A stretch of 64,000 nucleotides of DNA from Anaerolineales bacterium (GTDB lineage: Bacteria; Chloroflexota; Anaerolineae; Anaerolineales; Villigracilaceae): positions 2,483-66,482 of the forward strand of contig JBEKEB010000001.1 of NCBI GenBank assembly GCA_050014055.1, written 5' to 3'. The notes beneath the pieces were generated by a model. The model saw nothing but the letters and a program-made list of their open reading frames with translations. It was not told the DNA's origin and made no database searches. Every line of letters starts with the position of its first letter. Positions within the stretch are counted from its first letter, which is position 1. This document shows, piece after piece, positions 1 to 64,000 of the stretch. Made by a program: the position numbers and the translations under genes.

Positions 1-1
1 G

Positions 2-730
2 CAGGAAATACCACTAACCTGGAAAGGGATTAATATCCGGTTGGCGAAAGCCACCCTTAAGGAAGCCCAGCCAGGCTCGTTCCTGTCCCCCCAGGCTGTG
101 GATCGTTTACTGGCTGCATTTGGAATTCCGAGTGCCTCAATCAGGCTGGCCCGGACGGAGACCGAAGCTGTTGAGATCGCCGGGCAAATGGGCTATCCGA
201 TCGTGCTGAAAATTGCCTCGCCAGACATCTCCCACAAATCTGACGTGGGCGGTGTTTTGCTGAATATCAATACTGCCGAAGAAGTCCGGACCGGGTTCGG
301 CAGCGTGATGGGGCGCGCTCGCCGCGCCAGGCCGGACGCCCATCTCGAAGGCGTTCTGGTTCAACGGATGCTGCCCGCCGGGCAGGAGGTTATTATCGGT
401 GCGAAGCGTGATCCGCAATTCGGCCCATTGATGATGTTCGGCTCGGGGGGTGTGGAAGTGGAAGGCTTGAAAGACCTGGCGTTTGGCCTGGCGCCATTGC
501 TGGCGACCGAAGCAGATGAAATGCTGCAGCGCACCTGGGCCGGACGCAAATTGGCCGGTTTTCGCAGCATTCCTCCAGCGGATGCCGGTGCAGTTAAAGA
601 TATCTTGCAACGCCTGGCTCAATTGGCATTTAATTTCCCGGAAGTTTCCGAAATCGAGATTAATCCTCTGCTTGTCCTTGCTCCTGGTCAGGGGACAGTC
701 GCAGTGGATGCCAGGGTCAAGCTGGGATAA
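2..730 (+). CDS. NDP-forming acyl-CoA synthetase (ADP-forming acetyl-CoA synthetase family), C-terminal ATP-grasp portion; 5' end lies outside the window
   Basis: The frame is open from nt 2; the ORF-track start at 41 is only the first TTG. GYPIVLKIASPDISHKSDVGGVLLNI and EINPLLV are typical of the ATP-grasp module of this family. Confidence 0.7.
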   Translation, partial: QEIPLTWKGINIRLAKATLKEAQPGSFLSPQAVDRLLAAFGIPSASIRLARTETEAVEIAGQMGYPIVLKIASPDISHKSDVGGVLLNINTAEEVRTGFGSVMGRARRARPDAHLEGVLVQRMLPAGQEVIIGAKRDPQFGPLMMFGSGGVEVEGLKDLAFGLAPLLATEADEMLQRTWAGRKLAGFRSIPPADAGAVKDILQRLAQLAFNFPEVSEIEINPLLVLAPGQGTVAVDARVKLG

Positions 731-961
731 TAAAGTTTTTACAGAAAACGATTCCTCCAATGGGAGACGAAGGGAAGCCGGGCCTCCATGGGACAAGGTT
801 GTCAACGGTTTGCTTGTTCCCGGCTGCCCGGGTCAGGGCCAGCAACCTGCCCGTGCTGAAGGCGAAAATAAGCCCCTTTTTAGGTCTTTTTCAAAAAGTC
901 CTGCTTGGCTGCCTCGGCGGAGGCGACCCAATCATGCCGGATGAAACCGCGCAAATCCAGC

Positions 962-1075
962 TTATAACCGGATCACGAACCCGCATTTCTCACACTTTAT
1001 GCTTTCCATGCCGCGCAGCATCACTTCGTCATATTGCTTTACCTGGCTAAGACGGCTCTCTTCTGCTTTTAGAAA
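962..1075 (-). pseudogene. Orphan fragment paralogous to the C-terminal zinc-ribbon half of the neighbouring 354-aa gene
   Basis: My own minus-strand translation gives 37 codons open after an in-frame TAG, ending EVMLRGMESIKCEKCGFVIRL*. ORF 1546..2610 ends VVLRGMDSIKCEYCGFVIRL*. There is no convincing start or RBS, and the first CxxC pair is missing. Confidence 0.4.
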
Positions 1076-1117
1076 CTATGGCAGTTCCCCCCCCGAACCT
1101 AAAGACCCGCCATCCGG

Positions 1118-1525
1118 CTACGCGATGGAGCGGGCATTGGATGGAGAGCGTTCTCCTTCGATTCCCCAACTAATGATCCTCTTTGGCTTGATCCGGATCA
1201 TTTCGGGGGAAAAGTTGGGTACGATCTCCGTGCCACCAGTATCCAACACAACTGCCTCCCCGCGAATCTCGATACCCCGGACAATCCATGGGTTGATAGA
1301 TGGTATATCGTCGATTACGAATGCCACCCAGGGGTTGTGTTGGATGTCGCGGAATTTCTTCCGTTTGGCAAAGTCGTGACCACCAATTTCGATTGTATCC
1401 ACATCCGGATTGTAGCGAAACGCTACCGGCACTACATGCGGATGTCCATCTGGGCCAACAGTGGCAAGGCGGCCCAGCCGTTGGGACTGCAAATATCCCT
1501 TTTCTGCGGTGGTGAAGATGCTCAT
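1118..1525 (-). CDS. PPOX-class (pyridoxamine-5'-phosphate-oxidase fold) probable F420/FMN-dependent enzyme
   Basis: 135 aa. LGRLATVGPDGHPHVVPVAF and the split-barrel-like length are typical of PPOX class F420-dependent proteins. Confidence 0.7.
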   Translation of the reverse strand: MSIFTTAEKGYLQSQRLGRLATVGPDGHPHVVPVAFRYNPDVDTIEIGGHDFAKRKKFRDIQHNPWVAFVIDDIPSINPWIVRGIEIRGEAVVLDTGGTEIVPNFSPEMIRIKPKRIISWGIEGERSPSNARSIA

Positions 1526-1545
1526 TTTTTCTCCTTAATTCCTTC

Positions 1546-2610
1546 TCATAAACGAATCACAAACCCACAGTACTCGCATTTGATGCTGTCCATGCCGCGC
1601 AATACCACCGAGGTGATATTGCCTCCGCAGGAGGGACATTGCGCTGGGGCCGACTTGACCTTTTCCACCGCCGCCTGGTCGAGCGCCACTGCACGGCCCT
1701 GGTCGAAGTCCTTGTTCTTGGCACGGTTGATCAGCGCCTGCCAGGCCACATTATCCTGCCAGATGTGAAAATGCGCCATCTGCACTGCGGCGCCGCTGGC
1801 AAAATGTACTTCGATATGGTCTTCGTTCTTAAGCAGGCCCTGCTTGCTGGTTTCCACTTTATCCACCAGTGCCACCGGAGCTTCCAGCTGTAATCCCTGT
1901 ACCTTCTGTTTCTCTCTTGCCACAAAGAGTACTTTCTTGGTGGCGATCTCTTCCTTTTGCTCGAAGATCAGGCGCTGGTCGGTCAGGTAGAGTACACCTT
2001 GCGGATCGCCCTTCTGCTCTTTGCCGGTCTTGCGCCAGCCCGCCTTGACCGCCGCGATGCCCGCCTCGGTCGGCAGCAATTGGAAGGAGGCCTCGGCCAG
2101 TTGTCCCAGCAGGTACTCGATCTCCTCCAGGTGCCGGGTGGCTGTGGACACCTGGTTGGTGAACTGGGTGTACATCCCCTCGATGGCCTGTTCGGCAGCA
2201 GGTACCTTGCTTTCCTCCTGCCCTACCGCCGATTGCAGCGTTGCCAGCAGACCGCGTGCAGCCGCCGGGTTGCCGGCCATCGCTGCCAGTTGCGGCATCT
2301 GCATCTCGATTGGACGCAGGGAGTTCACCAACGCTGTCGATTGTGTGTTGATCTGTGTTTGCAGGTTCGGGTACAACTGCATCCAGGAGCTCACAAAGGA
2401 CTGTGCCTGTCCTTCCATATCTTTCTCGAAGACGTAGCCGCGCGCCCTTAAGCTGGCTATGCGCTGTGCCAATCCATTTACGGTCGTTTGTGCCGACTCA
2501 ACCGCCTCGCGGCTGCTGGTCAATTGCACACTTCCCTGCAACGTGTTGACCCTGGCCTGCAGGGCATTGATCTCTTCGGAAATTTCCTGAGCGGGATTGG
2601 GAGTTACCAA
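1546..2610 (-). CDS. Hypothetical protein: N-terminal coiled-coil, central PH/GRAM-like segment (YLTDQRLIFE), C-terminal CxxC...CxxC zinc ribbon
   Basis: 354-aa ORF with a TTG start 6 nt after AGGAGG (rc of 2611-2622). Composition is coding-like. I recognise no family name with certainty. Confidence 0.65.
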   Translation of the reverse strand: MVTPNPAQEISEEINALQARVNTLQGSVQLTSSREAVESAQTTVNGLAQRIASLRARGYVFEKDMEGQAQSFVSSWMQLYPNLQTQINTQSTALVNSLRPIEMQMPQLAAMAGNPAAARGLLATLQSAVGQEESKVPAAEQAIEGMYTQFTNQVSTATRHLEEIEYLLGQLAEASFQLLPTEAGIAAVKAGWRKTGKEQKGDPQGVLYLTDQRLIFEQKEEIATKKVLFVAREKQKVQGLQLEAPVALVDKVETSKQGLLKNEDHIEVHFASGAAVQMAHFHIWQDNVAWQALINRAKNKDFDQGRAVALDQAAVEKVKSAPAQCPSCGGNITSVVLRGMDSIKCEYCGFVIRL

Positions 2611-2797
2611 GGCTTACCTCCTGTGCTAATAGGATAATATTGACTTTATTATTGCACAAATGAACAGGAATGACAACAGATCGGACCAAATCTCGGAAAT
2701 GATCCAACCGGTTGCTTTTTATGGGTTTTTCAAGATGGGATTTCGTGAGTGTAGGGAGATTGCCAGGCTTAAATGGATAATCTTGATTGATAACCAC

Positions 2798-2826
2798 TTG
2801 ACAATGTGTTTGATTTTCAGTATACT
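2798..2826 (+). promoter_or_regulatory. Sigma70-type promoter of the lacI-family gene
   Basis: TTGACA (2798-2803), 17-nt spacer, TATACT (2821-2826), lying 34 nt upstream of the ATG. Confidence 0.6.
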
Positions 2827-2831
2827 ATAAT

Positions 2832-2849
2832 TACTAACACGTGTTAGTA
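2832..2849. promoter_or_regulatory. Perfect 18-bp palindromic operator, tactaacac|gtgttagta
   Basis: Perfect inverted repeat immediately downstream of the -10 box. The core TAACACGTGTTA recurs at 3920-3931. Confidence 0.65.
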
Positions 2850-2859
2850 GAAGAGAATT

Positions 2860-3879
2860 ATGCCCAGAAAACGTGTCACCAGCTTCGATGTTGCTGAAAA
2901 GTCGGGGGTATCCAGAACCACGGTCTCGTTTGTCCTGAACAAAGTTCCGGGCATCAGTATCAGTGATTCCACCCGCCAGCGGGTCCTCCAGGTTGCAAAA
3001 GAACTGAATTATCATCCGGATTCTACGGGGAAAAAACTTGCCAGCGGAAAGTCGAATGCTCTCGGGTTGGTCCTCCGCCAGAGTCATGAGCAGGTATTTG
3101 CGGACGCATTACTTCCCCAAGTGTTGATGGGAATTGGTCAGGCCGCCACCGAGCAAGGCTTCGAGGTTCTACTGAAACCGCTGGAACCGCAGGATGCTGA
3201 CGGATATATGCGCCTAGTCCATGAGAACCATGTGGACGGCATTATTCTCTCAGGGCCCCGCCAGGAAGAATCCGAGATCATCCGCTTGCACAATGAAGGG
3301 CTGCCGGTCATGCTCATGGGGCAGTTGCCCGGAAGCGGCCTGCCCTTTGTGGATATCGATGCGGTCAGCGGCTCCGCCTCAGCAGTCAATCACCTGATCG
3401 AACATGGCCACCGTCGCATCGGTCTGATTACCAATGCCGCCTTGGAATACACCTCTGCCCAGCAGCGCCGTCTGGGTTATCTAAATTCACTAAAGCAAGC
3501 TGGAATTGAACCGGATGATTCCCTCATGCAGGCAGGAAACTATACTTCTGCAAGTGGTTTTACAGCCATGCAAAAACTGCTGGAAGTGTCCCCACGCCTG
3601 ACAGCGGTATTCGTCGCCAGCGACGTTGTTTCACTGGGTGCAATTCGGGCGATTAAACAGGCTGGGTTGAGAATTCCCCAGGATATTGCCGTGGTTGGCT
3701 TCGATAATATTCCCATGGCAGATTATTTTGATCCTCCCCTCACTACCGTTCGTATCCCATCTTACGGGCTTGGCTGGGCCTCCGGGGAACGGCTCGTGCG
3801 ACTCGTACAGGGTGAAGTCCTTGATCAAGAGGGCATGCTGCTCGAATCCGAGTTGGTTGTTCGCAATTCGAGTTGTTAA
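2860..3879 (+). CDS. LacI-family transcriptional regulator
   Basis: N-terminal HTH VTSFDVAEKSGVSRTTVSFVLN followed by a periplasmic-binding-protein-like sugar-binding core; 339 aa. Confidence 0.9.
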   Translation: MPRKRVTSFDVAEKSGVSRTTVSFVLNKVPGISISDSTRQRVLQVAKELNYHPDSTGKKLASGKSNALGLVLRQSHEQVFADALLPQVLMGIGQAATEQGFEVLLKPLEPQDADGYMRLVHENHVDGIILSGPRQEESEIIRLHNEGLPVMLMGQLPGSGLPFVDIDAVSGSASAVNHLIEHGHRRIGLITNAALEYTSAQQRRLGYLNSLKQAGIEPDDSLMQAGNYTSASGFTAMQKLLEVSPRLTAVFVASDVVSLGAIRAIKQAGLRIPQDIAVVGFDNIPMADYFDPPLTTVRIPSYGLGWASGERLVRLVQGEVLDQEGMLLESELVVRNSSC

Positions 3880-3917
3880 AAAACGATTAGCTCACATTTG
3901 TTTTTTTTATTCGGTTT

Positions 3918-3933
3918 ATTAACACGTGTTAGT
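3918..3933. promoter_or_regulatory. Second copy of the LacI-type operator, core taacacgtgtta
   Basis: 12-bp perfect palindrome at 3920-3931, between lacI and the ABC operon, about 155 nt upstream of the binding-protein ATG. Confidence 0.55.
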
Positions 3934-4088
3934 TTTCGGAATATTTGGCAGGTTTTGGTCTATGGTCAGAATAAATAATCCTCTCTATTTTCACCAGAAA
4001 GGAGGCGGTGTAAAATCAAATGAAATAATCTTCCCCACGAAAGCGATCTAATAATACCCGTTTCCCAATTTTCAAGGAGGATTACCTT

Positions 4089-5480
4089 ATGAACGTACGA
4101 TCAATTCGAATAATTGGCTTGCTGGTCGCCGCTAGCTTAATCTTCACAGCCTGTGCGTCCGCAGCCACACCCACGGCAGCCCCGGTTCAGCCGACTGCCA
4201 CCATGGCGCCCGTCGCCACCGCTACCATGGCCCCCGTCGCTACTGCTACCATGGCCCCCGCCGCCACCGCCACCACCGCACCCGCTGCTGCAACCATCGA
4301 TTGCAAGGGAGCGGCTTCCGGCGATACCATCTCCGTTGCCTACCAGTGGTCTGGATCGGAGGAAGCCAGCTTCCAAACCATCATCAAACCGCTCGAGGAT
4401 GCCTGTGGTATCAAGATCACTGGCAGTTCCACCCGCGACGCCTCCGTGCTAGACACCATGGTCAAGAGCTCGCCTCCGGATGTGCTCTTCTGGCCGGACC
4501 TCTCCCCGCTCAAGCTGTACACCAGCATGCTGCTGCCCTTGGATACCGTCGGCGGCAACCAGTCCAATTATGCACAGTACTGGATAACCATGGGCACAGT
4601 CAATGGCAAATGGCTGGCCATTCCGGCCAAGGCTGACCTGAAAACCATCATCTGGTACAGCCCCACCCAATTCGCCGCGCTCGGGTATACCGTCCCGACC
4701 ACCTTCGCCGATCTACAGACTCTGGTTGACAAAATGGTCGCTGATGGCAATGTACCATGGAGCATGGGCTTCAACAACGGCGGCGCAGCGGATGGCTGGA
4801 CCGGTTCCGACTTCATCCAGGACATACTCCTCGCCACCCAGGGACCAGACTACGTCAATGGCATCATTGCCGGTACCACACCATACAATGATCCGGGCGT
4901 GCTGGCGGCTTATCAGGTATACCAGAAGTGGGCTTCGGATCCGAAGTACACCGTTGGCGGAGCCAATGGCACGGTCAACACCAAATTCCTGGATGCCATC
5001 TACAAAGTATTTTCCAATCCGCCCCAGGCGTTGATGGTCAAGCAATCCGGCTTTGCCGGCGGCTCCATCGCGACGCAATACCCCACCTTGAAATATGGCA
5101 CCGATTACGATTTCTTCCAGTTCCCTGGCGCCAAGGGCATGCAAGGCGGAGCCGATTTCATGATGGCCTTCAGTAACAAACCGGCCGCCCAGGCCCTCGT
5201 TGCTTACGTTACCGGTACAGTCGGCGGCCAGAATTGGGCCAAGGCTAATTTCAGCGTCTCTCCGAACAAGAATGCCAACGGCAACTATACCGACCCGCAG
5301 GTGATCAAGTTCGCCCAGATGCTCGCCAATGCTTCCGGCTTTACCTTTGATATAGGCGATGCACTCGGAGCTCCGTTCAATGATGCCGAATGGAAGGGCA
5401 TTGTCGCAGTGGTCCAGGGCGCAGATATACCCACGACCCTTGCAACAATCGCCGCAGCGCAGAAACAATCCATCAAATAA
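4089..5480 (+). CDS. Sugar ABC transporter substrate-binding lipoprotein (solute-binding family 1)
   Basis: Signal peptide with lipobox LIFTAC, an Ala/Thr/Pro linker, then a family-1 SBP-like body. RBS AAGGAGG upstream. Confidence 0.85.
   Translation: MNVRSIRIIGLLVAASLIFTACASAATPTAAPVQPTATMAPVATATMAPVATATMAPAATATTAPAAATIDCKGAASGDTISVAYQWSGSEEASFQTIIKPLEDACGIKITGSSTRDASVLDTMVKSSPPDVLFWPDLSPLKLYTSMLLPLDTVGGNQSNYAQYWITMGTVNGKWLAIPAKADLKTIIWYSPTQFAALGYTVPTTFADLQTLVDKMVADGNVPWSMGFNNGGAADGWTGSDFIQDILLATQGPDYVNGIIAGTTPYNDPGVLAAYQVYQKWASDPKYTVGGANGTVNTKFLDAIYKVFSNPPQALMVKQSGFAGGSIATQYPTLKYGTDYDFFQFPGAKGMQGGADFMMAFSNKPAAQALVAYVTGTVGGQNWAKANFSVSPNKNANGNYTDPQVIKFAQMLANASGFTFDIGDALGAPFNDAEWKGIVAVVQGADIPTTLATIAAAQKQSIK
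4194..4289 (+). repeat. 24-nt x4 in-frame tandem repeat encoding (T-A-T-M-A-P-V-A)n in the lipoprotein linker
   Basis: Units start at 4194, 4218, 4242 and 4266, read directly from the sequence. Confidence 0.85.
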
Positions 5481-5555
5481 ACACTTGGTCGTCAAAAGCT
5501 GGGGCATGCCAAAACCATGCCCCAGCCCTTATTTACACATGAAGGAGGAGGATAT

Positions 5556-6467
5556 ATGGTCCCAAGGATCATGAAGCAAGGCCGCCTGGCCCCGTGGTTT
5601 TACCTGCTCCCGGCCCTGGTGCTCATGACGATATTTATCGTCTATCCCACCATTGGCACTTTCCGCCTAAGCCTGCTGGGCGCCACCAGCACCCAATCCG
5701 CTGCCACAACTTGTACTGCTGGTCAACCCTGCTGGGGGATTTTAGAGAACTACCGTTACGCCCTGACCAATCCCGATATGCTCCTGGCTCTGCGCAATAA
5801 TGCCCTGTGGTTGTTGTTGATGGTCCCTGGGACGATTGCCGGGGGCTTGTTTTTTGCATTATTGGCCGACCGGGTTCGCTACGAAAATGTCGCCAAGGCG
5901 ATCATTTTTATGCCCACTGCGATTTCATTCATCGGCGCTGGCATTATCTGGCGCTTTGTATACGATGTCGAATCCGGCGGCGGCCCCCAAATTGGCCTCC
6001 TGAACGCCATTATCGTCGGGCTGGGCGGCAAGGCGGTAACATGGTTGAGCGACCCGGCCATCAATAACTTTTCCCTGATGGTGGTGGGTGTCTGGCTATG
6101 GGCAGGTTTCTGTATGACCATCCTGTCAGCCGCCATCAAAGGAGTCAACACAGAAATCCTGGAGGCGTCGCGCGTCGATGGCGCCAATGAATGGCAGGTC
6201 TTCTGGGAAATTCTTTTCCCGAGCATCCAGACGACGATTGTGGTTGTGACCACCACCATGGCTATTATCATTCTTAAGATTTTCGACGTGGTCTTCGTCA
6301 TGACGGATGGCAATTTCGGCACCGAGGTGATTGCCAACCGCATGTTCACGCTGATTGTGACCAATGCAGGCCAATCCACTGCCATTGCGGTCATCCTGAT
6401 CATTTTGACGATTCCAATCATGATTTTCAACATCCAACGCTTTCGTAAAGAGGAGGCAGCCCGATGA
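5556..6467 (+). CDS. Sugar ABC transporter permease (MalF/UgpA-like)
   Basis: Multi-TM protein with an EAA-loop-like ASRVDGANEWQVFWEILFP. Start moved to the ATG at 5556, which sits behind GAAGGAGGAGG. Confidence 0.85.
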   Translation: MVPRIMKQGRLAPWFYLLPALVLMTIFIVYPTIGTFRLSLLGATSTQSAATTCTAGQPCWGILENYRYALTNPDMLLALRNNALWLLLMVPGTIAGGLFFALLADRVRYENVAKAIIFMPTAISFIGAGIIWRFVYDVESGGGPQIGLLNAIIVGLGGKAVTWLSDPAINNFSLMVVGVWLWAGFCMTILSAAIKGVNTEILEASRVDGANEWQVFWEILFPSIQTTIVVVTTTMAIIILKIFDVVFVMTDGNFGTEVIANRMFTLIVTNAGQSTAIAVILIILTIPIMIFNIQRFRKEEAAR

Positions 6468-7684
6468 AACCACTGGCCCGTTTCAACCGCTTTTTCAGCA
6501 GGCTGCCTCTTCACATGGCAGTCATACTGATGTGCGTGCTTTGGATCATCCCGACACTGGGGTTGTTCGTGACCTCCTTCCGGTCGCGCCAGGCCGTCAG
6601 CACCACCGGCTGGTGGGAGACCTTCCTGCCCCAGCCGCAGGCGGTCGGGAAACCGGAGTACACGCAGTACTGTACTGCCTGCCATGGGGCCACCGGCAAG
6701 GCGCTCCCCGCGGCCGACCTTTCCAGCCCGGTTAAAGTGAACCAGTTCCCGAGCGCGGCCAGCCTGCTGGTGATGCTGCGCAATCCTGTCAACGGAGCAC
6801 CACACTTGCTTAACACCACGCCCCTGCCTTCCGCCCCCAAGGATTCCTTGGCAAGTCTTACCCCGATTGTGACTTATCTGCAAACTCTTTCCGGCCAGGG
6901 CCAAAATACCACCCGGCTGACTCTCAGCAATTACGTGGATGCCATTGTCGGCTACAAGGGCATCCAGGATTATCTTTCAGACTGCAAGAACAATGTCGCC
7001 AGCACCAAGGCAGTCTTCAACTGCAATATCAGCGACGTAACCAATCCGGCCGGTATGGGCGATGCCCTGATTAATACCCTGATCGTTACCATACCGACCA
7101 CCCTTCTGGTGATTGTCATCGCAGCCCTGGCTGCCTATGCCTTCGCCTGGTTGGACTTTAAAGGACGCCAATGGCTGTTTGCCCTGTTGATAGGGCTGCA
7201 GATCGTGCCTCTGCAGATGTCTCTTGTCCCTATCGCCCAAATGTACGTCAAGCTCCACATGCAAAGCACCTTCCTGGGGATCTGGCTCTTCCACACCGGC
7301 TTCGGCTTGCCGTACGCCATATATCTGATCCGCAACTTCATTGGTTCCCTTCCGCGCGAGATGTTCGAATCCGCCTATCTGGACGGCGCCAACCATTGGG
7401 CTGCCTTTCGCCGTCTGGCCCTGCCCCTTTCGATGCCGGCGATCGCCTCGCTGGGTATTTTCCAGTTCATTTGGGTCTGGAATGACTTCCTGGTGGCCAA
7501 GATCTTTCTCTCCAGCCACCCGGTGTTGACCGTGCAGATTACCAACTTGATTGACCCGCGCGGCCAGAACTGGCACATCCTGACCGGCGCAGCTTTCCTG
7601 TCGTTCCTCGTCCCGATGATCGTATTCTTCGCCTTCCAACGTTCCTTCGTGCACGGGCTCCTAGCTGGCTCTGTGAAAGGCTAA
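6464..7684 (+). CDS. Sugar ABC transporter permease (MalG-like) with a ~125-aa cytochrome-c-like insertion in the first external loop
   Basis: ATGA overlap with the upstream permease. EAA loop SAYLDGANHWAAFRRLALPL. CTACH heme-binding motif at 6671-6685. Confidence 0.85.
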   Translation: MKPLARFNRFFSRLPLHMAVILMCVLWIIPTLGLFVTSFRSRQAVSTTGWWETFLPQPQAVGKPEYTQYCTACHGATGKALPAADLSSPVKVNQFPSAASLLVMLRNPVNGAPHLLNTTPLPSAPKDSLASLTPIVTYLQTLSGQGQNTTRLTLSNYVDAIVGYKGIQDYLSDCKNNVASTKAVFNCNISDVTNPAGMGDALINTLIVTIPTTLLVIVIAALAAYAFAWLDFKGRQWLFALLIGLQIVPLQMSLVPIAQMYVKLHMQSTFLGIWLFHTGFGLPYAIYLIRNFIGSLPREMFESAYLDGANHWAAFRRLALPLSMPAIASLGIFQFIWVWNDFLVAKIFLSSHPVLTVQITNLIDPRGQNWHILTGAAFLSFLVPMIVFFAFQRSFVHGLLAGSVKG

Positions 7685-7697
7685 AATTCTTTGAGAT

Positions 7698-9320
7698 ATG
7701 CTTATGTCCGATCCGTTCTGGTACAAAAATGCCGTTTTCTATGAAGTCTATGTGCGCGCTTTTTATGACAGTAATGGCGATGGCCACGGCGATCTGAATG
7801 GCCTGACCCAGAAACTCGATTACCTGCAGTCTCTGGGAGTGGACTGCCTGTGGCTGTTGCCGATCTATCCATCGCCTTTGAAGGATGACGGCTACGATAT
7901 TTCGGATTACATGGGGATACATCCGGATTATGGAACTCTGGATGATTTCAAGGCCTTGCTTGCAGCTGCCCATGCACATAATATCCGTCTCATCATGGAT
8001 CTGGTGATCAACCACACCTCCGATCAACATCCTTGGTTCCAGGCAGCCCGTACCGATCACAATTCTCCTTTTCGCGGTTACTACGTTTGGAGCGATACAG
8101 ACAAAAAATATAGCCAGGCGCGCATCATTTTTGTGGATACCGAAAAATCGAACTGGACCTGGGATGAAGTCGCCGGCCAATATTTCTGGCATCGCTTTTA
8201 TAGCAGCCAACCAGACCTGAACTTCGATAATCCTGCCGTGCGTGCCGAGCTTATCTGCATCATTCGCTTTTGGCTCGATCTCGGCGTGGATGGCTTCCGG
8301 GTGGACGCCGCCCCATACATCTTCGAGCGCGAGGACACCAGCAGTGAGAACTTGCCTGAAACGCACACATTTCTCAAGGAAATTCGTAGCTTCGTTGATA
8401 GAAATTTTCCCGGACGGATCCTGTTATGCGAGGCCAACCAGTGGCCGCAGGAGGTTCGCGACTACTTCGGGGACGGGGATGAGTTCCACCTGGCCTTCCA
8501 TTTTCCATTGATGCCTCGCATCTTCATGGCTCTGCGCAGTGGGGAGACCTCTCCGATCGAATGGGCTCTGACGCATACCCCCACCATCCCGGAAAATTGC
8601 CAATGGTGCACTTTTCTGCGCAACCACGACGAACTCACTCTTGAGATGGTGACGGAGGAGCAGCGTCAGTGGATGTGGGAGCAATACGCCCCCGACCCGC
8701 GCATGCGCCTGAACCTCGGTATCCGCCGCCGCCTGGCGCCCTTGCTCGACAACGACAAGCGCAAGATTGGTGTGGCTTTCTCCCTGCTCTTTACCCTGCC
8801 TGGATCCCCGATTATCTATTATGGAGACGAGATCGGAATGGGGGATAATATCTATCTCGCCGACCGGAACGGCGTACGTACCCCGATGCAATGGGAAGCG
8901 GGTCTCAATGCAGGTTTCACACAGGCCAGGACAATATATTCCCCTGTGAACAATACCCCCCCATATCACCCCGAAAAGGTGAATGTCATGTCAGAATGCA
9001 CTGAGGCCGGGTCATTGTGGTCCCAGATCCGGGCGATGATTTCCATACGGAAAAGTCACTCAGCCCTGTGCTACGGGACCTTGACCATGGTTGATTGCGG
9101 ATCGTCCGCTGTGGCTGCCTATCTGCGTGTAGAAAGCCAGGAGACCGTACTGGTCCTTCAAAATCTCAGCGCACATCCCCAGAAAATTACCAGGCCTCTG
9201 GTTCCGGATGTTCATGGAAAATTTATCGACCTGCTTACCCGCCAGTCGGAGGATAATATCCGTGGGAAGGCAAATTTGTTCCTCCAGCCCTATGAATATC
9301 GTTGGCTTTTGATCCAGTAA
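7698..9320 (+). CDS. treS: Trehalose synthase / maltose alpha-D-glucosyltransferase (GH13)
   Basis: WYKNAVFYEVYVRAF, INHTSDQHPWF, GFRVDAAPY, FLRNHDELTLEMV, IRRRLAPLLDND and YYGDEIGMGDN..L.DRNGVRTPMQW are TreS-typical blocks. Confidence 0.85.
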   Translation: MLMSDPFWYKNAVFYEVYVRAFYDSNGDGHGDLNGLTQKLDYLQSLGVDCLWLLPIYPSPLKDDGYDISDYMGIHPDYGTLDDFKALLAAAHAHNIRLIMDLVINHTSDQHPWFQAARTDHNSPFRGYYVWSDTDKKYSQARIIFVDTEKSNWTWDEVAGQYFWHRFYSSQPDLNFDNPAVRAELICIIRFWLDLGVDGFRVDAAPYIFEREDTSSENLPETHTFLKEIRSFVDRNFPGRILLCEANQWPQEVRDYFGDGDEFHLAFHFPLMPRIFMALRSGETSPIEWALTHTPTIPENCQWCTFLRNHDELTLEMVTEEQRQWMWEQYAPDPRMRLNLGIRRRLAPLLDNDKRKIGVAFSLLFTLPGSPIIYYGDEIGMGDNIYLADRNGVRTPMQWEAGLNAGFTQARTIYSPVNNTPPYHPEKVNVMSECTEAGSLWSQIRAMISIRKSHSALCYGTLTMVDCGSSAVAAYLRVESQETVLVLQNLSAHPQKITRPLVPDVHGKFIDLLTRQSEDNIRGKANLFLQPYEYRWLLIQ

Positions 9321-9585
9321 GAAACCAGTTTGATTAAGAATCTATCCGAAAATTATATAAGAACCATTCTTTTAGTATGTGCGGTCGCGAAGCACCGCGG
9401 AGCATCCCGTAGGGATACCCGAAGAGTGTAAAGCCGTGCATCCTAAAAATATGAACTTCTCTTAAATTTTCTGATAAATACTTAAGAAGTGTTGGGATCC
9501 AGGGGCAGATAGATGGGCCTTGGGCGGGCTTCGCCCGATTCACATGGTAAAATCAGGCCGATTCCACCTTTCAGGAGATCTATTG

Positions 9586-10038
9586 ATGAAAATAGCCGTT
9601 GCCTGTGACCATGCCGGTTTTCCGCTTAAGCAGCGCGTTCTGGAAACAGTCCGCCGCCTCGGACACACGCCGCTCGATCTGGGCACCGATAGCACCGCCT
9701 CGGTGGACTATCCTGACTACGCTGAAAAACTTGGTCGTCTCATCCAGGCCGGGCAGGCCGAGCGCGGGATCTTACTGTGCGGTTCCGGTGTGGGAGCCAG
9801 TATCGCAGCCAATAAACTCAAGGGCATCTACGCCGGAGTTTGCCACGATACATTTTCGGGTCACCAAGGCGTCGAGCACGACAATATGAATGTGCTCTGC
9901 CTGGGGCCGCGTGTCATCGGGCCTGAATTAGCCATGGAGATCATCACGGCCTTTTTATCGGCGCGTTTCATCGGCAATGATCCCGGGCAGGAACGGCATG
10001 CCCGGCGGGTTGCCAAAATCAGGAAATTGGAAAGTTGA
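9586..10038 (+). CDS. rpiB: Ribose-5-phosphate isomerase B
   Basis: MKIAVACDHAGFPLK ... LLCGSGVGASIAANK. The ATG at 9586 follows AGGAGA; the ORF-track start at 9520 is judged too far upstream. Confidence 0.9.
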   Translation: MKIAVACDHAGFPLKQRVLETVRRLGHTPLDLGTDSTASVDYPDYAEKLGRLIQAGQAERGILLCGSGVGASIAANKLKGIYAGVCHDTFSGHQGVEHDNMNVLCLGPRVIGPELAMEIITAFLSARFIGNDPGQERHARRVAKIRKLES

Positions 10039-10049
10039 CGGGTAGGAGC

Positions 10050-12815
10050 ATGACAATCCAAAAACTCTATTCGCTCGGCCAATCGCTCTGGTACGATAAT
10101 ATCCAGAGGCGTCTGCTTGAGAATGGTGAACTGGCTGCTATGATCACGCGCGGCGATATCCGCGGTGTCACCTCCAATCCTTCCATTTTCCTTAACGCCA
10201 TTACCAAAACAAACGACTATGAACCGGCCCTCATTCCACTGGCCTGGTCCGGCTGGGATGCCGAACGGATCTTCTGGCAGCTTGCCATCGAAGACATCCG
10301 GGATGCATGCGACAAGTTCTCAACCATGTACCGCGAGAGCGAAGGGGCGGATGGCTTCGTTTCGCTCGAGGTCAACCCGTTATTGGCTCACAATACCGCC
10401 GGCACGTTTGCCCAGGCCAAACAACTCTGGGAATGGGTGAATCGCCCGAACCTGATGGTCAAGATTCCCGCCACATTGGAAGGTATTCCAGCCGTGCGTC
10501 TTGCCATTGCAGCCGGGATCAATGTTAACATCACCCTGATATTCTCCCTGGAACGCTATCATGCAGTCATGGAAGCCTATCTGGGTGGGCTGGAAGATCG
10601 CCTTAATGCCGGGTTGGATGTCCGTCATATTGCCTCCGTGGCCTCCTTCTTCGTCTCCCGCATGGACACGAAAGTGGATACGCTTTTGGATGCGATCGGA
10701 ACTGCCGGGGCGCAGGATTTACGCGGCAAGGCTGCCATTGCGTATACCAGGCTGGCGTATGAGGCCTTCCTCAAGGTTTTCCGCGGTGAGCGCTTTGCCA
10801 GTTTTAATGCGGCCGGGTGTGCGGTGCAGCGCCCGCTCTGGGCCTCCACCAGCACCAAGGATCCGGCCTATCCCGACACAATGTACGTGGACCAGTTGAT
10901 CGGTCCAGGCACAGTCGACACCGTCCCGCCCAAGACTCTGGAAGCTTTCCGTGACCACGGCAAAGCCGTGGAAACCATCCTCGACGACCTGGACGGGGCC
11001 CGCCAAACCCTCGCCTCCCTGGAAAACCTCGGCATCTCGATGGATAAGGTGACGGCGGAACTCGAGGCGGAAGGCGTGAAATCCTTTTCGGATGCTTTTT
11101 CCGCCATGTTGCAGGCGATAGACGAGCACCGTTCCCGCGCCGTCAGTGCCCTTGGTCCCCTGGCTGAATCCGTCAACCGTCGGGTTGCCAGCCTGATTGC
11201 CGCAGCGGCTCCTGCTCGTCTGTGGTCGCACGACCCGGCCCTGTGGACGGCTGATCCGGCCGGCCAGGAGGAAGTTCGCAAGCGCATGGGCTGGTTGGAC
11301 CTGCCGCGCAGTTCACGCGCAGCCGTCAAGGAGATCAACGATTTTACCCGCCGCGTGCACGCGGATGGTCTGACAAATGTGCTCCTGCTTGGCATGGGTG
11401 GTTCATCGCTCGCACCGGAAGTGCTATCCCTCATTTATTCTGCCCTCGCTCCTTCAAAAAGCCACGCCGCGCAAGCCGGCCTTACCTTCTCCATCCTCGA
11501 TTCCACCGATCCTGCCCAGGTGCTGGAAACCGCCCGCCAGTTCCCGCCGAAGAAGACTCTCTACATTGTCTCCTCCAAATCCGGCGGCACGGCGGAAGTG
11601 AACGCGCTGTTCAATTTTTTTTGGGAGCAGACCGGCGGGGATGGCAGCTATTTTGTTGCCATTACCGACCCGGGCACCACGCTGGAAGCCCTGGCGAATG
11701 CGCGCGGTTTCCGTAAAACCTTCCTGGCCGACCCGACTGTTGGCGGGCGTTTCTCAGCCTTGACCCATTTTGGACTGGTCCCGGCGGCATTGATCGGCTT
11801 CAACGTGGAACACCTGCTCCAGCGCGCCCGCTGGATGATGCGCCAGAGTACTGCAGCCGTAAGCGGAGCGCGCAACCCTGGCCTGGTATTGGGCGCCGTG
11901 CTGGGTCAGGCCGCTGTGGTAGGACGGGACAAGCTTACCATCCTGGCTGATCGATCGGTTGCCTCGCTGGGCGCCTGGTTGGACCAGTTGGTGGACGAGT
12001 CGAGCGGAAAACAAGGCAAGGGCATCCTAGTCGTTGACGGCGAACCGGTCGCGCAGCCTGAACGGTACGGCGCTGACCGGATCTTCGTCTACCTGCGGCA
12101 GGATGGCAGCCTGGACTCGCAGGTGGAAAAGCTGCGCCAGGCCGGTCATCCGGCGCTGATATTCGAGATTTCTGGCATATACGACCTGGGAGCCGAGTTC
12201 TATCGCTGGGAAGTGGCAACGTCTTTCGCCTGCGCTGTGCTGGGTGTCAACGCCTTCGACCAGCCGGATGTGCAGGATAGCAAGAACCGCACCGTAAAAA
12301 AGATCGAGGCTTATAAACAATCCGGGAAACTGGAAGAGGGCCTACCCATCTGGAATAAAGCAGGGATACGTGCCTTTTCGAATATGGATCTGGTTGGCGC
12401 CGGCCTCGAACAGACTTTGCAGGCTTTCCTGGGCGTGGCGCAGGCCGGAAAGAATTATGTTGCCATAAATGCCTACATTCCACGCAATCCCGCCACGGCT
12501 GCTGCGCTGACCGAATTGCGCCTGGCCATCCGCGCAAGGACCGGTTGTGCCACCACAGTCGGGTTTGGCCCGCGTTTCCTGCATTCCACCGGTCAGATGC
12601 ACAAGGGCGGGCCGGATACGGGCCTGTTCCTGCAGATTACCACCGACCCGCTCACTGACCTGGAGATTCCCACCCAAAAGATGCGTTTTGGCGTACTGGA
12701 GCGCTGCCAGGCCCTCGGCGATTACGAGGCCCTGGCGGCCCGCCAGCGGAGTATCCTGCGTCTGCATCTGAATTCACCGGAACTGCTGGCCAAACTGGTC
12801 AAAGCATTAAAATGA
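10050..12815 (+). CDS. Bifunctional transaldolase / glucose-6-phosphate isomerase fusion
   Basis: The N-terminal ~370 aa are transaldolase-like (SLWYDNI, GVTSNPSIF, MVKIPAT). The C-terminal ~550 aa are PGI-like (LLLGMGGSSLAPEV, SKSGGTAE). ATG at 10050 follows GGTAGGAG. Confidence 0.85.
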   Translation: MTIQKLYSLGQSLWYDNIQRRLLENGELAAMITRGDIRGVTSNPSIFLNAITKTNDYEPALIPLAWSGWDAERIFWQLAIEDIRDACDKFSTMYRESEGADGFVSLEVNPLLAHNTAGTFAQAKQLWEWVNRPNLMVKIPATLEGIPAVRLAIAAGINVNITLIFSLERYHAVMEAYLGGLEDRLNAGLDVRHIASVASFFVSRMDTKVDTLLDAIGTAGAQDLRGKAAIAYTRLAYEAFLKVFRGERFASFNAAGCAVQRPLWASTSTKDPAYPDTMYVDQLIGPGTVDTVPPKTLEAFRDHGKAVETILDDLDGARQTLASLENLGISMDKVTAELEAEGVKSFSDAFSAMLQAIDEHRSRAVSALGPLAESVNRRVASLIAAAAPARLWSHDPALWTADPAGQEEVRKRMGWLDLPRSSRAAVKEINDFTRRVHADGLTNVLLLGMGGSSLAPEVLSLIYSALAPSKSHAAQAGLTFSILDSTDPAQVLETARQFPPKKTLYIVSSKSGGTAEVNALFNFFWEQTGGDGSYFVAITDPGTTLEALANARGFRKTFLADPTVGGRFSALTHFGLVPAALIGFNVEHLLQRARWMMRQSTAAVSGARNPGLVLGAVLGQAAVVGRDKLTILADRSVASLGAWLDQLVDESSGKQGKGILVVDGEPVAQPERYGADRIFVYLRQDGSLDSQVEKLRQAGHPALIFEISGIYDLGAEFYRWEVATSFACAVLGVNAFDQPDVQDSKNRTVKKIEAYKQSGKLEEGLPIWNKAGIRAFSNMDLVGAGLEQTLQAFLGVAQAGKNYVAINAYIPRNPATAAALTELRLAIRARTGCATTVGFGPRFLHSTGQMHKGGPDTGLFLQITTDPLTDLEIPTQKMRFGVLERCQALGDYEALAARQRSILRLHLNSPELLAKLVKALK

Positions 12816-13696
12816 CCTCCCATCGGAGTCCGAAGTCTGGAGACTTCGGACTCTATATATCTGCACTGATGCTCGTTTTCCTAGCGGCCTGCCAATCCCA
12901 GGCCGCTATAGCGTTAACATCAACTGCCACAACCTCCCCCAACCCAACCGCCAGCCCGACTGTCACCAGCACACCCACATTAATTCCTTCTCCCACCGCA
13001 ACTCCCACTCCCGCCCCAACCCTGTTCATGTTGCCAACCCTGGACCCGCAAGCCACGCTCCAACCCTGCGATCAACGCCGTCCGGCCGACAGTGATTTGT
13101 TTTCCGAAGTGGATGCCAATTATGGCCTCGACCCAGCCTATGTGCCCGGGGACCTGGTCAGGCTGGGAAATTACCTGCCCGGCCGGGTGACCCTGCCGGA
13201 TATGCTGTTGCGCCAGCCGGCCGCCCGGGCGTTGGGGAAGATGGTCAAAGACATGCTGGCTGTCGGTCTCGCCCCGACCGTGCTGTCTTCCTACCGGAGT
13301 TACTTCGACCAGGCCGTGGCCCATAATCTCTGGGTGGTTTCCGATCCAACCAACGCCAATGAGGTCAGCGCCCTGCCCGGTCACAGCGAACACCAGCTGG
13401 GCACGGCAGTGGATTTCGGCTCACCAGAGCTGCCCTCCCTGACAGGCACCACCACCGATCCATTTTCCACTCTTTTCGACCAGACCAATGAAGGTCGTTG
13501 GCTGGCCCAGCATGCTTTCGAATACGGTTTTAGCCTGAGCTCCCCGCCGGGAGCCGAAAGCGTAACCGGCCTGGCCTACGAGCCCTGGCATTACCGTTAC
13601 GTGGGACTGGAAATGGCAGCCTACCTGCACGCGAGCGGATATTATTTGGACGAGTATCTGCTAAAGGTGCGCCCTGTAATGCCCTGTCAGCCCTGA
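12812..13696 (+). CDS. M15-family (VanY-like) D-alanyl-D-alanine carboxypeptidase, lipoprotein with Thr/Pro linker
   Basis: Lipobox LAAC; SxHxxGxAxD-type motif PGHSEHQLGTAVDF; EPWHYRY. Confidence 0.8.
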   Translation: MTSHRSPKSGDFGLYISALMLVFLAACQSQAAIALTSTATTSPNPTASPTVTSTPTLIPSPTATPTPAPTLFMLPTLDPQATLQPCDQRRPADSDLFSEVDANYGLDPAYVPGDLVRLGNYLPGRVTLPDMLLRQPAARALGKMVKDMLAVGLAPTVLSSYRSYFDQAVAHNLWVVSDPTNANEVSALPGHSEHQLGTAVDFGSPELPSLTGTTTDPFSTLFDQTNEGRWLAQHAFEYGFSLSSPPGAESVTGLAYEPWHYRYVGLEMAAYLHASGYYLDEYLLKVRPVMPCQP

Positions 13697-13778
13697 AAAC
13701 CATGATTGCCATGAAATTACCAATAGGAAAGCATGACACTTTGCAGTATGATTAAAGTTGCATCCTTCGGAGTGCCGC

Positions 13779-15023
13779 ATGCGTTATAGAAACATCCTTC
13801 TGTGCCTGGTTATTCTATCGTCCTTGATCGCCTGCACGGTTGACCCCGGTACCCTGCCCTCTTTTTGGGGATTCCTGGGGCCAGACTTGCTCGTTCCAAC
13901 GGATACCCCCACGGTCACCCAAACGAAGGTACCAGCGACCTTTACAGCCTCGGTCACGCTTACCCTCACCTCCACTTCTTCAACGACCTATACGCCAACC
14001 TCTACAGGGACCTCCACAGCCACATTACCCACTTCCCTGACGACAACCGCCACGCCCTCTTTCACCACCAGTCCAACCTTCACCCTTACGCAAACCCCCT
14101 CCTTGACGGCAACCGCCACGCGCACTTTCACCGCCACAGCAACATTAACGCGCACATTAACTCCATCGATTACCAAGACCCCAAGTACAACATTCACCCG
14201 CACTTCCACAGTCAGTCTGACCAGAACGCCAACCCCAACATTTACGCATACTCCCAGCCAGATTGCCTCTTTTACCTCCACAACTACAAAAACGGGCACT
14301 CCGGCCTTCAACCCCTCTGATACGGGAACGGCCACAAGCACTTCCACTGCCAGTCAGACCAGGACGTCCACACCGGCAGATACCATGACTTTTACCCCGG
14401 GACGGACCAGCTCCATCACCTCTACATCTACCCAAACCGCCTCACCAACCTACACCCAGTCAGTTTCGGCAACGGAAACGCGCACTCCCACCGCCAGCCT
14501 GACCAGAACGCCCACCTCGACGCCCACCAAAACTGTTTCCGCAACAACCACGCCAACCCGTACGAATACCCCGCCTGCTGTAGCAACGAGCACCCCCACG
14601 AAATCCGGCTGCAGCTTGATTCATAATGGCGCCTTTGAGAACCAGATGCTCAGCCTCATCAACGCCCAACGCGCCCTGGCTGGCCTGGGCGCATTGACAG
14701 ATTCCTATCCGCTCGAGAACTCTTCCGGGATCCACAGCGATGACCAGGCGGCCAATGATTTCCTCTCGCACACCGGCTCGGATGGTTCTACCTATTGGCA
14801 GCGGGAGGTCGCGGCGGGCTATACCGGCAGATGGGGCGGCGAGATCATCTACGCCGGTTCGGGCGCCTATAACAACCCCCAGAGCGCCGTGACCTGGTGG
14901 ATGAATGACGCACCGCATAAAGCCATCATCCTTGCCGATTACAACGACTTCGGCGCAGGTTATGCTTATTGTCCCACCGGCACCTATGGCGGCTTCTTTA
15001 CTGTGGATTTTGGCCATCGATGA
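13779..15023 (+). CDS. Secreted CAP/SCP (YkwD-like) domain protein with a ~250-aa Thr/Ser/Pro low-complexity linker
   Basis: Lipobox-like LIAC. The C-terminal part runs LINAQRA...HS..M......SHTG...WGENI-like and ends with GYAY. ATG at 13779 chosen instead of TTG 13758. Confidence 0.75.
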   Translation: MRYRNILLCLVILSSLIACTVDPGTLPSFWGFLGPDLLVPTDTPTVTQTKVPATFTASVTLTLTSTSSTTYTPTSTGTSTATLPTSLTTTATPSFTTSPTFTLTQTPSLTATATRTFTATATLTRTLTPSITKTPSTTFTRTSTVSLTRTPTPTFTHTPSQIASFTSTTTKTGTPAFNPSDTGTATSTSTASQTRTSTPADTMTFTPGRTSSITSTSTQTASPTYTQSVSATETRTPTASLTRTPTSTPTKTVSATTTPTRTNTPPAVATSTPTKSGCSLIHNGAFENQMLSLINAQRALAGLGALTDSYPLENSSGIHSDDQAANDFLSHTGSDGSTYWQREVAAGYTGRWGGEIIYAGSGAYNNPQSAVTWWMNDAPHKAIILADYNDFGAGYAYCPTGTYGGFFTVDFGHR

Positions 15024-15050
15024 AAGTCAATAATAAAAAAGGATTCTTAA

Positions 15051-15108
15051 ACACAAAGGTCACCAAGGTACACGAAGAGTTTTAAAGTTTTCCTTAGTGT
15101 CCTTGGTG
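15051..15108. repeat. Inverted array of CACnAAGG / CCTTnGTG units (dispersed repeat family)
   Basis: acacaaagg tcaccaagg tacacgaag ... ccttagtg tccttggtg in the convergent intergenic region. Confidence 0.7.
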
Positions 15109-15116
15109 GCCGCCTG

Positions 15117-15173
15117 TCCCGCGGAGCTTTCCCGCGGGATTGAGGTGAATCTTTTTTTGTGGTGAATCTTTTT
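15117..15173. terminator. Hairpin tcccgcgg/ccgcggga followed by two direct ggtgaatcttttt units; probable bidirectional terminator region
   Basis: 8-bp stem at 15117-15124 / 15132-15139. T-rich direct repeats at 15144-15156 and 15161-15173, between convergent genes. Confidence 0.45.
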
Positions 15174-15174
15174 C

Positions 15175-16770
15175 TTACACCGGGTTTTCTGCGAGCCTCT
15201 TTCCCAGATCCCTTTTTTCCAATGCGTTGAAAATTCTCATCAAGAAGGGCACATTCGCCAGCCCGCCGAGAACCGCGCCCATCAGATTGGTGAACGGGCC
15301 TGGCAGAGGCGGCAGGTCGATCTGCGCGCCGAAATCCACGCCGCGGCCATCCAACTCGTAGCTGTTCCGGCCCATTTTCAGGACGCCGGGGTTGCTCTCC
15401 AGGAAAAGGCGCAAGGCCGCCTGCTCGGATTCCGTCAGCCAGGCCGGCACGTCGGAGCTGGCTTTGAATTCCGCAATCTGGGCCAGGTCTTGCAGGAGCT
15501 GCTTCTGCTCTGCGGTCAGATCGTTCAGCCTGGACCGGAAATAGGTTACGTCCGGGTCGGTCTGGACCAGCGGTTTGAGCCACAGCCGCTGCAGCGTGGT
15601 CCGGATGGCATTGCGCGTGCCGGGTGTGGCGGTGTTCATTAGCAAATCTTCATCCCTGTGCGAAGCCCAAAATCCGGCTACATCCGGTCCCACCCGCAGC
15701 CCGTCGCACAGGCCCAGGGACGGCAGAACCGGCGCGCCGCAGGTCAGGAAGTAGGCTTCCCCCAGCGCCTCCCGGATGGCTTTCAGCCCTTGCCGGTAAG
15801 CCGCTTCGCGTGGCATATCCACGGACCGTTTGCCGGGCAGCGCGCCCGCATACAGGAAGTCCAATTTGGCATATTCATAGCCCCAGCCGCGCACCTTTTC
15901 CATCAGCGCCCGCAGCCAGTCCAGCACCCCCGGATGGGTGGTGTCCAGGGCATATAACTGCTCACCCCAGTTGAAGCCCGCCGAAACCGGCCTCCCATGC
16001 CCATCCCGCAGCAGCCAGTCCGGGTGCTCTTGATAGAGGCCCGAGGATGGCACAACCAGCAGCGGAGCCAGCCACAGGCCGGCTTTCCGCCCGGTTACTT
16101 TAATGCTGGCAGCCATCCCATCCATGCCGCCTGGGAATTTAGCATTTGGCTCCCAATCGCCGATAGTCATCTGCCAGCCGTCGTCCACCTGGAACACGTC
16201 GAAGGGCAGGTCGCCCAGGTCGCCTAGGATTTTTAGCAGGCGCGCTTCGGTGATCCCGCTGTACAGGCTGTACCACGAGCACCACACCCGCAGTGATTTT
16301 TGGGCCCGCCCACTTCCGAAGTTTTGCTTGAGCAACCCGGCGTACTGTTCGAAGATCACGTCTTCGTTTCCGCAGCCCACGAACCATTCCGCCTCTCCTG
16401 CTTCAACCCAGCCGGTCAATATCTGGCCCTGCAGCATAACGTGGCTTTCCAGCCCCAGCCCGCCCAGCAGCAGCACCTGCCCGTCCGGCATTTCCACCGC
16501 CCCATACCATGACCCATGCGGGCGGGTCTCGCCTGCGTAGGCCGGGTCGGTCTGCATGGCGGGCAGGCTGGAGGGCCGCATCGGCCCAAGCGGCCGGCCC
16601 ATTTCCACCCAGGCCGTCAGCGACCAGGACTGCCAGCCGGAGTACAGGTAGCGAATGGGTGCAATTGGCAGCTCCACGCTGACATGCGCGCCGGACAGCA
16701 ACCGGCCTTCGCTTGCCTCCTGGATGGAATCGGCCGTAATCTTGAGTTGATCGAGGAAGGTTTCAGCCAT
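15175..16770 (-). CDS. Alpha-galactosidase-like glycoside hydrolase (GH36/GH27 clan)
   Basis: FDVFQVDDGWQ and YEYAKLDFLY blocks; 531 aa. Confidence 0.6.
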   Translation of the reverse strand: MAETFLDQLKITADSIQEASEGRLLSGAHVSVELPIAPIRYLYSGWQSWSLTAWVEMGRPLGPMRPSSLPAMQTDPAYAGETRPHGSWYGAVEMPDGQVLLLGGLGLESHVMLQGQILTGWVEAGEAEWFVGCGNEDVIFEQYAGLLKQNFGSGRAQKSLRVWCSWYSLYSGITEARLLKILGDLGDLPFDVFQVDDGWQMTIGDWEPNAKFPGGMDGMAASIKVTGRKAGLWLAPLLVVPSSGLYQEHPDWLLRDGHGRPVSAGFNWGEQLYALDTTHPGVLDWLRALMEKVRGWGYEYAKLDFLYAGALPGKRSVDMPREAAYRQGLKAIREALGEAYFLTCGAPVLPSLGLCDGLRVGPDVAGFWASHRDEDLLMNTATPGTRNAIRTTLQRLWLKPLVQTDPDVTYFRSRLNDLTAEQKQLLQDLAQIAEFKASSDVPAWLTESEQAALRLFLESNPGVLKMGRNSYELDGRGVDFGAQIDLPPLPGPFTNLMGAVLGGLANVPFLMRIFNALEKRDLGKRLAENPV

Positions 16771-16972
16771 GCTGGGTTCCTTTTAGAGAGCTGGATTGTG
16801 TGCTTTCGAGTATACCAAATTGAGCAAAGAATAGTACATTCATTGGCGGAAAATCCATTCCTCTTGGGCGCGTGCGACCAATCTTCAATCCTCAATCGGC
16901 CTTCCGCACTTGTCCGCCCACTGTTTCTGTGGCATAATTTGGCGAATTAAAAGGATTTCTCCATAAAGGTTT

Positions 16973-17010
16973 TTCTTTGTGTCCTTTGTGACCTTTGTGG
17001 TGAAAAATCC
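16973..17010. repeat. Three tandem CTTTGTG units plus a gtgaaaaatcc tail (same repeat family)
   Basis: ttctttgtg tcctttgtg acctttgtg gtgaaaaatcc. Confidence 0.65.
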
Positions 17011-17029
17011 TTTCGAATAATTAGCAATT

Positions 17030-17340
17030 AAAGGCGATGATGGGAACGAGTACACCCCGTACTGCTGCCAGCGAACCCGGAAATAGTGCAAGCCGGGTTA
17101 GCGGGAAGGGCCGAAAATCCTCCCGGAGCCGTGCTCTGAAATTAGTCCAATAGTCACGAGTCTGATAGTCTCATGGTTGGGCTGAGAGTAGGAAAACCGG
17201 AGTTGTCCTCCGTTAGAAGGACAGGAGTATATCCCTTCGGGGCGTACTCCACTGAGAGCCTGCCTTTTGGCAGGAAGCAGAGTGGTAGCGCGTGAGTCAT
17301 CCGGCTCTCGTCTCTGGGTTGAGGCGAGAGTTTTTGATTT
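17030..17340 (+). promoter_or_regulatory. T-box riboswitch leader, candidate Ile specifier AUC, controlling ileS
   Basis: K-turn GCGAUGA (17034-17040), GAGUA, AGCGAA bulge. Distal stem CCCGG/CCGGG with loop AAAUAGUGCAAG. GAAA-AUC at 17114-17119. T-box sequence GCAGAGUGGUAGCGCG (17276-17292). Terminator follows. Confidence 0.8.
17305..17340 (+). terminator. Intrinsic terminator of the T-box leader
   Basis: 10-bp stem ctctcgtctc / gaggcgagag (one G-U pair), loop tgggtt, then tttttgatttt. Confidence 0.8.
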
Positions 17341-17355
17341 TATAAAAAGATTTTT

Positions 17356-17466
17356 AACACAAAGGACACCAAGGAGCACAAAGAAACACTAAGGAAAGAA
17401 ATGCTTTTTTATAAACCTTTTTCTTCGTGATCTTTTTCCTTGGTGATACCTAGTGTCCTTTGTGTT
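17356..17466. repeat. ~110-nt inverted-repeat copy of the CACnAAGG/CCTTnGTG family
   Basis: aacacaaaggacac at 17356-17369 pairs with gtgtcctttgtgtt at 17453-17466. Internal caccaagg, cactaagg and ccttggtg units. Confidence 0.7.
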
Positions 17467-17492
17467 GAATTCTTTTCTTTTTGGAGGTAAGC

Positions 17493-20400
17493 ATGTTCAA
17501 ACCGGTCAGCCCCAAGCTGGATGTCACTGCCCTGGAAGAGGGAGTTTTACAATTCTGGAAAGACCGCAAGATCTTCGAAAAGACCGGCACCCAGCGCAAG
17601 GGCGCGCCGGAATACGTCTTTTACGAAGGGCCACCCACTGCCAACGGCAAACCCGGCGTCCACCACGTGGAAGCGCGTGCCTTCAAGGACATGTTCCCGC
17701 GTTACAAGATCATGAAAGGCTTCCATGTCTCGCGCCGGGGCGGTTGGGATACCCAAGGCCTGCCGGTGGAGATTGAAATCGAAAAGAAACTCGGATTCAA
17801 TAATAAACAACAGATCGAGGAGTACGGCATCGAGAAATTCAACGAACTGTGCCGTAAATCCGTTTTCGAATATATCCAGGACTGGGAGAAGCTGACCGAC
17901 CGGATCGCTTTCTGGGTCGACCTGCGCGAGGCCTACGTCACCTATACCAACGATTACATCGAATCGGTCTGGTGGATCCTGAAAACCTTCTGGGAACGCG
18001 ACCTGCTTTTCAAGGGATATAAGATCGTGCCGTACTGCCCGCGCTGCGGCACGCCGCTCTCGGACCATGAAGTGGCCATGGGCTACGCGGATGCCACCGA
18101 CCCGTCCGTCTTCGTGCGCATGCCGCTGGTCGATAAGCCCGGCACCTCCCTGCTGGTCTGGACCACCACCCCCTGGACGCTGCCTGCCAACGTGGCGGTG
18201 GCAGTCGGCCCGGAGGTCGATTACGTCACGGTCGAGCACACCCTCCCGGAGTCCGAGCCCGGAGTCAAAGCGGGAACGGAACGGCTCATCCTGGCCAAAG
18301 CCCTGCTGGAGAAAGTCTTCCGCGACGAAGAGGTCAAGGTGGTGGAACATTTCAAAGGCAAGAAGCTCAAAGGCAGCAAGTATCGCCCGCTCTTTACCTT
18401 CATGCCGTTGGATAAACCAGCCCATTATGTGATCCTGGGCGATTTCGTCACCACCGGGGATGGCACCGGCCTGGTGCATATCGCCCCAGCCTTCGGCGCG
18501 GACGATATGGAAGTAGCCAAGAAATATGACCTGCCCGTTCTTATGACGGTCGGCCCGGATGGCGCTATCCTGCCGCAGATCAAGCCCTGGCGGGGTGTCT
18601 TCGTCAAGGATGCCGATCCGTCGATCATCCTGGACTTGCAGGCGCGCGGGTTGATGTTCCGCTCCGAAAAGTATACCCATACCTACCCCTTCTGCTGGCG
18701 CTGCGGCACGCCCCTGTTATATTACGCCCGCGATTCCTGGTACATCCGCACCAGCCAGTTCAAGGACCGCCTGGTGGAGCTCAACAACAAGATCAACTGG
18801 GTGCCCGAACACATTCGCGAAGGCCGCTTCGGCAACTGGCTCTCCAACAATATCGACTGGTCGCTGTCGCGCGAACGCTACTGGGGTACGCCACTGCCGG
18901 TCTGGGAATGCCCGGACTGCAAGAACCGTGAATGTGTCGGTTCGGTCAAGGAACTTTCCGAAAAAGCCGGGCGTGACCTGAAAGACCTGGACCTGCACCG
19001 CCCGCACGTGGATGCCATCACCTGGAAATGCAGCAAGTGCAGCGGCAAGATGAGCCGCGTCCTCGACGTGATCGATTGCTGGTTCGACGCCGGCTCCATG
19101 CCGGTGGCCCAATGGCATTACCCCTTCGAAAACCAGGCTTTGTTCAAACAGCAGTTCCCGGCTGATTACATCTGTGAAGCCGTTGACCAGACGCGCGGCT
19201 GGTTCTATACCCTGCATGCCATCAGCACTTTGCTCTTCGACCAGGAATGTTTCAAGAACGTCATCAGCCTGGGCCATGTTGTCGATGCGGAAGGAAGAAA
19301 GATGTCCAAGCACCTAGGCAATGTGGTTGACCCGTGGACGGTGCTGGACGAATCCGGGGCGGATGCCTTCCGCTGGTATTTCTACACCTGCTCGTTGCCT
19401 GGAGCCGAGAAGCGCTTTGCTCCCAGCATGGTCACGGATGTGGTCAAAAATTTCACCTTGACGCTCTGGAACATCTACTCATTCTTCGTGACCTACGCAA
19501 ACCTGGACCAACCGGCCCTTACCCCCGCCCCCGAGCGGAGAACGGCACCAGAGGGCAAAGGCAACGACCTCGACCGCTGGCTGCTTTCCTCCCTGAATAC
19601 GCTTGTACGGGATGTTAGCAAGGCCTACGAGACCTATGATGTTCCGGGCGCCACCCGCCCGATCGAAGTCTTCGTTGAAAGCCTCTCCACCTGGTACCTG
19701 CGCCGCTCGCGCCGGCGTTTCTGGAAGTCTGAATCCGATACCGATAAACAGTCCGCCTACGCAACCCTGTATACCGCCCTGGTGACCCTGTCCAAATTGT
19801 TGGCGCCGGCCATGCCCTTCCTGGCCGAAGAAATGTATCGCAACCTGGTCTGCTCGCTGGATCCCAAGGCACCCGAGTCGGTGCACCTGGCAGCCTGGCC
19901 TAAAGCGGACGAAGGCCACATCGATGAAACGCTCAACCGTGAAATGGACCTGGTCATGAAAATGGTTTCGCTGGGGCATAACGCCCGCCAGAAAGCCAAC
20001 CGGAAAGTCCGCCAACCTCTGTCAGAAGTGGCCTTTGCGCTCAGCCGCCTGGATGAATATCACGCCGTTGAAACCTACGCCGACCTCATCACCGATGAAC
20101 TGAACGTTAAGAAAGTGCGCCTGCTGGATACAACATTGGAAGCGGTCTCCTTCACGGTCAAGCCGCTGCCCAAACAGTTGGGCCAAAAATATGGCAACAA
20201 ATTCCCCGAGTTGGCCAAGGCCATCCGCCTGCTCGATCCCAATCAGGTTGCCCCGGTCTTTCTCTCCGGGCAATCCGAAAAGATCATGCTGGCAGATCAG
20301 GAATACACCATTTTGCCCGAGGATGTGGAGGTGCGCGCGGATGCGAAAACCGGTTTCGCAGTGGCCGCGGATGGCGCCTATCTGGCCGCCCTGGTCACCG

Positions 20401-20678
20401 ACCTGACCCCCGACCTGGTGCGCGAAGGCCTGGCGCGTGAGTTCGTCCGGCGCGTGCAGGACCTGCGCAAAACCGCCGATCTGGACGTGGCCGACCGGAT
20501 CAAGGTGAATGTGGTGGCGACTCCCGGGCTGAAGGAAGCCATCGAAGCCAACCGGGATTACATCACCGCCGAAACGCTGACAGTGGAATTGCGCTACGCC
20601 GAGCCCGCCCCCGAATCCACGACCTCTTCGGACGAGTTCGATGGCGAGAAGGTAACGGTTGGGCTGGTGAAAGCCTGA
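17493..20678 (+). CDS. ileS: Isoleucine--tRNA ligase
   Basis: PPTANGKPGVHHV (HIGH-type) and KMSKHLGN (KMSKS). About 1060 aa. The ATG at 17493 follows GGAGG. Confidence 0.95.
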   Translation: MFKPVSPKLDVTALEEGVLQFWKDRKIFEKTGTQRKGAPEYVFYEGPPTANGKPGVHHVEARAFKDMFPRYKIMKGFHVSRRGGWDTQGLPVEIEIEKKLGFNNKQQIEEYGIEKFNELCRKSVFEYIQDWEKLTDRIAFWVDLREAYVTYTNDYIESVWWILKTFWERDLLFKGYKIVPYCPRCGTPLSDHEVAMGYADATDPSVFVRMPLVDKPGTSLLVWTTTPWTLPANVAVAVGPEVDYVTVEHTLPESEPGVKAGTERLILAKALLEKVFRDEEVKVVEHFKGKKLKGSKYRPLFTFMPLDKPAHYVILGDFVTTGDGTGLVHIAPAFGADDMEVAKKYDLPVLMTVGPDGAILPQIKPWRGVFVKDADPSIILDLQARGLMFRSEKYTHTYPFCWRCGTPLLYYARDSWYIRTSQFKDRLVELNNKINWVPEHIREGRFGNWLSNNIDWSLSRERYWGTPLPVWECPDCKNRECVGSVKELSEKAGRDLKDLDLHRPHVDAITWKCSKCSGKMSRVLDVIDCWFDAGSMPVAQWHYPFENQALFKQQFPADYICEAVDQTRGWFYTLHAISTLLFDQECFKNVISLGHVVDAEGRKMSKHLGNVVDPWTVLDESGADAFRWYFYTCSLPGAEKRFAPSMVTDVVKNFTLTLWNIYSFFVTYANLDQPALTPAPERRTAPEGKGNDLDRWLLSSLNTLVRDVSKAYETYDVPGATRPIEVFVESLSTWYLRRSRRRFWKSESDTDKQSAYATLYTALVTLSKLLAPAMPFLAEEMYRNLVCSLDPKAPESVHLAAWPKADEGHIDETLNREMDLVMKMVSLGHNARQKANRKVRQPLSEVAFALSRLDEYHAVETYADLITDELNVKKVRLLDTTLEAVSFTVKPLPKQLGQKYGNKFPELAKAIRLLDPNQVAPVFLSGQSEKIMLADQEYTILPEDVEVRADAKTGFAVAADGAYLAALVTDLTPDLVREGLAREFVRRVQDLRKTADLDVADRIKVNVVATPGLKEAIEANRDYITAETLTVELRYAEPAPESTTSSDEFDGEKVTVGLVKA

Positions 20679-20758
20679 TGTAGGCCGCCTTGTATTCGTC
20701 AACCTTTCATCCGCTAATTGAAGCGAATTTGCGCCTATCATTTAAAAAACAGCTATCC

Positions 20759-20788
20759 GACGCGCTGGTTAGCGCGTCGCATTTTTAT
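20759..20788 (+). terminator. Intrinsic terminator after ileS
   Basis: gacgcgct ggtt agcgcgtc followed by gcatttttatt. Confidence 0.75.
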
Positions 20789-20913
20789 TCCTTAACAAAA
20801 CGGAAATGACCCCCTTTGGACGATATCGAATATAATTTTATCCATCGAGGTGGACCGTTGGCCTATACCGATTCGATCATTGACAACTTCATGGGCAGGG
20901 AGCAGGTTGGCTA

Positions 20914-21621
20914 ATGCAGAAAATAATACGCTGTAAGGTGACGGAGATCCAGGATCATGGCGAGCAACTCTACAGTATTTTCCTGAAGCCGGAATCGCCC
21001 GCCCCGCCCTTCCTGCCAGGCCAGTATCTGTCGCTGGCCCTGGACGAGTACAGCCCCGGCGGCGCCTGGCCGGAGAGCCGCGCATTTTCCATTGCCAGCG
21101 CCACGGCGGAGCGACGACTTCTGCGCATCACCTATGCTGTCAAAGGCCGGTTTTCCGCCCGGATGGAAGCCGGGTTGCGACTGGGGTCTCCGGTTTGGGT
21201 CAAAATGCCCTTTGGCGAATTCACGATCAACCCCAACCGGGATGCCTGTATGCTGGCGGGTGGTACCGGCGTGACGGCGTTCACCGCTTTTCTGGCCGGG
21301 CTTTCGGCCACTTACCCACACCATATCCACCTTTTCTATGGGGCCAGGCGGCCTGGCCAACTGATCTACCGTCCGCTGGTGGAGGTTGCCGCGCAACGCT
21401 GCCCGGGCTTGCAGGTGCGTTATTATGCCGAACAGGATTTTGAGGGCACTGATTGCCAGCCGGGGCGGATCGAGGTGGAGACCGTTTTCCGGTCCATTCC
21501 CGAACCGCTCTCCTTGGCCTACTATCTGGCCGGTCCCCCCGAGATGATTCAGACCCTTACGGTTGCCTTGACCCGGCGCGGCCTGCCAACCGGTCAGGTC
21601 ATTGCGGAGGCGTGGGAGTAG
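20914..21621 (+). CDS. Ferredoxin-NADP-reductase-like FAD/NAD(P)-binding oxidoreductase
   Basis: RAFSIAS (RxYS-type FAD motif) and MLAGGTGVTAF (NAD-binding GGxGxxP-like); 235 aa. Confidence 0.6.
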   Translation: MQKIIRCKVTEIQDHGEQLYSIFLKPESPAPPFLPGQYLSLALDEYSPGGAWPESRAFSIASATAERRLLRITYAVKGRFSARMEAGLRLGSPVWVKMPFGEFTINPNRDACMLAGGTGVTAFTAFLAGLSATYPHHIHLFYGARRPGQLIYRPLVEVAAQRCPGLQVRYYAEQDFEGTDCQPGRIEVETVFRSIPEPLSLAYYLAGPPEMIQTLTVALTRRGLPTGQVIAEAWE

Positions 21622-21851
21622 GGCTGCTTGAGCCCTCTTAACCGACGACCTGGACATAGCCAATCCAACCCATATGCAGCACTGGCTCTGGATGTCATTG
21701 GGGTTAACCCGTTTCAGATACCCCCCTGCAGACAATTAGCTATTTATTCAATCCATTTTCACTTTGAGTTGGACTTATCCCCGCAATTACTAACTTTGAA
21801 ACCCAGAAGGTCATTAGCGGCCGTTATCCAAAGGTCATTTATAATTGTATT

Positions 21852-23159
21852 ATGGCTTTTTCATCTTTATTTTCTCGCTATCGTTCCTGGGCATTCAAGG
21901 GTGGGTTCAGCATTCTTGATCAGGGATTTTTTTCCGGTTCGAATTTTATAATAAGTATACTTCTTGCTCGTTGGCTAACCCTGAATGATTATGGCGCTTT
22001 TGTGATTGCATTTACTTTTTACTTATTGTTGACCGGTTTTTACAATGCTTTCATCCTCGAACCGATGAGTGTGCTTGGCCCGGCCAAATATTCGGATCGA
22101 TTGCCAGACTACTTATTTATCCAATTCAAGTTACACGGAATAATAACTTTTATCCTTGCGCTTGTTATAATAGCAGCGGGGTGGTCAATGGCACATTGGA
22201 TAAACAGTTCTTTAGGAAATGCTTTGATGGGAATGGGGGTTGCAATACCATTTATATTGTTGTTGTGGCTTGCACGGAGGATATTTTATATATTAATGAA
22301 GCCTGGCAATGCATTCTTGATCAGTCTCTCTTTCTTTATTCTTTCTATTATCGGGATAATAATTTTGCATTCGACAAAATTGCTAAATACATTTACGTGT
22401 TTTATCGTAATAGGCATTGCAAGCATAATAGCTTCAATTTTTCTTTTTAGGAAATATACAAACCTGCCAAAAACCAGGAATCTTTCGGATCTGGCATGGC
22501 GAAGTCTCGTAAAGGAACAATGGCTATATGGCCGGTGGATAGCCGCTGCCACAGTTCTGACTTTCCTGGGAAATCAAATCCAGGTTTTTCTTCTGGCTGG
22601 ATTAATCAGCTTGCAATCCGCCGGAGTCCTGGATGCATTACAAAACTTCATTGGGCCAATTTCTCAGGGAATCACTGCAATCACCACATTGGCTATACCA
22701 ATCCTTTCTTATGATTTTGGACGATCGAACTACCAAGATATCCGCCAGAAAACCCTTTTTGTGGCGATCCTGCTAACAATTATCGCTGGCGTTTATGAAA
22801 TATTATTGTGGGGATTCTCGTCTCAATTGGAAACACTGATCTATAATGGAAAATATTCAAATTTTATTCACTTTATACCAATATTAGGAATAATTCCTAT
22901 ATTTACGGCAATAACTACGGGATACTCTCTTGCCCTGAGGGCGATTCAAAGGCCGCAGTTCTTTCTAATTTACGGAATGGTTGTAGCACCGGTAGGATTG
23001 CTTACAGGGGTAATATTCACACATATTTGGGGATTGGAAGGAGCTGTATGGAGCTTGGTAATAATTTCGGTTATAACACTCGTTGTTCACATGATACTGT
23101 ATAGAAATTGGTTTATAAATTCAATCATAAGAAAACAGGTCACCAATGAGTCAAATTAA
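21852..23159 (+). CDS. Polysaccharide/O-antigen flippase (Wzx-like, MOP superfamily)
   Basis: 435-aa protein, hydrophobic throughout. First gene of the AT-rich glycan cluster. Confidence 0.65.
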   Translation: MAFSSLFSRYRSWAFKGGFSILDQGFFSGSNFIISILLARWLTLNDYGAFVIAFTFYLLLTGFYNAFILEPMSVLGPAKYSDRLPDYLFIQFKLHGIITFILALVIIAAGWSMAHWINSSLGNALMGMGVAIPFILLLWLARRIFYILMKPGNAFLISLSFFILSIIGIIILHSTKLLNTFTCFIVIGIASIIASIFLFRKYTNLPKTRNLSDLAWRSLVKEQWLYGRWIAAATVLTFLGNQIQVFLLAGLISLQSAGVLDALQNFIGPISQGITAITTLAIPILSYDFGRSNYQDIRQKTLFVAILLTIIAGVYEILLWGFSSQLETLIYNGKYSNFIHFIPILGIIPIFTAITTGYSLALRAIQRPQFFLIYGMVVAPVGLLTGVIFTHIWGLEGAVWSLVIISVITLVVHMILYRNWFINSIIRKQVTNESN

Positions 23160-23250
23160 GTCAAACCACTCTTTATTATCTTTTAGCCAACAACGTATTA
23201 TTGTCCGTTAGAAGCTTGTAAGCTCATCAAACCGTCTAAGATGGTAACGA

Positions 23251-24033
23251 ATGAAATTCATTAATTTGATTACCAGCCCCAATAGATTAGAAAGAATACT
23301 CTCCTTAATAGAGATAAGATTCAATCTCCTTTTTTTTGACGCAAGGCCGAATGAAGCTGTTTATATAAATGATTTATTTTCGATTTTGAATAATCGTCAG
23401 GATTTAAAGAAGCTCTTACAGGATGATGAGGTGGAAAAAACCGTAGAATCTATTCGTCACGAATTTGATAGACAATTAACCAATTATGGAACCGATCTAC
23501 CCTTTCCTGTAAAGTTTAATGCGGATAAGTCGTTTGCATTGTTAGTTTATGCGATTGCCCGATTTTTACACCCCGAAAAGGTCGTAGAGACAGGCATCGG
23601 TTATGGGATGACTTCAGCTCTAATTCTCCTAGCGTTGAAAAACAATGGAAAAGGGAACTTAATGAGTATGGATTTACATCCATTATCAGACCCTGAAGGC
23701 GCTTTTATAGGGATTGGGGTTCCGCAGGACTTAAGGAAAAGCTGGAAGCTGCATTCTGGGAGCAGCCGTCGTTTGCTGCCAAAGATAATAACCGAATTCG
23801 GGACAGTCAGTTTGTTTGTTTCCGACAGTGCTAATGTTTTTACTTTGCAGCGATATGAATTCAATGCGGTATTCCCCAAACTGATTCCAAATGGTGCTAT
23901 GATATTCAATAATGTTTCATTAAAGTTTCAGGAATACCTCAATTCTGTCAAAGGTATTGAATTTTACTCTATTTGGCAGTCGGAGAAGATTTCATGTGTG
24001 ACGATAGTGGTATTCAAAAACCCACTCGAATAA
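23251..24033 (+). CDS. Class I SAM-dependent methyltransferase (O-methyltransferase-like)
   Basis: Motif I-like VVETGIGYGMTSALIL followed by an acidic residue in LMSMDL. Confidence 0.55.
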   Translation: MKFINLITSPNRLERILSLIEIRFNLLFFDARPNEAVYINDLFSILNNRQDLKKLLQDDEVEKTVESIRHEFDRQLTNYGTDLPFPVKFNADKSFALLVYAIARFLHPEKVVETGIGYGMTSALILLALKNNGKGNLMSMDLHPLSDPEGAFIGIGVPQDLRKSWKLHSGSSRRLLPKIITEFGTVSLFVSDSANVFTLQRYEFNAVFPKLIPNGAMIFNNVSLKFQEYLNSVKGIEFYSIWQSEKISCVTIVVFKNPLE

Positions 24034-24764
24034 TTACAACAAGTTGGGATGATGGACATCCGCTCGACATTCGCTTGGCAGAGTTATTGGCTACCTTTGG
24101 ACTTAAAGGTACATTTTATGTGCCTATAAGTTACGATGCGAAAAAGATATTGGACTATGGGCAACTCAGATACCTTATGCAAATGGGTATGGAAATTGGC
24201 TCGCATACATTAACTCATCCAATTCTTACGAAATTGGATAAAGAGACAGTATCTGGTGAGCTGGTAGAAAGTAAAAAAAAGCTCGAAGATATATTAGGAG
24301 ATAATGTACAAGCTTTCTGTTATCCGGGCGGAAAATTTAATAAAAGGACCCGGGATATGGTTATCTCAGCTGGATATGTTTTGGGCAGAACTACGCTCGG
24401 GTTCAGAATTGACACGGATTTTGATCCTTTTCTAATGCCAGTCTCTCTTCAATTCTACCCTCATCAACGTCAGGTTCTTTTTACTCATTTGCTCAAAGAA
24501 GTTAATTTGAGAGGGTTACGCAATTGGATAGGTTACCGCCACTTTAATACAGATATTATCTTATTGACAAAATGCCTGCTTGATTCGGTTACTAAGAAAC
24601 AAGGAGTTCTTCATATTTGGGGCCATTCTTGGGAAATAGAAAAGTATGGATTATGGGATTTGTTGAAGGAAACATTGAGTTGTGTCTCAAATCAGAAAAA
24701 TGTCATGTATTGTACTAATACGGAAGTAATTAAAACTATCAACAAAACGAAAATTGCTATTTAG
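23994..24764 (+). CDS. Polysaccharide deacetylase (NodB homology domain)
   Basis: TTSWDDGHP ... GSHTLTHP motifs. ATG at 23994 follows GGAGAAG; the ORF-track TTG is at 23973. Confidence 0.75.
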   Translation: MCDDSGIQKPTRIITTSWDDGHPLDIRLAELLATFGLKGTFYVPISYDAKKILDYGQLRYLMQMGMEIGSHTLTHPILTKLDKETVSGELVESKKKLEDILGDNVQAFCYPGGKFNKRTRDMVISAGYVLGRTTLGFRIDTDFDPFLMPVSLQFYPHQRQVLFTHLLKEVNLRGLRNWIGYRHFNTDIILLTKCLLDSVTKKQGVLHIWGHSWEIEKYGLWDLLKETLSCVSNQKNVMYCTNTEVIKTINKTKIAI

Positions 24765-24808
24765 AGTTTTTTAAATCTCTTCATGATAAACTAGCAAAGG
24801 TAATTGAA

Positions 24809-25516
24809 TTGCCAAATCCCCAGAATTTTCATAGAAATCTTTGGAAAGGTAAGATTAGTGGCCAAATAAATCCTCTCCAAAATCGCGATTGGTTCCACCG
24901 GTATTTTTTGGATTTAATATTCAATCCGATGGAAAACCCGCGTCAAGAAATAGCTGTACGTTTATTAAGATCCGGGAAGAAATTACTCGATATTGGATGT
25001 TGGGAAGGACGTTTATTATCTGAAATTGATCAAGCAGGTTTATTTCAAGAACTTTATGGAATTGATATTTCCTCTGAAGCTGTAGAGAAAGTTATATCCA
25101 AAGGATTTACTGATGAAGTAGTCGACTTGAATAACGAGACTTTACCCTTTCCAGATGAATTCTTTGATGCCGTAACCATACTGGCTGTTTTGGAACATGT
25201 TTTTGATCCGTACATGGTTATTCAGGAAATTTATCGTTTTTTACGTTCGAATGGTATTTTAATTATTGATGTCCCCAATGTAGCATCGTTTTCGAATTGT
25301 GTTCGTATCTTGATTGGCCACTTGCCTGTGACATCGAGAGATCCAGGTTGGGATGGTGGATATCTTCACTATTATACAAAGCGATCTCTTGATCAATTCC
25401 TTTCGAGTCAAGGTTTCACTATAACAGCTAGAAGAACAGGCGGCCACCCTGCAGTAAGAAATTGGTGGATTTCTTTGCTGGCTAGGGAATTGATTTATTC
25501 TTGCAATAAAAAATGA
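24809..25516 (+). CDS. Class I SAM-dependent methyltransferase
   Basis: LLDIGCWEGRL, YGIDIS and ILAVLEHVFDP motifs. Confidence 0.75.
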   Translation: MPNPQNFHRNLWKGKISGQINPLQNRDWFHRYFLDLIFNPMENPRQEIAVRLLRSGKKLLDIGCWEGRLLSEIDQAGLFQELYGIDISSEAVEKVISKGFTDEVVDLNNETLPFPDEFFDAVTILAVLEHVFDPYMVIQEIYRFLRSNGILIIDVPNVASFSNCVRILIGHLPVTSRDPGWDGGYLHYYTKRSLDQFLSSQGFTITARRTGGHPAVRNWWISLLARELIYSCNKK

Positions 25517-26673
25517 ATTGGAAGAGGACTAAGTTGAATATTGCATTTGTCACAAATTTCTGTCCATATTATCGAGTCAGAACTTTCGAAACATTAGCAA
25601 AATACCATAATGTGGATTACTTTTTCTATTCTGCGGGGAACGAATGGTACTGGCAGCAGCAGCACGGCATTCGATCTGGAAATTTTCATTATGAGTATTT
25701 ACGAGGGTTATCAGTTGGTAGGACGCGGATTACACCCGATCTCCCAGGAAAATTATTACGAGGCGGATATGATGTATATATCAAGTGTATCAATGGGCGG
25801 TTTGCATTACCCATCACATATTTGATCGCGAGGATAAGAAATAAACCGTTTATCCTCTGGACAGGAATCTGGATGCGCTTAATGACGCCGAGCCACAGGT
25901 TGATATTTCCGGCAACTCGCTTTATTTATCGGAATGCAGATGCTGTGGTTGTATATGGTGAGCATGTTAAGCGCTATCTTATCAGTGAGGGAGTTAGCGA
26001 AGAGCGCATTTTTGTAGCCTCGCATTCTGTGGATAACAATGTCTACAATCGTGCGGTAACCGAGGAAGAACGAGCTGCCTTAAAGCAAAAATTGAATATT
26101 CCGGAAGAAAAGAAAATCATTCTTTATTTGGGACGCTTGGAAGAGGCCAAGGGCCTTTCTTACTTGCTGGATGCTTTCGCGTCATTAAAAAGGGAAGATT
26201 GCATTCTGGTGTTTGCAGGCAACGGTAAATACCGCCACCAATTGGAAGAGCGGGCTGTTGAAAAAGATATTATTGCCCAAATTCGTTTTGCAGGATATGT
26301 CCAACCAGAACAAGCTACAGTGTATTATGCTGATGCAAATGTCTTTGTTTTACCATCTATCACTACAAAGACAACGAAAGAGACGTGGGGATTGGTTGTA
26401 AATGAGGCGTTTAATCAGGGTTTGCCAGTAATTGCTACAGATGCCGTCGGGGCAGCAGCTGGAGGGTTTATAAAAGATGGTATTAACGGCTATATTGTGA
26501 AAGAACGTGATACAAATGAACTGGCCAAAGCAATGCAAAAGATTTTGGATGATCCTCAAAAGCGAGAAGATTTTGGGAAAAATGCACGAAGTACCGTTGC
26601 TTTATGGGATAATGAAAATATGGTTTTGGGCTTCAGGCAGGCCATTGATTATGTGACAACCAAACGAAAATGA
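25513..26673 (+). CDS. Glycosyltransferase family 4 (GT-B)
   Basis: ATGA overlap with the upstream gene. The C-terminal ETWGLVVNEAFNQGLPVIATD is an EX7E-type motif. Confidence 0.8.
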   Translation: MNWKRTKLNIAFVTNFCPYYRVRTFETLAKYHNVDYFFYSAGNEWYWQQQHGIRSGNFHYEYLRGLSVGRTRITPDLPGKLLRGGYDVYIKCINGRFALPITYLIARIRNKPFILWTGIWMRLMTPSHRLIFPATRFIYRNADAVVVYGEHVKRYLISEGVSEERIFVASHSVDNNVYNRAVTEEERAALKQKLNIPEEKKIILYLGRLEEAKGLSYLLDAFASLKREDCILVFAGNGKYRHQLEERAVEKDIIAQIRFAGYVQPEQATVYYADANVFVLPSITTKTTKETWGLVVNEAFNQGLPVIATDAVGAAAGGFIKDGINGYIVKERDTNELAKAMQKILDDPQKREDFGKNARSTVALWDNENMVLGFRQAIDYVTTKRK

Positions 26674-27851
26674 AATTGTTCCGTGTTTTGATGGTTCATA
26701 ATTATTATCAACATCCTGGCGGCGAAGATACGGTTTTTTCTGCTGAAAAGGAATTATTGTCGGGCCGAGGCCACGAAGTTATGGTACTTTCTGATACCAA
26801 CCTCCGCCTCAATCAAATAAGTAATTTCAGAGTAGCAAAGAATGCAGTTTGGTCAAATGAAACAATAAACAAAATCGAGCGACTAATAGATAATAATCAT
26901 CCTGACATTGCCCATGTACATAATACTTGGATGATGTTATCTCCGTCCATTTATTATGCCTTTCAGAAGGCAAATATTCCGGTTGTTCAGACCCTCCATA
27001 ATTATCGCTTGTTATGCCCCAACGCTCTTCTTTTTCGAAAAAACAAGGTATGTGAAGATTGCATGAGATTCCCAATACCGATTCCGGGGATTCTCCACAA
27101 ATGTTATCGAGGTTCAATAGCTCAATCCGCCCTTATGACTGCCATGCTCACCTATCACCGCGTTATCCATACTTGGAGAAATCAAATAAATTGTTACATC
27201 GCTTTGAGTGATTTCTCCCGAAATAAATTCATTCAAGGTGGGCTGCAATCTGACAAGCTGTTTGTTAAGCCGAACTTTATTGAGTACTCGACTCAGAATC
27301 ATGATCTTGATCGAAAATATGCTTTTTTTTCAGGGAGGCTGTCAATAGAAAAAGGGGTTCGAATATTTGCAGATGCCTGGAGATCGCATGTGCCCTCCAA
27401 TATTCAGCTTCGGATCGCCGGGGAAGGTCCTGAACATGGATTGGTCAATCAATTGGTTTCACAAAAAGATAATGTGAGATATCTTGGGTTCTTAAACAAA
27501 GAATCATTAACGGAAACTTTTTGGCATTCGAAATTTGTTATTATCCCGTCCGTTTGTTATGAAAGTTTTCCGATAACCATCTTGGAAGCATTTGTTACAT
27601 GTACACCAGTGATTGCATCTCGAATTGGTGCGTTGGCTGAACTCATTAGGGATGGCGAAACCGGACTGCTGTTCAACCCGGGTGATCCCGTTGATTTGGC
27701 TGAAAAAGTGGATTGGCTCTGGAACCATCCCGAAGAGTCTGCGCGCATGGGGCGCAATGCCCGTAAGGAATATGAAGCCAAATACACACCCGAACGCAAT
27801 TACCAGATGCTTATGGAAATTTATGAAATGGCCATGACGGGGCGAAAATGA
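26670..27851 (+). CDS. Glycosyltransferase family 4 (GT-B)
   Basis: GGEDTV N-terminal motif and ESFPITILEAFVTCTPVIASRIG (EX7E); overlapping start. Confidence 0.8.
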   Translation: MKLFRVLMVHNYYQHPGGEDTVFSAEKELLSGRGHEVMVLSDTNLRLNQISNFRVAKNAVWSNETINKIERLIDNNHPDIAHVHNTWMMLSPSIYYAFQKANIPVVQTLHNYRLLCPNALLFRKNKVCEDCMRFPIPIPGILHKCYRGSIAQSALMTAMLTYHRVIHTWRNQINCYIALSDFSRNKFIQGGLQSDKLFVKPNFIEYSTQNHDLDRKYAFFSGRLSIEKGVRIFADAWRSHVPSNIQLRIAGEGPEHGLVNQLVSQKDNVRYLGFLNKESLTETFWHSKFVIIPSVCYESFPITILEAFVTCTPVIASRIGALAELIRDGETGLLFNPGDPVDLAEKVDWLWNHPEESARMGRNARKEYEAKYTPERNYQMLMEIYEMAMTGRK

Positions 27852-28609
27852 AATCGCTTGTGCTCGAAACAAGGGTTAATACTACCAGTTATACAGACGC
27901 AACCCGCCAGGTAGAAGACTGGGCCTTCGCAGGACAAAGTCAGTATGTATGCATTGCCAATGTCCATGTAATTATGGAAGCACACGATTCCATTGATTTC
28001 AGAAATGCAATCAATTCGTCCGATCTGGTTACCCCGGATGGCATGCCATTGGTTTGGATGTTGCGCCTGAAAGGAGTAAAAGGTCAAACCCGTGTTTATG
28101 GCCCGATCCTCATGCTGCATGTTCTGGAGATGGCTGCCAGGGAGAAAATCCCGGTGGGTTTTTATGGTGCGAAGGATCAAACATTGGAGAAACTCATTGC
28201 TCATCTGGGTGGGCTTTACCCTAGTCTGAAGGTAACTTATGCGTTCAGCCCGCCCTTCCGACCTTTGGAAAAACAAGAATCTGCCCAAATTATTAAGGAT
28301 ATTACTGCCTCCGGCGCTCGTATCCTTTTTGTAGGATTGGGCTGCCCGAAGCAGGAAATCTGGATGGCTGAACATAAAGGGAAGATCCCGGCAGTCATGC
28401 TGGGCGTGGGGGCTGCCTTTGATTTTCTGGCTGGAACCAAGCCCCAAGCTCCCAGCTGGATGCAAGCAGTTGGGTTGGAGTGGTTTTTCCGCTTTATTCA
28501 TGAACCTCGTCGCCTGGCGAGGCGGTATCTGTATAATAATCCGCGCTTTCTCTTTTTAGCTCTGGCAGATTTATTGGGTATACTTGGGAAAGGAAATAAA
28601 GAGGCCTAG
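27848..28609 (+). CDS. WecB/TagA/CpsF-family glycosyltransferase (GT26)
   Basis: ANVHVIMEA, DLVTPDGMPLVW and LGCPKQE blocks. Confidence 0.8.
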   Translation: MKSLVLETRVNTTSYTDATRQVEDWAFAGQSQYVCIANVHVIMEAHDSIDFRNAINSSDLVTPDGMPLVWMLRLKGVKGQTRVYGPILMLHVLEMAAREKIPVGFYGAKDQTLEKLIAHLGGLYPSLKVTYAFSPPFRPLEKQESAQIIKDITASGARILFVGLGCPKQEIWMAEHKGKIPAVMLGVGAAFDFLAGTKPQAPSWMQAVGLEWFFRFIHEPRRLARRYLYNNPRFLFLALADLLGILGKGNKEA

Positions 28610-28611
28610 GG

Positions 28612-30021
28612 ATGCTGCGGCGATTTTCGATTAATTATGCCATTTTCTCCATGATCATGGATGCCATCTGGGTGGCAATTGGCCTGAAGACGGCAGTCCT
28701 GGTGCGGCCGTTTTTGGATGGTATCCCTGTTATCAAGACCATCCCTGAACCGGTCAACCTCCCGGCCGGCCTATACATTATTTTTCCGCTGATCTGGGTG
28801 GCCATTCTTTCGGCTTTCGCCATTTATGACGGCCGAAAATATCTGCGCGCTGTGGATGAATATGCCATGCTGACATTGGGCAGCCTGATCGCAATAGGAG
28901 CGATGGCAGGCATTCTCTATCTATCCTACCGTCTGATATCCCGGGCATTATTTTTCATGTTCGTACTGATCGTGTATGCCCTGTTACTGGGCTGGCGTGG
29001 GATTGCCAGGCTGGGTTTCCACATGCGCAGGGAATGGCCGGATGTCGCCCGGCGCGTGCTGATCGTGGGAGCCGGCCCCCTGGGAATCCGCATCGGGGAA
29101 CAAATCCAGAAGGCGCGTATAGAAAATATGCTATGTGTGGGCTATGTCGACGATGAAAAATTGGATAAAGCCTCACCGGACCTTTTGGGGAAATTCAAGG
29201 ATACACGCAAGATAATTCAAGAAAGCGGCATCACGGATGTAGTCATAGCTTTGCCTTATTCTATCTATCGAAGGATGAACGAAGTAGTAACCCTCACGTC
29301 CGACCTGCCGGTGAAAGTGTGGGTGGCCCTGGGCTTTTTTGACCTGGCCTTATATAAAACGGATATTGAGAATTTTGCCGGCGTCCCGATGCTTGATCTG
29401 CGGGCACCGGCTTTGAGTGAGTACCAGCGCCTCGTTAAACGCGCTTTCGATCTGTTCTTCGGGAGCCTGGCCTTGTTGCCGGCATTACCTATCATGGCCC
29501 TGATTTACCTGGTAATCTGGATATTTGAGGGAAGGCCGGTCTTCTTCGTGCAAAAACGTGTCGGGGAAAATGCGCGGATCTTTGAAATATACAAATTCAG
29601 GACAATGGTAAAGAATGCTGATCAAATAAAGGGTGCGGTGGAACGGACTGATGCTGAAGGCAATTTAATTCATAAAAGCGAAGATGACCCGCGCATTACT
29701 GGGTTGGGTCGTTTTCTGCGAAGATTCAGCCTGGATGAATTGCCCCAATTAATCAATGTGGTCAGGGGCACGATGAGCCTGGTCGGTCCCCGGCCGGAAT
29801 TACCTTACCTGGTTGAGAAATATCAGGCCTGGCAGCGCAAGCGTTTTGCTGTCCAGCCGGGCCTCACCGGGTGGTGGCAGATCAACGGGAGAAGTGAACG
29901 GTTGATGCATTTGCACACCGAGGATGATTTGTATTATATAAATAATTATACGCTCTGGCTGGATATACTCATCCTTGTCCGTACTATCTGGGTGGTACTT
30001 CTTGGGAAGGGCTCTTATTAA
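28612..30021 (+). CDS. Polyprenyl-phosphate sugar-phosphate transferase (WbaP/EpsB-type initiating enzyme)
   Basis: N-terminal TM helices and a Rossmann-like central part. C-terminal bacterial sugar-transferase domain ([34 protein letters not shown]). Confidence 0.85.
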
Positions 30022-30046
30022 ATTAAATTAGATTAAGGATACACCG

Positions 30047-31303
30047 ATGCGAATGAAATTTCTGGACCAGTTCATGGATGTGCTTGCAGTCAGCTTGATC
30101 CTTTTCCTGGCAAACTCGCGCGCCCTGAGGATTTATTCCCTTTTTCCAGCAACAGATAGCATTGTTGCACCGGCCTGGCGCGAGATCGCGTTGTGGATCC
30201 TGGCAGCCGGTCTGGTTGTATTTCTATTAAAGCGGCATTCATTATATAAAGCCTACCTGAATGCCTGGAAAAAAAATGGGCTGATCTTCCTGTTTATTGG
30301 TCTGGCTTTTATCTCCCTGGTCTGGTCCGTATCACCGGTAGCATCGTTATTCCGGGCGCTGGAGTTGCTTTTTACCACATTACTGGGAGCCTACATTGGT
30401 CTTCGTTATAACCTGCGCGGCCTGCTGAATATCCTCTTCTGGTTTGGGACAATTGTAGTTCTATTTTGTTATACTTTAGCCCTGCTCTATCCGGGAATCG
30501 GAACAATGGTGAATAGCCCGTATTATGGCGCCTGGAATGGAATATTCTGGCACCGAAACCATATGGGAAGTATCGTGGCACTGTTGAATAGCATCTTTCT
30601 AATTCGCATGATCCTGGAGATCCGGGATCATAAGAATATTGCCCTTCTGGATGGTATCTTCTATCTTCTTTCTTTGGTTCTTATTGCCCTCAGTCGTTCA
30701 GCCACAGCATTAATTCTTCTCCTGGGGTTGAATTTCTTAATCGCCCTGATAACCGTTTGGTTAGCATTCAAGGCTCGCCTTCGCCCCTTGCATTATTACC
30801 TCGGCGCCGGCGTGCTGGTACTCTGCTCTATCCTGGCCTTTGCGAATATCAATTTTATCTTGGGTTTATTTAACCGCGATACTTCATTGACCGGCCGTGT
30901 GCCGATGTGGATGTATTTGATTCAGAATTTCATCAGCCAGCGTCCATGGCTGGGGTATGGTTATGGTGCCATGTGGACAATCGAATCTTTCCGAGTCCAG
31001 GTGCAGCACGCAGTGGGCTGGCCGTATCCTGTTTTGATCGGCGACAACGGCTTCCTGGATATTCTGCTTCACTTGGGCATGGTAGGTTTGATAGTTTTCA
31101 TTCTGATCTTGGCTAGTATGTGCTTTCGGACCGGAAAATCCGCCTTTCACCACCTGACAATTGAAGGTTTTTTTCCTTTTATTGTCATCATTTACGCACT
31201 GGCGGCAAATATCAGTTTCAGCCTTTTTCTGGAGACCGAGTCTTTTGTCTGGTTATTGATGATTGTTAGCATATTTTTGACGACCGGCAGGAATGACTAT
31301 TGA
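30047..31303 (+). CDS. O-antigen ligase/polymerase family membrane protein (Wzy_C-like)
   Basis: 418-aa polytopic protein with a GIFWHRNHMG-type loop; last gene of the glycan cluster. Confidence 0.65.
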   Translation: MRMKFLDQFMDVLAVSLILFLANSRALRIYSLFPATDSIVAPAWREIALWILAAGLVVFLLKRHSLYKAYLNAWKKNGLIFLFIGLAFISLVWSVSPVASLFRALELLFTTLLGAYIGLRYNLRGLLNILFWFGTIVVLFCYTLALLYPGIGTMVNSPYYGAWNGIFWHRNHMGSIVALLNSIFLIRMILEIRDHKNIALLDGIFYLLSLVLIALSRSATALILLLGLNFLIALITVWLAFKARLRPLHYYLGAGVLVLCSILAFANINFILGLFNRDTSLTGRVPMWMYLIQNFISQRPWLGYGYGAMWTIESFRVQVQHAVGWPYPVLIGDNGFLDILLHLGMVGLIVFILILASMCFRTGKSAFHHLTIEGFFPFIVIIYALAANISFSLFLETESFVWLLMIVSIFLTTGRNDY

Positions 31304-31435
31304 TCATGCTGGATATATAAAACCAGGGCACGGAAACTTGTTCCGGGATTTTCGAATGTTATCTTGCGACTATTCCTGTTGGGCGACGCGCTGATTGCAC
31401 TGGTGGTGAGTGTATTGGCTTCGAAATTAGCAACT

Positions 31436-31458
31436 GGCCCGGGCTTTACGCCCGGGCC
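31436..31458. terminator. GC-rich hairpin between convergent genes; possible bidirectional terminator
   Basis: ggcccgggc tttac gcccgggcc (9-bp stem). The flanking T/A runs are weak. Confidence 0.45.
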
Positions 31459-31467
31459 TACTTTTGC

Positions 31468-32328
31468 TTATTCCAGATCTTCGACCAGTTCCATCGGCAT
31501 CACGGCTACGCCCACAACGCCTGGGCCGGTATGTACACCCAGCACGGGGGAGATGCGCAGGATCTCCAGCTTCTTGATGTTCAGCCGCTGGTTCATGGAT
31601 TTGGCCAGCGCGTCCGCGCTTTCGGCAAAGCGTCCGTGCAGGACGGTGGCCCATAGTGGGATGGATCCGTACATAACGGCAATATGGTCAACGATGGTGC
31701 CCAGATTCTGGGTGATGGTACGGCCTTTGCCAAAGGTGGTGTATTTACCATCCTTGTGGTCCACCCGGATGATGGGTTTGACCTTCAACACGGACCCCAT
31801 CATCGCCTGGACGCGTCCGATGCGACCACCGCGCGCCAGATATTCCAGCGTTTCAAGGGTATAGATCACTTCGGTATCTGCCCGGATCTTTTCCAGCCGC
31901 TCCAGAATGGCTTTCAGATTCCAACCGGCTTTGGCAGCTTTAGCTGCCGCCAGCACCTGGAAACGTTCGCCACCGGAAAGGGTCATCGTGTCAACTATAA
32001 TGACAACGTTTTCCTTGATGTGTTCCGCGCCCACGCGGGCGGAGTTAATCGTACCGCTTAACCCGGATGAAATATGGATGGAGAGGATATTCTTGCCGGC
32101 ATCGGTTACCTTGCGGTAAATCTCGCTGAATACACCGCTGGAAGGCTGGGCGGTGGATGGTATGGCGGGACGCATGGCTTCCAGGCGGTTGTAGAACTCA
32201 TCGGCGGAGATGTCGGTAGCGTTGACCTCGCCTTCTGGAAATTGGATGAATAAAGGTGCCTGGATGATGTCCAGCGATTCCAGTTCCTCGATGGGCATGT
32301 CAGCCGCGCAATCAGTAACTATTTTCAT
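31468..32328 (-). CDS. DegV-family fatty-acid-binding protein
   Basis: MKIVTDCAADMP ... ISSGLSGTINSA; 286 aa. Confidence 0.85.
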   Translation of the reverse strand: MKIVTDCAADMPIEELESLDIIQAPLFIQFPEGEVNATDISADEFYNRLEAMRPAIPSTAQPSSGVFSEIYRKVTDAGKNILSIHISSGLSGTINSARVGAEHIKENVVIIVDTMTLSGGERFQVLAAAKAAKAGWNLKAILERLEKIRADTEVIYTLETLEYLARGGRIGRVQAMMGSVLKVKPIIRVDHKDGKYTTFGKGRTITQNLGTIVDHIAVMYGSIPLWATVLHGRFAESADALAKSMNQRLNIKKLEILRISPVLGVHTGPGVVGVAVMPMELVEDLE

Positions 32329-32574
32329 TACTGTCTCACTTTCAATGATTTTCTTATTTTCTCAAAAATGCAGAGGAGAGGGGCATGAGAATAGTGAAGC
32401 TTTCCGTGACACCTCCCCACCTCCAAGCTATTGGGATATTCCCAGATATTAATATATTTGGGTAATTATATTCGTTATTGGCAGCTTTGACATACTTGCT
32501 CGGTCGATTGTTGGGGAATTGTAGTGGAATGAGGTGAATTGTGGCGCATTTCTGCTGTTTTTGCAGGGAAACCT

Positions 32575-33702
32575 TTATCGCTTACCATGCAAGGCCTGTA
32601 ATATCTGCACGCCAAAGGCTTTCAGCCTCCAGGGAGATTGCGGCATGAGTGAGGAGAGCTCTTTGAGGTTCTGGGGGTTTTGCTCGGCAATGGCATGCAT
32701 CCAGGGTTTGGGCAGAACCACATCTGATTCGACTTCCATTTTCTGGGCAGCGACTTTACGCCAACCCGAAAGGCCATTCAGCCGGTTAAGGATTTGCGGG
32801 TCGGGGCGCCCTGAAATTGGGCGATGAACCGGAGTGGCTTTCCTGCCGCGCCCAACAGCTTTGAGAATGTCGCTGCCAAAAACGTAGATCTGTCTGGCCG
32901 TCAGGTTGAGTGCTTCCAGTTCGGTCTCACTCTTCGGGGCAGCCAATGCAATCGAGACCAGACGTTTATCGTCCATCACTTTAAAGACAGGTCGGCCTAA
33001 GTGCTCAGCCTCAGCACAACGCCAGTCGCACAGCTCCTGCAAAATGGCCAACTGCTTTCTGCTAAGATTGCTGGTGCCCTTGACACGTTGCCATGCCGGG
33101 AGGTCGGCCTTGGTGGTACCGTTCCCGGCGGCCAGGCGGATGAATTCCTCGCAAGCCAGCTCCCAACGGCCGCGTTCCTGCAATTCTGCTTGCAGGCAGT
33201 CGCGCAGATCCAGCAAGTGGTGCGTATCCAGGCGCGCATAATTGAGCATTTCCGGCGAAAGCGGTCGCCTTCCCCAATCTGCCTTCTGGTAGCGTTTATC
33301 CAGGCTTATGTCAAGTTTCTCGGCCAGCATGGCATCCAATCCAACTTGTTTGTAGCCAAGGATCCGAGCCGCCTGCATGGTATCAAAGATATGGGCGAAG
33401 GTGATATCGAAATCGCGCTTCAAACAGATCTGGTCGTATTCGACGGCATGGAAAACCTTTTCGATGCCCGGGTTGCTGAAAAGAGGCGCAATGGCAGAGA
33501 GATCGTGCAGAGCCAGCGGATCAACCAGGTAGTCTGTTTGCGGTGTGGAGAATTGGATCAGGCAGACTTGCTCGCGGAAAGCGTGCAGCGAATTGGATTC
33601 GGTATCCACTGCCAGCCGTGGCTGGGACGCCAGGCTGCGGACAAGCTTCGCGAGGCTGCCGGTATCAGCCACCCAGACAGGTGGAGGAAGTGACACGGTC
33701 AT
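32575..33702 (-). CDS. rnd: Ribonuclease D (3'-5' exonuclease plus HRDC domain)
   Basis: DEDDy exonuclease motifs VDTESN and FHAVEYD, with an HRDC-like C-terminal half. Confidence 0.75.
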   Translation of the reverse strand: MTVSLPPPVWVADTGSLAKLVRSLASQPRLAVDTESNSLHAFREQVCLIQFSTPQTDYLVDPLALHDLSAIAPLFSNPGIEKVFHAVEYDQICLKRDFDITFAHIFDTMQAARILGYKQVGLDAMLAEKLDISLDKRYQKADWGRRPLSPEMLNYARLDTHHLLDLRDCLQAELQERGRWELACEEFIRLAAGNGTTKADLPAWQRVKGTSNLSRKQLAILQELCDWRCAEAEHLGRPVFKVMDDKRLVSIALAAPKSETELEALNLTARQIYVFGSDILKAVGRGRKATPVHRPISGRPDPQILNRLNGLSGWRKVAAQKMEVESDVVLPKPWMHAIAEQNPQNLKELSSLMPQSPWRLKAFGVQILQALHGKR

Positions 33703-33830
33703 GGCTTGATTATAGTTTATTTAGAGCAGTTTTAACAAAATGCTGACATTTCTTTAGCTTTTTTTCTACATTGGCCTTGTATATTAAGAGCGTACCAACA
33801 TAATCCCATCTATTCAGAAGGATGTTCACC

Positions 33831-34271
33831 ATGTCCAATCTAACCCGTTGGGAGCCCATATACGAAATGATGACTCTGCGCGAGGCGATGGATCGTTTGT
33901 TTGAGGATGCCTTTACCCGCCCGCTCAGCATGAGTGGAGGCTCCGTCGTCCCCGCCATCGATCTTTTCCAGACCGAAGATGAGTTGGTTGTGAAGGCTTC
34001 GCTACCCGGTCTGAAGGCGGAGGATGTGCACATCTCTGTCACGGCAGACGTGCTGACACTCTCCGGCGAATTCAAGCAGGAGAATGAGAAGAAAGAGGCC
34101 ACCTATAACATCCGCGAACACCGCTATGGCTCGTTCGAACGTTCGGTCACGTTGCCGACCGATGGGCAAACCGCCAAGGCCAGGGCCGATTTCGAGAATG
34201 GCGTCCTGACCAACAGCCTGCCCAAGGCGGAAACGGTCAAGCCGAAAACGATTAACATCAAGGCCAAATAA
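33831..34271 (+). CDS. Hsp20/alpha-crystallin small heat-shock protein
   Basis: The alpha-crystallin core runs VKASLPGLKAEDVHISV ... to GVLT..LPK. The start could instead be the ATG at 33822. Confidence 0.85.
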   Translation: MSNLTRWEPIYEMMTLREAMDRLFEDAFTRPLSMSGGSVVPAIDLFQTEDELVVKASLPGLKAEDVHISVTADVLTLSGEFKQENEKKEATYNIREHRYGSFERSVTLPTDGQTAKARADFENGVLTNSLPKAETVKPKTINIKAK

Positions 34272-34286
34272 TGGCTTATCCAAAAA

Positions 34287-34324
34287 AACCCGGTTTCTGC
34301 GCAAGGAGCCGGGTTCTTTTTTTT
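34287..34324 (+). terminator. Intrinsic terminator after hsp20
   Basis: aacccgg ... ccgggtt stem followed by ctttttttt. Confidence 0.7.
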
Positions 34325-34904
34325 AGCCAGCTTTTTCATCGCTTTAGCGAAAAAGCAGGTATAGTGCAAAAGTGGGGGGTAATGTATGTAATAAATAAAT
34401 GTTTTTTAAATTCGAAAACATTCGAAAACTCAAATCTAACCGGAGATGAATGGAGAAAGCTGTGATTTTATATACTGATTAGGTATAAAAGGGCGGCTTT
34501 GTTTAACGAACGCGGCTTTTCGGGTCATTCGGGCGGAAATGTGCTCTAATTTCCAATGAATGCGTCTCCCTTGGCTGCGTTCGCTACCATGTAGTCGCTT
34601 CTGGGGGTGGTTACTGGTCCGATTATTTGAGAATGCTGTTTGTTTTTTATTGTGAGTAAAATAAAAAATATGCCCTCCGCCGCTTTGTTTGGCATGGGGC
34701 AGGATCGCTACGATACATAGTAGTATATACGCTAATATCTTCCCAAACTCATTTGTAACCAGAATCCCACACTCTTGATAAATTAAAAATTTCCGGCAAA
34801 TTTTCTACGCCTTGGAGAAATAAAATTATTGTGGAATTATTATGGTTGTTGCCCATATGCCCAAAAAGCACGATAATATATTTATAAATTTGGAGGAGGT
34901 TATT

Positions 34905-35096
34905 ATGAAAAAGTGCCCTAATTGCGATGGTGAATTAAGAGATGATGCTGATGTTTGCCAATATTGCGGCCAGACGGTGCCACTAAAGAGTGTCCTGGTT
35001 ATAATGGACCAGCCTCAAGAAACCAAAACAGAGAAAGAGACTCCTGTAGTAAGTTCTCCAACTACAAATGGATTGAGTAAGGCAGAACACGAATAG
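34905..35096 (+). CDS. Small zinc-ribbon protein; ends at a TAG after which the frame stays open to 35252
   Basis: MKKCPNCDGEL...CQYCGQ behind GGAGGAGG. See the finding on the read-through extension. Confidence 0.55.
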   Translation: MKKCPNCDGELRDDADVCQYCGQTVPLKSVLVIMDQPQETKTEKETPVVSSPTTNGLSKAEHE

Positions 35097-35283
35097 TTCA
35101 CAACCCAATTCACAACCCTCAATAAGGGCGTGCAGGCAGAGGTTGAACTTCTTGAAAAGATAAATGGCAAGCTGGCATTCTTAAAAATACTTGTTATTAT
35201 CACGTTAGCTCTCGAATTGATGTCAATTTTACGTGCCTGTGCAGGTTTATGATGAGCTTTGCCAACGCAAGCAGGAAAGTGAC

Positions 35284-35394
35284 ATGAAAAAATGTCCTTA
35301 TTGCGCAGAAAAAATCCAAAACGAAGATATTGTATCTTGGTATTGTCGACGTGTTCTGGTGGCTAGGTCGGCTCCAAAAGTCAAAGGGAAGTAA
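35284..35394 (+). CDS. 36-aa degenerate zinc-ribbon-like small ORF
   Basis: My own translation: MKKCPYCAEKIQNEDIVSWYCRRVLVARSAPKVKGK*. Below the ORF-track size cut-off. Confidence 0.35.
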   Translation: MKKCPYCAEKIQNEDIVSWYCRRVLVARSAPKVKGK

Positions 35395-35422
35395 ATCTAT
35401 AACCAATTGAAGAACAGCAAAA

Positions 35423-37261
35423 ATGGAAGAACAAACCTTGGCATCGACCATCATAAAGAAAATTGCTGAAATCTTGCTAATCTTTATGGCATCGGTAATG
35501 ATTATCCTGGTATTTTGGGGCGTTAATAAAGGTTTTGATATCACCGACGAGGCATACTATCTTATGGGATATCGTGGAGGCCAGGAAAAACTCACCAACC
35601 TTTCCTTTTTTAATCTTCTGGAAATCTCTAAGTTATTCGGTTGGCTCAACTATCTAATCCAATTTCGTTTATTATCCATTGTCCTTATTATTATTTCTTC
35701 AATAATTTTCTCATTGGGTTTTTATCGGTTTATCCAGGGCATTTATTCGAATAAGAAGTGCGTTTTTCGTTTATTCACAATAATAATTTGGTTTATTGGG
35801 GTCGGTTTCTCATTTTGTACTGCTTTACCATTAACATTTTCTTATAATGTATTTGTACAAGTGGCTTTGAGCAGCATTGCTGGTTTATTGTTATACATTC
35901 TTTCATTTCAAAATATTTCTCAGATGAAATTTCGATTATGGTTGACAGAAGCAACGATTGGGTTCTTAACTGCTATGGTTTTGTTGGTGAAACCCACTTC
36001 AGCGATTTTGATAGCAATAATTAATGTCTGTATAATTGGAGTACTCGTAAGTAGGAATAGAACAATTACGCTTCTGAACTTAGCTTTTCTACCATTTTTA
36101 GGGGGATTGGTATTAGGGTTGGTAGTTGTACTTTTCGGGCTAAATACTTTTAACGAGTTCAAGTTCGCTTTTACCAGCGGCCAGGTATTCACCACACCTG
36201 GCTATGGCCTATCTCTACTTTTAATAAATGCAATTAAAGATATATGCTCTTTTCTCATACAAATAGCTTGGATTTCATGGTTTTATATTGTCACTTTCCT
36301 TCTGCTTCTATTTCAAAAGAGTCTGATCTTGGATAGACGCTTCCGAAGTCTGATCACTATATCTATTTCAAGCTGGGCAATAATTTTCTTTGCAATCTAC
36401 GATTTCAAGGATATATACATTAATTCGATTAATGGTTCTCTCCCAATAAGCGGATTCATATTTACTGGAATATTTCTCTTCATAGTTCTTATAGCAAGTC
36501 AGATTTTAGAAAGAGATAAATCGGTAGATAACAATCCTAGAATTGAAATCCCGGCCGAACGTAAATTCTTAGGTGTTGGTTTATTGATTATTTTGCCATT
36601 CGTTAGCGCTTTTGGATCCAGCAATCCTCTATCGTTTCAAATGTGGCTTCATATCTCTCCTTGGTGTGCCATTCTGGTTATTTTGCTACAAGAGTTCCAA
36701 AACTACCGAAAGTTCCAGTCATTAGTCTGGGGAGTTTTTATACTATTTTCCCTCTGGCTGTCATTTCTATGGATTGGTCGATATTTTTATAGTCCTTATC
36801 GATTAGTACAAAACAGGTTACAACAGACCGAACTCCTCTCAGCTCAAACAGGCTATTTAAAAGGCATAAGAGTAGATATGCCGACAAAAACTTTCTTTGA
36901 TAGCCTTTCTACTATCGCAAGAAAAACGAATTATGTCCCAGGAGATGAAATAATAGAAATCGCACAATCCCCAGGATTAGTATTATATCTTGGAGGATAC
37001 CAACCTGGAAATCCTTGGCTTTCTATGCGAGCAGGAAATTTCAATTTAGTTTGCGATTCATTGAAATTATCAAACTTGAATCATCAGAAGGCATTATTGA
37101 TTCTAGATGATGATGTGATAAAAAATCGTTTGTTCCCTACTTTGATCGAATGTCTGAATCAAATGAAGGTTAGTTTCCAAAATTCATATATATTAGTTGG
37201 TGAATTGTTTAATCCTTATTCAAATGAGGGGGTTGAAATATATATGCCCAAAATAAAATGA
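35423..37261 (+). CDS. Large polytopic membrane protein, GT-C-like glycosyltransferase candidate
   Basis: 612 aa and very AT-rich. First-loop motif DITDEAYY resembles the DExxY loop of ArnT/PMT-type GT-C enzymes. About 480 aa of TM helices plus a soluble C-terminal domain. Confidence 0.5.
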   Translation: MEEQTLASTIIKKIAEILLIFMASVMIILVFWGVNKGFDITDEAYYLMGYRGGQEKLTNLSFFNLLEISKLFGWLNYLIQFRLLSIVLIIISSIIFSLGFYRFIQGIYSNKKCVFRLFTIIIWFIGVGFSFCTALPLTFSYNVFVQVALSSIAGLLLYILSFQNISQMKFRLWLTEATIGFLTAMVLLVKPTSAILIAIINVCIIGVLVSRNRTITLLNLAFLPFLGGLVLGLVVVLFGLNTFNEFKFAFTSGQVFTTPGYGLSLLLINAIKDICSFLIQIAWISWFYIVTFLLLLFQKSLILDRRFRSLITISISSWAIIFFAIYDFKDIYINSINGSLPISGFIFTGIFLFIVLIASQILERDKSVDNNPRIEIPAERKFLGVGLLIILPFVSAFGSSNPLSFQMWLHISPWCAILVILLQEFQNYRKFQSLVWGVFILFSLWLSFLWIGRYFYSPYRLVQNRLQQTELLSAQTGYLKGIRVDMPTKTFFDSLSTIARKTNYVPGDEIIEIAQSPGLVLYLGGYQPGNPWLSMRAGNFNLVCDSLKLSNLNHQKALLILDDDVIKNRLFPTLIECLNQMKVSFQNSYILVGELFNPYSNEGVEIYMPKIK

Positions 37262-37631
37262 TATTTATGCTAGCAGTATTTTCCTCCAACTTATTTGAGC
37301 AACAAGGATGGTAATGAGTGTAAAACAAGGTAAACTTGTTTTGATAAAACAATTTCCGTACTTATACCCCATTACCATGAATCTTCAATAATAGGTTTCC
37401 TATAGGAATGGTGTCTATCAGATTGAGATGTTGCTCTGGCCGAAGCTTTCCCAACCACTTAACCGGCCAAAAACCTATCGCAATTATCGCAAATAAGAGT
37501 TTCTTTCACACTCGACTTTCTCATTGATCATAATCCGCTTTGCCATATTTTCGCCGGCCGACCCGTGCTAAAATCTCCCCACCTTCTCTAGGCGGGGATT
37601 TTCTTGCTGTCAGGATGATCCCATCCGCAAT

Positions 37632-37660
37632 TTGACGTTTCCCACAATAACAGGTATATA
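37632..37660 (+). promoter_or_regulatory. Sigma70-type promoter about 230 nt upstream of the ammonia-lyase gene
   Basis: TTGACG (37632-37637), 17-nt spacer, TATATA (37655-37660). Confidence 0.45.
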
Positions 37661-37886
37661 CTCTTGAAGTTCCAATAGCATTTTTATCTGGTCATCCCCG
37701 TATATCTCATTTTATCTCCGGCAATTGATTGGCTTGGATTAATTTCCGAATACTTTCAATTCGGTTATTCGTGTTATTCGTGATAAAAAAAACAATTCTC
37801 TTAGAACCTTTTTTAACGGAAGGGGGTGTAAAATCGGGTGGTTGGGCAAGTAAAGATGAAAATGGATATTCCAAATAGGAGATGCT

Positions 37887-39410
37887 ATGGCGATAGTTCT
37901 GGATGGGTCTTCCCTGAGCATTGAGAAATTGGTTGCGATCGCTCGCTTTGGCGAAAAAGTGGAATTGGCCCCCGCAGCCCTGGAACGCATCAAGGTCTGC
38001 CGGTCCATGCTGGAGGAAAAGCTGGCGGCAGGCGAAACCATGTATGGAGTGAATACCGGCATTGGGGAATTCTCCGAGAAAAAACTAAGCGACGAGCAGG
38101 TGAAGGAATTCCAGAAATACCTGATCTACAACCATGCCGCCGGCATCGGCGATCCCGCGCCGGTGGAACACGTGCGGGCGGCGCTGGCAGGACGCATCAA
38201 TGTGCATGCACACGGCAATTCGGGCTGCCGGCCCGAGATTACGCTGACGTTTGTCGAGATGCTGAACAAGGGTGTCACGCCGGTGGTATGCCAGAAGGGC
38301 TCAGTCGGAGCCTCGGGCGACCTGGCGCCGATGGCTCAGGCAGCCCTGCTGTTGATGGGAGAAGGGGAAGCCTATTACCAGGGCGAACGGCTGCCCGGTG
38401 GTGAAGCGATGCGGCGGGCGGGCATCCCGGTGCCTGGCTTGATGGCACGCGATGGCCTGGCTGCCATCAATGGCTCCAATCTGCTGACGGCCATTTCGGC
38501 CATTCAAATTTATGATATGGAACGGTTTCTTAAACAGGCCGAGATCGCCGCGGCCATGTCGATCGAAGCCCTGCTCGGCAATCTCAAGCCCTACCATTCC
38601 AGGCTGCACGAATTGCGCGGTTTCAAGGGTGCGGTGACAAGCGCCGGAAATATACGTAAGATGGTGGAAGGTTCGGACCTGGCTACCGGTAAAATGAAAA
38701 CCAAGGTACAGGATGCCTATTCGATGCGTTCCACGCCCCAGGTGATCGGGGCGGCCCGGGATGCCATCGCCTATGCGCGCTCGCAGGTGGAGATCGAGTT
38801 GAATGGCGTGGGGGATAACCCGATCTTTGTGCCCGAACTCAAGTTGACTCTGACCGGCGCTAATTTCCAGGGTTCACCGGTGTCCCTCCCGATGGACATG
38901 GCCGGCATAGCCATCACGATGGTGTGCGTCCTGGCGGAACGGCGACTGAACCGCTTGACCAATCCGGCGCTTTCGCAGGGTCTGCCGGATTTCCTGGCGC
39001 ACGAACCGGGCTTCTATTCCGGCCTGATGTTGTCGCAATACACTGCCGACCACCTGATCGTCGAGCAGCGCATCCTGAGCACGCCGGCCAGCGTTCAATC
39101 CATCCCGGCCGCCGCGGACCAGGAGGACTTCGTCTCTATGGGTATGAATACTGCCATCAAGAACGGGCAGATCCTGGATAACGCCTTTGGAGTGCTGGGC
39201 ATCGAGCTCATGGCAGCCGCACAGGCGCTGGACTTCCGCACTTTCATGCCCGGCAAAGGGACGCAGAAGGCCCGTGAGATCATCCGCAAGCACGTGGCCC
39301 ACCTGGAGGTGGACCGTCCGCTCTATTCCGACCACAACGCCATGAAAGCATTGGTTAAATCCGGGGAGATTTTGGAAGCGGTCGAAGCTGCAATCGGGAG
39401 TCTGGGATGA
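37887..39410 (+). CDS. Histidine ammonia-lyase family enzyme (MIO-dependent aromatic amino-acid ammonia-lyase)
   Basis: GSVGASGDLAPMA (the Ala-Ser-Gly MIO triad) and YGVNTGIG; 507 aa. Confidence 0.8.
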   Translation: MAIVLDGSSLSIEKLVAIARFGEKVELAPAALERIKVCRSMLEEKLAAGETMYGVNTGIGEFSEKKLSDEQVKEFQKYLIYNHAAGIGDPAPVEHVRAALAGRINVHAHGNSGCRPEITLTFVEMLNKGVTPVVCQKGSVGASGDLAPMAQAALLLMGEGEAYYQGERLPGGEAMRRAGIPVPGLMARDGLAAINGSNLLTAISAIQIYDMERFLKQAEIAAAMSIEALLGNLKPYHSRLHELRGFKGAVTSAGNIRKMVEGSDLATGKMKTKVQDAYSMRSTPQVIGAARDAIAYARSQVEIELNGVGDNPIFVPELKLTLTGANFQGSPVSLPMDMAGIAITMVCVLAERRLNRLTNPALSQGLPDFLAHEPGFYSGLMLSQYTADHLIVEQRILSTPASVQSIPAAADQEDFVSMGMNTAIKNGQILDNAFGVLGIELMAAAQALDFRTFMPGKGTQKAREIIRKHVAHLEVDRPLYSDHNAMKALVKSGEILEAVEAAIGSLG

Positions 39411-40183
39411 TCCTTTCCCAAATAAATTTCTATTCGGATTTGCTGGCGACGCGCTGCACGGTCAACGTTTTGCTGCCGCAGCGCCGGCCCGCTAATCCGC
39501 AGGATGCTTATCACCCGCCCTTCCGGGTGCTGTATCTGTTGCACGGGTATTCCGATGACCAGACCGCCTGGCAGCGCTGGTCTTCCATTGAGCGCTATGC
39601 CGAAGGCCTCAACCTGGCGGTTCTGATGCCGGCCGCCCAAAACAGTTTCTATACGGATATGGCCCACGGCGGGAAATTTTTCACCTTCCTGACCGATGAG
39701 CTGCCGGCCGTTGCCCACGACCTTTTCCCGCTCACAAGCGAACGCACCGACACCTTCGTGGCCGGCTTATCGATGGGAGGGTACGGCGCCTTCAAGCTGG
39801 CGCTCAGCCGGCCGGACCTCTTTGCGGCCGCCGCCAGTCTCTCCGGCGCAGTGGATATCGCCAAAGTGGTTAAGCCAAACGATGATCCCGAAAATGATGC
39901 CTGGCTGGTGACGATGCGGAATATATTCGGGGACCTGGAAAAAGTGGAAAATGGCCCGAACGACCTGTTTGCGCTGGCTCGCAAGGTTTCCCAATCCGGG
40001 CTCAAACCCCGCCTTTTCCAATACTGCGGAACGGAAGATTTCCTCTATCAGGACAACCTGCACCTGCGCGATTTTATTCGCCCGCTGGGCTTCGACTATA
40101 CTTATGAAGAGACACCCGGCGACCATTCCTGGGTCTATTGGGACAGGATGATCCAGAAGGTATTGGCCTGGCTGGGGCAGTAA
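39407..40183 (+). CDS. Esterase-D / tributyrin-esterase-like alpha/beta hydrolase
   Basis: YLLHGYSDD and the GLSMGGYGA nucleophile elbow. ATGA overlap with the upstream gene. Confidence 0.75.
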   Translation: MILSQINFYSDLLATRCTVNVLLPQRRPANPQDAYHPPFRVLYLLHGYSDDQTAWQRWSSIERYAEGLNLAVLMPAAQNSFYTDMAHGGKFFTFLTDELPAVAHDLFPLTSERTDTFVAGLSMGGYGAFKLALSRPDLFAAAASLSGAVDIAKVVKPNDDPENDAWLVTMRNIFGDLEKVENGPNDLFALARKVSQSGLKPRLFQYCGTEDFLYQDNLHLRDFIRPLGFDYTYEETPGDHSWVYWDRMIQKVLAWLGQ

Positions 40184-41736
40184 TGAAGAAACTCAGTTTT
40201 CTAACCAAAACTTCATTGTTGCTGTTCTTTTTATTCGGCATTGATAAGGCCCTGGCTTTTCTGCGCCAGGTCATCGTGTCGCGACAATTTCAATTATCGG
40301 CGCCATATGATGCCTTCAATTCGGCCAACAGCTTGCCGAACCTGCTGTATGCACTGATTTCGGGCGGTACGCTCGCAATGGCCCTGATTCCCGTATTGAG
40401 CGAAACCCTTAATACGAACGGCCGGCGGGATCTCTGGAATGTCTTCTCGCGCGTCGCCAATATTTTCTTCCTGACCGCGGCCTCTGTGGCCGCCCTGATC
40501 GCCGTTTACGCCCGGCCAATCGTGAGTAGCGAGATCGGCATCGTTCCAGGCTTCTCGGCTTCGCAGCAAGTATTGGTGACGCACCTGATGCAGTTAAATC
40601 TGATCGCCACCCTGATCTTCTCCATCAGCGGATTGGTGATGTCGGGCCTGCAGGCCAACCAGCATTTTCTTTTCCCGGCCCTGGCGCCGATATTCTACAA
40701 CGTTGGGCAGCTTTTTGGAGCGTTGGTGCTCTCTCCATCCAAACCTTATTCCTTCGGCCCCATCCATTTGCCGGCCTTCGGGCTGGGGGTTTACGGCCTG
40801 GTCTACGGCGTCATCATTGGAGCGGCGCTGCACCTGGCTATCCAGATACCCGGGTTGGTAAAATTCCAGTTCCACTGGACCCCCTCGGTCAGCCTGAAGG
40901 ATGAACGTGTTCGTCACGTGCTGAGGCTGGTGGGGCCGCGCTTGATCACGATGTTTTTTATCCAGGCCACATTTATAGCGCGTAATAACCTGGCTTCACG
41001 TTTACCGCAAGCACTGGCAGTAGGCGCCATATCGGCTCTGACGATTGGCTGGGATCTCATGCAGGTGCCGGAGACATTGATCGGAACAGCCATAGGGACG
41101 GCGCTCCTGCCGACCATCTCTGAGCAGGCCGCCGCCAAAGATTGGGAGGCATTCCGGGCGACCATCCAAAGAGCAGTGCGCGTGCTGGTGGCCGTCTGCT
41201 TGCCGGTGGCGGCCATCTTGGGTGTGGTCATCCACCCTCTGGTGCGGGCGGTCTTTGGACTTGACGAGGCCGGCACAACTCTGCTCACCTGGACAGTGCG
41301 GATCTATTTGCTGGCGCTGGCAGGAGAATCCGTGCTCGAAGTGGCAGCGCGCGCTTTCTACGCCCGCAAGGATGCCCTGCGACCGTTTGTGGCTTCTTTC
41401 ATCAATACTGTGTTCTTCATCGGCGGCGGGACTCTGATCCTGCTGCGCTGGCCGGAATGGGGCGCGCCCGGGATTGCATTGACCGAAATGGCCTTCACCA
41501 TCGAAGCGATCATCCTGCTGGTCTGGCTTAACCGTCTGCTCCCGGAGAAAGTCACTCTCGGCACTTCTCTGGTGCGCGGACTGGCAGGGGCGTTGGTCGG
41601 CGGGGGCGTGGCTTATGGCCTGGCGCTATGGTTGCCACTCTCGGGTACACTCTCAAGCCTGCTGGCGCTGCCGGTTGGTTTTGCGGCCTGCCTGCCTTTC
41701 ATCTGGCCGGAAGTAAAGTTGCTGATGAAGCTGTAA
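40183..41736 (+). CDS. murJ: Lipid II flippase MurJ (MviN)
   Basis: About 517-aa polytopic protein with a DAFNSANSLPNLLY...GG-type N-terminus. TAATG overlap with the esterase stop. Confidence 0.8.
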   Translation: MKKLSFLTKTSLLLFFLFGIDKALAFLRQVIVSRQFQLSAPYDAFNSANSLPNLLYALISGGTLAMALIPVLSETLNTNGRRDLWNVFSRVANIFFLTAASVAALIAVYARPIVSSEIGIVPGFSASQQVLVTHLMQLNLIATLIFSISGLVMSGLQANQHFLFPALAPIFYNVGQLFGALVLSPSKPYSFGPIHLPAFGLGVYGLVYGVIIGAALHLAIQIPGLVKFQFHWTPSVSLKDERVRHVLRLVGPRLITMFFIQATFIARNNLASRLPQALAVGAISALTIGWDLMQVPETLIGTAIGTALLPTISEQAAAKDWEAFRATIQRAVRVLVAVCLPVAAILGVVIHPLVRAVFGLDEAGTTLLTWTVRIYLLALAGESVLEVAARAFYARKDALRPFVASFINTVFFIGGGTLILLRWPEWGAPGIALTEMAFTIEAIILLVWLNRLLPEKVTLGTSLVRGLAGALVGGGVAYGLALWLPLSGTLSSLLALPVGFAACLPFIWPEVKLLMKL

Positions 41737-41790
41737 ACACACAGCAATAACCCGCCTGTCGCGCTGGAAAAGAAGTAATTACGAAGAATA

Positions 41791-43380
41791 CTAATTTAAT
41801 AGTGTTACTACCCCCTTTGTACCGTCTACGCGTATTCTTTGTCCATCCCTCAATACATTTGTCACGTTTTCAATAGCTACAACAGCCGGTATCCCATATT
41901 CCCTGGCGATGATCGCTGCATGGGAAATAGCGCTCCCTCTTTCAGTGACCACTGCAGACGCCACCCTGAAAAGAGGTGTCCATGCCGGTGAAGTATAGCT
42001 TGATACCAGTACATCTCCTTTTTTTAGCTTATTGAATTCAGCTGGGCTCCTCACGATGCATACGGGGCCTTCATATACGCCATTGCTTGCAGCACTCCCC
42101 CACATTGAATCCGAAGCATCCTTCCCATCTTCCCTCGTTTTTTTCTTTGTCTCGAATACCGGAAATGAACCGGTCGAAATCATCCAATGCACTCCTTTTT
42201 CATGGGCAGCATAAACCTTCGCAAAGGATTTCTTCCTTTTTTCTATTCTTTCTTTGATATCCAATTTCCCTTCCGCCACAGGGCCGAGTTCTTCCAGAAA
42301 TAGAAAGAATACATCGCCAGCTTCATTGATTACCGATTGATTAACGAGAAGACTTCCAAGCTTCATAGCCATTCTGCGCATGCAGGCAGTCAGCTTCTCC
42401 ATTAAAAACGAACTTTCTTCCCTGACGATTACTTCATTCCTGGCTCTTTCCAGGACTTTCTGGAATTGAAGATACGCGCCTGGTTTCAGCCTTTTCTCAA
42501 TTTGCTTTTTCGCGGCTTCATAATCGGCTTCCTGATTTTTGAAGCTTTCCTCTGAATTTAACAAGTTGGTATCTGAGAGCAATGTATCAACAAGTTCATG
42601 AATAATTTCAGGCTTTTCACGCCATGTAGGCATCCCCAGTAAGGGAGTCATGTTGAGAGAAGATCTGTCTCCGTATTCTTCTAAAAATCTTTCAAATTCT
42701 TCTTTAAAAACGGCGCTATCCTTTCCATTTACGACCGCCGCCTGCGCCATCTTTACGAGTGCCTTATTCTGCAGGGCGGTTCTGAAGGGTAAGGCTCTGA
42801 GAAGACTTTCCTTAATCCCGGTAGCATTTTCCTTTCCCACAGCTTTTTTAACCGAACGGCTTAATTTAATATCAGTGACCACACTGGGGATTATAAATAT
42901 TAAAAATCTTTCATAAAAAAGCGCACCGAACTCTTCCAGGGCTTGTTTAATAAGCTGCACGAATTTTTCCGCATCATTTGTATCCCTTACCGAGGCTTCC
43001 ATCCTCGTGAGCCACGCGTTCAATTCCTCAAAAAGAGGTTGCCATGAATCCTGGGCATCCTTAGAGTAATTATTAATAATGAATGCTGGAGCTTTCCATA
43101 TCATTGCAGGGGACAGCCGCGCCAGAGCGATGCTAATTGCTACACATCTGCTTTCTCTCTCCACAAGCTTGATCTGCTCTTTCGGCAGTTTTAGCCCTAA
43201 ATCATGCAAAATCATGTTGAAGGACCGATATGTTTGGGATATGATGGCAAAATCTAGCAGTGTCAACGGGTCGGGAAAACGTTCCATTGCCAGTTGCAGT
43301 CCAAAGGGAGGTTTTTTGCCTTGATAAATAATCCTATCCTCAGAACCCAGAATATTCAAATCTTCCGTACCGGATTTCAT
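41791..43380 (-). CDS. Central plus C-terminal (swivel phosphohistidine) fragment of the same PEP-utilising enzyme
   Basis: The C-terminal GDVLVSSYTSPAWTPLF...TERGSAISHAAIIAREYGIPAV is the PEP-utiliser mobile domain. Same frame as the upstream fragment. Confidence 0.75.
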   Translation of the reverse strand: MKSGTEDLNILGSEDRIIYQGKKPPFGLQLAMERFPDPLTLLDFAIISQTYRSFNMILHDLGLKLPKEQIKLVERESRCVAISIALARLSPAMIWKAPAFIINNYSKDAQDSWQPLFEELNAWLTRMEASVRDTNDAEKFVQLIKQALEEFGALFYERFLIFIIPSVVTDIKLSRSVKKAVGKENATGIKESLLRALPFRTALQNKALVKMAQAAVVNGKDSAVFKEEFERFLEEYGDRSSLNMTPLLGMPTWREKPEIIHELVDTLLSDTNLLNSEESFKNQEADYEAAKKQIEKRLKPGAYLQFQKVLERARNEVIVREESSFLMEKLTACMRRMAMKLGSLLVNQSVINEAGDVFFLFLEELGPVAEGKLDIKERIEKRKKSFAKVYAAHEKGVHWMISTGSFPVFETKKKTREDGKDASDSMWGSAASNGVYEGPVCIVRSPAEFNKLKKGDVLVSSYTSPAWTPLFRVASAVVTERGSAISHAAIIAREYGIPAVVAIENVTNVLRDGQRIRVDGTKGVVTLLN

Positions 43381-43407
43381 AGTAGTAATGGGCCGGCCCT
43401 GGAGCAG

Positions 43408-44337
43408 TTAAATTTTATCTTTTGAAAGCGCCCACTCTATATCCATCGGCCTGCCGTATTGTTTTTCCACTTGATTTGCCAGGTTCGTAAGCTGCACAAG
43501 TTCATCAACTCCAAGGCAGTATGATTTCCGCTCTGACTGAGGAACTTCTTCGGTAATTGTGCCTTTTTCCGTTAACCCTATCCTGAGCTCTTTGGAACCG
43601 AGAACTTTTTCCTTGATCCTGCCTTCCTTGGTCATAATAAAGGTATCCGGGTTTATCAGGCCGCTGACAACCACCTCTCCAAGGCCATACCCGGCACTTA
43701 TTAGTATTTCATCTCTGTTTCCATTTAGAGGATTTGCAGTAAACATGACCCCGGCAGACTCCGAAGCTATCATAGCTTGAACTACCACCGCAAGATCAAC
43801 TTTAAGGTGTTCAAAACCCATGCTCATTCTATAAGATATGGCTTGTGAGGACCATAGACTTGCCCAGCATTTTTTCACATTGAAAAGGACAGCCTCTTTT
43901 CCATAAATGCCCAGAAAAGTGTCGTGCTGTCCTGCAAAGGAAGCCGATGGCAAATCCTCTGCAGTAGCACTTGAACGCACTGCGACTGAAAAATTTTCAG
44001 CAAGCCCCATTTTTTCAGAAAGGTTCACATAAGCTATCTCTACTTGCTCCTGCACCTGGATGGGCATGGGAGCTTCCTCGATCCATGCAGAGATAACCTG
44101 GCTTGCCTCTGATATTGCAGGTATATCCTGCTCTTTAATATTTTCAAGCCTGCCTGCGATTCGCTCCTGGAGCCCTGACGCTTCAAGATGGGTACGATAT
44201 GCACCGGCTGTAACGACAAAGCCCGGCGGAACCGGAAGACCCGCATTAATCAACTCGCCAAGATTGGCAGCCTTGCCTCCTGCTTCTGGCAGTAAATCTT
44301 TATTCAATTCACTTAAGATTTTTATATAATTTATCAT
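43408..44337 (-). CDS. N-terminal (PEP/pyruvate-binding, ATP-grasp) fragment of a PEP-synthase / rifampicin-phosphotransferase-like enzyme, ending at a premature TAA
   Basis: GGKAANLGEL, PVPPGFVVT, VAVRSSATAEDLP and DIEWA blocks. The TAA at 43408-43410 is in frame with ORF 41791..43380. Confidence 0.75.
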   Translation of the reverse strand: MINYIKILSELNKDLLPEAGGKAANLGELINAGLPVPPGFVVTAGAYRTHLEASGLQERIAGRLENIKEQDIPAISEASQVISAWIEEAPMPIQVQEQVEIAYVNLSEKMGLAENFSVAVRSSATAEDLPSASFAGQHDTFLGIYGKEAVLFNVKKCWASLWSSQAISYRMSMGFEHLKVDLAVVVQAMIASESAGVMFTANPLNGNRDEILISAGYGLGEVVVSGLINPDTFIMTKEGRIKEKVLGSKELRIGLTEKGTITEEVPQSERKSYCLGVDELVQLTNLANQVEKQYGRPMDIEWALSKDKI

Positions 44338-44541
44338 GTTTGTCTTCTCTTATTATTTAAATTGTTCACATTTAATAAAAAATTTTCTACCAATAAGAGT
44401 ATAAGCTGCGATTGTGAAATGAGTGTGAATACACGCGGGAGAATCTATGGTAAATAGATAATATGCACAGCTTGAATTGAAATCGCGAGTCGTTTCTGGT
44501 AAGCTCCTATTAGACGAGTTTTAGAAAAGAAAGGAGCTCAT

Positions 44542-45705
44542 ATGAAACCAGAAACAACTCGCACCATTAATGATACACCACAACCTCAGTACCTTTACAT
44601 GGCAATCGAACTCAGCAACGAAAAGTGGAAGCTTGGGTTCAGCATCGGGTTTGGGCAGGCCCCGCGCCTGCGCGACCTGGATGCCCGGGATCTGGCAGGA
44701 TTGGTCAAGGAGATCCATATGGCCAAGGAGCGGTTTGGTCTGCCAGAGAGTGCACCAGTGCTCAGCTGTTATGAGGCTGGGCGGGATGGCTTTTGGCTGC
44801 ACCACTACTTGCAGACGCAGGGGGTCGCCAACCTGGTAGTGGATTCGGCCAGCATCGAAGTCAACCGTCGCAAACGACGGGCAAAGACGGACCGGATGGA
44901 TGTTGGGAAACTGCTGACCATGCTGATGCGCTACCATCATGGCGAGAAAAAGGTCTGGAGCATCGTGCATGTTCCCAGCCCGGAAGATGAAGACCAGCGG
45001 CAGTTGCATCGTGATCTGATGGCGCTCAAGGCCGAGCAGACCCATCATATCAACCGGATGAAAGGTTTGCTGGCCAGCCAGGGTGTGGCGCTGCCCTTCC
45101 AGAAGGATTTTCTCTCCCGCTTGGAGACGGTGCGGCTGTGGGACGGCTCACCCTTGCCCTCTGCCTTGCATGCCCGGATGAAGCGGGAGTACGAACGCTA
45201 CCGGCTGGTCAAGCAGCAGATCAACCAACTCGAGCTCGAGCGGGAGCAGGTGGTTTGCACTTCGACCGCCCCGGCCGTGGAGCAGGTGCGCCAGCTGTTG
45301 CGGCTGAAAGGGATCGGGATGAATTCGGCCTGGGTGTACGTGATGGAGTTCTTTTCCTGGCGCGGCTTTCACAACCGGCGAGAAGTGGGCTGCCTAGCTG
45401 GATTGACCCCCACCCCCTACCAGAGCGGTGAGAGCAACCGGGAACAGGGCATCAGCAAAGCCGGTAACCGCCGCATCCGTGCCATGGCGATCGAGATCGC
45501 CTGGGCCTGGCTGCGTTTCCAACCTGACAGCCAGCTCAGTCGCTGGTATCAAGAACGCTTTGCCCAGGGCGGCAGCCGGGCGCGCCGCATCGGCATCGTT
45601 GCACTGGCCCGCAGGCTGTTGGTCGACCTCTGGCAATACCTCGAGAAGGGTGCACTCCCGGAAGGCGCCTGTTTGAAATCCAGTGGCCTGTCCGACCCCG
45701 GCTGA
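44542..45705 (+). CDS. IS110-family (DEDD) transposase
   Basis: N-terminal DEDD_Tnp_IS110-like part and C-terminal Transposase_20-like LKGIGMNSAWVYVMEF...LTPTPYQSGES...GISKAGNRRIR. AAGGAG RBS. Confidence 0.9.
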   Translation: MKPETTRTINDTPQPQYLYMAIELSNEKWKLGFSIGFGQAPRLRDLDARDLAGLVKEIHMAKERFGLPESAPVLSCYEAGRDGFWLHHYLQTQGVANLVVDSASIEVNRRKRRAKTDRMDVGKLLTMLMRYHHGEKKVWSIVHVPSPEDEDQRQLHRDLMALKAEQTHHINRMKGLLASQGVALPFQKDFLSRLETVRLWDGSPLPSALHARMKREYERYRLVKQQINQLELEREQVVCTSTAPAVEQVRQLLRLKGIGMNSAWVYVMEFFSWRGFHNRREVGCLAGLTPTPYQSGESNREQGISKAGNRRIRAMAIEIAWAWLRFQPDSQLSRWYQERFAQGGSRARRIGIVALARRLLVDLWQYLEKGALPEGACLKSSGLSDPG

Positions 45706-45838
45706 ACCATTTCAGCTAGAGCGATTATGCTCCCTCCGGCCACCCTATCAAGGGATCGCTGCGTTCGGCTCCCTTCGGTCGCTGCCCTTGACAGGGGCCC
45801 GGCCTCCGGGAAATCGCTCTGCTTATGAAATGGTTCAG
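45702..45838. repeat. 137-nt long-hairpin element, copy A
   Basis: Outer stem ctgaaccatttca/tgaaatggttcag, second stem agagcgatt/aatcgctct, inner stem tcaaggg/cccttga. Confidence 0.8.
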
Positions 45839-46208
45839 CCTGAAAATGTCCACTCGCTGTCTCTCCCAAGATTGGATCTGAGACAGCTGGCGAGATCCCT
45901 GCCCCTGAAAGGACTACTTCCTCCCTGGTGTGAGCTGCCCGTTTTTACTCCGGGTTTTCCTCTGGAAACCGATAAATAGATGGGGCTGCTCCCCAAGAGC
46001 TTCTTTACTCGCCTCCAAGCGAAGACAATATTGGGTACCTGGTCATGGACCAGTACGGATAGAAGACACGTTTTGTCAAGAGGCCAATCCCCGACAAGGT
46101 ATATCAATCTAGCGGAGTCAAGCATCGTTTTTGACCCGAGTTGGACTGTGTCAGCAGGAAGTTTGCTTGGCGATCTTAGGGTTGAATAAAAGCTGAGGTG
46201 TTTCTCGA

Positions 46209-46346
46209 CTGAACCGCTTCTCGCAGAGCAATTCTCTTCCCTCCGGCCACCCCGTCAAGGGATCGCTTCGCTCGGCTCCCTATCGGTCGCCGCCCTTGAC
46301 TGGGCCCCGGCCTCCGGGAAGGCGCTCTGCTTATGAAGCGGTTCAG
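46209..46346. repeat. 138-nt long-hairpin element, copy B
   Basis: Collinear with copy A, with compensated stem changes (ctgaaccgcttc/gaagcggttcag). Confidence 0.8.
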
Positions 46347-48140
46347 TCAAAGAATGTTCAGCCTGAGATGGCGGATCGCCTCAAACCTTTCGATGCTGAC
46401 GTGTCTTGTACGTTCATGAGGGACCAACCAAAGATCTACACATCCAGAATGCTCAGAACAAAATTGAAGATTATTTAGGTTTTACGCGTAAAGCATGTTG
46501 GCGTAAGTGACGGCCTTCATCATAAGGGACTCGATCCTGCCAAAGTCTCCAAGCGATCTCCAGCCAGCGATTGGCCAGCCGCCGATAGGCGTGACTGAGC
46601 GAGTCGCACTGCGGTCGGATGGTTTGGAAGTATGTATTCGCCCAAACCGAGGAGCCGATCGAGCATTTGGCCCATTGTTGGACGATCAGACGAAACTCAT
46701 GATCACAGGCGTAGCGGAAGGAGACATATTTATGTTTGCCGCTGGCTTTGGTGACCGGACAGGTTCCGGCTACACATTGCAAGACCTGTGGGGTTGGATA
46801 GCGCTGGCGGTCGTCTCCAAACTTGGCCAGCAGAGCGGGAGCCAATATTCTCCCAGCTCCCGGCAAGGATGAAAAGATAGGATAATCTGGATGATCCACG
46901 AACAGCTCCTGGGTCTCTTTGAGCGTGGCGGCTTTGTCTTGCACTACCTGCAGAGCTAAATGCGCCAGGCGGACGGCTTCTGATTGATAGGCGAGGACAG
47001 TTTGTTGCTTGGCATCCGGCTGGGGTTTCTGCAAACGTGCGTAACAGGCAGATAATTTGGAAGGTCGAGGGTAGTGATGGAGTTTGGCAAAACTCTTGAA
47101 TTGCTCAATCGTCAGCCCGGTAGCCGCTTCTGGAGTCGGATAAGCACAAATAAACTCCAGCGCAATCTGCTGATCCAGGCTGCTGAATACCCCGGCTGCA
47201 TTCGGATAGTAGCGCCACAGCACATTACGTAAACGATTGGTGGTCTGGATGATCGTGCGAGTGAGAAAACGCTCCAGGCTGACCAAGGACGCAATCTGCT
47301 GGGTCAGCAGACTATCGCTATGCCAGGCATGCAACCGGGCTCGGTCCGTGCGCAGCATATCTGCGATCAGATGGGCATCGCTGCGATCCGTCTTGGCCTT
47401 GCTGGCCCCAAACCTGCCTCGAGAATCTCTGATCATGCTTGGTGGAATAACATAGATCTGCTGATACTGATGGGATGTCAAAAAGTCGATCAACAGATTA
47501 TGCTCCGTTTCTATGCCCACCAGGCAGTCCTCAACACTGACCCCCAATTCCATGCGCTGCTCATCGAATGCCTCAAATCCTGCGGGTGAATGCGGAATGG
47601 TCTGATATAAAATGATCCCTCCTTCCTCGTTCAAATATACGATATCGTGCTTTTGAGTGCTCCAGTCGATTCCGATGTATACTTTCATGAGAACCTCCTT
47701 GAGCATTCCTGGAGGGGCACTGGCCGGTGGATGTTCTCTAGTTATGGCGCTCCTGGCGCAACACGTTTTTGACACTCTGCCGGTTCTACCTGGGGAGCAG
47801 TCTTCTATTGGCGCTCCCAGCGCTGTTTGTTCGGGGCCCTTATTCCCAGGTTAGTGCCAATGGGGTAGACAGATCTTGGTTGGTTCCCATCTCTGTTCTA
47901 CCCCATTTTCGCACTTATGCCGATTGTACGGTAACTAGCTTGTTGAGAGAGAATTTCTCCTCAACGCTTCATGAAGCTGCCAGGAATGCAATCGCAAGAA
48001 GTAACCAGGGGAGTAGGGGAACGCTGTTGAAGTGTGTTGCTGTTGTTCGCAAGGAGTTCGACCGCTGGCAGTCTGTGGCTTGGCTGCTGATCAACCATCG
48101 GTCCACTAGAAACGACCGTGCAAGGCCGGTCCTATAAATA
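46347..48140 (-). mobile_element. IS110-family insertion sequence, copy 2; ends not resolved
   Basis: Transposase gene plus about 450 nt of GC-matched, hairpin-rich upstream leader. Limits are guessed from composition only. Confidence 0.3.
46471..47688 (-). CDS. IS110-family (DEDD) transposase, second and distinct copy
   Basis: MKVYIGIDWSTQKHDIV ... SLPGAGRILAPALLAKFG ... SGKHKYVSFRYACDHEFR. The ATG at 47688 follows AAGGAGG; the ORF-track start at 47775 is judged too long. Confidence 0.9.
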   Translation of the reverse strand: MKVYIGIDWSTQKHDIVYLNEEGGIILYQTIPHSPAGFEAFDEQRMELGVSVEDCLVGIETEHNLLIDFLTSHQYQQIYVIPPSMIRDSRGRFGASKAKTDRSDAHLIADMLRTDRARLHAWHSDSLLTQQIASLVSLERFLTRTIIQTTNRLRNVLWRYYPNAAGVFSSLDQQIALEFICAYPTPEAATGLTIEQFKSFAKLHHYPRPSKLSACYARLQKPQPDAKQQTVLAYQSEAVRLAHLALQVVQDKAATLKETQELFVDHPDYPIFSSLPGAGRILAPALLAKFGDDRQRYPTPQVLQCVAGTCPVTKASGKHKYVSFRYACDHEFRLIVQQWAKCSIGSSVWANTYFQTIRPQCDSLSHAYRRLANRWLEIAWRLWQDRVPYDEGRHLRQHALRVKPK

Positions 48141-48275
48141 TTCTATAGCGATAAGCCTTGACAATATCGCTATCATAGAAGGAGAAAAAGACCATGAGTA
48201 AAGAGATTAGTTTGTTTTGCACCCATTTTTCAGCAGTGAAAGAATGTTTATTAATGTTAAGGTATAATCGCACGC

Positions 48276-49307
48276 ATGTCTGATAACGAACTGAAAGATA
48301 CCCAACCAAATACCGTAAAAACGGAAGCTGCCCCGCCTCCCAGGAAGAAATTCCCGGGTTGGCTGGCAGGGTTGGTTTTGATTGTATTCATCGCCGTCGG
48401 CATTCTGGGCGGGTATGCTTCCGGCATGGGACAACGCTATGCAGCCCAAAGCACGCAGGTAAGCGGACAACTCCTGGAGCAATATCAATTGGGTGTCCAG
48501 GCTGTGAATGCAGGCCAATATAGTGTTGCCAAACAGCATTTCGAATATATCATCCAGAACTATCCAGATTATCCCGGAATAAAGAGTGCGTATACCGATC
48601 TGCTCCTGCACATGATGATAACACCCAGCGAGGTTCCCTCTCCAACTCCGACTATTACCCCCACGCCTGATACACGCAGCATTGATCAGGTTTATGCCGA
48701 TGTTACCGCGCTTCTCTCTGCTCCAGGCGTGGATATGTGTGCCCGCAACTGGGACGATATTATTACCAAGCTTGATACCCTCCGTAAGGACGACATCACC
48801 TATCACGCTGCCATAGTGGATGGAATGTACTACATGGCCCTGCGCAACCGGGGGGTTTGCAAGATCTATCCTCAATCCTATGAGCCAAACTCCTCCTGCA
48901 TGACCCTCAACATAAACCTGGAAGGGGGCATCTACGACCTGACCCAGGCAGAAGGATTTGGACCCCTGGATTCGACTGCCGCGGCACTACGCACCTGGGC
49001 GCGTATGTATATCACCGGTGCGAGTTTCTGGGACCAGGACTGGCCGCAAGCCATTAATTATTTCAGCCAGGTCATGGCCAACTATCCTAATCTGGCGGAT
49101 TCATCCTGTACAACGGCTTCTGAACGTTTCCGGCAGGCCAGTCTCGGTTATGCGCAGCAATTGATAGATAAGGGCGATTACTGCGGTGCCGAAAAACAAT
49201 TCGAGGCGATCTTCTCCACAAACAGCCCGAAAAATGCCACTGCTTACCCCACCGGCACGGAAGCCAACCTTGTTTGTAATGGCGATGTTAATCCACCAAA
49301 ACCATAG
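48276..49307 (+). CDS. Hypothetical membrane-anchored protein (single N-terminal TM helix, TPR-like external domain)
   Basis: 343-aa ORF with TM helix WLAGLVLIVFIAVGILGGYA. No family recognised. Confidence 0.6.
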   Translation: MSDNELKDTQPNTVKTEAAPPPRKKFPGWLAGLVLIVFIAVGILGGYASGMGQRYAAQSTQVSGQLLEQYQLGVQAVNAGQYSVAKQHFEYIIQNYPDYPGIKSAYTDLLLHMMITPSEVPSPTPTITPTPDTRSIDQVYADVTALLSAPGVDMCARNWDDIITKLDTLRKDDITYHAAIVDGMYYMALRNRGVCKIYPQSYEPNSSCMTLNINLEGGIYDLTQAEGFGPLDSTAAALRTWARMYITGASFWDQDWPQAINYFSQVMANYPNLADSSCTTASERFRQASLGYAQQLIDKGDYCGAEKQFEAIFSTNSPKNATAYPTGTEANLVCNGDVNPPKP

Positions 49308-49392
49308 TCTGGCTTGATATACGGCCAACGATGACGAAATAAAGCCAACTGATAGCGCGACGAGACAACGTCGCGCTGCCTTAAAGGAGAGC

Positions 49393-50304
49393 ATGCAAAA
49401 GTACCTGGAGCTCGCCAGACAGGGGAAAAACGAGGCATGGCGCAGCGTTCTGGCGGTCCTGTCAATGCTGATCGCCTGGCAGGTGCTGGGTGCCATGCCC
49501 AGCGCCTTTCTACTGGTCTGGATGGCATTCCATGGTCAGTTGCAAGCTGGTCGCACAGGCGCAGTTCTTCAAGGAATGGACACGCTCGTAGGTTTTATAG
49601 CGCTCATGCTGGCTTCCGTGTTCTTTTTAGGTGGAATTTTTCTTTCCATGCGATTTATCCACCGCCGTCCATTGCGGACGCTGGTAACACCAGCCCGATC
49701 GCTGGACTGGGGACGATTGTTCCAGGGATTTGGAGTCTGGTTTGGATTGGTTGCCCTGATGTCTTTGGTGGAGGCGCTGATTTATCCTGGGCGCTATGCC
49801 TGGACCCTGGATCCGGGCCGGTTTTTCCCATTCCTTTTTCTGGCCTTGATCTTGATTCCCATCCAGACTTCTGCAGAGGAACTGTTTTTCCGGGGCTATG
49901 TATTGCAAGGGATCGGCTTGCATTGGAAGAATATCTGGGTTTTGAGCATTATCTCGGGCCTGCTATTCGGCCTGCCGCATTTATTGAACCCGGAAGCTTC
50001 GGTCAATTATCCCCTATTGGGGTTTTACTATTTTGCCTTTGGATTCTGCCTGGCTTTTATCACCTTGCGGGATGGAAAACTGGAACTGGCTTTGGGTGCG
50101 CATGCCGCTAATAATCTTTTCTCCGTGATTATCGCGAATTATACGATAACTGCATTGCCCTCCCCCTCTCTTTTTACCATTAAAGTATTGGACGCATTCT
50201 TCTCTGTCCCGGTTGCAATTCTGGGGATGGGAATCTTTATACTCCTTTTTATTGGCCCCTGGCGAAGAAAGGAAGCTTTGGAAGAGGTCGAAATTAATTT
50301 CTAA
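49393..50304 (+). CDS. CPBP-family intramembrane glutamic endopeptidase (CAAX protease-like)
   Basis: AEELFFRGY, FGLPHL and HAANN motifs. Confidence 0.8.
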   Translation: MQKYLELARQGKNEAWRSVLAVLSMLIAWQVLGAMPSAFLLVWMAFHGQLQAGRTGAVLQGMDTLVGFIALMLASVFFLGGIFLSMRFIHRRPLRTLVTPARSLDWGRLFQGFGVWFGLVALMSLVEALIYPGRYAWTLDPGRFFPFLFLALILIPIQTSAEELFFRGYVLQGIGLHWKNIWVLSIISGLLFGLPHLLNPEASVNYPLLGFYYFAFGFCLAFITLRDGKLELALGAHAANNLFSVIIANYTITALPSPSLFTIKVLDAFFSVPVAILGMGIFILLFIGPWRRKEALEEVEINF

Positions 50305-51815
50305 CGTGGGGCTGAGTAAAATTTGTCCGGCTCATCCGGGTAATAATATATGATTTGCCGGTTAGGATAGAGGGCGGCCAGTCCGGCATCGCTGATCGAA
50401 CCGTTATTGCTCCAAGCGAAAATAAATGGTGAGGTTAACCATGGATCTTCCAGTTCCAACAGTCCGGCATATTCGGTCCAGATTTTCTGCGTATGAACGA
50501 TGACCAGGGCGGGGGTTTTTGCGCGCGCTTGCGCTGTCAGGAACGGGCTCAGCTGGGCATGATGGACATCGTACAGTCCATAGATCTGGCCGAAGCGTGC
50601 CGGCAGGAAGGCCGCCAGGTTATAACTGACCAGACCTGCCAGTATTGCACCAACCAGGAAAATCCGCAGTTTGTACCAGCCTTGCGCTTTCAAGGAGCCT
50701 GCCAGCCACAAGATCCCGGCCGCGCTGGCCAGTGTCAGCCCATATAAACCTTCATAATAATAGCGGGGGCCATAACGGGTTACACTGGCCCAGTAGAAGA
50801 CATAACAAATTACGAGACAGACAAAAACAGCCATGCTCAGCCAGGCCGCCCGATTCTTACGGAGCGCCCATACACCAAATGGCAAAAAGATCCAGGAATA
50901 GCCGGCCCATCCGAACAAATCCTTGTTGAGATCGGTCAGCATCAAACGCGCGTTGTGGATTCCAAGCTGCAATGTATGCCCTCCCGGTTCCAGGCCGATG
51001 CCGGGTCCGAAACCGATCCGGTCGAAACTCCACCACAGCGTATAAGGATCGGTAAATGGATTGCCGGTGACTGCATATTGCCAGACCAGGAAGAGCGACC
51101 CGACCAGCAACGCAATCGCACCGATCGCCAGGACATGCCGCCTGCCCCCGCCATTTCCGCGCCACAAAAGGACCATTCCATGCAGAAAAAATGGCAAAGA
51201 AACGCCCAGGGCGGTCAGGGGCCGTGTGATCACTAATAATCCTAGGCTCAAACCGGCAACGGAAATAGTCAGCCAGGACGGTATAAACTTCTTTGAGGTT
51301 GGATCCTGCCGGGCTCCCAGGAGGAACGTATCCAGCCAGGCCAGTATAAAAATGATACTTAAAATCAGCGACCAGGAATTGGAATCCAGCGAGCCGGAGA
51401 TCATCAAGAAGAAGGGGGAAGTAACCGTAAGCAGCGCAGCCAGCAAGCCGGTTGCACTGTTGCATATTTTTTGACCTAGTCGGAAGGTCAACCACACCAT
51501 CAGGCCTCCCAGCAAGGGATTCACCCAGGTGCGGATGCCAAGCAGGATGCCCAGGGCCAGTACCATTGGCCAGCCAGGTGGGTACTTGGCGGAGCGATGC
51601 CCGTTGGCGTCCACTACGAATGGAACATACATGCTCTGGGGTTCGGGCGGCGTGGGGGCAGTCATTTGTCCATGTGCAAGGACTTTTGCCTGCCAGACGT
51701 AGGCCATTTCATCTTCCACGTGCGGGACGGCCTCGTAAACCCGTATGGCTACCAGATATGCCGCCACCACCCCGGCCAGGCTGATCAGGAGAGCGATCCA
51801 TTCCGCTTTGCGCAC
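50301..51815 (-). CDS. GT-C fold membrane glycosyltransferase (ArnT/PMT, GT39/GT83-like)
   Basis: 504-aa polytopic protein with first-loop motif VEDEMAYVWQA. Confidence 0.6.
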   Translation of the reverse strand: MRKAEWIALLISLAGVVAAYLVAIRVYEAVPHVEDEMAYVWQAKVLAHGQMTAPTPPEPQSMYVPFVVDANGHRSAKYPPGWPMVLALGILLGIRTWVNPLLGGLMVWLTFRLGQKICNSATGLLAALLTVTSPFFLMISGSLDSNSWSLILSIIFILAWLDTFLLGARQDPTSKKFIPSWLTISVAGLSLGLLVITRPLTALGVSLPFFLHGMVLLWRGNGGGRRHVLAIGAIALLVGSLFLVWQYAVTGNPFTDPYTLWWSFDRIGFGPGIGLEPGGHTLQLGIHNARLMLTDLNKDLFGWAGYSWIFLPFGVWALRKNRAAWLSMAVFVCLVICYVFYWASVTRYGPRYYYEGLYGLTLASAAGILWLAGSLKAQGWYKLRIFLVGAILAGLVSYNLAAFLPARFGQIYGLYDVHHAQLSPFLTAQARAKTPALVIVHTQKIWTEYAGLLELEDPWLTSPFIFAWSNNGSISDAGLAALYPNRQIIYYYPDEPDKFYSAPR

Positions 51816-51829
51816 ATGCCCCCATTCGG

Positions 51830-53191
51830 TTATCTTACGAGAATGCCCGACAGATCGTAGGCCATGGCTCCGGTAATTATTACCGGTACCAGGCTGCCAA
51901 TGGCCGGAAGTTGGTCAGGTTTTTTCGAGCCATCCGGTTCGATCAGCACCAGTCCATCAATTTCCGGCGCATCACGGTACGAGCGCCCCATCGCAATGCC
52001 GTTATTGAACCCTTCAACCAGCACATCCAGTGTCTGTCCGACATATGTCTGATTGATCTGGAGCGAGATGGCTTGCTGGAGCTCCATCAGCCTTTGAAAG
52101 CGTTCCTCTTTGACCTCGGTTGGCACCGAGTCTCCAAGCGCTTCAGAGGCAGTACCGGGTTCAAAGGAGAATTGAAAGGCCCCGGCATGGTCGAAACGCA
52201 TTTCCTCCATGAAATCCAATAGCGCCTGGAATTCCTTTTCCGTTTCCCCCGGATAACCAACGATAAAAACGGTACGGATGGCCAATTTGGGCATGGCCAG
52301 GCGCATTTTTCCGATCGTTGCATGCACCCAATCCATATTGGCCGGGCGGCGCATGCGTGTGAGCGTATCGGGGTGGGCATGCTGGAGCGGAATATCGAGA
52401 TAAGGCAGGATTTGCGGATGGCTGGCCATTACATCGATCAGCCGGTCGGTGACATAGCCAGGAAAAGCGTACAGGATCCGGAGCCAGTCCAACTCCGGCA
52501 TGGCAGTCGTCATTCTTTCGAGCAGGGTCGCCAATCCGTCTTTCATTCCCAGGTCATGCCCATAATCGGTGGTATCCTGGGCAATCAGGATAAGCTCGCG
52601 CACTCCCGACTCGTGCAGACGTTGGGCATCCTCCAGGATCAATTCCGGCGGGCGGCTGACCGCGCTGCCTTTGATGAGCGGGATGGCGCAGAAAGCACAC
52701 GTTCGTCGGCAACCGTCCGCGATCTTCAGGTAGGCGCTGGCTCCGAATCTGTTGGCTCGCACCACGCTAGCGGGGGAGTTTTCCTCCATCAAGGTGGGTG
52801 TTTCCGGTAAATGATATAACGGCTCGGGGTGCTGCCCGTTACGCAGTTCGCGCACAACCCCGACAATATCCATCCAGCGCCGCGTACCGAGAATACCATC
52901 CACGCCGGGTACCCGCTGGGCAACTTCCCGGCCGTATCGCTGGGTGAGACACCCGGCCGCGATGAGCAGTTGCCCCGGGCGTTTGGCTTCGGCCAGTCTT
53001 TGCAGTTCGGAATATGATTCCTCCCGGGCAGTTCCAATGAATCCGCAGGTATTGACTACCAGAATACTGGCCCGCTGCGCACTGCGGACAGGCTGGTAGC
53101 CATCCTGAACCAGCAACTGGGCCATGGAATCAGAATCGACGGTATTCTTTGCGCAACCAAGGGAAATCATATGAAAGGTTTTTGGGTTCAT
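51830..53191 (-). CDS. rimO: Ribosomal protein S12 methylthiotransferase RimO (MiaB-family radical SAM)
   Basis: The UPF0004 N-terminus SLGCAKNTVDS...NTCGFI, the radical-SAM CRRTCAFCAIP, and a TRAM-like C-terminus. Confidence 0.75.
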   Translation of the reverse strand: MNPKTFHMISLGCAKNTVDSDSMAQLLVQDGYQPVRSAQRASILVVNTCGFIGTAREESYSELQRLAEAKRPGQLLIAAGCLTQRYGREVAQRVPGVDGILGTRRWMDIVGVVRELRNGQHPEPLYHLPETPTLMEENSPASVVRANRFGASAYLKIADGCRRTCAFCAIPLIKGSAVSRPPELILEDAQRLHESGVRELILIAQDTTDYGHDLGMKDGLATLLERMTTAMPELDWLRILYAFPGYVTDRLIDVMASHPQILPYLDIPLQHAHPDTLTRMRRPANMDWVHATIGKMRLAMPKLAIRTVFIVGYPGETEKEFQALLDFMEEMRFDHAGAFQFSFEPGTASEALGDSVPTEVKEERFQRLMELQQAISLQINQTYVGQTLDVLVEGFNNGIAMGRSYRDAPEIDGLVLIEPDGSKKPDQLPAIGSLVPVIITGAMAYDLSGILVR

Positions 53192-53276
53192 AACGATAAA
53201 GGCTTCTCCATTTTTTCGTTCACTGAAGCATGCCGGTCAGATCTTGGTCTGGCATGGGAACTATTATAAATACTTC

Positions 53277-54881
53277 CTAAGGCGTCGCTGGAGGCACTAA
53301 CGGCGTGTTGGTTTGGGTTGGGGTGGGAGATTCTCGCGGGGTGATGGTTGGAGTGAGTGTGATGGTCGGCGTTGGTGTATTTGTCGCAGTTGGGTTCAGG
53401 ATGGCATTGGCAGTGTAAATTCGATCCACAACTTCACCAAAACGTCCCATCGGGCCCAGGTTTCCCTGGTTGAATAAGATGCTGATCCCGGCTCCATTTC
53501 CAGTCAATACCTCGATCTGGGTATTCCCGCTGAAAGAGTAAGCCGTACCAATCATGATGCGCCCATCGAATTGGATTTTCCCATCCACCGTAACACGTAA
53601 ATAGGCCTGTTCCAAAGCGACGATGACGATTTGTACCGGTCCAGGCCCGGCCGCCGGGATGGTCCCAATTGCCGTAACACCCGCAGTTGGAATGACCGTT
53701 GCCGTGCCTGCCAGGCTTGGGGTCGGGGTAAGAGTGACAGTCCCGGATAAGCCTGCCAGGATATCGGAAATCGATTGCGCAGTTGATTGAGGAGTGATGG
53801 CCGCGTGCAAGCTGATCACACGACTGGTTCCCCAGATTGCGAAAGCGAACAGGATCAAAATTAAGCCGCCGCCAACCAGTATATCCATGGAAAGAAACCG
53901 CCTCAACCTTGCCGGAATGGTCATCCTGGGAGGGAATTTCGTAGTCGTATTGGGTCGACTTTCGGCCGGCGCGGGCTGTCTCTCCATTCTTTTGGCTTGC
54001 AAACCTTCGGCAAATTGCAGCAGGATGGCGTCCACATCCATATCGAGAAAGTGGGCATAGTTATTCAGCATTCCGCGCGTCTGGACAGAAGAAGGTAAAT
54101 GGTCGAAATCTCCTCGCTCCAATGCCTGCAGGTAATGTTTGCGGACATGTGTGTGACGTTCGATTTCATCCAGGGTCAGGCTGAGAGATTCACGACGCTG
54201 GCGGAGTGTCTGGCCGATGCTGCCAAAAATGCGCTGCGACTCCTGGGTTTCTCCGGAAAGCCTGGTTGCCTGAGAGGATTCTTCCTGCCAATCCTCAACG
54301 GGTTCTTCGGTCGCTTCCTCAAGCGGTTCAGTCTGTACTGCATCGACAGGTTTTTGTTCTTCCGCCAATGGTCCGCCTGAATCAGCCTGCAGTGGGATAA
54401 CCGGTTTAGACTCTACCAGAGGCAGGTTGGGTTGGTTGGATTCAACTAGTCCGGAGGTTTCCTCATGTGCCTTCGCGGGTTTCCGGAGGCGCACGAGCAG
54501 CCCCATGATCTTTTCCTTGATGGAAAAGGAATTGTCTGCCTGCGGTTCACCAACCGGTTCGGCTGTATCCGCCTGAACGGATACTCCAACTGGCTCAGAG
54601 CCCTGGCTCGAAACGGACCCACCGGAGCGCACGGCTGTTGCAGGTTCGCCGGCAGCCAGGCGCTGGCGGGCGATCATTTCATCCAGGGAAAGCCCGAGGA
54701 AGCCAGCATAAGATCGAAGAAAAGCGCGCGCCTGAACCGGCGATGGAAGAGTTTCGAAATCGTCGGCTTCCATCGCCTCAAGCAGGCGCGCCTGGATATG
54801 TGTAACCTGGGTGACTTTTTCTAAAGTCAGGTTGCGCGCTTCGCGGGCTGCTTTGAGTTGCTGACCAATAGTCTCAGGCAT
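53277..54881 (-). CDS. RodZ-like cytoskeleton-associated protein with two HTH modules, a TM helix and a DUF4115-like C-terminus
   Basis: IGQQLKAAREARNLTLEKV... and IGQTLRQRRESLSLTLDEI... modules. TM helix ILVGGGLILILFAFAIWG. YLRVTVDGK beta-rich end. Confidence 0.7.
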   Translation of the reverse strand: MPETIGQQLKAAREARNLTLEKVTQVTHIQARLLEAMEADDFETLPSPVQARAFLRSYAGFLGLSLDEMIARQRLAAGEPATAVRSGGSVSSQGSEPVGVSVQADTAEPVGEPQADNSFSIKEKIMGLLVRLRKPAKAHEETSGLVESNQPNLPLVESKPVIPLQADSGGPLAEEQKPVDAVQTEPLEEATEEPVEDWQEESSQATRLSGETQESQRIFGSIGQTLRQRRESLSLTLDEIERHTHVRKHYLQALERGDFDHLPSSVQTRGMLNNYAHFLDMDVDAILLQFAEGLQAKRMERQPAPAESRPNTTTKFPPRMTIPARLRRFLSMDILVGGGLILILFAFAIWGTSRVISLHAAITPQSTAQSISDILAGLSGTVTLTPTPSLAGTATVIPTAGVTAIGTIPAAGPGPVQIVIVALEQAYLRVTVDGKIQFDGRIMIGTAYSFSGNTQIEVLTGNGAGISILFNQGNLGPMGRFGEVVDRIYTANAILNPTATNTPTPTITLTPTITPRESPTPTQTNTPLVPPATP

Positions 54882-54956
54882 TACTTTAAAGAAACATCAC
54901 CGGCTTCCCCTGCAAGGTTGGTCCGGTGATGGTTGGGATTGGCTCTCTTTGGGAAA

Positions 54957-55505
54957 TCAGGCCTCGGCAGGTGCAGAAGCTTCTTCCGGTACAGCCTCTA
55001 CCGGCATCTTTTCTTCCGGCTTGTCTGCAGGCTGCTCGATGGGCAGGCTGGGTTCCGCCTCGCCTTCCCGGAATACGGTAACTTTTATCTCCGGGATCAG
55101 GTCCATTGTCAGGCGGATGCGCACGCTGTGCTCGCCCAAAGTGCGTAGGGGCTGCATATCCAACTGCTGGCGCTTGACAACGTAACCCGACTTCTTCTGG
55201 ATGGCATCGACAACATCTTGCGAAGTAATCGAGCCATACAGCTTGCCGGTTTCGCCGGCCCGGGCGCCAAAAGTAATCTGGACCTTCTTCAGCGCTTCGG
55301 CAACCACACTCATTTCGTCGTTGAGAATGGTCCGACGCTCGGTGGCTTTCTGGCGGATGCGTTCAGAGGTTTTCATGGCGCCAGGGGTGGCCAGTACCGC
55401 CATTCCCTGCGGAATGAGAAAGTTGCGCCCATAACCATCCGCGACCCTCTTTACATCGCCAGCGCGTCCGAGTTTGTAAACGTCCTTGATGAGTAATACT
55501 TTCAT
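54957..55505 (-). CDS. rplI: 50S ribosomal protein L9 with an acidic/Pro-rich C-terminal tail
   Basis: MKVLLIKDVYKLGRAGDVKRVADGYGRNFLIPQG. Confidence 0.9.
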   Translation of the reverse strand: MKVLLIKDVYKLGRAGDVKRVADGYGRNFLIPQGMAVLATPGAMKTSERIRQKATERRTILNDEMSVVAEALKKVQITFGARAGETGKLYGSITSQDVVDAIQKKSGYVVKRQQLDMQPLRTLGEHSVRIRLTMDLIPEIKVTVFREGEAEPSLPIEQPADKPEEKMPVEAVPEEASAPAEA

Positions 55506-55675
55506 TTCTTTTCAAGCCCTTTCTTTCTGAAGGTTGGGAGCGAAGGGTACAACGCTCCGGGGGCTGATTTTACCAGAGGCCGGCCCGCATGGGAAGGCCT
55601 GGTTTGGACTTGTTTAATATCGTTCCACCTAAGCAACCTCCGGACTGGCGGATTCAGCTTTATTCCTTAATATAA

Positions 55676-55703
55676 CCACCCCTCCTGTTTTCAGGAGGGG
55701 TGG
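55676..55703 (-). terminator. Strong hairpin terminator downstream of the small minus-strand gene
   Basis: ccacccctcctg tttt caggaggggtgg (12-bp stem) with flanking A/T-rich runs. Confidence 0.65.
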
Positions 55704-55721
55704 AATTTTGTCAGATTTAAA

Positions 55722-55991
55722 TCAAGCTTCATTCAGGAAAGAGATGACAGGCGCTCCCTCCACGCCAGCTTTCTCCATCGCCGTCTTCAGTTCGGCCGAT
55801 TGGGCGAATTTTTGTGCTTTCACCAATGAATCCCACTTGAAAAGAAGCGTTATCTTGTTGAGATCGCTGGCATCGCGGAAAATCTGGTCTGAAAGTTCAC
55901 CGCTGGAGTGGCGGAAACCAGCCTCAGAATCATACACTTTTTTCCATGCCGAAAAATCTTTAACGTGATGTTGTGCCAACATGCTTGCCAT
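55722..55991 (-). CDS. Small (89-aa) ferredoxin-like-fold (ABM/Dabb-like) hypothetical protein
   Basis: MASMLAQHHVKDFSAWKKVYD... behind AAGGAGA. The longer ORF-track version (to 56165) has no RBS support. Confidence 0.55.
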   Translation of the reverse strand: MASMLAQHHVKDFSAWKKVYDSEAGFRHSSGELSDQIFRDASDLNKITLLFKWDSLVKAQKFAQSAELKTAMEKAGVEGAPVISFLNEA

Positions 55992-56131
55992 AATTAATTC
56001 TCCTTTGGGTAATTTGCGCTTGAATAAAATCTCATCAGCTACAGGATGGGTAATATTACTATTTATGCCCATATTATCTATATTACAACGCAAACCTTGA
56101 TTATGCATTAAAATGGGATGAGAAGGTTTGG

Positions 56132-57235
56132 TTGGCAGTGGATACTGCTCACCCGGCTGGCGCATTGCGAACTATTTCCATTTCCATGGAAGGAGTAGAT
56201 TTGGACAGTCCTCTCTTCATTATTAACAGCGTGGCCCCCATCCGCATCTGCGACAACGGCGGCTGGACGGATACGTGGTTCGCCGGGCATGGGCAAATCT
56301 TTAATATTGGTGTGTACCCGTATGCCGAAGTGCAGATTGCCGTGTATCCCAACGATGACCGCACCAGCCAGATTATCATTAACGCCGAAAATTACGGGCA
56401 ACGCTACGTGGTCATACCTGAAAAACATTGGGACAAGCATCCTCTGCTCGAAGCGGCCATTGAATACATGCGTCTGCCGCCCGGCCTGTGTCTCGAAGTG
56501 ACCATTTTTTCCGAAGCCCCCGGTGGCGCCTCCACCGGCACATCGGCAGCGGTCACAGTGGCGCTGGTAGGCGGGCTGGATATGCTCACGCCTGGGCGGA
56601 TGACCCAGCACGAAGTGGCCAGCGCGGCCCAGAAGATCGAGGCCGAGATGCTGGGACAGCAAAGCGGCATCCAGGATCAGTTGTGTTCGGCTTACGGGGG
56701 CATCAACTTCATTGAGATGTTCAAGTATCCACATGCTTCGGTATCTCCGATCCAGATTCCCAACGCCACCTGGTGGGAACTGGAACGACGGCTTTCCCTG
56801 GTCTACCTTGGCAAGTCGCACCGCTCCTCGGATGTGCACGAGATGGTAATCCGTTCTCTCGAAAACGCCGGGCCGGATTGCCGGCAGCTCAATGACCTGC
56901 GCACCACCGCCACCAAATCACGCGATGCCCTTTACGCCAGTGATTTTGTCGCCCTGGGCGCCGCCATGATCGAGAATACCGAGGCGCAATCCCGCCTCAG
57001 TCCGGCCTTGATCAGTCCCGAGGCCGCCCGCGCGATCGAAATTGCCCGCGCACATGGTGCGCTTGGCTGGAAAGTGAACGGAGCAGGCGGTGATGGCGGC
57101 TCATTGACCATTTTGTCTGACGTGAGCGCCTCGGCCAAACGGGCCATGCTCTCCACCCTCGAGCAGGAAAACCCGCTCTTCAAGAATATCCCAATCTATC
57201 TCAGCCGCTATGGCCTGCGGGTATGGAAGCAATAG
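56132..57235 (+). CDS. GHMP-family sugar kinase (fucokinase/HddA-like)
   Basis: IRICDNGGWTDTWF and the GHMP motif APGGASTGTSAAVTVALVG. The start codon (TTG at 56132) is uncertain. Confidence 0.7.
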   Translation: MAVDTAHPAGALRTISISMEGVDLDSPLFIINSVAPIRICDNGGWTDTWFAGHGQIFNIGVYPYAEVQIAVYPNDDRTSQIIINAENYGQRYVVIPEKHWDKHPLLEAAIEYMRLPPGLCLEVTIFSEAPGGASTGTSAAVTVALVGGLDMLTPGRMTQHEVASAAQKIEAEMLGQQSGIQDQLCSAYGGINFIEMFKYPHASVSPIQIPNATWWELERRLSLVYLGKSHRSSDVHEMVIRSLENAGPDCRQLNDLRTTATKSRDALYASDFVALGAAMIENTEAQSRLSPALISPEAARAIEIARAHGALGWKVNGAGGDGGSLTILSDVSASAKRAMLSTLEQENPLFKNIPIYLSRYGLRVWKQ

Positions 57236-57236
57236 A

Positions 57237-58517
57237 ATGTCGCATACCACACTGAAATCCGGCTACACCGACCTGGTCGACCGGCTGAACCGATTCCCGC
57301 AAGGTGCGCCGCCCTCCGAAACACTCTATAAGATCCTGAAGATCCTGTTCAGCGAACAGGAAGCCGGAATGGTAGCGCAGTTGCCCATCAAACCCTTCAC
57401 GGCTGCCCAGGCCAGCCGGATTCTGAAATTGGAGCTGGCTGAAACGCAAAAGTCCCTAGACGCGCTGGCCAGCCGCGCCATCCTGGTGGATACTGAGCAC
57501 AATGGTCTGACCACCTACACCCTGCCGCCGCCCATGGCGGGTTTCTTTGAATTCTCGATGATGCGTCTGCGTGGTGACATCGATCAGAAAGTGCTGGGGG
57601 AACTTTTTTACCAGTATCTGAACGTGGAAGAAGAGTTCATCCGCAACCTGTTCGTCCGGGGTGAGACGCAACTGGGACGGGTGTATGTTCACGAAGCGGT
57701 GCTTTCCAATGAGAATGCCCTGCATGTGCTGGATTACGAACGCGCCAGCCAAGTCATCCGAACCGCCTCAGTCCGCGGCGTGGGAGTGTGCTACTGCCGC
57801 CATAAAATGATGCACATGGGCCGCGCCTGTGATGCCCCCATGGATATTTGCATGACCTTCAACGGTTCGGCCGAAAGCCTGACTCGGCATGGCTACGCCC
57901 GGGCAGTCGACGTGAGCGAAGGGCTGGACCTGCTCCAGCAAGCCTATAACCAGAACCTGGTGCAATTCGGTGAAAACGTTCGCGAAGGCGTCAACTTCAT
58001 CTGCAACTGCTGCGGCTGCTGCTGCGAAGCCATGATTGCTGCCCGCAAGTTTGGCATGCTCAACCCGGTGCACACCTCCAACTTCCTGCCCGTGATCGAT
58101 GAAACCACCTGCAACGGCTGCGGGAAATGTGTGAATGCCTGCCCGGTGGAAGCCATGACGCTGGTCTCCACCAATGATCCCCATCATCCTAAGATGAAGA
58201 AAGCCAAAGTGGATGAAGATGTCTGCCTGGGCTGCGGAGTCTGTGTGCGCACCTGCGGTCACGCCAGCATGAGCCTGCGATCCCGCCCGCAGCGCGTCAT
58301 CACCCCGCTCAACTCGGTCCACCGCACCGTCATGATGGCCATCGAGCGCGGCGACCTGCAAAACCTGATCTTTGACAACCGTGTCCTGTGGAACCATCGC
58401 GCCCTGGCAGCCGTATTCGGCGTCATCCTGAATCTTCCGCCCATCAAACAGGCCATGGCCAGCCAGCAGGTGAAATCACGTTACCTGGAGTACCTGATCA
58501 CACACATTGACGGGTAA
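57237..58517 (+). CDS. Cys-rich 4Fe-4S dicluster-domain protein of unknown function
   Basis: CNGCGKCVNACP and CLGCGVCVRTCG ferredoxin motifs, plus CNCCGCCC at 58002-58025. The ATG lies 1 nt after the kinase stop. Confidence 0.7.
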   Translation: MSHTTLKSGYTDLVDRLNRFPQGAPPSETLYKILKILFSEQEAGMVAQLPIKPFTAAQASRILKLELAETQKSLDALASRAILVDTEHNGLTTYTLPPPMAGFFEFSMMRLRGDIDQKVLGELFYQYLNVEEEFIRNLFVRGETQLGRVYVHEAVLSNENALHVLDYERASQVIRTASVRGVGVCYCRHKMMHMGRACDAPMDICMTFNGSAESLTRHGYARAVDVSEGLDLLQQAYNQNLVQFGENVREGVNFICNCCGCCCEAMIAARKFGMLNPVHTSNFLPVIDETTCNGCGKCVNACPVEAMTLVSTNDPHHPKMKKAKVDEDVCLGCGVCVRTCGHASMSLRSRPQRVITPLNSVHRTVMMAIERGDLQNLIFDNRVLWNHRALAAVFGVILNLPPIKQAMASQQVKSRYLEYLITHIDG

Positions 58518-58678
58518 CAAATCACCTTTTGCCTATACGCATACCGCAGGAGAACAAGGGACGAATATTGGTAAAACATCCTGGATGAAACAGCCTCCAG
58601 CATAAGTCCTGTATAATATATCAGCAATAGTTTTCCTCCAGGATTTCAACCGCAGATTGCACAGGTTTACGCAGGTTA

Positions 58679-60295
58679 TTGTTCAATCTGATCATCTGCG
58701 ACGTCCTCTCTTTAGTGCCGGTAACGTTTATTGGATATGGTGTTGGCGTGTTCATTCAGACATTCATTTTTGCCCTTTCACTGATCCTTAGCTTGCTTTT
58801 TTTCCTGTATGGATTCAATTATTATTACCTGCTGAACGCCTCCCGCAGGTATCGCACCCCACCCCTGCCGGACCATTCCCAGTATCTGCCGGCCGTTTCA
58901 ATTCAACTGCCAATTTATAATGAAAGAAATGTAATTCGCAGGTTGGCGGCTGCCTGTGCGGCCATGGCGGAGGCGTATGGGATGGATAAAGTGAAAATTC
59001 TTATCCTGGATGATTCTGACGATGATACCTCCCTGGAAGTTGATCAAGTTGTCGCGGAATATAAAGAAAAACATTTTCAAATGGTGCTTTTGCGTCGGGG
59101 AAACCGCGCAGGCTTCAAGGCTGGAGCATTACAGGCTGCCCTCAGCCGAACAGAAGAAGAATTCATTGCCATCTTCGACGCCGACTTTGTCCCACCCGCT
59201 GACTTTCTCCTGCGCTCCCTGCCCTATTTTGAACAGGACGAATCGCTGGGGATCGTTCAGAGCCGCTGGACCTTTCTGAACAAAGACTACAATCTGGTAA
59301 CCCGAGCCATCTCCCATGCCATTGATGTCCACTTCCTGGTCGAACAACCCGGAAGGTATGCTGCCGGGGTCTTTCAAAACTTCAACGGCAGCGGCGGCGT
59401 CCTTCGAAAAAAAGCCATAATGGAGGCCGGTGGCTGGCAGGCCGATACGTTGGCAGAAGATCTGGATCTAAGCTACCGCATGCAAATGCTTGGATACCGG
59501 ATTCTTTACTTGAGAGACCTGGTCTGCCCGTGCGAGATTCCCCCCACAGTCCCAAGCTTCAAACTGCAACAGGGACGCTGGGCTTGTGGCGCCTCCACTG
59601 CCGCCATAAAAATCCTTCCCGGACTTCTCAAGGATCGGAAATTGGGAATCAAGCAGCGCTTGCAAGCTTTCATTCATTTGACTGGCTATATGGTCCAACC
59701 CTTGATAGTCTTTTCCTTTGTGTTGGGTTGCCTGGCTGCATTATGGGGAGTGAACACTCTGCGCGCTTACCAATCCTATATCCTGTTTCCCGGCTTTAAT
59801 ATCGTATTTGCAACAAAAGCCGCCCGGATGATCTTTATGCAGAATCTGGTCTGGGCATTCCTGGCTCCTTTTATCCTCCTCTGCACCCTTGCGCCATTGG
59901 TCTCGCTTGTTTCCACACTAAAATTTCAGAACCTGGCTTTGTCGAAGAACCTGGACAGTCTTTCAGTGCTTCTCCTGATGTGCTTTGGAATGAGTCTGAG
60001 TATGCTGCGCGGCATCGGCCGGGCCATATCGGCAAAGCGACCCTTGGAATGGGTCAGGACTCCCAAATATGCCAATTTGCAAAACAAGATGGATTGGCGA
60101 AAGGATAAGTATCAGGTGCCATTTGACTTGGTTTGGATATGGGAGTTGCTTTTTGTAATGCTCGGGCTGTGGGCCATTGAAACCGCCATTCAGCAGGCGA
60201 ACTTTACCGGTCTATTCATCCTGGTGCCTTTTACCATAAGCTACGCCTTCGTGCTCTTGTTTTCGATCCTGCAGAGTCGCAGGGCCAGTGCCTGA
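58679..60295 (+). CDS. Processive family-2 glycosyltransferase (CslA / glucosyl-diacylglycerol-synthase-like) with flanking TM helices
   Basis: LDDSDDDT, FDADFVP, TLAEDLDLS and QQGRWACG (QxxRW) motifs. TTG start is uncertain. Confidence 0.75.
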   Translation: MFNLIICDVLSLVPVTFIGYGVGVFIQTFIFALSLILSLLFFLYGFNYYYLLNASRRYRTPPLPDHSQYLPAVSIQLPIYNERNVIRRLAAACAAMAEAYGMDKVKILILDDSDDDTSLEVDQVVAEYKEKHFQMVLLRRGNRAGFKAGALQAALSRTEEEFIAIFDADFVPPADFLLRSLPYFEQDESLGIVQSRWTFLNKDYNLVTRAISHAIDVHFLVEQPGRYAAGVFQNFNGSGGVLRKKAIMEAGGWQADTLAEDLDLSYRMQMLGYRILYLRDLVCPCEIPPTVPSFKLQQGRWACGASTAAIKILPGLLKDRKLGIKQRLQAFIHLTGYMVQPLIVFSFVLGCLAALWGVNTLRAYQSYILFPGFNIVFATKAARMIFMQNLVWAFLAPFILLCTLAPLVSLVSTLKFQNLALSKNLDSLSVLLLMCFGMSLSMLRGIGRAISAKRPLEWVRTPKYANLQNKMDWRKDKYQVPFDLVWIWELLFVMLGLWAIETAIQQANFTGLFILVPFTISYAFVLLFSILQSRRASA

Positions 60296-60299
60296 TTGT

Positions 60300-61601
60300 A
60301 TGGATAATTCAACTCCAACTACGCCAGGGGTTCGTCAAAAGAAAAATCTTCTTATTCCCGATTGGCTTTTGCTGGTCGGGAGCATTTTCTTGCAGGTAGT
60401 CCTGGCATATTTTTTTGGTCATGCTTATGATACGCGCATACATATGGCCACCGGTTATCTGGTGGGCACCGGCCAGAATCCGTATATTACGCAGAACCTT
60501 GCCGCCGTTTTCCATAACACCACTTTCGAAAGCATCACAACATTGGGATATCCGCCTCCTTGGGCGTTGGTACTGGGGCTTGTCTATCTTGTTTCTTATA
60601 GGATCATTCCTGATTTCTTACTTTACAACCTGGCCATTAAGCTCCCCATCATTGCTTCCAATATTTGTCTTGCATATTGTGTATTATACATATTAAGAAA
60701 ATCCGGAGCTCAGGAAAAGGTAAGTAGAACAGCCTGGATATTCCTGCTCTTCAATCCCTTTCTCCTTCTCACTTCCTCCGCCTGGGGTCAATTTGATTCT
60801 GTCGTAGCTTTATTGTCTATCCTGTCTCTTTTCCTGCTAAGTGAGGGGGGGCTGATTATTCCAGCAATCCTGCTGGCCCTGGCCATTTCCTTGAAACCCA
60901 TTGCCCTTCCCCTGATCCTGGTGATATGTATTTTCCTGACCGGCAGGTCATTACGGCATACGCTGCGATATTTTGCAATATTCACCCTTTCCATTCTTCT
61001 TTTTTGTGTGGCTCCATTTATTATTTTGAGATGGAATCCATCCGAGATTTTTCTACATTGGAATTCGCAATTTGTTGTTGGGGGAGGTCTGTCATTCATG
61101 ACTTTCCTGGAATACGTCAAGTGGACGTATCAACTGCCCGGGCAATGGTGGTTCCTGGGATGGTTGTGGTTGCCTGCCCTGGCCATTGCCACGCTTGCCT
61201 TGAAGCCAGGCATCCGCGGATTCGAGGACTTGCTGAAGAAAAGTACCGCTTTGATTTTGGTATTCTATCTCTGCCGGGCCTGGTTGTCTGAAACAAATAT
61301 CAATCTGATCCTGCCCATGGTGCTTATTCTGGTTTCCATACACGCGCTGGATCGTCGTACTCTCATTGCCATATGGGTTTTGCCATTAATCTTCAGTTTT
61401 TTTAACACTTCCCTCGCCCAACTTTTCTTCCCCAGTATGCCTGGATTAATGAACCTGTTTTTAAAATGGTCGGTTGAATTTTCAACTGCCAGATATGTCA
61501 TTCGAACCGCAATTGTCTTGGTTTGGCTTTTGGCAGGTTGGTGGATCGTGATCCAGTGTTACATGAAAGTTGCAGTACCATCCGAAACAATTCCATCCTG
61601 A
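60300..61601 (+). CDS. Polytopic membrane protein, GT-C/DUF2029-like glycosyltransferase candidate
   Basis: About 433 aa, hydrophobic throughout. The ATG lies 5 nt after the GT2 stop; the ORF-track GTG is at 60288. Confidence 0.5.
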   Translation: MDNSTPTTPGVRQKKNLLIPDWLLLVGSIFLQVVLAYFFGHAYDTRIHMATGYLVGTGQNPYITQNLAAVFHNTTFESITTLGYPPPWALVLGLVYLVSYRIIPDFLLYNLAIKLPIIASNICLAYCVLYILRKSGAQEKVSRTAWIFLLFNPFLLLTSSAWGQFDSVVALLSILSLFLLSEGGLIIPAILLALAISLKPIALPLILVICIFLTGRSLRHTLRYFAIFTLSILLFCVAPFIILRWNPSEIFLHWNSQFVVGGGLSFMTFLEYVKWTYQLPGQWWFLGWLWLPALAIATLALKPGIRGFEDLLKKSTALILVFYLCRAWLSETNINLILPMVLILVSIHALDRRTLIAIWVLPLIFSFFNTSLAQLFFPSMPGLMNLFLKWSVEFSTARYVIRTAIVLVWLLAGWWIVIQCYMKVAVPSETIPS

Positions 61602-61717
61602 GAAAATGTCCAATTCCATTTTGTCTTTTTTTACATCAACCCTTGGGATGCCTTTGGTAAAAAGAGTTTCAGAACGTTTTTTAAGAGACCTATCATGGTT
61701 CCAGGAGCTAATTTTCT

Positions 61718-62551
61718 ATGGGAATAGAAATTCCCCTCTTCCAGGGGCTCTCCTTAAATATCGGCGATGCCCCTCCCAATAAAAAAGCATATCCAACCGC
61801 AAGCCTGCAAAAAGGGTTTATATTAATGGCGCATGGTCAAGCGCTGGCTGAGGAAGCCGTCGGTTTTGGGGTTCCCGTACTCAAATGCGGGCTTCAAACC
61901 ATTTTTCCCGGGTCTGTTACTCTTAACTGCTTGAAGCATGAAACCAGCTGGAATATAACTGCTCTATTCAAGTTGGACCTGGTGGAAAGGATATCCAAAG
62001 CTGATAAGAGTGCAGTGAAGAACAAGTTCTTCTATGTTGCCAAGGATGGTTTGGCAGCCTTGATCCGCTTCCTGCCAATTCTTCGTGGTCCATTAACCGC
62101 CATATCCAGCCAACTCAGGCGCTCGTTCAACTGGGAAACCATCTACACGCCGGCCGGCTTTTCAACCGGGCTGAAGGTGCTCTACCAGTTGGATACAGAA
62201 ACAGGCCGGGTTGGCATCGAAATCGATCCAAGGAATCTGCCCCCTGAGATTACCGAAGTGATGGTAATGAATGAGCAAGGTGCATATGCGTTCGACCGGT
62301 ACCAGGACACTTCCGGGATCCTTCTTCAGGGGCAGGAGATCGGTTGTTGGGACGAAGTGAACGCCCAGGAGGCCTGGTTTGAAAGCACCGCCCACCGGGT
62401 TGCCTTCCGGCTCTGCCAGGTTAAAGGTGCGCGGCTATTTCGAGGCAGAGAGCTGGTCGGTTCGCGGCTCGCCTGGGCTGGTTTTGGTTATTCCTTCAGT
62501 CCATCCATCCAGAGCTTCCGGTATGAAATTAGAATTGAAAAGCGCCCATGA
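61718..62551 (+). CDS. Hypothetical soluble protein
   Basis: 277-aa ORF whose stop overlaps the next start (ATGA). No recognisable motif. Confidence 0.5.
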   Translation: MGIEIPLFQGLSLNIGDAPPNKKAYPTASLQKGFILMAHGQALAEEAVGFGVPVLKCGLQTIFPGSVTLNCLKHETSWNITALFKLDLVERISKADKSAVKNKFFYVAKDGLAALIRFLPILRGPLTAISSQLRRSFNWETIYTPAGFSTGLKVLYQLDTETGRVGIEIDPRNLPPEITEVMVMNEQGAYAFDRYQDTSGILLQGQEIGCWDEVNAQEAWFESTAHRVAFRLCQVKGARLFRGRELVGSRLAWAGFGYSFSPSIQSFRYEIRIEKRP

Positions 62552-63915
62552 CCTCGGTATTGCTGATCTACCCTTTTTTCAAACCTCGTTGTGACCGGTC
62601 GGTTTTCCGGTTTCCACCCCTTGGAATTAGTTATATAGCATCCAGTCTGCAAAAAGCCGGCCATGCGGTGCATTTAATCGACTGCACATTCATGGATAAA
62701 AAAGACGCCCTGAAACAAGCATTGGATATCAAAGCGGAAGTGGTCGGCATCTACGGCATGGTATCCATGCTGGACGAATGTGTCTGGTTCGCGCAGCAAT
62801 TGCGCTCCAGCTGCCTGCTGCTGGTTGCAGGGGGGCCGCTGCCCACTTGTGATCCCGAACCTTTTTTGAAATACTTCGATGTGGTTGTGCGCGGTGAAGG
62901 CGAACAAACCATGCTCGAACTCTTGCGCGCCTTTGAAGAAGAATCCGACCCGTCCCACATCGCCGGGATCGTTTTCCGCAGCGATGCCGGTTGGCCAGCC
63001 AAAGGCCGGCTTATCAGCACACCGGAAAGGGAATTTTCAATGGAATTGGACCGGATCCCTTTTCCTGCCCGCACATTACTTCCCAATGAAAGCTATATTC
63101 GCTACGGCAGGAAAAAATATGGATTTTCCATCACAACGGTGATGAGCACGCGTGGTTGCCCATATCGCTGCGAGTTCTGCAGCAATGTGGTTTTTGGCGG
63201 TTCCTACCGCGAGCGTTCGACGCAGAATGTGGTTGACGAAATCGAAGAAGCGCTTGCCCTGGGATATGACCGCATATCCTTCGCGGACGATGTTTTTACG
63301 ATGAAAAAGAAGCGGGTGATAAATGTATGCCGGGAGATCCGGCGTCGTGGGCTGCATTTCGCCTGGGAATGCCTGGGCAGAGTCGATGCCTTGGATTACG
63401 AAACAGCCCTTGAGATGAAAGCAGCCGGCTGTACACGTATCTTCTTCGGGATTGAATCCGGCAGCGACCAGATCCTCCAGTTGATGAACAAAAAAATTAC
63501 GACGGATGAGGCCCGCCAATCCGTACAGGCCGCCCATCAGGCTGGCCTGCAGGTGGGAGCGTTTTTCATCCTGTGCTATCCCGGCGATACGGATGACACC
63601 GTCCTCAAAACGCTTCATTATGCAACTTCGTTACCCCTTGACTACATCGGCCTCAGCATGCCCTATCCCCTTCCTGGAACCAAACTATATGAGAGAACGA
63701 AAGACCGCATCTCCCGCGATTGGCATCCCGAAGACAGCCCTTTCGGCAGCCACGTGCTCATATTCGATTCGGATTTTTCCGGGACAAAAATGTGGTTCGG
63801 AATTTTCAAAGGCCATGCGCAATTCGAGATTAAAAAAAGGTTGGGAAAATTATCGCCCATGCTGCTCCCCCTCTTCGAAAAAACCACCGATGCAGTCTTC
63901 CGGTTTTTAAAATAG
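62548..63915 (+). CDS. B12-binding-domain radical SAM enzyme
   Basis: N-terminal cobalamin-binding-like LLIYPFF...PPLGISYIAS and the radical-SAM cluster TRGCPYRCEFCSN. Confidence 0.85.
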   Translation: MTSVLLIYPFFKPRCDRSVFRFPPLGISYIASSLQKAGHAVHLIDCTFMDKKDALKQALDIKAEVVGIYGMVSMLDECVWFAQQLRSSCLLLVAGGPLPTCDPEPFLKYFDVVVRGEGEQTMLELLRAFEEESDPSHIAGIVFRSDAGWPAKGRLISTPEREFSMELDRIPFPARTLLPNESYIRYGRKKYGFSITTVMSTRGCPYRCEFCSNVVFGGSYRERSTQNVVDEIEEALALGYDRISFADDVFTMKKKRVINVCREIRRRGLHFAWECLGRVDALDYETALEMKAAGCTRIFFGIESGSDQILQLMNKKITTDEARQSVQAAHQAGLQVGAFFILCYPGDTDDTVLKTLHYATSLPLDYIGLSMPYPLPGTKLYERTKDRISRDWHPEDSPFGSHVLIFDSDFSGTKMWFGIFKGHAQFEIKKRLGKLSPMLLPLFEKTTDAVFRFLK

Positions 63916-64000
63916 ACGGACAATTTTTTCTTTCTTTTGATTTTTTTGTTCTTTCCCTGCGTGTTTTTCGCCTGCACAGTGCCTTAAGCACACGTGTGTT

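Follow-up and report, generated by a model that had tools for sequence, protein, structure and literature searches.

The ERIC/IRU, Correia and RPE-type repeats are imperfect palindromes of 100–150 nt that form long hairpins, with a variable centre and complementary arms, and sometimes overlap the 3' ends of genes. REPINs share this architecture with the hairpins described here, as both are imperfect, non-coding palindromes of 100–150 nt that fold into long hairpins with a more variable centre, preserve the complementarity of their arms and sometimes overlap gene 3' ends (PMC3116915, PMC3337134). However, REPIN, ERIC/IRU, Correia and RPE-type repeats are high-copy, mostly extragenic and largely species-specific host repeats, whereas the present hairpins occur in 1–3 copies per genome, lie almost always inside mobile elements and are common to many MAG species; no link to a RAYT and no target-site duplication was found for them. 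The ssr9 module of the IS110-family element ISPpu9 in Pseudomonas putida is, like the hairpin, an accessory structured non-coding module downstream of an IS110-family transposase gene; both are present in some copies only and appear dispensable for transposition (for the hairpin, as read from relatives), and both are read as selfish passengers that spread with the IS (PMC12288879). While ssr9 is mobilised by the ISPpu9 transposase via its own boxes and also occurs solo in the genome (PMC12288879), the hairpin has no known mobilising enzyme or solo circle and is common to IS110, IS21, IS3 and tyrosine-recombinase elements, in both orientations.

IS110-type elements carry a bridge RNA in their upstream non-coding region, a layout with a long 3' non-coding region has been described for IS1111 elements, and the seekRNA of ISEc11 appears to be processed out of a longer transcript (PMC11187229). 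One of the two elements described below, IS#1, is like these systems in its IS1111-type 3' region and in a covarying, target-matching segment (PMC11187229), but the hairpin does not include this guide-like segment (45973-45981 and 46057-46065) and itself fails the guide tests. Palindromes are also associated with several IS families as REP and attC targets of IS110/IS1111, IS3 and other IS (PMC1525189, PMC11187229); there the IS interrupts or abuts a host palindrome, whereas the hairpin is internal IS cargo.

The window, by which we mean the whole 64-kb stretch of DNA that was analysed, contains at this locus two nested insertion sequences, with IS#2 lying within the 3' non-coding region of IS#1. 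The features are as follows.

44451..44455, + strand: TAAAT, the target flank to the left of IS#1; g1, a guide-like segment, matches it
~44456-48182, + strand: IS#1, IS1111-like layout with a 3' non-coding region; carries hairpin A
44456..44541, + strand: IS#1 left end and short AT-rich 5' leader, AGATAATATGCACAGC...AAAGGAGCTCAT, conserved in relatives
44542..45705, + strand: tnp1, IS110-family transposase, 387 aa
45700..45840, + strand: hairpin A, palindromic module in the IS#1 3' non-coding region, oriented as tnp1
45841..46065, + strand: first part of the IS#1 3' non-coding region, seekRNA-like; the homologous 3' region of relatives is uninterrupted
46064-47938, - strand: IS#2, IS110-like layout, nested inside g2 of IS#1; carries hairpin B
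46150..46400, + strand: B unit, a ~250-nt palindromic block in the IS#2 3' region
46207..46348, + strand: hairpin B, core of the B unit, in the same + strand orientation as A
46471..47688, - strand: tnp2, IS110-family transposase, 405 aa, start codon at MKVYIGIDWST
47689..47938, - strand: left end of IS#2 with its 5' non-coding region; conservation in relatives extends to CTAGTTACC
47939..48182, + strand: second part of the IS#1 3' non-coding region, with the right end, ...CTTGACAATATCGCTATCATAGAAGG; collinear with the corresponding regions of relatives L011-L025

The nesting of IS#2 in the guide region of IS#1 explains why hairpins A and B are separated by 370 nt and flanked by convergent transposase genes; the assignment of both genes to the IS110 family in the initial annotation was confirmed. 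The product of tnp1 scored 182.9 bits against NCBIfam NF033542 (cutoff 140) and also matched Pfam Transposase_20, and that of tnp2 exceeded the Pfam cutoffs for DEDD_Tnp_IS110 (97.6 bits) and Transposase_20 (44.3 bits) and reached 132 bits, just under the cutoff of 140, for NF033542; the two transposases have no significant similarity to each other. The IS1111-like layout suggested for the first element is supported by its 86-nt leader as against a 3' non-coding region of ~405 nt, excluding the hairpin; this region is seen uninterrupted in relatives L011-L020. The left end of IS#1 is kept in relatives at several insertion sites, with flanks diverging upstream of AGATAATATG, and the flanks of L011-L025 diverge after ATAGAAG(G); no subterminal inverted repeats were clearly identified in IS#1. 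The ends of IS#2, CT|AGTTACC...ACGTGT|CT, were read from relatives L118-L125 at at least seven sites, plus L108-L117. Copy A had been described as beginning on the stop codon of the first transposase, and the tnp1 TGA (45703-45705) does fall within the base of hairpin A. In relatives with 96% and 89% identical transposases, the stop (AGT TGA) lies ~45 nt before the hairpin, and in the lineage of the window a 26-nt deletion removed this ancestral stop, which accounts for the tnp1 length of 387 aa. The overlap between stop codon and hairpin is incidental.

A guide-like segment of IS#1 was found by comparing insertion sites. Segment g1, TAAATAGAT at 45973-45981, lies ~135 nt downstream of hairpin A and outside it; in the motif CCGA-TAAATAGAT-GGGG it is identical to the left target flank joined to the IS end (TAAAT|AGAT), and it covaries with the insertion site, with the relation holding in five IS#1 variants, four of them others with different flanks. 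Segment g2, GGATAGAAG at 46057-46065, corresponds to the right end, ATAGAAG, together with the first base of the flank. The initial annotation had advised a search of the hairpin's internal loops for paired short matches to IS ends and flanks; hairpin A had no match of at least 7 nt to the IS junctions, and the matching, covarying segment is g1 in the adjacent region. The guide-like segment itself is a short, inconspicuous loop, found only through insertion-site comparison. With IS#2 inside g2, one RNA-guided IS has inserted into the guide region of another and probably disabled it.

The two hairpins were recovered as direct-orientation copies at the positions first reported, and a MAFFT alignment reproduced their end-to-end correspondence with a single 1-nt indel (~85% identity, 118/139 columns in a global alignment of 45702-45838 with 46209-46346). 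Each folds as one long imperfect hairpin on either strand, as had been claimed, with minimum free energies of -68 kcal/mol for A (z -6.6) and -74 kcal/mol for B (z -7.8), and 0/200 shuffles folding equally well in either case; all the stems named earlier are present in these structures. The outer stem comprises 15 bp in A (GGCTGAACCATTTCA / TGAAATGGTTCAGCC, 45700-45714 and 45826-45840) and 14 bp in B (46207-46220 and 46335-46348), and the compensated AT-to-GC change between the copies is seen in both arms. The distance from the end of hairpin B to the tnp2 stop is 123 nt, close to the ~125 nt given initially; this hairpin is oriented like A on the + strand, hence antisense to tnp2. In the surrounding B unit the outer arms GTCAGCAGGAAGTTTG / CAAACCTTTCGATGCTGAC also pair, and its flanks were found solely in the present composite element and its close copies. 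The reverse strand of the hairpin is open in one frame, and the stop-to-stop ORFs of the IS3 orfB and of the tyrosine recombinase extend into it; a conserved peptide was nevertheless rejected by hand translation, since the frame differs between copies and apical lengths vary, in agreement with the initial view that these elements are not conserved coding sequence. The hairpin stems are followed by CCTGAAAATG and TCAAAGAATG, and an intrinsic terminator was also rejected, with no terminator-like site or U-run at either hairpin.

Hairpins A and B are a previously uncatalogued palindromic module that lies within many unrelated Anaerolineae mobile elements. Two pattern scans yielded 76 hairpin loci, 58 of which have a mobile-element gene within 2.2 kb; the gene types include the IS110 family (24), IS21 (16), IS3 (10) and tyrosine recombinases (11). 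In the IS types with mapped ends the hairpin is inside the element and 3' of the last gene, in sense orientation in tnp1-type IS110 and IS21 elements and antisense in IS3, tyrosine-recombinase elements and IS#2. REPs are expected in dozens of copies per genome. A plain REP with many IS-free copies genome-wide, one outcome foreseen by the initial annotation, does not agree with the 1–3 exact-pattern copies per genome, which track IS copies, in scans that under-count diverged solo copies. Arm HMMs matched only A and B in the 64-kb window, and in the window plus 587 kb of retrieved loci the only additions to the pattern-anchored copies were a second IS copy at L081 and a partial copy at L092. Four of 27 genome matches (L038, L043, L045 and L046) were dropped as chance matches in GC-rich genes. 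A distant-mode blastn search of PLSDB plasmids with 45690-46360 returned no match, and six matches from a pattern scan of viral contigs were all chance occurrences in coding DNA without a hairpin. Rfam gave no match in the window at gathering thresholds and nothing relevant at E<=10 in 44300-48300, and a full-text literature search for Anaerolineae palindromic or IS-associated hairpins gave general REP/REPIN papers only.

The module is copied whenever its host IS transposes. Hairpin A is carried by 89–100% identical IS#1 relatives at different insertion sites (L011-L020, L132-L134). It is absent from an 84%-identical IS#1 relative, present as five copies in one genome, that keeps the remainder of the 3' region. 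The B unit is missing from the closest IS#2 relative, whose transposase is 93% identical (an indel in the L004 alignment), and from the more distant P0126 (84%) and P0127 (83%). An IS21-type element has the hairpin 150 nt inside its right inverted repeat and a relative in L040 is without it, and in an IS3-type element it sits inward of the end by ~65 nt. Homologous sites with and without the module were seen for IS#2 versus L004, the IS#1 types versus L021 and the IS21 type versus L040, in pairs that differ by 7–26%, so that exact boundaries are blurred; for the B unit, insertion boundaries could not be fixed from the 93% relative because its flanks are too diverged. The hairpin module is also a frequent rearrangement breakpoint, with a core deletion in L133/L134, truncations or breakpoints in L027, L028, L061, L065, L069, L079, L083 and L092; at the P0060 locus (L027) nothing but a truncated hairpin was obtained.

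Covariation between A and B, which we followed up in further copies, extends across the family: compensatory changes occur in 11 of 13 pairs of the outer helix among 38 distinct family members, a level reached by 0 of 500 shuffles. Among non-Watson-Crick cells, G-U and A-C numbered 13 and 15 in sense copies and 7 and 4 in antisense copies, counts that are small, and the strand test through wobble pairs revealed no asymmetry; as G-U is not above A-C, the pairing bears no RNA-specific mark. Conservation is highest in the middle of the stem rather than at the termini, with an invariant core of CGGCCACCC-NN-TCAAGGG, although the search patterns were themselves placed in this core, so that ascertainment accounts for part of its conservation. 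In a typical MITE the termini are best conserved, which is the reverse of the pattern in the hairpin module.

On balance, we lean towards each hairpin being a foldback DNA module of ~140–180 nt, a passenger in the 3' non-coding stretch that separates the right end from the last gene in many unrelated Anaerolineae/Chloroflexota mobile elements. Such a module would spread mainly by hitchhiking on its host elements, with rare transfer between elements through insertion or recombination. The 3' non-coding stretch may be the only place in a compact IS that tolerates an insertion, which would explain both the site of the module and the occasional replacement of the native stop. Complementarity of the arms would be maintained in the DNA itself, through arm-to-arm correction or the formation of a hairpin or cruciform. 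Effects on the host IS, if there are any, would be secondary, the candidates being termination or processing of the transposase transcript at a 3' stem-loop, or the promoter-like site on one strand. Covariation in more than 40 variants and retention in at least four element families could equally reflect usefulness to the hosts.

A second reading, which we consider possible but doubtful, is that of a portable module that is either self-mobilising foldback DNA with a specific preference for the 3' ends of recombinase and transposase genes, or a cassette with a cis-regulatory role. The inverted-repeat arms of a MITE or foldback element are present (perfect outer arms of 14–15 bp and near-complete foldback). 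No direct repeats of the target-site duplication kind were seen next to the hairpin arms in any host type, inspection by eye showed no similarity to the ends mapped for hosts of the IS21 and IS3 types, and neither a cognate transposase nor a clean empty-site allele was found for the module. If it were a cis-regulatory cassette, it would combine a structured element with a promoter-like site on one strand, resembling lambda PR. It would have been captured repeatedly by unrelated elements (IS1111-like, IS110, IS21, IS3 and tyrosine-recombinase) from one another, and would tune either the expression of these elements or the way they interact with a host factor, conserved in Anaerolineae, whose binding site is the invariant core.

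The module might instead act in RNA, as a recruited cis-acting element whose hairpin, at the 3' end of the transposase mRNA or of transcripts entering from outside, terminates or stabilises the message or gives a processing site, although we regard this as unlikely. The hairpin's place between the last gene, on its 3' side, and the end of the element in all mapped types, its strong predicted fold and its covarying stem are consistent with such a role. In IS#1 the hairpin sits exactly between tnp1 and the guide-like region, and could separate the tnp message from the downstream guide RNA and shield the IS end from read-through; the apparent processing of the ISEc11 seekRNA from a longer transcript (PMC11187229) points the same way. 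However, orientation relative to the gene differs by element type while strand-specific, non-palindromic features are kept in both orientations, G-U pairs are not in excess over A-C and the U-run is missing. Moreover, sister IS lineages without the hairpin are active and a core-deleted form persists.

No better odds attach to a portable promoter cassette, with a sigma-70-type promoter on one strand (TTGACN, 16–17 nt, nAnAAT), an explanation that we likewise find improbable. The candidate sites in the two hairpins are as follows.

45724..45751, - strand: candidate promoter-like site in hairpin A, TTGATA-16-CATAAT, 10/12 consensus matches
46231..46258, - strand: candidate promoter-like site in hairpin B, TTGACG-16-GAGAAT, directed toward the IS#2 right end

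A promoter here would drive transcription outward over the right end in IS3, tyrosine-recombinase elements and IS#2, and antisense into the transposase gene in IS#1 and IS21. The hairpins hold two of the four promoter-like matches in the 4-kb region, and the arrangement is found on the reverse strand in 39 of 48 distinct hairpins and on the opposite strand in 2 of 48. An unpaired internal loop contains the -10-like box, which is conserved as a -10 element would be, with positions 2, 5 and 6 fixed, position 4 mostly A and position 3 free. Yet these are consensus matches only, with the -35 part fixed by the family search patterns, and a promoter would leave the palindrome and its covarying outer stem unexplained, would have opposite consequences for the host element in the two orientations and has no conserved product downstream.

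That the hairpins were a REP-like or attC-like host palindrome serving as landing pad for both IS, one of the two initial interpretations, is contradicted at the locus and very unlikely. REP and attC sites are known targets of IS110/IS1111 elements (PMC1525189, PMC11187229) and IS#2 relatives insert into REP-like palindromes. The hairpin base GAAC...GTTC recalls attC R boxes, with GCYGAAC...GTTCRGC matching the R''/R' boxes RYYYAAC...GTTRRRY at 6/7 positions per side, and at L079 a truncated hairpin abuts an integron-integrase-like N-terminal fragment that has no Pfam match. An attC site consists of R boxes, an unpaired central spacer, L boxes and extrahelical bases. An integron attC site was rejected, as the outer stem continues uninterrupted for 13–15 bp in place of this geometry, and so were attC arrays, with one hairpin per locus and the sole two-copy locus, L081, representing two IS copies. 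Against a pad hit twice, none of the IS junctions (~44455/44456 and 48182 for IS#1, 46065 and 47938 for IS#2) abuts a hairpin, both hairpins lie inside an IS and travel along with it, and copy number is low.

IS21, IS3 and tyrosine-recombinase elements use no guide RNA. The other initial interpretation, a 3' guide-RNA (bridge RNA/seekRNA) module of IS110/IS1111 transposases, agrees with a structured, covarying hairpin in the non-coding region of an IS1111-type layout, but is already contradicted and extremely improbable, as the hairpin is absent from active relatives (from the 84% IS#1 relative that keeps the other 3' region and, in the case of hairpin B, from all sampled IS#2 relatives), is antisense to tnp2 in copy B, lacks junction matches while a covarying guide-like segment lies elsewhere in the 3' region, and is not confined to IS110/IS1111 but is also found inside IS21, IS3 and tyrosine-recombinase elements.

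The locus offers a worked example of an IS1111-like guide that covaries with its target in Chloroflexota. For annotation, a conspicuous covarying hairpin in the non-coding end of an IS110/IS1111 element is not necessarily the guide RNA, and passenger palindromes could mislead pipelines that mine bridge RNAs and seekRNAs for genome-editing tools. We know of no described case in which one structured palindrome is common to four mechanistically unrelated transposon families at their 3' non-coding end. Its sharing across families suggests either that co-resident mobile elements exchange parts or that the module is a parasite of parasites.

The two hairpins, A and B, lie between the convergent transposase genes tnp1 and tnp2 in an Anaerolineales metagenome-assembled genome (MAG) from peat. 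The two IS110-family transposases have no significant pairwise similarity to each other. The exact tnp1 protein was found on 22 contigs, and among the matches listed 10 of 10 places were the window's own locus; relatives were therefore required to define the ends of the insertion sequences (IS). P0026, an 84% relative of IS#1 (the IS carrying tnp1), is present five times within a single genome, each time at a different site; its copies define an element made up of a ~95-nt leader, tnp and ~405 nt of 3' non-coding sequence ending in ...CATAGAAG. P0009, a 91% relative found at several sites, has the equivalent 3' region uninterrupted. The ends of IS#2, which carries tnp2, are CT|AGTTACC...ACGTGT|CT, as defined by relatives at at least 7 independent sites and a second nested context. 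By overlaying these ends on the window, we found that the locus is two IS, one nested in the other.

Features of the nested locus
44542-45705, + strand: tnp1, IS110-family transposase
46471-47688, - strand: tnp2, IS110-family transposase
~44456 to 48182, + strand (tnp1): IS#1, from overlay of relatives' ends
45841-46065 and 47939-48182: IS#1 3' region, split in two, from overlay of relatives
46064-47938, - strand (tnp2): IS#2, separating the two pieces of the IS#1 3' region
45700-45714 with 45826-45840: perfect outer stem of hairpin A, 15 bp
46207-46220 with 46335-46348: perfect outer stem of hairpin B, 14 bp

With the ends so placed, the long non-coding region follows tnp in IS#1 but precedes it in IS#2, corresponding to IS1111-type and IS110-type layouts, respectively (PMC11187229). 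Hairpin A is within IS#1, and hairpin B is within IS#2, antisense to tnp2. tnp1 has no Pfam DEDD_Tnp_IS110 match, its NCBIfam match begins only at residue 62, and in its N-terminus (44542-44730) the motif expected to hold the first catalytic Asp reads AIELSNEKW, with Glu replacing Asp; even so, its relative P0026, whose own motif may differ, has five copies in one genome. At several loci of the 91% relative (L011, L012, L014-L016, L018) the left end is swapped for a group II intron, whose reverse transcriptase matches RVT_1 and, faintly, GIIM, with the junction ~70 nt upstream of the transposase start codon. Its right flanks after ATAGAAGG (L011, L013, L016, L017, L019) resemble, when read by eye, the C-terminal portion and 3' sequence of IS605-type tnpB genes; if this reading is correct, the 91% variant targets another transposon.

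The initial annotation had described two long-hairpin copies alignable end to end, and this description held. A (137 nt) and B (138 nt) align over their full length in direct orientation with ~85% identity and a single internal 1-nt indel, and each folds as a single long imperfect hairpin, whichever strand is taken, with folding energies 6.6 (A) and 7.8 (B) standard deviations below dinucleotide shuffles. Every stem it listed was found in the folds, and the AT-to-GC difference between the outer stems is compensated in both arms. The apparent overlap of copy A with the tnp1 stop codon is incidental: close IS#1 relatives stop at AGT TGA, ~45 nt upstream of the hairpin, and a 26-nt deletion in the window lineage removed this stop. 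Hairpin B forms the middle of a ~250-nt palindromic block (46150-46400). An arm HMM search found no further hairpin copies in the 64-kb window. The window also has degenerate ACC/CCA-rich direct repeats with periods of 44 nt and 66 nt, as well as a GC-rich repeat with a period of ~24 nt, at 12965-14521 and 4192-4288; they probably encode repetitive Thr/Pro-rich or Gly/Ala-rich protein and are unconnected with the hairpins.

Comparison of relatives identifies the hairpin as cargo, not a core part of the IS. IS#1 relatives with 87-100% transposase identity carry it to different sites, while the five-copy P0026 is without it; L133/L134 have lost its entire core and apex in an element that is otherwise intact, and in L027 it is reduced to its first third. 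No B block is present in the nearest IS#2 relative, which has a 93% identical transposase and occupies the same site in IS#1, nor in any of the more distant IS#2 relatives examined. Many family copies are cut off at differing points inside the palindrome. Two truncated hairpins (L079 4440-4530 and L069 13700-13730) lie on a single 24-kb contig; by hand translation, the left arm of the former is replaced, at the inner-stem/apex boundary, by ~60 N-terminal codons of an integron-integrase-like gene, a fragment with no Pfam match.

When one genome per species was scanned with an exact pattern, 23 true copies were found, nearly all of them in MAGs of Anaerolineae/Chloroflexota and at most three per genome, and a metagenome scan with the other arm pattern added 53. 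After loci were oriented on the hairpin and neighbouring ORFs clustered, a mobile-element gene of four classes was present within 2.2 kb at 58 of the 76 loci; the remaining loci were mostly contig-end or truncated copies of these types.

Mobile-element genes beside the hairpin
Upstream, same strand: IS110-family transposases (several subfamilies), 24 loci
Upstream, same strand: IS21 istA and/or istB, 16 loci
Opposite strand, converging on the hairpin: IS3 orfA/orfB, 10 loci
Opposite strand, converging on the hairpin: large tyrosine recombinase, 11 loci

Repeat-unit mapping placed the hairpin inside a 2.9-kb IS21-type element, 150 nt from the right inverted repeat (the L040 relative of this element is without it), and inside a 1.7-kb IS3-type element, ~65 nt from the element end. 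In L042 (2218-4664) two tyrosine-recombinase-like genes in tandem, on the same strand, precede the hairpin; judged from motifs read by eye, this may be a recombinase-in-trio type element and a further host class. True hairpins on short contigs binned outside Chloroflexota (L035, ANME-2 archaeon MAG, IS3-type context; L040, Acidobacteriota MAG, IS21-type context) are due to mis-binning or to horizontal transfer of the IS that carry them. The stop-to-stop frame of the last gene enters the hairpin reverse strand in IS3-type (L035 orfB ORF, 1107-2393) and tyrosine-recombinase-type elements (L099 recombinase ORF, 1812-3776; hairpin-oriented coordinates), giving tails such as ...FPEAGAPSR...; in these elements the module may thus have taken the place of the gene's own stop codon and lengthened the protein at its C-terminus, in the manner of Rickettsia RPE elements.

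When 38 distinct copies were aligned, a linker standing in for the variable apex, 11 of 13 outer-helix pairs had compensatory changes, which bears out the covarying stem proposed initially. Paired cells make up 96% of the outer helix versus 19-57% with partners slid, and none of 500 shuffles reached the observed covariation. The inner helices are invariant but uninformative because the search patterns fall inside them; the apex, read by eye, has a few unrelated versions of variable length. A recruited 3' RNA stem-loop would fit such covariation, yet we consider it unlikely: G-U does not exceed A-C among non-Watson-Crick cells in copies sense (13 versus 15) or antisense (7 versus 4) to the neighbouring gene and so, at these small counts, gives no RNA wobble signature. 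Arm complementarity looks to be kept at the DNA level. The hairpin is also imperfectly symmetric, with TTGACN, 16-17 nt and nAnAAT on one strand in 39 of 48 distinct copies and on the other in 2 of 48, as a portable promoter might be. We regard this, too, as improbable; opposite orientations in different hosts and loss of the hairpin in active lineages count against any function needed by the host.

The guide-RNA reading (bridge RNA / seekRNA) of the hairpin is contradicted. Based on covariation with insertion site, IS#1 appears to have a seekRNA-like guide in its 3' region, outside hairpin A. Across five IS#1 variants, the xxxxxAGAT segment of CCGA-xxxxxAGAT-GGGG, which equals five bases of left target flank plus the first four IS bases, varies in step with the left flank. 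A second segment, GGATAGAAG plus one base, equals the right end ATAGAAG followed by a single base, the first one of the right flank.

Guide-like segments of IS#1
45973-45981: first segment, 9 nt, matching left flank plus IS end
46057-46065: second segment, matching right end plus one flank base
Window and L133: guide TAAAT; left flank then IS end ...TAAAT, AGAT
L017, L019: guide GAAGA; left flank then IS end ...GAAGA, AGAT
L085: guide TAAGT; left flank then IS end ...TAAGT, AGAT
L021-L025: guide GACAA; left flank then IS end ...GA(T/C)AA, AGAT

Hairpin A has no match of at least 7 nt to the junctions, and a relative lacking it is multicopy. The alternative of a REP-like landing pad fails because the hairpins are internal to IS#1 and IS#2 and, by exact-pattern counts, scarce in each genome.

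The insertion point of IS#2, directly after GGATAGAAG, falls within the second guide-like segment of IS#1. The 93%-identical variant has the identical position in other assemblies of this locus (L004/L005 4530-5900), and another IS110-family element carries an 83% relative in its 3' region (L108-L117). This repeated nesting suggests that the IS#2 lineage may target non-coding ends of other IS; these cases may also be assembly chimeras between strains. The 84% relatives of IS#2 (L118-L125), one carrier of which is binned as a Thermoplasmata archaeon, occupy at least 7 sites, all GCCYAACACCGG-CT-[IS]-CT-CCAGCGGACAGCGGCTC. This target is a palindromic, REP-like host repeat, and its core is CT, as it is for IS621-type targeting.

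No Rfam family matched the hairpin, and a full-text literature search found no published description. Its form is like that of REPIN, ERIC, Correia and RPE palindromes; unlike these, it is low-copy, on mobile elements, and common to several species. The nearest analogue in logic is the ISPpu9 module ssr9, which lies downstream of an IS110-family transposase as a non-coding passenger that the IS can do without (PMC12288879). Nesting, cargo status, presence and absence among relatives, distribution over several mobile-element families, low copy number, decay and preserved complementarity are all observed, and we lean, by a modest degree, towards a passenger foldback module hitchhiking in the one place where compact mobile elements tolerate it. 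Such a module would spread mainly by hitchhiking on its host elements and pass between elements rarely, with its complementarity maintained as DNA.
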